From Deltaproteobacteria bacterium (lineage in GTDB: Bacteria; Myxococcota_A; Polyangia; Polyangiales; Houyiibacteriaceae): a stretch of DNA of 27,344 bases. The position numbers and the translations under genes are program-made. The DNA lies in the NCBI GenBank assembly GCA_034670305.1, contig JAXMNT010000074.1, positions 1 to 27,344 on the forward strand. The letters are read 5' to 3'. Numbering within the stretch: position 1 is the first letter of the stretch; each line of letters begins with the position of its first letter. The notes under the pieces are model-generated. The model was not told the DNA's origin and did no database searches. It saw only the letters and a program-made list of their open reading frames with translations. This document shows positions 1-27,344 of this stretch, piece after piece.

Positions 1-41
1 TCGCGATGCTCGTCGCGCTGATCAAGCGATCTGACCGCTGA
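1..41 (+). CDS. 3' end of a truncated CDS (..AMLVALIKRSDR*), possibly a four-helix-bundle protein
   Basis: Frame starting at position 3 is open to TGA at 39-41. AMLVALIKR resembles the C-terminal helix of the four-helix-bundle protein at 11595-11909 (CAMLYKLSR). Only 12 full sense codons are visible. Confidence 0.35.
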   Translation, partial: AMLVALIKRSDR

Positions 42-42
42 T

Positions 43-125
43 CCGCGGGCAAGGGCAAAGGCAAGGGCAGGGGCAAGGGGCAGGCTGCGAGAACGCCCTG
101 CGGGCGTTCTTCAGCAACCTGCTAG
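43..125 (-). repeat. Composite repeat element: CTAG + CAGG..CCTG hairpin + (TTGCCC)n
   Basis: The minus strand reads CTAGCAGGTTGC..AGAACGCCC-GCA-GGGCGTTCT..GCAGCCTG followed by about 6 degenerate TTGCCC units (GGGCAA on +, 47-83). The same layout occurs at 27204-27267. Confidence 0.7.
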
Positions 126-184
126 AGTCAGCCCACCTCGAAGCAAGCGATGGTTCGCATCGGGCCGAGGCCAACTGACATAGC

Positions 185-895
185 TCACTTCGATCCGTGT
201 GGGTCCAAGTTGCGCAGCGCTTCGCGGCGGCTGAGCCCGCTGAGCCGGGCTTCGTGCTTCTTCACGTAGGCGACCACCCAGCCGGGATGAAATCGGGTCA
301 GATCCCGGAGGGCCCAGCCGATGGCTTTGCGCAGAAAGAACTCCTTCGAATCGATCGAAGGCGCCATGCAGTCTTCGAGCAGTTTCAGGTCCGTCGCTTC
401 CTTGAACCGAAGCTGACAGAGAATGCTCGTGCGGCGTTTCCACAGGTCGTCGCCCTTCGACCACCGGCGCATCGTCTTGGACATCGCCTTCGGATCCGAT
501 CGCACGACGGGGCCCACGCAGTGCGCGGCGATCTCATCGACGTAGTCCCACCACGCGCCGGTCACGATCATCTCTTCGAACATCGGGAGCGCGGCGGGCA
601 CATAGTACTTCCGCGGGTGTGGCGTCTTCCGGACGAACGCGAGCGCCGCGTAGCGCTCCTCTCGAAACTCCGCCTTCCGCCACAACTCGAGCGTCGTGTC
701 CCGCACGTCTTCCCACGGCAGCGCCGGAAGCGCGGCCAAGAGCGGACGCAGGGCTTGGTTGCGCGGCGTCTTCTTCACCCCGAGGAACGGCATCTCGGAC
801 TTCATGTACGCCTGCATCGGTGCGGCGTCCTCCGGCACGGCCGCGCTGCGGAGCGCCGCCCGCACCTCGCTCACGAACTTCCGCCGCACCACCAT
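185..895 (-). CDS. DNA alkylation repair protein (AlkD-like HEAT-repeat glycosylase)
   Basis: Motifs AYMKSEMPFLGV, FREERYAA, WWDYVD, LWKRRTSI and EFFLRKAIGWALR are typical of this family. ATG 895 is preferred over GTG 901 because TAGAGT (-10) lies 6 nt upstream. Confidence 0.9.
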   Translation of the reverse strand: MVVRRKFVSEVRAALRSAAVPEDAAPMQAYMKSEMPFLGVKKTPRNQALRPLLAALPALPWEDVRDTTLELWRKAEFREERYAALAFVRKTPHPRKYYVPAALPMFEEMIVTGAWWDYVDEIAAHCVGPVVRSDPKAMSKTMRRWSKGDDLWKRRTSILCQLRFKEATDLKLLEDCMAPSIDSKEFFLRKAIGWALRDLTRFHPGWVVAYVKKHEARLSGLSRREALRNLDPHGSK

Positions 896-918
896 CCGCA
901 CACTCTAGCGGAGGCTGG

Positions 919-1004
919 GCTTCTGCTTCTGCTTCTGCTTCTGCTTCTGCTTCTGCTTCTGCTTCTGCTTCCGCTTCCGCTTCCGTTTCCGCGTCCGCTT
1001 CCGC
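919..1004. repeat. Hexamer microsatellite (GCTTCT)n grading into (GCTTCC)n
   Basis: Tandem hexamers seen directly in the intergenic space. Confidence 0.95.
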
Positions 1005-1012
1005 TCAGGCGC

Positions 1013-2896
1013 TCAGGGGCACAGCCCGGTGATGGTGACCGAGGGCATGTCCTGATCGGAGAACGGCGTGCCCTTGTAGGAGTACGTCTCCTGCCGACCC
1101 GCGCCGACCGCGGCGGTGACGCCGAAGCGCATCGGCGAGCCCGCTGGCACGGTGAGCCCGCAGGGCGTGCCGCCCGCGCCGCATCCGTGGACCGCCGACC
1201 AGGCGCCGCCTGTGAAGAAGCGCACCCGCACTTCGGTCTCGTCCGCTGTCGTGCCGGGACGGTCCGGCATGACCACCAGCTCCACCCGTTCGTAGAGCGT
1301 GCTCACCGACGCTGGGTTCGGCACCCGGACGATCACCGGATCGATCCCGCTGGCGGACAGTCGGCGCAGCACCAGCGAGTCGGTGTCGTCGCTCGGGTCG
1401 TCCTCTTGGTACCGGCGCCACTCGAGCGCGAACCCGTCTCGGTCGCGCGGCACGCCGAGCGCTGCGCCACCGGGTCCGAGGACGAGCGCGCCACCCTCGA
1501 TCACCGCGACGAATGCCCAGCCATCGCCGAGCGGCTGCGTGGCCCCGGCTGGGGCGCCCGAGACCACGTCCCCCGCGAACATTGCGCCGCCATATCCAAT
1601 CGGCTCGGTGGTGGGTGAGAAGGCCCCACCCACACGGGGCGCGGCGTCGTCGTACTGCACCAGCACCGTGTTGCTGCCCCGGCCACCGACGAACCGCGCA
1701 TGGCCGAGGAACAGAGGCGTGTCCTCGAGGAACTCGTACGTGCGGGAGGCGCTCGCAAACGTCATCTCCGCCGCCGGACCGCTCCCGGTGTCGTCGCAGT
1801 AGTCGCAGGTCGCGGCGGTCTCGCCACACGAGAAGTCGCGCGTTGCCCACGCGCAGGTGTCGTCCGTGCACACCCGTTCGCATCCAGACCGCCCGCAGGC
1901 ATTCGTGCCGGTCTCCATCTGGCCCGGCGTGCACTCGAAGTCTTCGTCGGTGTCGCCGTCGCAGTCGTTGTCGAACGAATCGCAGAACTCGTCGGCCGGT
2001 TCGACCCGATCGACGCACACGCTCCACTCGGTCCCGCCGCCACCGTCCGAGAGGCACTGCTGCACGCCCGGCGTGCAGGTGCCGACCGCGTCGCCTGGAC
2101 ACGCGCGCATCTCACCGGAGGTGCAGCTGCAGCCTTCGTTCGCCGCGCCGTCGCAGTCCTCGTCGACGAGCGCCGCGCCGCAGCGTTCTTCTTCGTCCGG
2201 GTTGATGTTCGCGAAGTCGTCGTCGCAGTCGGAGTCGCGCAGCACGTACCCGCCACCCGCGGCGCACGCCAAGATCGTGTCGCCCGGCACTCCGAATCCG
2301 TCGCCGTCCGCGTCACGGTAGAACACCTGGTTCGGGTTCTCGTCGGTCGCCCCGTCGCAGTCCTCGTCGCCGTTGCCGCAGATGTCGTTGACCCCCGGAT
2401 GCACTGCGGGGTCCGAGTCGTCGCAGTCGTCGCCGCACACGAACATGCCGCCCGACCGTTCGTTGCAGCAGGCGTCGTCCACGAACCCGTCTCCGTCCGC
2501 GTCGGGCCCGAGCGTGTTCGGATCGCAGTCTTCGTCGACCCCGGCCGCGTCGCAGATCTCTTCGGCGCCGCCGTAGCGGTTCGGGTTGTCGTCGTCGCAG
2601 TCCGCGCCACCACAGGCCGCGTCTCGCTGCCCGTCACCATCCGCGTCGCGGCAGTCCTCCGCACACATGCGCAGCGTCTCGTCGCAATCGCCGGTGCATG
2701 GGCTGACCGCCGCCACACAGCCGCGCGCGTCGGCCGAGGTCGAAGCCGGGTCGCACCGCTCCACCCCATTGCAGAAGAAGCCGTCGTCGCAGTCGGGACC
2801 GCCGGTGCACATCACCGCGCCGTCGAGCCCACCATCCGAGCTCCCGTCGTCGTCGCCGCAGGCGACGAGCAACGAGAACACCAGCAGCCATTTCAT
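1013..2896 (-). CDS. Lipoprotein with Cys/Asp-rich putative metal-binding repeats (MopE-like DCDD..PG..E.C..DEDCDG) and a C-terminal L-type-lectin-like domain
   Basis: Lipobox MKWLLVFSLLVA-C, repeated DxDGDG and DCDD/DEDCDG units, and a C-terminal GDGWAFVAV..GGAALG..GFALEW..FGVTAAVG segment. ATG 2896 overlaps the upstream stop (ATGA). Confidence 0.8.
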   Translation of the reverse strand: MKWLLVFSLLVACGDDDGSSDGGLDGAVMCTGGPDCDDGFFCNGVERCDPASTSADARGCVAAVSPCTGDCDETLRMCAEDCRDADGDGQRDAACGGADCDDDNPNRYGGAEEICDAAGVDEDCDPNTLGPDADGDGFVDDACCNERSGGMFVCGDDCDDSDPAVHPGVNDICGNGDEDCDGATDENPNQVFYRDADGDGFGVPGDTILACAAGGGYVLRDSDCDDDFANINPDEEERCGAALVDEDCDGAANEGCSCTSGEMRACPGDAVGTCTPGVQQCLSDGGGGTEWSVCVDRVEPADEFCDSFDNDCDGDTDEDFECTPGQMETGTNACGRSGCERVCTDDTCAWATRDFSCGETAATCDYCDDTGSGPAAEMTFASASRTYEFLEDTPLFLGHARFVGGRGSNTVLVQYDDAAPRVGGAFSPTTEPIGYGGAMFAGDVVSGAPAGATQPLGDGWAFVAVIEGGALVLGPGGAALGVPRDRDGFALEWRRYQEDDPSDDTDSLVLRRLSASGIDPVIVRVPNPASVSTLYERVELVVMPDRPGTTADETEVRVRFFTGGAWSAVHGCGAGGTPCGLTVPAGSPMRFGVTAAVGAGRQETYSYKGTPFSDQDMPSVTITGLCP

Positions 2897-4758
2897 GGGC
2901 AAAGGCCGGTCCGAACGACGGACTCACTCAGCGCTGGCTGGAAGAAGGTGTCGGTGCCGGTGCTGAAGGTGCTGCCGAAGTGGTAGCGCTCGCCGGACTG
3001 GATGGTGAACGGACACGGCGTGGCGGCGGTCCCACAGGAGGTGCCCGGTCGCCAGGTGCCCTCGAAGTACTCGATGACCACCTCGGTGTCGTTGGCCGCG
3101 TCACCCGGAAAGTCAGGCGTGATGGTGATACGGACCTGCTGGACACGCCGGGTACCGCTCTCGTTGAGGAGGGAGGTGCGGGCGTCGGGCCCAGGGTTCG
3201 TGACCCGGGACAACACGGGGTCGGCTCCGCCGTTGGTGATGTGCCGCAGAACCAGAGAGTTGGCGAGGTTGGACATGTCGCCTTCCTCATAGAACCGCCA
3301 CTCCGCCGCGAAGCCGTCCCGCCCCCAGGACACCCCGAGCCGGTTGCCGGGTTCGCCCATCAGCGGGTTCGGTGTGACGGTGTCCTCTCGGATCAGGACC
3401 GCTGCCCACCCGTAGAGGGTGGGGTCGTGCGTGGGTTCGTTGACCGACGCACGCACCGAGAAGGTGATGGGTCCATAGCCGATTTCCAAGGGGTCGGTGT
3501 ACGAGATGGCGGTGAAAATCGGACCATCGAACCGCGTTCCGCTCACTGTGATTCCGTCCACCGTGTCGGTCGCGGTCGCAAACGCCATCTCCGGGGCAAG
3601 ACCCATCCCGCTGTCGTCGCAGTAGTCGCACGTGCCGGCGGTTTCGGTGACCGAGTAGTCCGGCGGGCTCCACCGACACACGGTCGGCGATCCCTGCGCC
3701 ACGCAGGTGCGGCTGCCCGAGCGGCCGCAGGCGTTCGCGCCGGTCTCCATCTCACCGCGCACACATTGGAACATCGGCCCGTTGTCGATCATGCCATCGC
3801 AGTTGTCGTCGATCGCGTTGCAGATTTCAGCGGTCGGCTCGGTGGAATCGAGGCACGCGCCCCAGACGGTCCCGCCCTCACCGTTGAGCACACAGGTCTG
3901 GGTGCCGAACGCACACGGGCCGACGTCGGTCGTACCGCACTGCATGGTCGCGCCGAGGGTGCAGGCGCAGCCTTCGTTCGCGCTGCCGCTGCAGTCTTCG
4001 TCCGTCGCGTCTTCATCGCACAGCTCGGTCGCGCCAGGGTTGATGTCGCCGTCGTCGTCGTCGCAGTCGCCGTCCACGCGCGCGAAGCCCGCCGCCGCCG
4101 AACACGCCATCGAGGGCATGCTCGTGTCGCCGTAGCTGTCGCCGTCCATGTCGCGGTAGACGACCTCGTTCGGGTCTTCGTCGATGGCCCCGTCGCAGTC
4201 CTCGTCGCCGTTGCCGCAGAGGTCCATCTCGTCCGGGTTGATCGCGACGTCGGTGTCGTCGCAGTCGAGGCCGCAGAGCGGCGCGCCGGCCAACTGCGGG
4301 TTGCAACACGCGGTCGAGATGTAGCCGTCCATGTCGAGGTCCGGACCGATGGTCGACGGGTCGCAGTCCTCGTCGCGGTCGTTGCAGATCTCTTCGTTGC
4401 CCGGGAAGCGGTTCGGGTCCGCGTCGTCGCAGTCGGTGCCGCCGCAGTCGATGTCGGTCGCTCCGTCCCCGTCCGCGTCGGGACACTCCCCGTCTTCGCA
4501 ACGGTCCATCGCTTCGTCGCACGCGCCCGAACAAGGCGCCGTGCCGAGCACGCACCCGCGCCCGTTGGCAGCCGGGTTCGATGGATCGCAGCGCTCCGGG
4601 CCATTGCAGTAGAAGCCGTCGGAACAGTCGGCGGCGGTTGTGCAGGTCTCGCCGGTGCTCCCATCGGTCCCGCCATCCACGCTGGTCCCGTCGTCGTCGC
4701 CGCATCCGACGGCGGCGACCAGAACAAGAAGAAAAACCGGGAGTGTCCGTGCGTCCAT
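2893..4758 (-). CDS. Paralogous lipoprotein with putative metal-binding repeats and an L-type-lectin-like C-terminus
   Basis: Lipobox LVAAVG-C and the same repeat order as 1013-2896, with C-terminal YGWAAVLI..GNRLG..GFAAEW..YHFGSTFSTG. Both proteins end TGLCP. Start 4758 chosen from signal-peptide length and CATGAT 7 nt upstream. Confidence 0.8.
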   Translation of the reverse strand: MDARTLPVFLLVLVAAVGCGDDDGTSVDGGTDGSTGETCTTAADCSDGFYCNGPERCDPSNPAANGRGCVLGTAPCSGACDEAMDRCEDGECPDADGDGATDIDCGGTDCDDADPNRFPGNEEICNDRDEDCDPSTIGPDLDMDGYISTACCNPQLAGAPLCGLDCDDTDVAINPDEMDLCGNGDEDCDGAIDEDPNEVVYRDMDGDSYGDTSMPSMACSAAAGFARVDGDCDDDDGDINPGATELCDEDATDEDCSGSANEGCACTLGATMQCGTTDVGPCAFGTQTCVLNGEGGTVWGACLDSTEPTAEICNAIDDNCDGMIDNGPMFQCVRGEMETGANACGRSGSRTCVAQGSPTVCRWSPPDYSVTETAGTCDYCDDSGMGLAPEMAFATATDTVDGITVSGTRFDGPIFTAISYTDPLEIGYGPITFSVRASVNEPTHDPTLYGWAAVLIREDTVTPNPLMGEPGNRLGVSWGRDGFAAEWRFYEEGDMSNLANSLVLRHITNGGADPVLSRVTNPGPDARTSLLNESGTRRVQQVRITITPDFPGDAANDTEVVIEYFEGTWRPGTSCGTAATPCPFTIQSGERYHFGSTFSTGTDTFFQPALSESVVRTGLCP

Positions 4759-4870
4759 GCACGCCATCATGCAGGTTTCGGTCCGCAACGCCACTGCGGG
4801 AAACGCACTCCTTTCCACGCCACCGTCGTGCAAGTGCACAACAGCCATGCACACGAAGTGCAGCCGAGAC

Positions 4871-7800
4871 TCAAAGCGCTTCGCACCTCAACGGGCCACT
4901 CCTGCAGACGCCGAGTTCTCCCGCGTCGTCGACACAATCGTCGCCAGCTGCGACGCACGCGCCCCCGACGAAGGCTGCCACCTCCGCCGCGGTCCCGAAC
5001 AACGCATGAAGCTTCGCGAGAAACTCGACGGTCCGCGCTCGGCCTTCAAAGCTCTCACCGAATGCGTCGCGAAGGCGCACGGCGACGCCTTCGTCGTCCG
5101 GAAGCACATAGCCCAATTGCGCCATTCGCCCGCGTTGCTCGGCGGTGAGATGACTCTCGCTTGGAGGAGGGTCCCCAGGAAGGTGATCGCCGAGATACAC
5201 CGCGGTGGCCAACTGAAGGAACTGGTCGTCGCTGGCGTGTCGAACGGTCTCGAAACCGAGCCCGAACGGTTCCCGCTCAACGAATGCGCTGTCACGGAAG
5301 GCCACGTAGGTGGCCTCGGTCACGGTGTGGTCGCGCACTCGCGAGAAGTCGAGACCCTCAGAGAGCCCGGACGGTATCCGCGGGCAGCCGACCGAGCCGC
5401 TGACGCACACGAACTGGCGCACATCGGGCCGCCGACTGTCGGTGGTCGCCAGATTGACTGCGCCAAGGAGTGCGACCCATCGGCCAATCCTGGGCAAGGT
5501 GCTTGAGACTGGTGTCAGCGGCAGGAGGCGCAGCTCCGGAGTCAAGCAATCGTCACCCGGCGCGACCCCACCTGGACAGTTTCCCTGGAACAGGTCTCGG
5601 TGAACGACGCGGGCACCCTCGCAATCACCCGGCGAACAGTCCAACCAGGGACCGAGGAGCGACCCGGTCCGGGTCGGGAAACCGCCTTCGATCACCGACT
5701 CCACTTCGGGCGCAAAACCATCCCACACACTCGCCGACGTGCCGAGCGTGTCGCGGCTGGTCAGCACCTCCGTCGCGAAGACGGCGTCGGGCCAGGAGCC
5801 GACTGCCGAACGTGGATCGCCGACCGAGTCGAAGGGACGGAACGTTCCGATAGGCAGGCTCAGATTGACGAGGGCACCCGTTGCGGGCTCGAGCCGGTCG
5901 GCGCTGGTCCCGAGGTCACCAAGGTCCGCCGCCCAAGGACCCGCGACGATCCTGGAGACGAGGTTTGCGGTGTCCGCGACCGCGAAGCCGAGGTCGTATC
6001 CGACGAACGCGCCGTCGCGTGCCGCCAGATCGTCCTGGAAGAACCCGGCCGCGATCCGCACGGTCGGTTCGAAGATGCGCGCGAGTTCGGCCTGGTGCTG
6101 GCCCGGCGAGAACGAGGCGCGGCCGAGTCGATGGGTACGGACGACCCATGTCTGCTCGTACCGCAGCGCCCGGTCCCTCAAGACGGCGCGCGCACTCGAC
6201 CCGTGGTCGCGCAACGTGCAGCGCGGCAACCGATCGTCGAGGCCACACGACTGAAACTCGATGGCCAACCAGGGCTCTGGCATCGCCGCGAGGTCGTCGG
6301 TGAACGATGAGCAAACGGATGCGCCATTGCAGCTCTGCACCAGACCGCTCGCAGTGTTGCCCGCTGTCAGTTCGGCAGCACGTGCGCCGCTGGCGCTGTA
6401 CGGGCACACGATGGCGGCGCTGCAGCTCTCACCACCCCGGTACGTCCGGACCGCGACGCGGCGGGTGTTGAGCGGCGTGACGTCCGCCACCGGCAGCGGT
6501 GCGCGGTTGGTGCCGCTCGGGTCCTTGGTGTTGTCGTAGATCTCGCTGAGCCCGAGGTACGCGTGGGCCAGTGCAAACGAGTCGTAGCGACCGGTAGAAC
6601 GCATTGGAAGCACCGCGCTTCGTGAGACGTCGAGCACCGTCGAGGTCTGCGCCTCGGCGGCGCCGGCACGCTCCCGCTCCAGGAGTACGGCGTCAAACGC
6701 ACGGCGGTGCACGTCCATGTCCACGAAGCGGTCGTCGGGGTCGGGGCTGGCCGGCAATGCGATCGAGGCGTCGGTTGCCAGCGCGAGGTCCCCATGGTTC
6801 GCGCCGTCGCTCGAACCTGCGAGGTTTGGCTCCAAGCCGAGGGCGCGGCCGACCGAGAAGAGCATCGCGCCCCGTGCGATTCGGCGGCTCACCGCAAAAC
6901 GGAACCCATCGCGGCTCGTGGACTCGGCGAGCAACGCCAGCGTCGAATCCCATGCGTCGGAACCGGAGCGACGCAGCATGCCGGCGCGCAGCGCATCGAG
7001 CTCCTCCGACCGCCAGGCGTCGAGGCGCTCGCCGATCGGTCGGCGGATGGGCGAACCGGCGCGAATCATCGCCTCGGTGGCGTCGCCCACCGCTTCGGTG
7101 TTCGCGAAGTACGCCGCGTCTTCGAGACCCAAGAGTTCTTGTTCGATCTCGGTGTCGCGCAGGCGACCGATGCGCATCTCGGACAACAACCGCCCTTCCG
7201 GTCCATCCAGCAGGGCAGCGCGTGCGAGCGCCGCGGCCCGGCGGCTTTGCATGGCAGCCCGCGCGTTGGCGTTCGTCACGACGCCTGCATGAACGGCAGG
7301 TGCGGCGGCGGTGGGCGGCTCCACCAGACCTGGCTGATCGATGTCGGTCGCCCCTTCGGTCGTTCCGTCCACGTAGAGGTCACGCCAGCGAAGGGCGAGG
7401 TCGACGAGCGCGTCGAGGGAACCGGTGCCCAACCGAACCGAGCCGCCGCGTGCTTTGCCCGTGACCGGGTCGCCGGTGATGTCCCCGAAACCGAGGAACC
7501 GTTCGGTGGCATCGGCACCGATGGAGAGGACGCGTGGATCGCCCGTGCCGAGGTAGGCCGGATCCGCATCGGCATCGAGACGTCGGAAGATGCACTCATC
7601 GCCGACCAGCTGCGCGCCGCTCCAGGCGCCGAAGTCAGCCGCGGCGACGGCACCCTCCCAGTTGGGATCGGCGGATGCATCGATGTCGATGTGGCACCGG
7701 ATCGGGTTCTGCGCCCCAGCAGTTTCAGCGGCCTCCGGGGTCAGGAGCGGATCGTAGGCACCCGGACAAGTTGGGTTGAGCGCGTCCGCGCAGAAGCAGT

Positions 7801-9118
7801 AGCCATTGGGGTCGGTGTTCTGACAGGAGACGGCTGGGTAGCGTGCAGGGTCTTCCCCGCGTTCTGCCCGCAGCGCACCCGCGAGTGCGTGGTTCCAGGA
7901 GGCGAGTGCCTCGAGGGTGGGGCGGAGCAGGTGCGGCGAGAGGCCGTCGCCGAACCGCCAGAACAGTCGCCGGGCACCGCGGTCGCCTGGAGCGACTCGA
8001 ACCGGTGCACCCGATGCATCCCGAATGGGGTTGCCCTCGGCATCACGGCCGAACCACACGTCGAAGAGATCGTGCCGAACCGTGGGCGCACCGACTCCGC
8101 GGCGTGGGTCCCCCTCGGGCATGGACTCGTCCGTGACGGACATCGTCAAGCTGGTGACCTGTGCGCTGGCGAGTTCGGGCTGTGTCGTGGGCAGGTAGTC
8201 TTCTTCGCCCCGCCGGAGAAACGTGGTGCGGATCCAAACGCGCCCTTCGCATCCCTCGTCGGTGCACGACTCAGAAGCGATTCGTTCCGCCCGCAACCCC
8301 GAGAGGCCGTAGAGCTCGCCAACCTCCAGTCGACCGACCAGAGGTACTTCGAGCGGCGAGCAGTCGGGAGATGAAGCGTCCGCGCACGTGAAGCGTCGCG
8401 AGCGGGGCGTCGCGGTGCTCGGGTCGGACCCAGGGGGCGCGGTCAACGCCACCAGCCCGCGGACCAACCTGGTCGGCGTGGTGAACTCGAGTGAGGAAGA
8501 CGTGGCACTCAGATCGAGACGAACATGGGTGTGTTCGTCCCAAGGCAACCGGACGTTGAGTGGCCGGAACGAGCCGTCTGCTTCTTCGATTGCGTCGAAG
8601 TGCTCCAGGATCGGAACCACCGCGAGAGGGGTCGGGTCGTCTTCACGAAACGCGATCAACGCAGACTCCGTCACCTCGAGCCGCACCCGTCCCGACGCGT
8701 GCCCGAACGCACCGTCTCGGGGATCGTGTCCGAAGGAGCCCGTGTTCATGAACCGCGCGGCGTTGTCGTCGGTCGCCACCACGACCTCGACCATCGCCCA
8801 ACTTCCCGTCTCGAGGTCGGCGGTCGCCACGATCGCGTCTCCATCGACTGGGGGCGTCGCACCGTCTGGAAGGGGCGCATCGATTGCGGCGTCGGTCGGC
8901 ACGCCTGCGTCTCGGTTTGGACCGGGCAGCGTGAGCACTCCTCCGTCCGGAAGAAGACAGCTCAGACCATCCGATGTTGTCGTCGTTCCCTCTGGGCAGA
9001 CGCAGTAGCTACCGGTTGGACCATCGACCTGATCGAACGGACCACAGAAATCTTCATCACCACACGCGAAACCGAGGAACGCGAGCGCCACACAAACGAG
9101 ACAGTTGAGCCAAGACAT
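4871..9118 (-). CDS. Large lipoprotein related to myxobacterial zinc-dependent metalloproteases (metzincin-like), catalytic motif degenerate
   Basis: Lipobox FLGFA-C. FSVGRALGLEPNLAGSSD aligns by eye with HExGHxLGLxHNFAGSxD, followed by STVLDV (SVMDY-like) and GRYDSFAL. Start 9118 has TATGGT 7 nt upstream. Confidence 0.65.
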   Translation of the reverse strand: MSWLNCLVCVALAFLGFACGDEDFCGPFDQVDGPTGSYCVCPEGTTTTSDGLSCLLPDGGVLTLPGPNRDAGVPTDAAIDAPLPDGATPPVDGDAIVATADLETGSWAMVEVVVATDDNAARFMNTGSFGHDPRDGAFGHASGRVRLEVTESALIAFREDDPTPLAVVPILEHFDAIEEADGSFRPLNVRLPWDEHTHVRLDLSATSSSLEFTTPTRLVRGLVALTAPPGSDPSTATPRSRRFTCADASSPDCSPLEVPLVGRLEVGELYGLSGLRAERIASESCTDEGCEGRVWIRTTFLRRGEEDYLPTTQPELASAQVTSLTMSVTDESMPEGDPRRGVGAPTVRHDLFDVWFGRDAEGNPIRDASGAPVRVAPGDRGARRLFWRFGDGLSPHLLRPTLEALASWNHALAGALRAERGEDPARYPAVSCQNTDPNGYCFCADALNPTCPGAYDPLLTPEAAETAGAQNPIRCHIDIDASADPNWEGAVAAADFGAWSGAQLVGDECIFRRLDADADPAYLGTGDPRVLSIGADATERFLGFGDITGDPVTGKARGGSVRLGTGSLDALVDLALRWRDLYVDGTTEGATDIDQPGLVEPPTAAAPAVHAGVVTNANARAAMQSRRAAALARAALLDGPEGRLLSEMRIGRLRDTEIEQELLGLEDAAYFANTEAVGDATEAMIRAGSPIRRPIGERLDAWRSEELDALRAGMLRRSGSDAWDSTLALLAESTSRDGFRFAVSRRIARGAMLFSVGRALGLEPNLAGSSDGANHGDLALATDASIALPASPDPDDRFVDMDVHRRAFDAVLLERERAGAAEAQTSTVLDVSRSAVLPMRSTGRYDSFALAHAYLGLSEIYDNTKDPSGTNRAPLPVADVTPLNTRRVAVRTYRGGESCSAAIVCPYSASGARAAELTAGNTASGLVQSCNGASVCSSFTDDLAAMPEPWLAIEFQSCGLDDRLPRCTLRDHGSSARAVLRDRALRYEQTWVVRTHRLGRASFSPGQHQAELARIFEPTVRIAAGFFQDDLAARDGAFVGYDLGFAVADTANLVSRIVAGPWAADLGDLGTSADRLEPATGALVNLSLPIGTFRPFDSVGDPRSAVGSWPDAVFATEVLTSRDTLGTSASVWDGFAPEVESVIEGGFPTRTGSLLGPWLDCSPGDCEGARVVHRDLFQGNCPGGVAPGDDCLTPELRLLPLTPVSSTLPRIGRWVALLGAVNLATTDSRRPDVRQFVCVSGSVGCPRIPSGLSEGLDFSRVRDHTVTEATYVAFRDSAFVEREPFGLGFETVRHASDDQFLQLATAVYLGDHLPGDPPPSESHLTAEQRGRMAQLGYVLPDDEGVAVRLRDAFGESFEGRARTVEFLAKLHALFGTAAEVAAFVGGACVAAGDDCVDDAGELGVCRSGPLRCEAL

Positions 9119-9161
9119 GGCGCGCACCATATCGCGCTTCGAAAGGAACGCACACGGAGCA

Positions 9162-9191
9162 GTGGCGCGTCCGGGTTCGAGGATGCGCCAC
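9162..9191. terminator. Hairpin downstream of the FdhF/YdeP gene, possible terminator
   Basis: GTGGCGCGTCC (9162-9172) pairs with GGATGCGCCAC (9181-9191), with one non-Watson-Crick pair. No clear U-tract. Confidence 0.35.
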
Positions 9192-9208
9192 CCAAACGCC
9201 AGGGGAGG

Positions 9209-11413
9209 CTATGCGGGTTCGATGCGGACCACCGCGTTGTAGTCGGGGACGAGGCCGCCGGGGTCGTGGCGGCCGGTGGGGATGAGTACGTTGGCTTCGG
9301 GCCAGTGCATCTGCACAGAACCGGGCGTCACGCGCACGACGAACGCGCGGCCATGGAAAGAGCCGTGTTCGTTGTGCACGCGGATCGGGTCGTCGTGTTC
9401 GACGCCGAGTCGGCGGGCGTCGCGCGGGCTGATGAGGACGTGGTCGCGGGCGGCGCCGGTGAGCTGGTCGACCGCGGACTGAATCAAGCTGTTGAATTGT
9501 TTGCCGCGCCGGGTGGCGAGGTGGAGCAAACCGTCTTCGAGCCGGCGGTCGGGCGCGGGGACGAACTCGAACTGGCCTTTGCCGCTCGGCGTCCCGAACG
9601 TGCCCTCCGCGCACAGATGGCGGCCGCCCCACTGGAACTGATCGCCCTTCTTCTCGAGGCTGGCGATCTCTGCGTACGCGGGAAGCGTCGCGGCGATGTC
9701 TTGCCGAATGGCCGCGCTGTCTTCGTACGCGAGAAACTCGGTGGTCTCGGGACGGGCCGCGCGCACGACGTCGGTGACGATGCGCCACTCCTCCCGCGCT
9801 TCGCCGATCTCGTGGCCGGGCACATGCGGGCTGTAGATCACGCGGCGTTCGGTGGTGGTCTCGGTGAGGCCGCCGCGGTGTTCGTACCGGGTGCGGGCCG
9901 GAAGCAAGTACGCGACCTCGGCCGGCTCGACGAGCATGGAGGTGGTGAGGAAGAGATCCTGGTGGATGCGGAGCGGGATGGTGCCGAGCGCGGCTTCGAC
10001 CCGCGCGGGGTTCGGAAGCACGTCGAGGAACGCGCCGCCGATCGCATAGAGCACTTCGAGCTGTCCTTCGGACGCGGCTTCCATCATCGCGACGGTGTCC
10101 CAGCCGACGATCGCCGGCGGGCGGAAGCCCCACAGAGACTCGAGCTCGTCGGCGGATGCTTCGGTGATCGGCCGGCCCGGGAACGTGGTCGCGTAGGCGC
10201 CCATCTCCGCGCCGCCCTGCACGCCCGAGTGGCCGCGGATCGGCATCAGGCCGGTGCCGTTGCGGCCGACCCAGCCCTGCGAGAGCGCGAGCTGACAGAC
10301 CTGCGCGATGGTGTCGGTGCCGTGGCTGTGCTGGGTCAAGCCCATGCTCCACACGAAGATCCCGTTGCCCGCCGATTCGAGTTCGTCGGCGAGCGCGATC
10401 ACCTCGGCGCGTTCGCACCCGCTGCGCGCGATGAGCTCGTCGAGGTCTTCGAAGTCGAGCGCGCGTGCGTAGGCTGCGTAGCCTTCGGTGTGCGCGTCGA
10501 TGAAGTCGTGCTGGATGGCGCGACGACCGATGAGGATCTTCTGCACCGCTTGGGCGAGCGCCATGTCGCCGCCGGAGGCGACGTGCACGAAGCGGTCGGC
10601 GATCTCCGTGCCGAGCACCGCGCTGTCGGCGTTCGAGGGGATCCAGTACTTGCGCATGCCGGGCTCTTCGTAGGTGTTCACCACCACCACGCGGGCCCCG
10701 CGTTTCTTCGCTTCGTAGAGGTACTTGAGCGCGACCGGCTGGTCGTTCGCGGGGTTGCTGCCCCAGAACACGATGACGTCCGTCTCGTACCAGTCGATGT
10801 AGCTGCAGGTGCTCGCCGCGGCGCCGAGCACCTTCTTCATCGCGGCGGTGGATGGGCTGTGGCAAAGCCGCGCCGCGTTGTCGATGTGGGGGGAGCCGAG
10901 CGCGCGCCAGGCTTTCTGAGCGGCGAAGTAGATCTCGTTCGTGATGCCGCGCGAAGTCATGTAGCAGGCGCTCTTCATCGGATCGGCCGCGCCGAGCCGC
11001 GCACCGATGCCTTCGAGCGCTTCGTCCCAGGAGATGCGGGTGTAGCCGGCTTCGCCTTTGCGCCACCGCATCGGGTACGGGATGCGGCCGAGCTCGCGGA
11101 GCTCTTTCGGGGTCTTCGCCTTCAAGGACTCGACGTCTTCGAGCAGGCGCACGTTGAGCGCGCCCATCGTGTTCACCCGCAGCAGGTTGAGCCGCACCAG
11201 ACACAGGTGGGTGCCGTCGATGGTCCAGTCCTTCAGACCGCTCGTACCGAGCGCACATCCGTCGCAGACCCCGTCGTTGAGGATGCGCCAGGCGTAGTTC
11301 CACTTGCCGGCGTTGTCCCAGAGGATCTGCGCCATCTCGAGGTAGTGGTGGGGTTTGGTCGCTCCGATGCCAAAGGGCAGCTTGGAGTCGAGAACCGGCA
11401 GAGACTTCGTCAT
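9209..11413 (-). CDS. FdhF/YdeP-family molybdopterin oxidoreductase
   Basis: GVCDGCALG, ARLCHSPS, WSMGLTQH, PIRGHSGVQG, TETTTERR and a C-terminal TRRGKQFNS..WPEANVL..PDYNAVV molybdopterin-dinucleotide domain. ATG 11413 preferred (TG-G-CACCAT 7 nt upstream); 11422 is the alternative. Confidence 0.92.
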   Translation of the reverse strand: MTKSLPVLDSKLPFGIGATKPHHYLEMAQILWDNAGKWNYAWRILNDGVCDGCALGTSGLKDWTIDGTHLCLVRLNLLRVNTMGALNVRLLEDVESLKAKTPKELRELGRIPYPMRWRKGEAGYTRISWDEALEGIGARLGAADPMKSACYMTSRGITNEIYFAAQKAWRALGSPHIDNAARLCHSPSTAAMKKVLGAAASTCSYIDWYETDVIVFWGSNPANDQPVALKYLYEAKKRGARVVVVNTYEEPGMRKYWIPSNADSAVLGTEIADRFVHVASGGDMALAQAVQKILIGRRAIQHDFIDAHTEGYAAYARALDFEDLDELIARSGCERAEVIALADELESAGNGIFVWSMGLTQHSHGTDTIAQVCQLALSQGWVGRNGTGLMPIRGHSGVQGGAEMGAYATTFPGRPITEASADELESLWGFRPPAIVGWDTVAMMEAASEGQLEVLYAIGGAFLDVLPNPARVEAALGTIPLRIHQDLFLTTSMLVEPAEVAYLLPARTRYEHRGGLTETTTERRVIYSPHVPGHEIGEAREEWRIVTDVVRAARPETTEFLAYEDSAAIRQDIAATLPAYAEIASLEKKGDQFQWGGRHLCAEGTFGTPSGKGQFEFVPAPDRRLEDGLLHLATRRGKQFNSLIQSAVDQLTGAARDHVLISPRDARRLGVEHDDPIRVHNEHGSFHGRAFVVRVTPGSVQMHWPEANVLIPTGRHDPGGLVPDYNAVVRIEPA

Positions 11414-11450
11414 CGCGCGCATGGTGCCACATGGGAACCCGACCGCGGAA

Positions 11451-11558
11451 AGCGCCAGCGGCAGCGGCAGCGGCAGCGGCAGCGGTAGCGGTAGCGGTAG
11501 CGGCAGCGGCAGCGGCAGCGGTAGCGGTAGCGGTAGCGGTAGCGGTAGCCGTAGCGGA
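11451..11558. repeat. Hexamer microsatellite (GCGGCA/GCGGTA)n
   Basis: Alternating blocks of AGCGGC and AGCGGT units. Confidence 0.95.
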
Positions 11559-11560
11559 GA

Positions 11561-11588
11561 AGGCCGGCGCCCAGTTGGACGCCGGCCT
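11561..11588 (-). terminator. Hairpin just after the four-helix-bundle stop codon
   Basis: AGGCCGGCG (11561-11569) and CGCCGGCCT (11580-11588) form a perfect 9-bp stem 6 nt beyond the stop. The U-tract is weak. Confidence 0.5.
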
Positions 11589-11594
11589 CACCCG

Positions 11595-11909
11595 TCAGCG
11601 GCTGAGCTTGTAGAGCATCGCGCAGACGTGGTCGCACCGGTCGAGCAGCCCCGCGTCGAGTTCCACGTACCCGAAGACCTCCGCGAGCTGCATCGCTGCC
11701 TTGAGCTCGCTGCACTCCCCATACGCAATCGAGAACTTGTCATGAGACCGCAGCCCCCGCGCTTGCCGAGCCTCCGCAATGTTCAAGACCACGCTCTGCG
11801 CCGCCCGCTGCATCTGGGAAGCGAGCGAAGCGTCGTACTTGCGCACGGCCGGCAGCACTTGAGCGCGCAGCAAACGCACGAGTTCGAAAGAAGTTTGTAG
11901 AACGATCAT
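11595..11909 (-). CDS. Four-helix-bundle protein (23S rRNA intervening-sequence protein / bAvd-like family)
   Basis: 104 aa with signature LASQMQRAAQSVVLNIAE..F.IAYGECSEL..AML. SD-like AGGGG about 7 nt upstream of the ATG. Confidence 0.9.
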   Translation of the reverse strand: MIVLQTSFELVRLLRAQVLPAVRKYDASLASQMQRAAQSVVLNIAEARQARGLRSHDKFSIAYGECSELKAAMQLAEVFGYVELDAGLLDRCDHVCAMLYKLSR

Positions 11910-11942
11910 CGGAGACCCCTGTGTGAAGACGACCGAGCGACA

Positions 11943-12072
11943 TGCCCGGCGGCCGCAGGCCGCCGTCGTCTGGCGGGTCAGGGGTCAAGGGCGAAGCGGC
12001 GCGCAGGCGCCGGGCCGCAGGCCCCCTTGAGGCCTGGCACGCCAGACGACACGCTTGATCACCCGCCGGGCA
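11943..12072 (+). promoter_or_regulatory. Branched hairpin, putative Frpo-like ssDNA promoter for the four-helix-bundle gene
   Basis: Long imperfect stem 11965-11991/12024-12050 capped by GCGAAGC, GGCGC-GCAG-GCGCC and GGGCC-GCA-GGCCC mini-hairpins. The 3' arm carries TTGAGG (12027-12032), 17 nt, then CACGCT (12050-12055). Confidence 0.65.
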
Positions 12073-12105
12073 CCCCACCCCTGCTTCGCACCCAACCCCG
12101 AGTCC

Positions 12106-12131
12106 GAAGAAGCGGAAGCGTCAGCGGAAGC
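12106..12131. repeat. Short degenerate GCGGAA hexamer run
   Basis: GAAGAAGCGGAAGCGTCAGCGGAAGC, in the same orientation as the array at 11451-11558. Confidence 0.55.
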
Positions 12132-12218
12132 AGGTGGCCTGGCCGGTTCGGGGAATCGCGGGGGTTGCTTGGGGGTTTGGTTGCTCCCATGCTCCGCGCG
12201 CCCATGATTCGCCCCTCC

Positions 12219-12626
12219 ATGCGCTGTCTTGCGCTCCTCATTCCCGTGCTCGTCGCGTGTGCCCCGGAGATCGGGGACGGCTGCGAGACGTCGGTGGACT
12301 GCTCGGTCAACGGCGAGCGCATCTGCGACCGCACCCAGCCCGGCGGCTACTGCACCATCCAGGGGTGCGAACCCGACACCTGCCCCGACGGAGCCTCCTG
12401 CGTGGAGTTTCGCGGCATGCCAGACCGCACCTCGGTGACGTTCTGCATGGACGGCTGCGGGAACGACGGCGATTGCCGAACCGACTACGTCTGCGTCAAC
12501 GACATGGACGCGCGCCTGCTCGAAGGTTACCCGGACGATCTCGACTCCATGTCACTCGCACGGGTGATCGATCTGAACGAGGGCCGCGCCGACGACTCGT
12601 TCTGCGTCACCGACCCCGACATGTAG
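12219..12626 (+). CDS. Small Cys-rich lipoprotein (myxobacterial type)
   Basis: Lipobox IPVLVA-C; mature CAPEIGDGC..DC..RICD.TQPGGYCT..GC..CP pattern. The earlier in-frame starts (12027 etc.) run through the hairpin region and look non-coding. Confidence 0.8.
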   Translation: MRCLALLIPVLVACAPEIGDGCETSVDCSVNGERICDRTQPGGYCTIQGCEPDTCPDGASCVEFRGMPDRTSVTFCMDGCGNDGDCRTDYVCVNDMDARLLEGYPDDLDSMSLARVIDLNEGRADDSFCVTDPDM

Positions 12627-12655
12627 GTCGCCGGAAGCAGGGCATGTAGGTGGGC

Positions 12656-12816
12656 GCTCCTGCTTCCGCTTCCGCGTCCGCTTCCGCTCCCGCTTCCGCT
12701 TCCGCTTCCGCTTCCGCTTCCGCTTCCGCTTCCGCTTCCGCTTCCGCTTCCGCTTCCGCTTCCGCTTCCGCTTCCGCGTCCGCCAGCCGCAGCCGCTTCC
12801 GCGCTTCCGCTTCCGC
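12656..12816. repeat. Hexamer microsatellite (GCTTCC)n
   Basis: Long near-perfect tandem run between the lipoprotein and slt genes. Confidence 0.95.
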
Positions 12817-12880
12817 GACTGCCCTTTTCCGGCCGCTGGGAAATGAAGGCGGCCCCGCCAGACGTGGTAACAGCGTTCCC

Positions 12881-15040
12881 GTGGCGCTCCGTCTCCCCAG
12901 CCCTGCCGGCCACCCGGCCACCCTCGCTGTGCTGGCGGTGCTTGCGCTCGCCACGACCGCAGCCGCCCAGGAGCCGCCGGTCCCCGAAGCCGTCCGCCTC
13001 CACGTCGAACACGGGCAGTTCGCCGAAGCCCTCGAAGCCCTCGGAAGCGCCACCGCAGAAGAAACTCCGGCCCACCGCTACTTGAGAGGCCGGCTGCTCG
13101 AGTGGCTCGGTCGCGACGCCGAAGCCGCCGAGGCGCTCGACCTCACCGAGACCCTGCCCGCCAGCATCCTCGAAGACGCCGCGCTGCGCCGAGGCTCGCT
13201 TCTGACCCGCCTCGGCCGCTGTGAGCCGGCGCGCCCGGCACTGCTTCGCGTCCGCCGCACCCGAGACGCACAGGTCGCGCGCGCGCTTATGGCGCAGTGC
13301 CTTCTCCGAGACGCGACCGACACCGAGTCCCGCGCCGCCGCCATCACCGCCTTGCGCGCCGTCGCCGCCGAAGCCGGCCGGGACGTCGACACCTTCGCGG
13401 TGCAGGCGCTGCTCGCCGAGGCGCTCGATCTTCAAGGCGACGCACCCGCCGCCACCACCATCCGCCGCCGCCTCTACATCGAACGGCCGGAGCACCCGGA
13501 CGCGGCGCTGCTCCCGGTGCCCACCGATCTCTCCATCGACGAGACGCTGCGTCGCGCGGACGAGCTGGCCGATGCGCTCCGACACGCGGACGCGGTCGCG
13601 CTCCTCGACGGCGGTCCACCGTCCGGCGCCTCGCGCTCCCAGCAGGCCACCTGGCTGCACCAGCTCGGCATGGCGCTGTACAAGACCCGCCACCACTACG
13701 ACCGGGCCGCGGAGATCTTGCGCCGCGCGAGCCGGCTCGGTGGCAGCGACGCCCTCGAGGACGAGTTCCACGCCGCCCGCGCGCTCTCCCGCGCCGATCA
13801 AGACGCCGACGCCATCCGCGCGTACCGCCGCTTCGCCCGCACCCACCGCCGCCACCGGCGCGCGGCCGAAGCCGAGTACCTCGCGGCCTGGCTGGAGCTG
13901 CGCACCCGCCCCGCCGCGGGCCGTCGCGCCTTCGAACGTTACCTCCGCGGCGCCGGCCGCACCGACGGCCGCCGACGGTCCAACGCGGAGTGGCACCTCG
14001 GCATGGGCGCGTTCGATGCCGGCAACCACACCGAAGCCGCCCGGCGCTTCACCGACTACGCCGGCAACAGCCGCGACCCGATGCGGGGCGGTCGAGGTCT
14101 GTACTGGGCCGGGCGTGCGCACCACCTCGCCGGACGCACGACCCGCGCCGCCGCGCTCTACCGGCAGGTCCGCGCGATGGACCCGCTGCACTGGTACGGG
14201 CTGCACGCGGAGAAGCGACTTGCGGAGCTCGGCATCACCGAAGACATCCCGCTCCGCGCCGCTGGCGAAGCGACCCCGCTCCCGACGCCGCCCCTGCCCG
14301 CCGACGTCGAGTTGCTGCTCGGTCTTGGCCTCGCCTCCGACGCCCGCGAACGCCTCGCTCGACTGGAGTCCTCCCTGCGCGAGGCTGCACCGCGCGGCCG
14401 ACGCGCGGAGTACATCGTCGCGGCCTACCAGCGCGTTGGCGATGCCTACCGGGGTTTCCGGCGCGCGGTCGCGGCCCGTTCCCAGCTCAACACCGCTCCG
14501 TCGGGTTCGGCCGAATGGGCGTGGCGTGGCGCCTACCCGCGTCCCCACGAGGCGGTGGTCCGGCGCGAAGCCGCGCGGCACGGCATCCCGTTCGAACACG
14601 TGTACGCAACGATGCGCCAGGAGAGTCAGTACGAACCGCAGGTCGTCAGCCGCGCCGATGCGATCGGTCTGTTGCAACTGATCCCGGCGTCCGCACAGAG
14701 CGCGGCGCGACGGCTCGGCGTGCCCTACGCGCGCGACCGGCTCTTCGACCCCGAGTACAACATCCAGCTCGGCGTCGGTGAGATGGTCGGCCTGTGGCGA
14801 CGCTTCGACGGCGCGATCCCGCTGGTGATCGCGGCCTACAACGCGGGCGCGGCGCGGGTCACCCGCTGGATCCGCGAACTCGGTCCCGCCGAGCTCGATC
14901 TCTTCGTCGAACGCATCCCCTTCGACGAGACCCGCAACTACGTCCGGCGCGTCACCTCCCACTTCGCACGCTACCGCTACATGGAAGACCCCACCGGCCG
15001 ACCTCCGCTGCCCGCACGCGTCCCCGTCTCCGAGGACTGA
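12881..15040 (+). CDS. slt: Soluble lytic murein transglycosylase (Slt-like, TPR + SLT domain)
   Basis: Signal peptide, TPR-like helices, and SLT motifs MRQES, AIGLLQL, AAYNAG, ETRNYV. GTG 12881 chosen because TG-G-TAACAG lies 7 nt upstream; the ORF-track start at 12650 reads through the microsatellite. Confidence 0.88.
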   Translation: MALRLPSPAGHPATLAVLAVLALATTAAAQEPPVPEAVRLHVEHGQFAEALEALGSATAEETPAHRYLRGRLLEWLGRDAEAAEALDLTETLPASILEDAALRRGSLLTRLGRCEPARPALLRVRRTRDAQVARALMAQCLLRDATDTESRAAAITALRAVAAEAGRDVDTFAVQALLAEALDLQGDAPAATTIRRRLYIERPEHPDAALLPVPTDLSIDETLRRADELADALRHADAVALLDGGPPSGASRSQQATWLHQLGMALYKTRHHYDRAAEILRRASRLGGSDALEDEFHAARALSRADQDADAIRAYRRFARTHRRHRRAAEAEYLAAWLELRTRPAAGRRAFERYLRGAGRTDGRRRSNAEWHLGMGAFDAGNHTEAARRFTDYAGNSRDPMRGGRGLYWAGRAHHLAGRTTRAAALYRQVRAMDPLHWYGLHAEKRLAELGITEDIPLRAAGEATPLPTPPLPADVELLLGLGLASDARERLARLESSLREAAPRGRRAEYIVAAYQRVGDAYRGFRRAVAARSQLNTAPSGSAEWAWRGAYPRPHEAVVRREAARHGIPFEHVYATMRQESQYEPQVVSRADAIGLLQLIPASAQSAARRLGVPYARDRLFDPEYNIQLGVGEMVGLWRRFDGAIPLVIAAYNAGAARVTRWIRELGPAELDLFVERIPFDETRNYVRRVTSHFARYRYMEDPTGRPPLPARVPVSED

Positions 15041-15093
15041 GCCCAACGACTGATGACGCTTGCCCTCGGGCGGGCGCTGCGCGATACGGCTGC

Positions 15094-15939
15094 ATGGCAC
15101 TCGATCCCAACGCAGTCGGCAAGACCACCCGCGAGCTCGTGCACGAGTACAGCTGGAAGGACGTGGTGCTCTACGCGCTCGGCGTCGGGACCACCGAGAA
15201 CGAACTCGACTTCCTCTACGAGAAGCGCGGACCGAAGGTGCTGCCGACCTACGCGGTGGTGCCCACCTTCCCGGTGTGCGCGGAGCTCTTCGACATCGTC
15301 GGCGGCGACATGCTCGGTGTGGTGCACGGCGCGCAGCGCATCACGCTGCACAAGCCATTCGCACCGGAAGGCAAACTCACCACCATCGGCCGCGTCGACA
15401 AGGTCTACGATCTGAAGCGCATGGCGCAGTCCATCTTCGCCACCGAGACCCGCGACGCCTCCGGGGATCTCGTCTGCGAGACCGAGTGGGAGATCATCTT
15501 CCGGCTCGACGGCGGCTTCGACGGACCACGTCCGCCGAAGAGCTTCCGCGTCAAAGCGCCGGAGTCCGACGCCGACCACACCGTGCGCGCGTCGACCGCC
15601 CGCGAACAAGCCGCGCTCTACCGCTTGAGCGGCGATCTGAACCCGCTCCACATCGATCCAGAGATCGGCGAGCAGGTCGGCTTCGGCCGCCCCATCCTCC
15701 ACGGCCTGTGCACCTTCGGCTACGTGGGACGCGCGGTGCTCCACACCTACTGCGACGGCGACCCGGCGCGTCTGCGCGAACTCCGCGGACAGTTCCGCAA
15801 GCCGGTGTGGCCGGGCGACACGCTGATCACCGCGATGTGGAACGACCCGGAAGAAGATCGACTCATCGTGCGCACGACCACCGACGAACGCCCGGACGAG
15901 GCGTGTTTCATGAACGCCTACGCCCGCGTCTCTGCCTGA
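15094..15939 (+). CDS. MaoC-family double-hotdog (R)-specific enoyl-CoA hydratase (MFE-2 hydratase-like)
   Basis: DVVLYALGVG, VLPTYAV, VVHGAQ, and the hydratase-2 motif LYRLSGDLNPLHIDP..GFGRPILHGLCT. Confidence 0.92.
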   Translation: MALDPNAVGKTTRELVHEYSWKDVVLYALGVGTTENELDFLYEKRGPKVLPTYAVVPTFPVCAELFDIVGGDMLGVVHGAQRITLHKPFAPEGKLTTIGRVDKVYDLKRMAQSIFATETRDASGDLVCETEWEIIFRLDGGFDGPRPPKSFRVKAPESDADHTVRASTAREQAALYRLSGDLNPLHIDPEIGEQVGFGRPILHGLCTFGYVGRAVLHTYCDGDPARLRELRGQFRKPVWPGDTLITAMWNDPEEDRLIVRTTTDERPDEACFMNAYARVSA

Positions 15940-16739
15940 GCGTCCGGGTCGTTCACACCGTCCTTCGGTGCCGCCGGCTTCCGCACCATGCGCACCGCCA
16001 CCAGGCACAGCCCGCCCGCGAACAACGCCGCGACGAGCGTGCCCCACGCGGTCGGGTCGAAGGTGCGCTCGCGCAAAAACTCGAGCCCCATCCAGCCGAG
16101 GCCGTACGCACCCACCACCACCGGTGCGAGACGCGGCCGCAAGAAGCGCCACACGCCGACCGCGAGCAGCACCGCGAACGCGCACTCGTAGAGCGGCACC
16201 GGGTGGGTCGCGAGCGACCAGGTCGCGTCCTCGGCAATCCACCCCGCGTCGAGGTGCGCGGCCCACGCGGGGGATCCCCGGTCGAGCAGCGCACCGTCCT
16301 CCCACCGCGGAAACATCCCGGCGCCGCGAGACAACGCATCGGCGCCGCGCGACCCGAACCGCGCGCCGCTGAGGTACGCGCCGAGTGCTTCGCAGCCCAC
16401 CACCAGAAACGTTCCGAGCCACAGCCGCCGTGCGTCGGGTACCGGGGTGTCGCGCACCCAGAGCACCATCGCGACGCCGAGCAGCCATGCCGGCATCGAG
16501 AAGCCGGCCTCGCCGATCGGGTGGCCGGTCAACGCGGCGGCACCGACCGCGCCGCCCGCTACCCCGGCCCACGTCGCGTGCAAGTACGTCCGCTTCGCCC
16601 GCGCGCTGAGACCAGTCTTGGTTCCGACCCCCGAGACCGCGTACCAGCCCAGCAGCACGCCGACCGCGACGCACACCCCGTACGAGTGCAGCACGAAGCT
16701 TCCGAACGGGAGCGTGATCTCATGGACGACCGGAAACAC
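15918..16739 (-). CDS. Prolipoprotein diacylglyceryl transferase (Lgt)-like membrane protein, divergent
   Basis: MFP..HSYG N-terminus, GSPAW..H, HPVPLYE, EFLR and several hydrophobic segments. The canonical GR.G and RF..E motifs are altered. Confidence 0.7.
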   Translation of the reverse strand: MFPVVHEITLPFGSFVLHSYGVCVAVGVLLGWYAVSGVGTKTGLSARAKRTYLHATWAGVAGGAVGAAALTGHPIGEAGFSMPAWLLGVAMVLWVRDTPVPDARRLWLGTFLVVGCEALGAYLSGARFGSRGADALSRGAGMFPRWEDGALLDRGSPAWAAHLDAGWIAEDATWSLATHPVPLYECAFAVLLAVGVWRFLRPRLAPVVVGAYGLGWMGLEFLRERTFDPTAWGTLVAALFAGGLCLVAVRMVRKPAAPKDGVNDPDAQAETRA

Positions 16740-16740
16740 G

Positions 16741-17031
16741 TCAGCCGGCCGCTTCCACGAACAGCGCCCGCACCGCGGCTTCGTCGACCTCGGCCAAGAG
16801 CCACTTGTCCTTCGCCCGCGCGCCGCGAATCAACGTCAACTTCTGGCCTGCGACACCGAGCTTCTTCGCCAGCCACTTGATCAACGTCGCGTTGGCTTTC
16901 CCGTCGACCGGCGGCGCGGTCAGCGCGATCTTCAGCGCCCCGTCGTGCACCCCCATCAGCGTCGTACGCGACGCCCGAGGCGCGACCCGCACCGCGAACT
17001 CGACCCCAGCTGGCACCACGCGGATCTTCAC
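16741..17031 (-). CDS. yggU: DUF167/YggU family protein
   Basis: VRVAPRASR..LKIALTAPPVDGKAN..L..G...R.K pattern. TAGTCT lies 7 nt upstream of the GTG. Confidence 0.9.
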   Translation of the reverse strand: MKIRVVPAGVEFAVRVAPRASRTTLMGVHDGALKIALTAPPVDGKANATLIKWLAKKLGVAGQKLTLIRGARAKDKWLLAEVDEAAVRALFVEAAG

Positions 17032-17060
17032 CGCGGCGAGACTACCTCAGCGCAGGGTGC

Positions 17061-17114
17061 CCGGTCGCGGTGCGGCAGACGAGGGCTGGATCGGCATGTC
17101 TCCACCGCAACCGG
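17061..17114 (-). terminator. Hairpin after the hypothetical gene
   Basis: CCGGTCGCGGTG (17061-17072) and CACCGCAACCGG (17103-17114). The single mismatch becomes a G-U pair in minus-strand RNA. Confidence 0.35.
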
Positions 17115-17130
17115 AGCCGGGCGGCTGGCG

Positions 17131-17925
17131 CTACTCGGGCCCGGGTCGGCCGCCCGAGGATCGCCGCAGCGCGGCGCGGGCGTTCGCGAGCCAGGCGCCG
17201 CTCTGAGACTTCGGCCACGCCGACCGAGCCTCGAGTACCGCGGCCCGTGCACACCGCACCACACGCGATGGGGACTGCTGGCAACATGCGAGGGCGATCT
17301 CCAGCGCGGCCGCCTGATCGGCCAGAAACGATCGCACGAGCACGTCGAGCACTGGTCCGCACCCACTGCCCAGCAACTCTGGTTCGAGCTGGGCTGCCGC
17401 GACCGGGTCCCACAGGTTGGCCGCGTTCTTCGAGGTAGGGCTCATGAGCAGCTGGCGCAGATCGAATGCGCGGCGGACCCGCTCTCGGAATCGACTCTGG
17501 ATGGGAAGGGCATTCGCCATGGGGGCGGCCCGATCGAAGAGTGGCCGCGGGTCCAACGTCCAGATGCCATTCTCTGCCAACCAGAGCCGATGCGGCGCGG
17601 GGACCTCGACCCAGTAGGCCTCCTGACGAAAGGGCACGGCCGCCAGGATCACCTCCATCCAGTAGAAGACGAGGGGATCGAAGAGCGGGCCGGCCACATT
17701 CCACAGAAGGGCCGCTTCGAACGGGTCGTCCGCCTGGGCGAGCGGAATCAACGTGTCCAAGCAAGTGGCGTTGTCTCCGTTCCAGCTCGCGCCCCGACAA
17801 GCGAGCGCGCATCGTTGGATCTCACTCGCACTCTGCAACCGACCGGCGCGCAGTCCGTAGAGATCCTCGATCGCGTCTGCGACCCCTATGGCCTTCTTCG
17901 CCACGGAGAACTCTACGACGCGCAT
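17131..17925 (-). CDS. Hypothetical protein
   Basis: The only ORF in this gap with protein-like composition (hydrophobic/aromatic residues, helical pattern). No family recognised; start uncertain (17925 or 17991). Confidence 0.45.
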   Translation of the reverse strand: MRVVEFSVAKKAIGVADAIEDLYGLRAGRLQSASEIQRCALACRGASWNGDNATCLDTLIPLAQADDPFEAALLWNVAGPLFDPLVFYWMEVILAAVPFRQEAYWVEVPAPHRLWLAENGIWTLDPRPLFDRAAPMANALPIQSRFRERVRRAFDLRQLLMSPTSKNAANLWDPVAAAQLEPELLGSGCGPVLDVLVRSFLADQAAALEIALACCQQSPSRVVRCARAAVLEARSAWPKSQSGAWLANARAALRRSSGGRPGPE

Positions 17926-18008
17926 GCACTGCCTGCGACCCATCGAGTCATCGGACGCGCGCGTCGGTCGGCCGGCGCTTTTCGGAAACACCTCTATACT
18001 CGCGCGCG

Positions 18009-20684
18009 ATGACCCACATACGACGGTGCTCTTGGGGGGCTCTCGTCCTGCTTTGTTCTGGCGTGTTTCTGTCGCCGGTAGCGGCGCAAGACAGCGAAGG
18101 CGAAGCCGCGCCGCCGGCGCTGGTGCCGCCCCGGCTCATCGACTTCGTGGAAGCGGACTACCCGGCCGCCGCCGAAGAAGCGGGGCTCGAGGCGTCGGTC
18201 GAACTCGAGCTCACCATCGGCATCGATGGCCGGGTCACCGATGCACGCGTCGTCGCGCCCGCCGGCAACGGCTTCGACGAAGCGGCGCTCGCCGCAGCCC
18301 AGCGGTTCGGCTTCGCACCCGCCACCCGCGGCGGCACGGCGATCGCCTCTCGGATCCGCTACCGCTACGTGTTCGAGCTGCGCGTCGAGACGCCGCCGCC
18401 CGACCTCGAGACGCCACCCGACGTGGACCCCGTCCCCGAACCGCCCCGCCCTGGGCGGCTCGAAGGCCGGGTGCTCACCCAGGAAGACGACCAGCCGATC
18501 GACGAAGCGGAGATCGTGATCACCGCGCCCGACGACGCGTCCTTCGCGCGCCGCGCCGTCACCGGCGCCGATGGCCGCTTCGTGTTCGCCGACTTGCCGG
18601 CCGGCGACTTCTCGGTCCGCGTGCTCGCGGACCAGTACGGTGACCGCACCCAGCTCGAAGAAGTGCGCCCGGGCGAAGTCACCGACGTGATCTACCGGCT
18701 CTCCTCCACCGAAGACGAAGAAGACGACACGCAGGCGTTCGGCGCGACCGCGACGATCGATCCGCCGCCGCGCGAAGTCACCCGCCGCACCATTCAACGC
18801 GAAGAGCTGACCCGCATTCCCGGCACCCGCGGCGACGCGCTGCGTGCGGTCGAGCTCTTGCCCGGTGTCGCGCGCCCGCCGTTCGGCAGCGGTCAGATCA
18901 TCGTTCGAGGATCGGCGCCCGGCGACAGTCAGGTGTTCCTCGAAGGCATCCCGGTGCCGCTGCTCTACCACTTCGGCGGCCTGACGAGTTTCTTCAACTC
19001 GCGCCTGCTCGAACGCATCGACTTCTTCCCCGGCAACTTCTCGGTCCGCTACGGCCGCAAGATGGGCGGCATCCTCGAGGTCTCCACCCGCGACCCGCTC
19101 GGCATCTACCAAGACCGAGGCGTGCACGGCGTCGCCGAGTTCGGCGTCATCGACGCGTCGCTGCTCGCGGAGTTCCCGCTCGGACCGAACGCGGCCGGCG
19201 CCGCCGCGGTGCGCCGCAGCACGATCGACTTCGTCTTCAACAACCTGCCCGACGACACGTTCACCGTGCAGACCGCGCCGGTCTACTACGACTACCAGGG
19301 CCTCGTGACCTGGCGCCCGAGCCCGCGCGACCGGGTCCGCTTCATGATGTACGGCTCGAGCGACCGCTTCGACCTCATCCTGCCCGAGTCACTCGGCGAC
19401 GATCCCGAAGTCGTCGGCGGCGTCGACCTCACCACCCGCTTTCACTTCGGGCAGCTCGGGTGGGACCGGCAGATCAACGACAAGACCGAGCTCGACGTCG
19501 ACTTCATGATCGGCACCACCGTGCTCGACTTCTCGCTCGGCCAGACCATCGCGTTCAACGCGCGGTTCAACCAGATCATCGGCCGCGCGGAAGTGCGCCA
19601 CCGCGCCTCGTCCCGAGTGAGGCTCATCGCGGGCGTGGATCTCTTCGTCTCTCCGCTCCGTCTCTCCTACACTGGCCCGCAGCCCGAGCAGCAAGAGGGC
19701 AACCCCGGCGGCGACCCGCTCACTGGCTCCGGCGACGAAGTGACGGGCTTCACGATCAACGCCACCGCCTCGCGCCCCGCGTTCTACCTCGAGAGCGACA
19801 TGCAGCTGCACGAGCGGCTGCAGGTCGTGATGGGTCTGCGGCTCGACCACGCGAAGGAGATCGGCTCGTTCGCCTTCAACCCACGCATGTCGACGGTCCT
19901 GACGCTCTTCGAGGGCTTCCGCCTCAAGGCCGGCTTCGGCATCTTCAGTCAGCCGCCCGAGTTCAACGAATCGTCGCCCGACATCGGCAACCCGGATCTC
20001 GATTGGATCCACTCGACCCACACCGGCTTCGGCTTCGACTACCAGATCGCCGAAGGCATCCGAGTCGGCATCGAAGGGTTCTACAAACACCTCTGGGATC
20101 GCGTGGTCGGCACCGAGCAGCAGACCCCGCCCTTCTTCGAAAACGGCGGCATCGGCCGCATCTACGGCATGGAGGTCTCGGCCAAGATCGCGCCCGTCCG
20201 TGGCCGCCGTTTCTTCGGCTACCTGAGCTACACACTCAGCCGCAGCGAACGGCTCGACCGGCCGGACGATCCCACCGCGGAGTGGCGCCTCTTCGACTTC
20301 GACCAGACCCACATCTTCACCCTGGCCGCCGTCGTGAAGCTCCCGCGGCGTTGGGAGATCGGCGCGACGCTGCGGCTGGTGAGCGGCAACCCTCGGACCC
20401 CGTTCGTCAACAGCGCCAACGACGTGGAGAACGGCGTGTACTACGGCATTCCCGGCGACGTGAACTCGCAGCGCAACCCGCTCTTCAACCGGCTCGACTT
20501 CCGGATCTCGAAGGCGTGGCAGTTCGAGACCTGGAAGCTTGCGCTCTTCCTCGACATCCAGAACGTCTACAACCAGACCAACCAAGAGGGCCTCATCTAC
20601 CCCTACGACTACAACGAAGCGAACGCGGTGCCGATCAACGGCCTGCCCTTCATTCCGGCGCTCGGCATTCGAGGTGAGCTGTGA
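18009..20684 (+). CDS. TonB-dependent receptor with N-terminal TonB-C domain and carboxypeptidase-regulatory-like domain
   Basis: Signal peptide; PPRL..F..ADYP..GFDEAAL..F.FAPA TonB-C segment; plug IPGT.GD.LRAV..LPGV..YHFGG; barrel ending GLPFIPALGIRGEL. TATACT lies 8 nt upstream of the ATG. Confidence 0.9.
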   Translation: MTHIRRCSWGALVLLCSGVFLSPVAAQDSEGEAAPPALVPPRLIDFVEADYPAAAEEAGLEASVELELTIGIDGRVTDARVVAPAGNGFDEAALAAAQRFGFAPATRGGTAIASRIRYRYVFELRVETPPPDLETPPDVDPVPEPPRPGRLEGRVLTQEDDQPIDEAEIVITAPDDASFARRAVTGADGRFVFADLPAGDFSVRVLADQYGDRTQLEEVRPGEVTDVIYRLSSTEDEEDDTQAFGATATIDPPPREVTRRTIQREELTRIPGTRGDALRAVELLPGVARPPFGSGQIIVRGSAPGDSQVFLEGIPVPLLYHFGGLTSFFNSRLLERIDFFPGNFSVRYGRKMGGILEVSTRDPLGIYQDRGVHGVAEFGVIDASLLAEFPLGPNAAGAAAVRRSTIDFVFNNLPDDTFTVQTAPVYYDYQGLVTWRPSPRDRVRFMMYGSSDRFDLILPESLGDDPEVVGGVDLTTRFHFGQLGWDRQINDKTELDVDFMIGTTVLDFSLGQTIAFNARFNQIIGRAEVRHRASSRVRLIAGVDLFVSPLRLSYTGPQPEQQEGNPGGDPLTGSGDEVTGFTINATASRPAFYLESDMQLHERLQVVMGLRLDHAKEIGSFAFNPRMSTVLTLFEGFRLKAGFGIFSQPPEFNESSPDIGNPDLDWIHSTHTGFGFDYQIAEGIRVGIEGFYKHLWDRVVGTEQQTPPFFENGGIGRIYGMEVSAKIAPVRGRRFFGYLSYTLSRSERLDRPDDPTAEWRLFDFDQTHIFTLAAVVKLPRRWEIGATLRLVSGNPRTPFVNSANDVENGVYYGIPGDVNSQRNPLFNRLDFRISKAWQFETWKLALFLDIQNVYNQTNQEGLIYPYDYNEANAVPINGLPFIPALGIRGEL

Positions 20685-21622
20685 GGTCGATGGTCTGTGG
20701 CGTGCTCGCGCTTCTGGTGTTCGGCTGCGGCGACTCGCCCGATCCCTCGTGGCTCGTCACGAAGGAGCGGCTCATCGCGATCACCGCGAGCGTGGTCGGG
20801 GACCCAGCGCGTGCCACACCACGCCCAGGCGAGACGGTGGAGTTCACCCTCGAGTTCGTCGACGCGGATGCGGACGCGCCCTCCACCTGGGCGTTCATCA
20901 TCTGCGAAGCCGAGACGACCTCTGGCGTGCCCTTCTGCCGGGAAGACTCCGCGATCGAGATCACCGACCTCGAACTCGACCCCGCGATGGGCAGCCGGCC
21001 GATGTCGGTGGAGATCCCCGCCGACTTCGAGGGCGACCGAGTGCTCGTGACCGGCGCGGTGTGCATGGGCGGCCGCCTCGACATCACCGGCATCGATCTG
21101 AGTTCGGGCACCGCGCCCACCCGCGAAGAGCTGTGCATCGAAGACGACGCGGAGGGACAACTCGCGTTCTTCTCGCATCCGATCGAACAGTCCGATCGAA
21201 GCCGAAGCCTCTCGCCCGTGTTCTCGCAGATCCGGTTCGGCGGCGAGCCGTGGCTCGAGACCGACCTCACCGCCGGGTGCACCGAAGGGCTGCCCACCGT
21301 GGCCATCGACGACATGGAATCCGTCATCGAACTCGAACTCACCGAGGGCAGCCGCGAGTCGTACCCGGCGCTCGACGCCGACGGAATGGAGATCACCGCG
21401 ATGGAGGAGATCCGCCTCGCGATCTTCGCCACCGACGGCGGACTGCAGCGGCAGTTCAGCACGTTCAGCGACACCAACCCCATCGTGGAAGTCGACTGGG
21501 AGCCGCCGCTCTCGGACGACGACCCGCCCTTCGAAGGCGACGTGGTCCGGTTCTGGTTCGTGCTCCGCGACCTGCGCGGCGGCTACGCGACCACGGCACG
21601 CGCCCTCTGTGTGAACCCTTGA
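20681..21622 (+). CDS. Lipoprotein partner of the TonB-dependent receptor
   Basis: Lipobox LLVFG-C; DP.WLV..RLIA and FWFVLRD.RGG motifs. GTGA overlap with the receptor stop. Confidence 0.8.
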   Translation: MRSMVCGVLALLVFGCGDSPDPSWLVTKERLIAITASVVGDPARATPRPGETVEFTLEFVDADADAPSTWAFIICEAETTSGVPFCREDSAIEITDLELDPAMGSRPMSVEIPADFEGDRVLVTGAVCMGGRLDITGIDLSSGTAPTREELCIEDDAEGQLAFFSHPIEQSDRSRSLSPVFSQIRFGGEPWLETDLTAGCTEGLPTVAIDDMESVIELELTEGSRESYPALDADGMEITAMEEIRLAIFATDGGLQRQFSTFSDTNPIVEVDWEPPLSDDDPPFEGDVVRFWFVLRDLRGGYATTARALCVNP

Positions 21623-22530
21623 AGCAGGCCGTTCTGATGGTGGGTGCGCTTCTCCTGTGCAGCACCGCCGCGCGCGCCGAACCGACCACCATCGAAGGGG
21701 TGCAGGAGCTCGCCGAGCTCGAGGAGATCCCGGCCGACGAAGAGGACGAGCCCGCCGGTCTGACCTGGCCGACCGACTGGCACCGCTGGGGCCCGTGGGA
21801 CTACGGCGCGCTCGGGCTGAGCATGGCCGGCACCGTGAGCGCGAGCTTGATCTCGCCCCGCTCGGATCACTGGACCGCGACCAACCGCGTCGACGAGTCG
21901 GTCCGGAGCGGGCTTCGGCTCGAGAGCTTGCAGCAGCGTCAGGGGGTGCGCGACGCGAGCGACCTGACCCTCTCGCTCATGGTCGCGTGGCCGTTCTTGG
22001 TCGACGGCCTCTTCGTCGCGCTCTGGTACCACGACTCCCCGGACGTGGCGCGGGAGCTCGCGCTGATGGCGGTGGAGATCCAGTTCATCACCGGCGCGCT
22101 GCAATCGGTGACCAACATGATCGCGAGCCGCCAGCGCCCGTTCGTTCCCTCGTGCGGCACCGACCTGCCGGACGACGACGCGGACTGCACCGGCAGAATC
22201 CGCTACCGCTCGTTCTTCAGCGGCCACACCTCGCAAGCGTTCGCGGCGGCCGCGACGGTATGCACCACCCACGCACGGCTCCCGCTCTACGGCGGCGGCG
22301 CCAAAGAAGCCGCGCCGTGTGTGGTCGGGGTCGCGATCGCCGCACTCACCGCGGCGTTTCGAGTGATGGCGGATCTCCACTGGTTCACCGACGTGGTCAC
22401 GGGCGCGGTGGTGGGCACCGCGGTGGGCACCATCATTCCTCTCTTGCGCATGCGGCCGAACCGGCGCGCGCGAACGTTCGCCGTCGTGCCGTACGGCATG
22501 GGACTGGCGCTGACCGGAAGCCTGCGATGA
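21619..22530 (+). CDS. PAP2-superfamily phosphatase (exported/membrane)
   Basis: Motifs SRQRP, SFFSGHTS, FRVMADLHWFTDV. TTG start overlaps the upstream TGA; alternative ATG at 21637. Confidence 0.88.
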   Translation: MKQAVLMVGALLLCSTAARAEPTTIEGVQELAELEEIPADEEDEPAGLTWPTDWHRWGPWDYGALGLSMAGTVSASLISPRSDHWTATNRVDESVRSGLRLESLQQRQGVRDASDLTLSLMVAWPFLVDGLFVALWYHDSPDVARELALMAVEIQFITGALQSVTNMIASRQRPFVPSCGTDLPDDDADCTGRIRYRSFFSGHTSQAFAAAATVCTTHARLPLYGGGAKEAAPCVVGVAIAALTAAFRVMADLHWFTDVVTGAVVGTAVGTIIPLLRMRPNRRARTFAVVPYGMGLALTGSLR

Positions 22531-23777
22531 GCCGTCGCGTGGGTTGGTTCGCGGCGTGGGTGGCGGTGTGGTGGGTGGTGTGCGCACCGCATGCGGTTGC
22601 GCAGCAAGCGGGAGCGGAAGCGGACGCGGACGCGGGAGCGGGAGCGGATGCGGACGCGGGAGCGGACGCGGAAGCGGAAGCGGACGCGGATACGGACGCG
22701 GAAGCGGAAGCGGAAGCCGATGCCGACTCCGATGCCGAAGCCGATGCCGAGGCCGAGGCCGATGCCGATGCCGAGGCCGATGCCGATGCCGACGCCGATG
22801 CCGATGCCGAGGCCGATGCCGATGCCGACTCCGAAGCCGATGCCGATGCCGATGCCGATGCCGATGCCGATGCCGATGCCGATGCCGAGACCGAAGCCGA
22901 CTCGGTTTCAGAAGCAGGGGCAAGGGCAGGGGCAAGGGCAGGGGCAAGGGGCGGTGGCGATGTTGCGGATCCGGAGACCGTGTCCAACCGTCGGGCACGT
23001 CGGCGGGCGGCGCAGCGGGATTGGAGCTGGGCGGATGGGCCCGAGCGCGGCTTCTTTGCGGCGACGATCGACCTCGGGTTTCTCTACATCCGTCCCCGGC
23101 TCAGCGCGGGATGGGGACTGCCGCACACGCGGTGGATCGGGTTCGACGCCAACCCGATCGTGGCACCGAGCGCGGCCGGGTTCTACGCGGGGGCGCGCAT
23201 CGCCCATCCGATCGTGAACCTGCGCGCGGGCGCGCGCTATGGCGTCGCCTACAACCGCAGCTACTTCGACCCGATCCCGAACGACCAGAGCTTCACCACC
23301 CGCGAGTGGGCGCGACGCGACGACACCACCGCGAGCTACCTCTCGCTCGAGACCGAGCTCACCCTGAACATTCCCGCGGGCCCCGGTCGCATCCTCTCGG
23401 AGACCTCGCTGACCTACGTCAGCCGGGTCCCCGAAGACAAGTTCGTCCTCGAAGAGACCCTTCACATCATCGTCGATCCGCCCTGGGTGTGGCGGACCCG
23501 CTTCGGCTACGAAGCCCGCTTCGCCGACGGCGACGTGCGCATCGCGGCGGTGGGCGAGTTCCTCCACGTGCCCAAGCGCGACATGCTCGTCTTCCGCGCC
23601 GGCCTGCTCATCCGCCTCAACGTCACCGCCCAGCTGCAACTGCGCGCCAGCTACGTGGCGCCGATCGAACGGCGCGACCGCCTCGGCTTTCGCGGCGGAG
23701 ACTTCGGCCTCATCGGCCTTCGCTACCGATGGGCCACCGGCGCCAACCCACCGAGCGCCGAAGCGCAGGGCCGGTAA
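22527..23777 (+). CDS. Exported protein with an acidic (Ala-Asp/Glu)n linker and a probable outer-membrane beta-barrel domain
   Basis: ATGA coupling and a signal peptide, then about 115 low-complexity residues, then alternating beta-strand patterns ending IGLRYRWATG. Confidence 0.7.
   Translation: MSRRVGWFAAWVAVWWVVCAPHAVAQQAGAEADADAGAGADADAGADAEAEADADTDAEAEAEADADSDAEADAEAEADADAEADADADADADAEADADADSEADADADADADADADADAETEADSVSEAGARAGARAGARGGGDVADPETVSNRRARRRAAQRDWSWADGPERGFFAATIDLGFLYIRPRLSAGWGLPHTRWIGFDANPIVAPSAAGFYAGARIAHPIVNLRAGARYGVAYNRSYFDPIPNDQSFTTREWARRDDTTASYLSLETELTLNIPAGPGRILSETSLTYVSRVPEDKFVLEETLHIIVDPPWVWRTRFGYEARFADGDVRIAAVGEFLHVPKRDMLVFRAGLLIRLNVTAQLQLRASYVAPIERRDRLGFRGGDFGLIGLRYRWATGANPPSAEAQGR
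22608..22952. repeat. In-frame hexamer array (GCGGAN, GCCGAN, then GGGCAA/GGGCAG)
   Basis: Tandem hexamers inside the CDS 22527-23777. Confidence 0.9.
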
Positions 23778-24070
23778 GCCGAGCCGAAGCCGAAGCCAAA
23801 GCCGAAGCCAAAGCCGAACCAGAAGCCGAACCAGAAGCCGACGCCGACGCAGAAGCAGAAGCAGAAGCAGAAGCAGAAGCAGAAGCCGACGCAGAACCCG
23901 AACCCGAAGCCGACCCGGGAGCGGCCACGGAAAGCGGACGCGGAAGCGGAAGCGGAAGCGGTAGCGGACTCGGAAGCGGACTCGGAAGCGGAATCGGGAG
24001 CGGAAGCGGAAGCGGTAGCGGAAGCGGTAGCGGAAGCGGACTCGGAACCGGAAGCGGAGGCGGAAGCGGC
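23778..24070. repeat. Compound hexamer microsatellite (GCCGAA, GCAGAA, GCGGAA/GCGGTA)
   Basis: Begins immediately after the TAA at 23777. Confidence 0.93.
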
Positions 24071-24134
24071 CCCGGAGCCAGCGGGTGCGGCTTCCGGCCC
24101 GGCGCACCGTGGCGGGGGTGCTACAACCACCGTC

Positions 24135-25259
24135 ATGACGGGTACCAAGAACATTCGTTCGGCGATCTGTTTGGCCGGTGGTGGCGTCACCGGCGCGATG
24201 TACGAGGTGGGCGTGCTCGCCGCGCTCGAGGACTACTTCGAAGACTTCGCCGCAAGCGACTTCGACCTCTTCATCGGATCCTCCTCCGGCGCGTGCGTGG
24301 CCACGGGTCTCGCGGGCGGCATTCCGGCGCTGCGCATGTACCGGGCGCTGCTCGATCCAGCGGACGACTTCTTCCCCTTTCAGCGCCAGCACCTGATGAA
24401 GCTCGACCTGCGCGAGCTGACCCGAGTGTTCTCGTCGGCGAGCAAGGCGTTCCGCCGCATCGTCGGGCAGGTGGCGATCAAACCCCTCCGCACCGACGTG
24501 TGGAACGAAATCGATCGGCTCTGGGATTCGCTCCCGGCCGGCGTGTTCACCACCGACGCGTTCGAACAGTTCTTCTTCGACTTCATGACCCGCCGCGGCG
24601 TGCCGAAGTCGTTCGCCGACATGCCACGCGATCTGCTCCTCATCGCGAACGACCTCGACGGCGGCGAGCGCGTGGTCTTTGGGCGCGATGTCGACGAGAA
24701 CTCCGCCAGCGTCGTGAACGTACCGGTGGCCAAAGCGGTCGCCGCATCGGTCGCGACGCCGATGTTGTTCGCGCCGGTCCGCATCGGCGGCCGGGATCTG
24801 ATCGCGGGTGGTCCGGGCGAGGTCGGCCACGTGGACCTCGCGGTCGAGAACGGTTGCGAGGTGGTGCTGGTCATCAACGCAATGGTGCCGGTGCGCACGA
24901 ACCCGACCGAGCGCGCGGTGCCGACCGGCCACGGACCCATGCCGCGCGTGCGGGACAAGGGGTTGCTCTGGGTCTACAGCCAGAGCTGGCGGCTGATGAC
25001 CGAAGCGCGGCTCCAGAAGGGGCTCGCCGGCTACCGCGCCGAACACCCCGACGTGACGGTGCACCTGCTCGAGCCGGAGCGGGACAACGCGACGATGTTC
25101 ATGCACAGCCCGATGAACTTCGCGGCGCGGCGCGTGATCCTGGAGGACGGCTACCGTTCGACCACGGCCATGCTGCGCGCGGACGAGTCGCCGCTCCGAG
25201 ACTCGATCGAACGACTCGGCTTCGTGGCGAAGCGCCCGAGCATGCTGCCGGGCGCCTGA
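24135..25259 (+). CDS. Patatin-like phospholipase/esterase
   Basis: LAGGGVTG oxyanion motif, GSSSG nucleophile elbow, AVAAS..P.LF.PV. The expected DGG position reads AGG. Confidence 0.88.
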   Translation: MTGTKNIRSAICLAGGGVTGAMYEVGVLAALEDYFEDFAASDFDLFIGSSSGACVATGLAGGIPALRMYRALLDPADDFFPFQRQHLMKLDLRELTRVFSSASKAFRRIVGQVAIKPLRTDVWNEIDRLWDSLPAGVFTTDAFEQFFFDFMTRRGVPKSFADMPRDLLLIANDLDGGERVVFGRDVDENSASVVNVPVAKAVAASVATPMLFAPVRIGGRDLIAGGPGEVGHVDLAVENGCEVVLVINAMVPVRTNPTERAVPTGHGPMPRVRDKGLLWVYSQSWRLMTEARLQKGLAGYRAEHPDVTVHLLEPERDNATMFMHSPMNFAARRVILEDGYRSTTAMLRADESPLRDSIERLGFVAKRPSMLPGA

Positions 25260-25264
25260 GCCCC

Positions 25265-25434
25265 GTTTCCGCTTCCGCGACCGCGACCGCTTCCGCTTCC
25301 GCTTCCGCGACCGCTTCCGCTTCCGCTTCCGCGACCGCTTCCGCTTCCGCTTCCGCTTCCGCTTCCGCTTCCGCTTCCGCTTCCGCTGCCGCGACCGCTT
25401 CCGGTTCCGCTTCCGCTTCCGCGACCGCTTCCGC
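25265..25434. repeat. Hexamer microsatellite (GCTTCC/GCGACC)n between convergent genes
   Basis: Fills nearly the whole gap between the patatin and serC stop codons. Confidence 0.95.
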
Positions 25435-26526
25435 TCAGCCGTTCTTGGCGGCGAAGTCCTTCATGAACGCGGTGAGGGTCTGGATGTTCTCCGGGTCCAT
25501 CGCGTTGTACATCGAGATGCGGATGCCGCCGACCGAGCGGTGGCCCTTCATGTTCACGAGGCCGTTCTTCTTGCCCTCGTCGAGGAACGCCTTCTCGAGT
25601 TCCGGCGTCGGCAGGTTGAACACGACGTTCATCACCGAGCGCGAAGCCTTCTCGATCGGGCAGCGGAAGAACTCCGCGTTGCCGTCGATCGTGCCGTAGA
25701 GCATCTCCGCCTTCGCGCGGTTGCGCTTCTCCATCGCGGCCGCGCCGCCCTGGGCCTTCACCCACGCGAGCACCTTGCCGACCGCGTAGATCGCGAACAC
25801 CGGCGGCGTGTTGTGCGTGGAGCCCTTGGACGCGATGAAGTCGTACCGAAGCATCTCCGGAAGCTCTTGGTTGCCCTTCGCCATCAACGACTTCTCGATG
25901 ATCGCGAGCGTCACACCGGCCGGCCCGAGGTTCTTCTGCGCGCCGGCGTAGATGAGCGAGAACTTCGACACATCGACCGGACGCCAGAGCATGTCGCTCG
26001 ACATGTCGGCGACGAGCGGCGCTGCGGTTCCGGAAGACAGCACCTCGGGGAACGAGTGGTACTGCACGCCCGCGATGGTCGCGTTGCTGGTCAGGTGCAC
26101 GTACTTGGCGTCCGCGCTCAGATCGAGCTTCTGCGGCGCGCGCACGTACCGCTCGCCTTCCTTGCCCGTCGCCGCGTAGCGGGGTTTGCCGTAGAAGCCC
26201 GCCGCCACCTGCGCCTTCTTCGACCAAGAGCCGGTGTCGACGTAGTCGGCCACGCCGCCGCCGAGGAAGTTCATCGGCACCATCGCGAACTGGCCGCTCG
26301 CCCCGCCCTGGAGCCAGAGGACCTCGTGGGTGTCCGGCACCGCGAACAACTCGCGCACGAGCGCGGTCGCGGTCTCGTGGACCTCGGTGTACTCGGCGCC
26401 GCGGTGGCTGTGCTCGAGCAAGGACATGCCGGAGCCCTTGAAGTCCATCATCTCGTCGCGAATCTCTTCGAGAACGGAGACAGGAAGGGTGGCGGGACCG
26501 GCGCTGAAGTTGATGACTCGACTCAT
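25435..26526 (-). CDS. serC: Phosphoserine aminotransferase
   Basis: NFSAGPA, SHRG, LQGGASGQF, DTGSWS, DMSSD, YAGAQKNLGPAG (PLP lysine), NTPP, RS.MNV.F, KGHRSVGGIR.S.YNA. Confidence 0.97.
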   Translation of the reverse strand: MSRVINFSAGPATLPVSVLEEIRDEMMDFKGSGMSLLEHSHRGAEYTEVHETATALVRELFAVPDTHEVLWLQGGASGQFAMVPMNFLGGGVADYVDTGSWSKKAQVAAGFYGKPRYAATGKEGERYVRAPQKLDLSADAKYVHLTSNATIAGVQYHSFPEVLSSGTAAPLVADMSSDMLWRPVDVSKFSLIYAGAQKNLGPAGVTLAIIEKSLMAKGNQELPEMLRYDFIASKGSTHNTPPVFAIYAVGKVLAWVKAQGGAAAMEKRNRAKAEMLYGTIDGNAEFFRCPIEKASRSVMNVVFNLPTPELEKAFLDEGKKNGLVNMKGHRSVGGIRISMYNAMDPENIQTLTAFMKDFAAKNG

Positions 26527-26685
26527 GGGCGCGCAGTGTGCCTCAGCCCCGGTAGCAGGCAAGCAACGCGCGCGCGTTTCTTAGGGGGCGGTCGGCCCGT
26601 CGGTCGGCCATCCGGGGGGTCGAACGTCGGGGCGGGCGCGCATCCGGGCAGCCTTCCGCCAGGGACTCGTGCTAAGACCGAACCC

Positions 26686-27207
26686 ATGACGGAGGACTCC
26701 GACGGGACCTATCCCCTGGACGCGATCGACACCCAGCTGCTCAACGAGCTGCAGCAGGACGCCAAGCTCTCGCTCAAGCGCATCGGTGAGAAGGTCGGTT
26801 TGAGCGCGCCCGCCGTCATGGAGCGCGTCCGCAAGATGGAACAGGCCGGCGTCATCCTCGGCTACCACGCCCAGATCGACGCGCGCCGCGTCGGCGTCGA
26901 CATCGCCGCCTTCATCGGCGTCGGCATCGGCGACCCCGGCCGGGTCAAAGACTTCGAAGCCTGGGCCGACGAAGTCGCCCCCATTCTCGAGTGCCACCAC
27001 GTCACCGGCGGCTACACGCTCCTGCTGAAGGTGAAGGTCCGCAACACCCGCGGCCTCGAACAGCTCATCAGTCTGATCCGCAGCCTCGACGGCGTCAGCC
27101 ACACCGAGACGATGATCGTCCTGAGTACCCACGCCGAACGCATCCCGGTCCGACTCGCGGTCCCGGCCGCCGAAGAACCAAAGAAAAAGAAGCGCCCCCG
27201 CTCCTAG
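26686..27207 (+). CDS. Lrp/AsnC family transcriptional regulator
   Basis: LDAID..LL..LQ.DA..S...IG..VGLS..AV.ERVRKME..GVI.GY HTH, plus the ECHHVTG RAM domain. TG-C-TAAGAC lies 7 nt upstream of the ATG. Confidence 0.95.
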   Translation: MTEDSDGTYPLDAIDTQLLNELQQDAKLSLKRIGEKVGLSAPAVMERVRKMEQAGVILGYHAQIDARRVGVDIAAFIGVGIGDPGRVKDFEAWADEVAPILECHHVTGGYTLLLKVKVRNTRGLEQLISLIRSLDGVSHTETMIVLSTHAERIPVRLAVPAAEEPKKKKRPRS

Positions 27208-27267
27208 CAGGTCGCTCAAAAGCGACCTGCTCCCTTGCCGTTGCCCTTGCCCGTGCCCTTGCCCGCG
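27204..27267 (+). repeat. Composite repeat element: CTAG + hairpin + (TTGCCC)n
   Basis: CTAG (containing the Lrp stop), then a perfect 11-bp stem AGCAGGTCGCT-CAAA-AGCGACCTGCT, then about 5 degenerate TTGCCC units and GCG. Confidence 0.7.
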
Positions 27268-27344
27268 TCGTGGACGCCGTGTGTTTCGCGACGGCGAGGC
27301 CGCGAATCGGAGCCCGATGCCCAGCGGACGAAGCCGCCGGGCAT

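Follow-up and report, generated by a model that had tools for sequence, protein, structure and literature searches.

The locus described here raises the question of whether a small gene for a four-helix-bundle (4HB) protein, bordered by hexanucleotide arrays, is an ordinary chromosomal gene or part of a mobile cassette to which the arrays belong. It lies in a 27,344-nucleotide stretch of contig JAXMNT010000074.1 (assembly GCA_034670305.1, Deltaproteobacteria bacterium), which was analysed at its full length and is referred to as the window. The first-pass annotation had placed a candidate minimal mobile cassette at window positions 11451-12131, between an fdhF-like gene on the - strand and a lipoprotein-like gene on the + strand. 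All features of this unit were present, from a hexamer array through a strongly folded hairpin, a gene for 104 aa and a structured leader of ~170 nt to the remnant of an array. In the order of the + strand, the unit and its neighbours are the following.

9209..11422, - strand: FdhF/YdeP-family molybdopterin oxidoreductase (TIGR01701), flanking, outside the cassette
11451..11558, no strand assigned: 3′ array (downstream in gene orientation); TRF 11457-11557, period 6
11560..11589, - strand: G+C-rich hairpin with a 13-bp stem and a 4-nt loop, 5 nt past the stop codon
11595..11909, - strand: 4HB gene, PF05635 23S_rRNA_IVP / TIGR02436, 104 aa, from profile matches
11910..12080, - strand: structured leader, from conservation and covariation
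12097..12114, - strand: small hairpin module, degenerate copy (CCGCTTCTTCGGACTCGG in gene orientation), from an 8-copy alignment
12106..12131, no strand assigned: 5′ array remnant (upstream in gene orientation), (CCGCTT)-type; TRF 12109-12131
12189..12626, + strand: Cys-rich lipoprotein-like ORF, from its sequence, with a signal peptide ending in LVAC; flanking, outside the cassette

The FdhF neighbour matched TIGR01701 with 609 bits (cut-off 582; E 1.2e-182), while the lipoprotein-like ORF at 12189-12626 matched no Pfam or NCBIfam family. In line with the earlier description, none of the 15 window ORFs that were scanned matched a reverse transcriptase (RT), transposase or integrase family. 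An Rfam scan of 11300-12300 returned nothing near the gathering score and no rRNA match. The arrays had been described as co-oriented GCGGNA runs, and both were recovered by TRF with GCGGNA-type units on the + strand. The 3′ array, which separates the cassette hairpin from the start codon of the fdhF-like gene, comprised 16.8 copies with 94% matches (score 146), and its units read (AGCGGT/AGCGGC)n on the + strand, which is (CCGCTA/CCGCTG)n in gene orientation. The array on the right, 5′ of the gene, proved to be a mere remnant of 3.8 copies with 76% matches (score 32).

The hairpin that follows the gene had been called terminator-like. Its 61-nt stretch indeed folded strongly (-44.2 kcal/mol, z -6.5; 0 of 200 shuffles were equal), but it lacks a T-run and a consensus terminator scan returned 0 sites, so that it does not qualify as an intrinsic terminator. 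In a high-G+C host, it may nevertheless act as a transcription terminator. The hairpin forms the 3′ edge of the conserved cassette and was found in 8 of 8 aligned copies of the DNA family to which the window cassette belongs (family A), with changes that preserve the stem.

Membership of the 104-aa protein in the PF05635/TIGR02436 family, as already suggested by its IVP-like appearance, was evident from profile scores above the curated cut-offs (PF05635: E 2e-14, 54.2 bits, cut-off 33.8; TIGR02436: E 3.9e-15, 56 bits, cut-off 24) together with an up-down four-helix bundle. In the AlphaFold2 model (pLDDT 94.6), the helices span residues 2-25, 27-49, 53-78 and 86-103. The best matches in both sequence and fold were two stand-alone PF05635 proteins, XCC0516 (2GSC) and BT_0352 (2RLD), with Foldseek TM-scores of 0.83-0.88 and an hmmsearch E-value of 3.5e-9 for 2GSC; each of these two PDB entries contains chains A-E. 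Literature searches outside the subscription journals returned nothing that links XCC0516 or BT_0352 to microsatellites. PADLOC assigned no defence family to the three 4HB proteins scanned, and a HEPN-like Rx4H motif was rejected, since RGLRSH occurs in family A only and is unconserved in families B and C.

The first-pass annotation had also connected the gene with bAvd, the accessory protein of diversity-generating retroelements (DGRs). The four-helix-bundle fold is indeed common to the window protein and DGR Avd (PDB 4DWL and 8UB7), with TM-scores of 0.66-0.71. Sequence identity to Avd amounted to 8-11% in the Foldseek rows, and the window protein is closer to 2GSC and 2RLD. PF05635 is described, in a passage of PMC10053308, as the commonest family adjoining DGR RTs. 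Unlike Avd, which is encoded beside the DGR RT, the window gene has no RT nearby or anywhere in the window. The three RVT_1 genes of the genome are located on other contigs and scored best as the retron type RT_XIII of PADLOC; the proposed link to a DGR was not supported.

A search of the genome yielded 48 loci matching PF05635, 39 of which scored above the cut-off. These loci fall into four DNA families (9, 14, 13 and 9 copies), with three matches joining none of them. The window copy belongs to family A, the 9 copies of which share 84-90% DNA identity, non-coding parts included, and families A, B and C together comprise 36 cassettes at unrelated intergenic sites. In the 8 full copies of family A, homology begins ~170 nt ahead of the ATG and continues until shortly after the hairpin; it ends at arrays or in unique DNA, and the flanks are unrelated. 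When the unit was compared with the genome by blastn, only paralogous cassettes and arrays were returned. Thirteen relics consisting of a solo leader were also detected by blastn, and 12 of these 13 lie within 100 bp of an array. The idea of a mobile cassette thus holds insofar as a discrete unit is repeated at unrelated loci, and past dispersal to such sites is clear. Current mobility is not supported: the highest identity between A, B or C copies was 94.5%, dS within family A ranged from 0.30 to 0.75, and the lowest dS in family B was 0.08. By these distances, the copies of the three families diverged long ago. Intact ORFs were nevertheless retained in 33 of 35 cases, with dN/dS values of 0.093, 0.134 and 0.061 in families A, B and C, respectively.

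No terminal inverted repeats were found in the A, B and C cassettes, and a target duplication would be unreadable next to arrays. An origin of these cassettes as MITEs derived from an insertion sequence was rejected on account of the missing inverted ends and the best identity of 94.5%. A separate family in the same genome, T, does have the properties of a MITE, namely terminal inverted repeats, a target duplication and many near-identical copies, the last being a feature in which it differs from A, B and C. Its ORF is bracketed by inverted arrays that could pair like the stem of a 23S rRNA intervening sequence (IVS). The T element was rejected as the parent of A, B and C, because its arms have no homologues in relatives and are dissimilar to the A, B and C leaders.

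The leader of the cassette is built from a long outer stem, GTCGTCTGGCG / CGCCAGACGAC, that encloses the stem TCAAGGG / CCCTTGA with two hairpins inside. A hairpin GGCGGCC..GGCCGCC follows, and then a Shine-Dalgarno-like GGGG run 8-11 nt before the ATG. The pentamer TTGAC is invariant and lies inside a stem. Folding of 11910-12080 gave -102.9 kcal/mol at a z-score of only -2.3, with 7 of 200 shuffles as good; the reality of the structure therefore rests on conservation and covariation rather than on folding energy, and in this manner the earlier statement that the upstream region is structured was borne out. The mean p-distance was 0.089 in the leader versus 0.286 at third codon positions. Compensatory changes were observed within families (7, 3 and 6 pairs) and also between this genome (G000) and G012, a genome from another genus. 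For the stem TCAAGGG/CCCTTGA, 4 of 8 pairs differed on both sides between G000 and G012, and its covariation score of 0.333 compared with 0.122 in shuffles, none of 500 reaching as high. The leaders of the three cassette families A, B and C are homologous to one another, and homology of the G012 leader was seen by alignment, while no Rfam family was matched. Taken at the level of substitutions, both the protein and the leader are under purifying selection.

The upstream region had been interpreted as an 'ssDNA promoter', a view that was not supported. No sigma-70-like pair of hexamers (-35/-10) was present in the linear sequence of either strand, and TTGAC has no conserved -10 partner hexamer. 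In stems predicted on both strands, 1078 Watson-Crick cells, 1 G-U and 13 A-C were counted; over the union of stems there were 70 G-U versus 60 A-C, and sense and antisense fold about equally, so that these counts do not favour either strand.

Association of the cassettes with arrays was measured against ORFs from our own crude caller (4820 ORFs, 77% coding, longest-start rule), which makes the null frequencies approximate. Arrays of at least 60 bp within 400 bp upstream were found at 28 of 36 cassettes versus 287 of 4616 other ORFs (Fisher p ~1e-26), arrays within 100 bp downstream at 17 of 36 versus 437 of 4616 (p 7e-9), and arrays on both sides at 11 of 36 versus 39 of 4616 (p 3e-14). The arrays are moreover specific in their units. 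Among cassettes with an array within 450 bp upstream, the unit was CCGCTT/ACCGCT in 5 of 7 from family A, AGCGGC in 6 of 12 from family B and AAGCCG/ATGCCG in 11 of 11 from family C (binomial p 8e-7 to 6e-6). On the downstream side, CGGCTT was the unit in 9 of the 10 family B cassettes whose array is no more than 120 bp away (p 4e-5), and of the 5 family A copies with an array on this side, 3 have a CCGCTN-type unit. In families A and C, the two sides often share one unit in one orientation, whereas the units of family B differ per side. At 225-300 bp from the ATG, the upstream array falls beyond the conserved leader, and its length varies widely between copies. The remnant in the window is short in comparison with the other 7 full family A copies, where the 5′ array is far longer and its gene-nearest units span 85-285 bp. 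Since each cassette family has arrays at a distance, of a unit and on a strand of its own, we conclude that the array is inherited with the cassette as part of its end and is not a chance neighbour, which bears out this part of the earlier reading.

Arrays are also abundant elsewhere in this genome, which contains 1438 of them (151 kb, 1.9% of the genome; 1583 TRF period-6 rows), and 6-9% of the predicted ORFs have an adjoining array. Gene-less arrays had been taken for empty sites or scars. Of 721 long arrays, just ~50 adjoin a cassette or relic, and 13 relics were found in total. Composite arrays of the family B type, as expected for empty sites, numbered 4 versus 7 in a control with the wrong order. 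This is no enrichment, and this part of the proposal was not supported.

Comparison with relatives indicated that the arrangement is widespread, while its location is not fixed. In G012, 22 of the 22 4HB genes fetched, at 19 loci, had a period-6 array 210-351 bp upstream. Two cassette types with units of their own were distinguished in this genome, one unit being common to family C of G000. In nine further relatives, 19 of 20 loci showed arrays beside the 4HB gene, with lineage-specific 6-7-nt (or compound) units, and the same kind of array stood beside the 4HB gene at 7 of 7 MAG loci; the array counts for relatives and MAGs were read by inspection from the locus table. Judged from these loci, the cassette architecture is present in at least 10 other Myxococcota genomes of other genera. 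Across 41 relatives, PF05635 matches numbered 0 to 45 per genome. At nine FdhF orthologue loci from other genera, neither a 4HB gene nor a long array was found (0 of 9) within up to 1.5 kb upstream, one of the nine offering only ~160 bp. Thus the gene is not syntenically fixed upstream of fdhF, as a mobile unit would lead one to expect. A metagenome scan with the FdhF N-terminus found no relative. In public reads, the stretch itself was detected in four runs of one study and a ~94% identical relative in three marine runs; these matches are short Logan contigs that break at arrays, and no joints are listed.

A further element of many cassettes is a small hairpin module. In other A and B copies it reads GTAGCCTCTCCTTCGGAGTCGG and is positioned at the edge of the array. 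Genome-wide, the motif TCCTTCGGANTYGG was counted 60 times, with 58 occurrences within 100 bp of an array. A and B cassettes start with GTAGCCTCTCCTTCGGA at the array edge, and GTAGCCTCT(T)CCTTCGGA beside an array and a 4HB gene was retrieved in 15 rows, which belong to 13 A/B cassettes. The GTAGCC tag is missing from the window copy and was not observed in family C. A GTAG-tagged palindrome at the edge is reminiscent of REP/REPIN sequences, which are likewise old, persistent and non-autonomous; according to the abstract of PMC3733652, a GTAG or CGTC tag is found in most REPs, and RAYTs are hypothesised to mobilise GTAG REPs. The cassette differs from REP/REPIN in being ~600 bp long and protein-coding. 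Eleven Y1_Tnp genes were detected in this genome. Their best NCBIfam model was that of the REP-associated tyrosine transposase, although a score of 39 bits on this RAYT model remained below its cut-off of 80. Inverted GTAGCCAATAGGG ends were found at five Y1_Tnp genes, at both ends for two and at one end for three. The ends of these Y1 elements and the cassette motif have only the hexamer GTAGCC in common, and the notion of a RAYT gene flanked by the cassette's own repeat was rejected on these grounds and on the score. In contrast to the RAYT system, the Y1 genes here are multi-copy and have different inverted ends of their own.

Taken together, these data lead us to favour, with confidence that is about evenly balanced, an old, selectively maintained and non-autonomous gene cassette that was dispersed as a unit in the past and is now quiescent or moves rarely. 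The cassette consists, in this order, of a short-period array, one or two small hairpin modules, the leader of ~170 nt, a 4HB gene for 103-104 aa, a hairpin and often a second array. It would have spread as a unit in the way that is thought to apply to the 23S-rRNA intervening-sequence elements with the same protein family, and its movement would have needed a function supplied in trans. The likeliest route would be recombination or gene conversion between arrays of the same unit and orientation, which would serve as portable homology. Family B misfits simple recombination because the units on its two sides differ. Alternatively, single-strand cleavage at the GTAG-tagged hairpin by RAYT-like Y1 transposases could have been used. 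By analogy with its pentameric relatives and DGR Avd, the protein may bind the repeated or folded nucleic acid of its own cassette, either for autoregulation or for maintenance of the element. Active elements usually leave near-identical copies. Recent mobility was not apparent in the A, B and C cassettes, where identity did not exceed 94.5% and neither inverted ends nor empty sites were found, and the element would now be quiescent or move too rarely for near-identical copies to be present.

Three other accounts were weighed against this one. That the arrays adjoin the genes by chance, as any small gene in a long intergenic region of an array-rich genome might be flanked, draws on the sheer number of arrays and on the proportion of ORFs that have one. 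This account has practically no chance of being correct and can be regarded as refuted: the Fisher p-values of 1e-26 upstream and 3e-14 on both sides, the fixed distance, unit and strand, and the recurrence of the architecture in other genera with other units all contradict it. A possible, though less than probable, explanation is a fixed, host-beneficial multigene family, i.e. ordinary paralogues of ancient dispersal that each possess a promoter region, a leader and a terminator of their own; the upstream microsatellite would be a cis-regulatory contingency element that tunes or switches expression by its length. Purifying selection on every copy is explained equally well by such a family. 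It would also account for the age of the copies (dS 0.3-0.75) under strong purifying selection (dN/dS 0.06-0.13), the 33 of 35 intact ORFs, a leader conserved beyond third codon positions, the absence of near-identical copies, an array-to-gene distance that is constant within and between genera, and the wide variation in array length expected of contingency loci. What counts against it are the sharply bounded homology with unrelated flanks, the copy number of 0 to 45 among relatives, the 0 of 9 orthologous fdhF loci with a cassette and the existence of solo-leader relics. In addition, an array 225-300 bp before the ATG and outside the leader has no promoter hexamers to space, and a promoter switch does not explain the array after the hairpin in about half of the cassettes.

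The mechanism put forward in the first-pass annotation was movement without a transposase through a single-stranded stage, with the hairpin as an 'ssDNA promoter', landing in hexamer arrays and gene-less arrays as empty sites or scars. We consider it unlikely, even though the leader stems are almost purely Watson-Crick, as fits palindromes acting at the DNA level, the two flanks of cassettes in families A and C often agree in unit and orientation, which looks like an array split in two, arrays of the same unit are plentiful elsewhere in the genome, and GTAG-tagged hairpins as well as genes for Y1 (HUH) transposases, which act on single strands, are present. Against it stand the lack of a sigma-70-like -35/-10 pair on either strand, an invariant TTGAC without a conserved partner hexamer, 13 relics versus 721 long arrays, the lack of enrichment of empty sites of the family B type and the absence of recent copies. 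Family-specific units are conserved across genera, for which co-inheritance is a better fit than landing in any array. An undescribed kind of protein-coding, non-autonomous mobile element is likewise improbable in our estimation. Here, the product of its only gene, a pentameric 4HB protein, would bind the microsatellite or the folded leader of its element in single-stranded form, and the element would be copied at, or would create, short-period arrays via HUH (RAYT-like) transposases or array-to-array recombination. Were this so, the microsatellite load of these Myxococcota (151 kb here) would largely be the footprint of the system, and PF05635 proteins, including IVS proteins and Avd, would be chaperones of structured single strands in selfish elements.

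The old, dispersed cassette that we favour has partial counterparts among known systems. A PF05635 protein is common to the cassette and to the 23S rRNA IVS with an S23p/IVP ORF of Leptospira and Coxiella. Both are short (0.4-0.7 kb), with a single small ORF amid strong secondary structure. In general, IVS elements are considered selfish. The Coxiella IVS is presented, in a passage of PMC4990558, as a 428-nt selfish genetic element with the S23p ORF. The cassette differs from an IVS in that it lies between protein-coding genes and not in an rRNA gene, is flanked by direct microsatellite arrays that are not complementary, has no one long stem enclosing it, and occurs in 36-48 copies per genome with ORFs under purifying selection. 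Simple-sequence contingency loci resemble it by a short-period array of variable length at a fixed upstream place. Phase-variable loci typically use units of 1-8 nt inside promoters or ORFs. The cassette deviates from contingency loci by 6-7-nt units in arrays of up to 360 bp that are located ~210-351 bp before the ATG, by the second array that is often found after the gene, and by 36 occurrences of the layout per genome. Literature searches outside the subscription journals did not turn up any account of 4HB cassettes flanked by arrays.

PF05635 is a large family with two solved structures that includes DGR Avd, and its stand-alone members have no known function. The present data reveal a conserved and unusual genomic syntax for stand-alone PF05635 genes across several Myxococcota genera, so that array and leader sequences, in DNA or RNA form, offer themselves as concrete candidate ligands of the 4HB protein. 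It also connects PF05635 with the question of how microsatellites arise in bacteria; such repeats are rare in prokaryotes but account for 1.9% of this genome. Should the cassettes move, they would represent a class of small elements that encode a protein and rely on repeat recombination or on HUH enzymes acting in trans. Should they be immobile, they would provide a striking example of microsatellites that have persisted next to a gene for long evolutionary times. Finally, a second repeat family related to the 4HB gene, which had escaped the first-pass annotation, contributes arms to both ends of the window (1-124 and 27206-27344).

The first-pass annotation had described a short unit between two microsatellite arrays, and the arrays, the hairpin, the 104-aa gene and the stem-rich region upstream of it were all found in the window, which is contig C74 of the genome under study, G000 (7.93 Mb, 105 contigs, 68% G+C). 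The left bounding array stood as described, and the right one proved to be only a remnant. In agreement with that annotation, the 15 scanned window ORFs gave no matches to reverse transcriptase, transposase or integrase families. The unit and its neighbours are as follows.

Parts of the window copy and neighbouring features
9209-11422, minus strand: FdhF/YdeP-family gene (family match)
11457-11557, GCGGNA-type reading on the plus strand: left array (TRF, period 6, 16.8 copies)
11560-11589, minus strand: hairpin with a 13-bp G+C stem and no T-run (fold z -6.5)
11595-11909, minus strand: 104-aa ORF, PF05635 and TIGR02436 matches exceeding their cut-offs
ORF start to ~12080, minus strand: G+C-rich, stem-rich stretch of ~170 nt (folding)
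12109-12131, GCGGNA-type reading on the plus strand: weak right array (TRF, period 6, 3.8 copies)
12189-12626, plus strand: Cys-rich lipoprotein-like ORF (sequence)
919-1005, 12662-12816, 22606-22900, 23782-24069, 25263-25435: hexamer arrays elsewhere in the window

For the SLT/TPR lytic transglycosylase gene, the longest ORF (12650-15040) crosses the 155-bp array at 12662-12816, which it translates as (Ala-Ser)n; the true start of this gene is probably downstream of the array.

Genome-wide, 48 sites in G000 matched PF05635, a family of four-helix-bundle (4HB) proteins, 39 of them over the cut-off. DNA similarity sorted 45 of these sites into four families (A, 9, one of which is the window copy; B, 14; C, 13; T, 9), with three outside any family. 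The window unit had 547-669 bp in common with seven other loci at 84-90% identity. When the eight full copies of family A were aligned, homology ran from ~170 nt 5′ of the ATG to just 3′ of the hairpin, and beyond these limits lay arrays or unrelated DNA. Families B and C were laid out in the same way, with homologous leaders. The order of parts is an array, a small hairpin module or two, the leader, an SD-like run and ATG, an ORF of 103-104 aa and the hairpin, often followed by a second array. Two family B copies (C28:6530-6820 and C68:35759-36028) carried an extra ~64-bp insert with its own hairpins inside the leader, which looks like another small repeat.

The hexamer microsatellite load of G000 is extraordinary. 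Merging the 1583 period-6 TRF rows gave 1438 arrays that together span 151 kb (1.9% of the genome), AAGCCG-type units being dominant; 721 arrays measured at least 60 bp, and 469 of these lay wholly outside predicted ORFs. Counting arrays of at least 60 bp, and taking as the null the other ORFs delivered by a crude home-made ORF caller, we found one upstream (within 400 bp) at 28 of the 36 A/B/C cassettes compared with 287 of 4616 other ORFs, downstream (within 100 bp) at 17/36 compared with 437/4616, and on both sides at 11/36 compared with 39/4616. Flanking arrays, which the first-pass annotation had proposed to look for at the 4HB paralogues, were thus present upstream of most A/B/C cassettes. 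The distance from start codon to array was mostly 225-300 bp. Moreover, both the unit and the strand of the arrays are family-specific. Among cassettes with an array within reach, the upstream unit was CCGCTT or ACCGCT in 5/7 for family A, AGCGGC in 6/12 for family B and, on one strand throughout, AAGCCG or ATGCCG in 11/11 for family C, while the downstream unit in family B was CGGCTT in 9/10; given the genome-wide shares of these units, this is improbable (p 8e-7 to 4e-5). The arrays are part of the cassette.

The relatives compared with G000 were all from other genera. The complete 9.1-Mb genome G012 belongs to a different genus; in it, all 22 4HB genes at 19 fetched loci had a period-6 array 210-351 bp upstream (a twentieth locus had no tblastn match and is outside this count). 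One G012 cassette type used GCCGAA/GCCGAT units, as in family C of G000, and a second type used TCAGTC. In nine further relatives (G013, G002, G008, G036, G033, G004, G007, G011 and G015), a table read by eye showed arrays of 6-7-nt or compound units, varying by lineage, adjoining the gene at 19 of 20 loci, the sole exception being a locus in G004. Seven loci came from named MAGs, labelled Myxococcota/Myxococcales apart from one ‘Bdellovibrionales’ MAG, and all seven were flanked by an array on one side or both. The units are lineage-specific, since the (GCGGAA)4 pattern occurred 861 times in G000 compared with at most 15 times in each of 40 relatives; in G002 and G012, arrays of cassette-linked units were also found remote from cassettes. 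The architecture of the cassette and its conservation are solid.

The cassettes are old and constrained, with dN/dS values of 0.093 within family A, 0.134 within B and 0.061 within C, dS values of 0.30-0.75 in family A and down to 0.08 in family B, and intact ORFs in 33 of 35 cases. The leaders differed by 8.9% on average compared with 28.6% at third codon positions. We infer that the cassette has a function. A fold common to the A, B and C leaders was predicted: inside a long outer stem, two or three hairpins are held by an inner stem (TCAAGGG/CCCTTGA), and one more hairpin lies at the 3′ side. Seven pairs in family A, three in B and six in C showed compensatory changes, and in the family A alignment entire leader hairpins were swapped in some copies. 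In the comparison of G000 with G012, the inner stem occurred as TCAAGGG/CCCTTGA, TCAAGGA/TCCTTGA, TAAAGGCC/GGCCTTGA, TAAAGGGC/GCCCTTGA and TAAACCCC/GGGGTTGA, both sides having changed in four of eight pairs; the covariation score of 0.333 was reached in none of 500 shuffles, a control that ignores relatedness. The leader matched no Rfam family. A single-stranded DNA promoter, as previously annotated here, was not borne out: a promoter scan found no sigma-70-like pair within 11300-12300, and the invariant TTGAC of the leader has no conserved -10 partner. The stems are nearly all Watson-Crick and wobble counts favour neither strand; the structure may act either as RNA or as single-stranded DNA.

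The gene product is a member of the PF05635 family. An AlphaFold2 model of the 104-aa protein showed four helices (pLDDT 94.6), for which the top Foldseek matches were XCC0516 (2GSC, TM 0.83-0.85) and BT_0352 (2RLD, TM up to 0.88), followed by the Avd protein of diversity-generating retroelements (DGRs; TM 0.66-0.71). A profile search of PDB sequences returned 2GSC only (E 3.5e-9), and PADLOC gave no match for the protein. The suggested link to bAvd and DGRs was not supported: by context the protein is not a DGR Avd, and the three RVT_1 genes of G000 (L052, L053 and L054, on contigs C23, C10 and C67) all lie outside the window and score best in PADLOC as retron reverse transcriptase type XIII. 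One of them (C67:18832-19467) has a family C cassette ~5 kb away, at C67:13340-13591. The closest known systems are 23S rRNA intervening sequences that contain an S23p ORF, DGR Avd (treated in parts of PMC10053308), REP/RAYT systems and simple-sequence contingency loci. The intervening sequences, regarded as selfish (PMC4990558), encode the same protein family. The cassette is neither an rRNA intervening sequence nor a DGR part nor a classical MITE, and the searchable literature yielded no account of 4HB cassettes flanked by arrays.

Recent mobility in G000 is exemplified by family T, which the A/B/C cassettes do not resemble. The T element (~612 bp; for example G000:C14:16223-16834) has an inverted array on either side, (CCCTTG)5.5 and (GGGCAA)5.5, and hairpin-bearing ends, reading TAGCAGG...CCTGCTAG, or with the arrays TAGCAGGTCGCTGAAAAGCGACCTGCT(CCCTTG)n ... 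(GGGCAA)n..CAGCAGCCTGCTAG; a PF05635 gene is present in the longest copies. Blastn detected 253 loci; 34 complete internal copies (182-670 bp) had arms 96-100% alike, and 154 of 210 contig ends terminate in the element. This includes both window ends (1-124 and 27206-27344), positions 1-42 containing the final codons of a T-family PF05635 gene. The left arm contains, on the opposite strand, a C-terminal fragment of a DDE_Tnp_1 transposase; the G000 assembly has no intact DDE_Tnp_1 gene. The arms had no homologues in 40 relatives, and the 4HB part did. T looks like an IS-derived miniature element that carried a 4HB cassette along.

Evidence that the A/B/C cassettes have moved came from their bounded homology and unrelated flanks, from the 0 to 45 PF05635 matches per genome among 41 genomes, from 13 solo-leader relics, all but one of which lie no more than 100 bp from an array, and from FdhF orthologues. 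At nine orthologue loci from other genera (65-77% identity), one with only 160 bp of upstream sequence, there was no 4HB gene, long array or lipoprotein gene upstream. The cassette is therefore not fixed upstream of fdhF; because the entire neighbourhood differs, these loci show non-fixation and not an insertion event. Against movement, no recent copies were found among A/B/C (highest identity of any pair, 94.5%), nor were inverted ends or target duplications readable. The first-pass annotation had envisaged a transposase-free element with a single-stranded DNA stage and gene-less arrays as its empty sites or scars; empty sites of the family B type were not enriched (4 compared with 7 in the control).

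We infer that the cassette spread in the past, and two routes may be considered. Families A and C often have one unit in one orientation on both flanks, from which arrays of 60-360 bp could serve as portable homology, a cassette being copied into another array of the same unit. This copying, however, does not simply fit family B. Alternatively, the first part of A/B cassettes, directly adjoining the array, is GTAGCCTCT(T)CCTTCGGA, a GTAG-tagged palindrome seen in 15 rows beside an array and a 4HB gene, at 13 A/B cassettes; the tag is absent from the window copy and was not seen in family C. G000 also has 11 paralogous Y1_Tnp (HUH) genes of 230-237 aa with conserved flanks (C38:23463-24161 and ten others, L048-L051), five with inverted GTAGCCAATAGGG ends (GGTGTAGCCAATAGGG); the hexamer common to these ends and the cassette tag was spotted post hoc. 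Their top NCBIfam model is REP-associated tyrosine transposase (39 bits, under the cut-off of 80). According to PMC3733652, GTAG tags occur on REPs and RAYTs are hypothesised to mobilise GTAG REPs, and the tagged edge together with RAYT-like genes would offer a lead to this second route.

In marine metagenome runs X5 and X6, the match of contigs from a ~94% identical relative to the window ended at 11425, which is 3 nt before the start codon of the fdhF-like gene, and at 12631, which is 5 nt past the lipoprotein stop codon; these contigs are short, and the intergenic content may differ in this relative. Finally, convergent pairs of two different 4HB types were frequent in G012, G013 and G002 (L059, L060, L065, L098-L100 and L102-L105), with two array-leader-gene units pointing towards each other and stop codons 60-100 bp apart.

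Follow-up and report, generated by a model that had tools for sequence, protein, structure and literature searches.

A conserved branched hairpin 5' of multicopy PF05635 gene cassettes as a candidate fold-dependent promoter

Single-strand origins and the f1 and N4 elements work on small replicons, where they prime DNA synthesis or are used by a phage polymerase. Mini-hairpins of the GNA/GAA type are described as structural nuclei in such ssDNA elements in passages of PMC13037366 and PMC5714925, and the GCGAAGC/CCGAAGG forms, which have exceptional DNA stability, are found in ssDNA priming sites and in the hairpin promoters of phage N4 (passages of PMC13037366). The defining features of Frpo/ssi elements used here for comparison were taken from part of PMC11541004. 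On the protein side, the PF05635 family is widespread, with members in rRNA intervening sequences, CRISPR loci and diversity-generating retroelements; all of its proteins but Avd are presented as functionally uncharacterised in the relevant passages of 10.1101/2024.02.27.582315 and PMC3936711; PF05635 and the family name also occur in part of PMC10053308. Some 23S rRNA intervening sequences combine a PF05635 open reading frame with a stem (sections of PMC4990558 and 10.1101/2024.02.27.582315). The papers found on PF05635/TIGR02436 proteins describe, in their main texts, neither a hairpin module nor multicopy hexamer-array cassettes.

In the window, by which we mean the whole 27,344-nucleotide stretch of DNA that was analysed (contig C74), a branched hairpin at 11943..12072 lies upstream of a gene for a 104-residue protein on the - strand (11595..11909). 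The first-pass annotation had called the product of this target gene a four-helix bundle, and the profile searches agree, with matches above the curated cut-offs to PF05635 (23S_rRNA_IVP; E 2e-14, 54.2 bits, cut-off 33.8) and TIGR02436 (E 3.9e-15, 56 bits, cut-off 24), in addition to a match to PDB 2gsc_A at E 2.1e-6. The motif GxxRxxxSxxxNxxE is conserved in proteins of these families (passage of PMC3936711), and the window protein carries it as RAAQSVVLNIAE at residues 35-46, with the first G replaced by Q. Among the PADLOC 2.0 anti-phage profiles, no family matched the gene product at E 0.1. The leader between hairpin and gene (11910..11942, - strand) contains a purine-rich ribosome-binding stretch that reads ...CACACAGGGGTCTCCG ATG in the sense direction, and the alignments show the leader block ATGTCGCTC to be common to subfamilies A and B of the repeat family described below.

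Just past the stop codon stands a GC-rich hairpin, GGCCGGCG / CGCCGGCC with a 10-nt loop (11563..11588, - strand), which looks like a terminator without a T-run and is kept in a deletion remnant on contig C18. A terminator scan of 11400-12700 yielded no sites. The branched hairpin itself was also considered as an intrinsic terminator and set aside, as a GC hairpin with a T-run was not found and the region is divergent-intergenic. On the 3' side of the gene, Tandem Repeats Finder (TRF) reports a hexanucleotide tandem array of GGCAGC/GGTAGC units, as read on the + strand (11457..11557, no strand assigned); on the other flank an array remnant of GAAGCG/GGAAGC units (12107..12133, no strand assigned) is short and under the TRF threshold, in the position where the other members of subfamily A carry an array of CCGCTT type. 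Together these parts form a cassette of ~620 bp in which a hexamer array, the hairpin, the PF05635/TIGR02436 gene and another hexamer array follow one another; the order in full is array, small TTC-loop hairpins, branched hairpin, ribosome-binding site (RBS), gene, GC hairpin and array. Most cassettes are flanked by arrays with a subfamily-specific unit. Separately, the genome contains 2,097 hexamer arrays, which have a link to the cassettes. Other genes of the window include those for a DNA-alkylation repair enzyme, MopE-motif proteins, a molybdopterin oxidoreductase, SLT, an Lgt-like protein, YggU, a TonB-dependent receptor, a patatin and an aminotransferase. The window contains no relaxase, T4SS, ssb or psiB genes.

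Every element that the first-pass annotation had named was found at its coordinates, base for base. Helix P1, the outer pairing, joins 11943-11952 (TGCCCGGCGG) to 12063-12072 (CCGCCGGGCA). On the + strand, the perfect 11-bp helix P2 joins 11965-11975 (GTCGTCTGGCG) to 12040-12050 (CGCCAGACGAC), followed by P3 (11977-11982 / 12033-12038) and by P4, in which TCAAGGG at 11985-11991 pairs with CCCTTGA at 12024-12030. Three apical mini-hairpins complete the branched form on this strand: GCGAAGC at 11991-11997, GGCGC-GCAG-GCGCC at 11998-12011 (mini-hairpin span 11997-12012) and GGGCC-GCA-GGCCC at 12012-12024 (mini-hairpin span 12013-12023). A competing local hairpin, CGGCGGCC-GCA-GGCCGCCG, can form at 11947-11965 of the + strand. 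The feature as a whole, to which no strand is assigned, was delimited from the folds, the consensus structure and covariance model R1, which was built from alignment A3 and matches the window at 11942-12073 on the - strand with 116 bits.

When positions 11935-12080 were folded with DNA parameters, each strand folded better than all of its 200 dinucleotide shuffles. The + strand reached -52.4 kcal/mol (shuffles -38.9 +/- 3.1; z -4.4; 0/200 as good) and the - strand -49.2 kcal/mol (z -2.9; 0/200 as good), and as RNA the + and - strands alike gave z -4.3. The window hairpin is confirmed as a real structure. The GNA loops that had been ascribed to the + strand only are indeed there, but they equal TNC loops on the - strand and both strands fold about equally well; in most copies of the genome the DNA-parameter energies of the two strands are at most ~1 kcal/mol apart, with no consistent difference. 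Across the 35 modules that stand before a gene, the ratio of TNC to GNA triloops in the sense strand is 88:2 (genome-wide 1049:1046), and this TNC excess therefore puts GNA loops on the template strand. Wobble pairs were tried as a guide to the folded strand and proved ambiguous, with one conserved U.G in the sense strand and one or two conserved C.A (antisense G.T) per subfamily.

The hairpin had been presented as a singular feature of one chromosomal gene, and this did not hold, as the cassette occurs at 37 gene loci of this Polyangiales-related myxobacterial genome in three subfamilies. Searches with the 146-nt query found nine near-full copies at 88-100% identity, nhmmer found 43 module matches, 35 of them directly 5' of a PF05635 gene and the other eight truncated remnants, and covariance model R1 gave 38 matches. 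The locus was found in seven DNA sequencing runs and in no RNA run; reads of the four best gave only short contigs, broken at the arrays and at the repeated cassette, with no bridging piece and no variant or joint data of use. The genes of the three subfamilies have dN/dS of 0.09 (subfamily A), 0.13 and 0.06 at dS 0.45-0.63, and the cassette genes are, judging from these substitution rates, under purifying selection. Hairpin and leader change 2-3x more slowly than third codon positions (p-distance 0.09-0.14 vs 0.25-0.32). The conservation of structure upstream of homologous genes on which the original proposal depended is likewise borne out: on 29 copies, 30 consensus pairs have 97.2% of their cells paired, compared with 86.6% for shuffles and 35-46% for slid controls. 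Double-change cells number 93 where 30.6 are expected, with 0/500 shuffles as high, and compensatory changes occur at 11 pairs. It is near certain that the 130-nt hairpin is the conserved control module at the 5' end of a gene cassette present in many copies, and there is very little doubt that it is a selected module of that cassette.

At the chance end of the alternatives, a functionless GC-rich palindrome is very improbable indeed: high-GC DNA does fold well in silico, with shuffles reaching ~-39 kcal/mol, and against this stand the z of -4.4 with none of 200 shuffles as good, the 43 copies with covariation and slower change than synonymous sites, and conservation of the module across genera.

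The 3' arm of the + strand, which is antisense to the gene, carries promoter-like boxes. The -35-like TTGAGG (12027..12032) has its TTGA within P4 and its GG in a 2x2 internal loop, and 17 nt after it comes the -10-like CACGCT (12050..12055). The first-pass annotation had described this -10 as mostly unpaired in the fold. In the minimum-energy DNA fold this is right for the A at -11, which is unpaired and faces a C; the C at -12 is the last pair of P2 and CGCT is weakly paired in an alternative helix. The A and T of the hexamer (A19 and T23 in the first-sequence numbering of alignment A3) are invariant or nearly so in 28-29 aligned copies. On the gene-sense strand, TTGACC (11983..11988, - strand) is present, with CCTTGAC invariant in 27/29 aligned copies, and because CGGCGG stands 17 nt after TTGACC, it has no -10. 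The earlier statement that the sense strand has no usable promoter extends to every lineage compared, none of which has a usable -10 on that strand. Because A-N3-T is self-complementary, an nAnnnT also arises on the sense strand from the two conserved bases of the -10. It reads AAGCGT, GATGGT or CAGCGT, and its -35 is at best poor: subfamily A has none, subfamily B has TTGCTG at a spacing of 15 nt, and subfamily C has TTGGCT at 16 nt. Match to consensus is 4-6/6 for the -35 and only 2-3/6 for the -10 relative to TATAAT, and a consensus promoter scan of 11400-12700 on both strands returned no sites.

The inverted boxes that had been placed on the template strand are conserved. In this genome the antisense box pair is present in 29/35 modules and a sense pair in 0/35, at a chance rate of 0.014 per strand. 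The pair is missing in six of the 35, two of which have an insertion between the boxes; five of these six keep full-length genes and the sixth is a 5'-truncated copy. Beyond this genome, the module is found in five or more further genera of the class. The antisense pair was found in 12/12 cases in G270/G293 (sense strand 0), in 7/7 core-bearing loci of G013/G015/G027 (sense strand 0/24) and in 1/1 in G118 (sense strand 0). With one genus excepted, where the GTCAAGG...CCTTGAC core is present the antisense strand has TTGACN/TTGAGG-N16-18-nAnnnT, and the sense strand never does. On the folded strand the stem ends at -12 (the last pair), with -11 opposite a C, in 8/9 representatives of four genera, and the distance between the ATG and the base opposite -11 is 35-57 nt. 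By these sequence comparisons the geometry of a fold-dependent promoter is conserved, and promoter activity itself is a candidate property of the module.

The exception is the sister genus G012, which keeps the hairpin and A(-11), is missing T(-7) and has intact genes; the antisense box pair was present in 1/16 of the copies examined there, and that one is of another type (TTGACG-18-GAGCCT). A rough count by eye, which is not used as evidence here, puts ~10 cassettes of G012 (one contig) head-on and 5 co-directional with replication if the origin is at coordinate 1. At 17 of 24 homologue loci in other genera the hairpins are different, several with the RBS in the 3' arm. The hairpins of G002, G018, G046 and G008 are long and perfect (z -5 to -7.5); only 2-8 nt separate them from the ATG, and their 3' arm includes the RBS. 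Under strict filters model R1 found the module in 6/61 genomes of the family, with matches mostly in the source genome, a count that is not a measure of spread because R1 missed the diverged modules of G012. A search of 401 genomes of the phylum with the pattern TMAAGGN{20,50}CCTTGAC was unspecific and was set aside as evidence; its matches in G149 and G203, both genomes without a PF05635 gene, are mostly non-palindromic and probably coding.

Based on the layout of these parts, we tentatively suggest, at somewhat under an even chance, that the folded template strand acts as a promoter aimed at the gene. Selection appears to keep the arms complementary, and therefore a single strand would fold, either as single-stranded DNA or as the arm of an extruded cruciform. 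The only sigma-70-like elements, TTGACN/TTGAGG and nAnnnT at 16-18 nt, are on the 3' arm of the template strand and would therefore be aimed away from the gene in relaxed duplex. In the folded state, the -35 box would lie in the stem, the stem would end at -12, and A(-11) and T(-7) would fall within an unpaired stretch of 11-15 nt; P1, as a second helix, would close again downstream in the source genome. Such an arrangement would resemble a pre-opened promoter, from which RNA polymerase could read down the 5' arm into the gene and produce a 5' UTR of ~23-45 nt that includes the RBS, so that the gene would be transcribed from its own module only when folded. Several of the results above count against this mechanism: the weak -10 and its empty consensus scan, the sense-strand nAnnnT, the intact genes of G012 and the full-length genes behind five of the six modules without the box pair, the different hairpins at 17 of 24 homologue loci (those with the RBS in the 3' arm fit an RNA role there), and wobble pairs and energies that favour neither strand. 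In addition, extrusion is slow for a chromosomal palindrome that is GC-rich and has a 30-nt centre, and we know of no single-stranded life stage of these loci.

A wider reading, which we consider doubtful, is that ~35 genes per genome, in several families of the class, are driven by a promoter that exists only while the template strand is folded. Such a hairpin would mimic the open promoter complex: double-stranded between -35 and -12, unpaired at A(-11) and T(-7), and double-stranded again downstream. PF05635 proteins would be made when and where their own locus is single-stranded or strongly supercoiled, as may happen at replication gaps, on incoming DNA or in the course of repair. As long as the DNA is relaxed duplex, these boxes would fire harmlessly outward, and the flanking hexamer arrays specific to each subfamily would belong to the unit, perhaps as landing pads for recombination.

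A serious rival is that the module works in the sense RNA. The cassette would be transcribed from upstream, through an unrecognised promoter or read-through, and the hairpin would fold in the 5' UTR of the mRNA, where it could be an RNase III-type processing site, a stabiliser, or a block or insulator of read-through translation. The PF05635 family is known from stem-excised rRNA intervening sequences (parts of PMC4990558 and 10.1101/2024.02.27.582315), and functional RNAs typically have such a branched form with conserved bases at the junctions. The distance from hairpin to start codon is fixed in 35 of the 43 matches, the pairing is conserved with compensatory changes, and a U.G ends helix 2 on the sense strand in 28/29 copies; the RBS-bearing 3' arms of G002, G018, G046 and G008 and the hairpin that G012 keeps without the box pair fit this reading as well. 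Crude GC3-based gene calls gave 23 reliable cases: in ~15 of them the gene upstream runs in the same direction, which fits this reading, and in ~8, the window copy among them, it is divergent, so that read-through is impossible there. Nor does any lineage have a promoter-like element 5' of the hairpin, or a conserved block there that lineages have in common. An RNA function would leave unexplained why the invariant TTGAC and the A/T at 16-18 nt are on the other strand only, and equally the triloop bias of 88:2; to our knowledge UNC triloops have no special stability in RNA. The hairpin has no Rfam match: a scan of 11000-13000 against Rfam 15 gave five matches (E 1.1-7.9), all far under their gathering scores and none overlapping 11943-12072. 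We regard an RNA leader as possible, on the unlikely side.

It is improbable that the module is instead a DNA-level site for spread or priming of the cassette, that is, a folded strand seen by a recombinase or transposase, or a single-strand origin/ssi where a primer is synthesised by polymerase or primase, serving copying or integration, perhaps with recombination between the flanking hexamer arrays. Frpo is reportedly a promoter and primer site alike (Masai and Arai 1997), which counts for such a role. The cassette is dispersed and multicopy, with deletion remnants and subfamily-specific arrays on both flanks; apical hairpins have been swapped among subfamilies and arm segments exchanged as blocks (GGGCG/CGCCC vs ACCCG/CGGGC; GGG vs CCC in G012). 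Parts of PMC13037366 describe GNA mini-hairpins as characteristic of ssDNA origins and ssi signals, and the pT181 single-strand origin is primed by RNA polymerase (part of PMC5714925). Set against this, the copies are old, each under purifying selection, which is unlike recent transposition, and neither terminal inverted repeats nor target duplications were seen. No dedicated enzyme is linked to the cassette, and the three reverse transcriptases of the genome are not next to the window copy. The hairpin is always 5' of the gene and in a single orientation, which points to expression. A link to Y1 transposases was examined and rejected: the 11 Y1_Tnp genes lie in 1.25-kb elements of their own with ~150-bp inverted ends, and the sequences are unrelated. 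One Y1_Tnp element adjoins a hairpin remnant on contig C68.

Just as improbable is a control region that works as duplex DNA, where folding would be irrelevant and the boxes would form an outward-facing promoter for the small hairpins and the array, or the operator of a dimeric regulator. Promoters are the commonest cause of such boxes, TTGACA/TTGACG-N16-GACGAT in G293 and G027 makes a reasonable sigma-70-type promoter as duplex, and the small GC hairpins just downstream in the outward direction could end such a transcript. Yet neither a promoter nor an operator needs ~30 bp of arm complementarity with compensatory changes, in ~15/23 cases a transcript in the outward direction would meet the neighbour's 3' end head-on, and the selected gene would be left without any promoter. 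An outward promoter driving the neighbouring gene was likewise rejected, because in those ~15 cases the neighbour is co-directional with the cassette gene.

A selected, structured module before dozens of paralogues offers a first cis-element handle on the PF05635 family. If the folded template strand does act as a promoter, ordinary chromosomal genes would join plasmid leading regions and small ssDNA replicons as places where transcription depends on a strand fold, and the module would be a built-in reporter of local single-strandedness or supercoiling. If it acts as an RNA leader, it would be a new candidate structured RNA motif, and would tie the free-standing cassettes to those rRNA intervening sequences, excised at a stem, in which this gene is also found. 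The hexamer arrays and their tie to the cassettes are worth study under either reading.

Among the known systems, REP/BIME palindromes and integron attC sites are also repeated imperfect palindromes that act as folded single strands. REPs occur in hundreds of copies 3' of genes, and attC sites have a variable apical part, are strand-selective, carry RYYYAAC/GTTRRRY at the hairpin base and lie in arrays beside an integrase. The module differs from both in its base helix, GCCCGGCGG/CCGCCGGGC, and in standing as single copies 5' of one gene family. With Avd of diversity-generating retroelements, which we take to be a member of PF05635, the gene product shares the four-helix bundle; such a retroelement was rejected, as no reverse transcriptase or template/variable repeat lies beside the window copy and the three RVT_1 genes of the genome are on contigs C23, C10 and C67, none on C74. 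The 23S rRNA intervening sequences resemble the cassette in the PF05635 (S23p) family, the long stem and the look of a small selfish insertion. In the cassette, however, the stem is wholly 5' of the gene and does not enclose it, and the flanks are hexamer arrays; identity with such a sequence was rejected, the cassette lying between protein-coding genes with no rRNA match in 11000-13000.

Rolling-circle single-strand origins, the filamentous-phage minus-strand origin and the N4 promoters are, as proposed for the module, folded ssDNA recognised by an RNA polymerase, whereas the module precedes a protein-coding gene on a chromosome. The closest comparison is with Frpo/ssi, whose logic the module had been said to match. 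The promoter geometry is conserved, while Frpo homology and a conjugative context found no support: a blastn search (word 11) with 11935-12080 turned up nothing at E 1e-3 among 72,556 plasmid records. Unlike Frpo/ssi, the module sits in a chromosomal housekeeping context without transfer genes, in ~40 copies per genome, and the gene downstream encodes a PF05635 protein, not ssb, psiB or an anti-defence function. The region apical to TTGAGG (11992-12026) consists of GC-rich mini-hairpins with no A+T-rich UP element, and in the Frpo-type box test the fold and spacing fit while the -10 matches in just 2-3 of six positions (-35 in 4-6). What the module has in common with Frpo/ssi is a long imperfect hairpin in one strand, boxes set for a polymerase reading toward the hairpin base, a 5' flank that would be copied, a -10 region that is unpaired or mismatched and, as a prediction here, a strand-specific effect.

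All pairings, loops and hexamers that the first-pass annotation had read in this stretch were found in place when the sequence was re-read. They form a branched hairpin with helices P1 (11943-11952/12063-12072), P2 (11965-11975/12040-12050, 11 perfect pairs), P3 (11977-11982/12033-12038) and P4 (11985-11991/12024-12030), topped by three mini-hairpins. Folding of 11935-12080 with DNA parameters showed structure on both strands, at -52.4 kcal/mol for the + strand against -38.9 +/- 3.1 for dinucleotide shuffles (z -4.4, matched by 0 of 200 shuffles) and -49.2 kcal/mol for the - strand (z -2.9 against such shuffles); RNA folding gave z -4.3 for + and - strands alike. To the left of the hairpin lies a PF05635/TIGR02436 four-helix-bundle gene (11595-11909, - strand, 104 aa), whose product has 2gsc as its closest solved structure. 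Its first ~10 codons (11880-11909; ATG ATC GTT CTA CAA ACT TCT TTC GAA) and those of all paralogues end in A or T, unlike the gene overall, with a GC3 of 0.81. The product of the divergent neighbour (12189-12626, + strand) is a cysteine-rich protein of 145 aa that starts with a signal-like N-terminus and has no match in Pfam or NCBIfam, and a 1419-aa open reading frame occupies 4871-9130 (- strand).

The hairpin is not confined to one gene of the window's own genome (G000; 7.93 Mb, 105 contigs). The 146-nt stretch has nine near-full copies there at 88-100% identity, besides partial ones, and tblastn with the window protein yielded 37 loci in three subfamilies (A, which includes the window copy, 9; B, 14; C, 14), 33 of them with intact genes of 103-104 aa. 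Four divergent PF05635 matches (C14:16486-16722, C15:131727-131960, C1:298705-298866 and C83:18949-19137) were missed by this search, and the family therefore exceeds 37 loci. Profile searches with three subfamily alignments gave 43 module matches, 35 directly upstream of a gene start and eight remnants in which the gene or 3' arm is deleted or an insertion parts module from gene. The repeated unit is a cassette of ~620 bp, as window 11458-12080 aligns with eight other loci at 84-90%.

Hexanucleotide tandem arrays enclose the cassette, lying no more than 600 bp upstream in 34 of 38 tabulated rows (mostly 180-350 bp from the ATG) and within ~240 bp downstream in 24 of 38 (mostly 28-71 bp). The unit tracks the subfamily: CCGCTT-type on both sides in A, CAGCGG/CAGCAG-type upstream and TCGGCT-type downstream in B, and GCCGAA/GCCGAT-type in C. 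Such arrays fill many intergenic spacers of the genome (2,097 after merging, of period 6/12, totalling 200 kb with a median of 38 bp), most commonly with AAGCCG (384), AAGGGC (346), ACGGGC (98) and ACGCCG (96); the window holds them at 47-79, 919-1005, 11457-11557, 12662-12816, 22606-22900, 22914-22952, 23782-24069, 25263-25435 and 27232-27264. PF05635 genes of other genera are also flanked by arrays, with different units.

Selection acts on the gene as well as on the hairpin. Comparison of paralogues gave dS values of 0.45-0.63, with dN/dS at 0.09 (A), 0.13 (B) and 0.06 (C); hairpin plus leader (165 nt) differ at 0.09-0.14 per site versus 0.25-0.32 at third codon positions. The structure is likewise conserved upstream of homologous genes: across 29 of the 33 intact copies (omitting B_C28, B_C68 and C_C10 for insertions and C_C26 for a deletion), RNAalifold found 30 pairs, 11 with compensatory changes. 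Paired cells made up 97.2% of 867, versus 86.6% in shuffles and 35-46% with partners slid by 1-3 columns; double-change cells numbered 93 versus 30.6 expected, and the covariation score was 0.282 versus 0.085 (reached by 0 of 500 shuffles), figures whose independence is overstated by kinship among copies. The three subfamilies keep the same architecture despite differing stem sequences, and therefore the folded single strand is the selected state of the module. Two subfamily-B hairpins carry, alone in the genome, a 72-nt structured insertion in the 5' arm between the promoter-like boxes (C28:6971-7042, C68:36197-36268), and C_C10 and C_C19 carry other insertions.

The strands differ in their promoter-like boxes. 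On the sense strand CCTTGAC is invariant, but all that follows it 16-18 nt later is CGGnGG-type sequence, and the lack of a -10 on this strand, first read in the window, extends to the family: an nAnnnT hexamer occurs in none of 35 modules of this genome, none of 16 in the relative G012 and none of 24 among other relatives. The antisense (window +) strand instead carries TTGAGG, TTGACG or TTTACG and, 16-18 nt on, (C/T/G)AnnnT. This pair occurs in 29 of 35 modules (chance 0.014 per strand), in all 12 loci of G270 and G293 that have the hairpin, in all seven core-bearing loci of G013, G015 and G027, and in G118. The six exceptions comprise one 5'-truncated module, three with insertions, C_C78 (5' arm replaced) and C_C16, with no evident explanation. 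Two bases, A19 and T23 of module alignment A3, are conserved amid variable neighbours, as would be expected of -11A and -7T. Because A-N3-T is identical on both strands, a sense hexamer exists as well, with a poor -35. Triloop hairpins on the sense strand of the 35 modules are TNC in 88 cases versus GNA in 2, against 1049 versus 1046 genome-wide, and thus the GNA loops lie on the template strand. PMC13037366 describes GCGAAGC and CCGAAGG DNA mini-hairpins as extraordinarily stable and as present both in the hairpin promoters of phage N4 and in signals for ssDNA priming.

Antisense strands of nine representatives from four genera were folded with DNA parameters. The -35 box lies inside the stem, whose last pair is at -12 in eight of nine; A(-11) faces a C without pairing and is followed by 11-15 unpaired nucleotides, with P1 closing again downstream in the window's genome. 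The folded strand would thereby take the shape of a pre-opened promoter, resembling fork-junction and bubble templates. In a relaxed duplex these boxes face away from the gene. The distance from the ATG to the template base facing -11 is 35-57 nt, and a start ~12 nt beyond that base would leave a leader of 23-45 nt with a ribosome-binding site. Our best, still tentative, explanation is a fold-back promoter, which would generalise the first-pass mechanism to the cassette family; the fold-dependent box geometry is conserved. The first-pass interpretation thus stands in part and is substantially reframed.

The main rival, that the hairpin works as a leader of the sense RNA, is rated somewhat less likely. 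The gene is multicopy in many relatives, with matches in 17 of 31 genomes, own included (30 in G012, 16 in G002, 15 in G013); PF05635 genes occur in 22 of 61 sampled genomes of the phylum, usually 1-5 each, and the homologue loci examined showed no hairpin before typical single-copy members elsewhere. At ~50% protein identity, G012 keeps the layout of array, hairpin (GTAAAGG...CCTTGAC, with GGG/CCC compensatory swaps) and gene, and retains the A but not the T of the -10-like hexamer; the presence of the hairpin without the box pair favours an RNA role. So do the different, perfect 20-25-bp hairpins of G002, G018, G046 and G008, which end just before the ATG with the RBS inside, and the protein family's link to stem-excised rRNA intervening sequences. 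The GTCAAGG...CCTTGAC core, in which the internal-loop blocks GTGCTCG and CTGCGCTC are conserved and the apical hairpins have TTC loops, recurs in G013, G015, G027, G118 (another family), G270 (another family, same order) and G293 (same class). Against an RNA leader, no upstream promoter is present (a consensus scan of both strands of 11400-12700 found none), the divergent neighbour at ~8 of 23 loci, window included, makes read-through impossible there, and the box and loop asymmetries go unexplained. Convergent PF05635 pairs of two subfamilies, 18-70 bp apart, are frequent in G002 (C6:420084-420350 + / 420368-420673 -) and G012 (C1:7848143-7848451 + / 7848519-7848830 -).

Two further readings, one of the hairpin as a DNA site that serves mobility or priming, the other as an ordinary promoter or operator in duplex form, each explain less and are equally improbable. 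Identity as an rRNA intervening sequence, DGR, attC site or REP element was rejected, as was a terminator or Rfam family (terminator and Rfam scans). Of the three RVT_1 reverse-transcriptase genes in the genome, one (C67:18832-19467) has a subfamily-C cassette (C67:13298-13609) at a distance of 5 kb, possibly by coincidence. A ~1.25-kb element encoding a 230-245-aa Y1_Tnp (PF01797) protein between ~150-bp inverted repeats is present in eleven copies (C20, C31, C38, C68, C1, C11, C59, C14, C55, C15, C63), of which the C68 copy adjoins a cassette hairpin remnant.

Literature searches, which did not reach supplements, found no published description of the module. It is a candidate for a new cis-element in a gene family that is widespread and uncharacterised, and the promoter model proposed for it is both testable and unusual. 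The first-pass annotation had likened it to Frpo/ssi single-stranded-DNA promoters. Judged by the defining features in PMC11541004, it is not a member: it has no similarity to plasmid sequences, no transfer context and no UP element, and its -10 is weak. What it is predicted to share with those promoters is their working logic.
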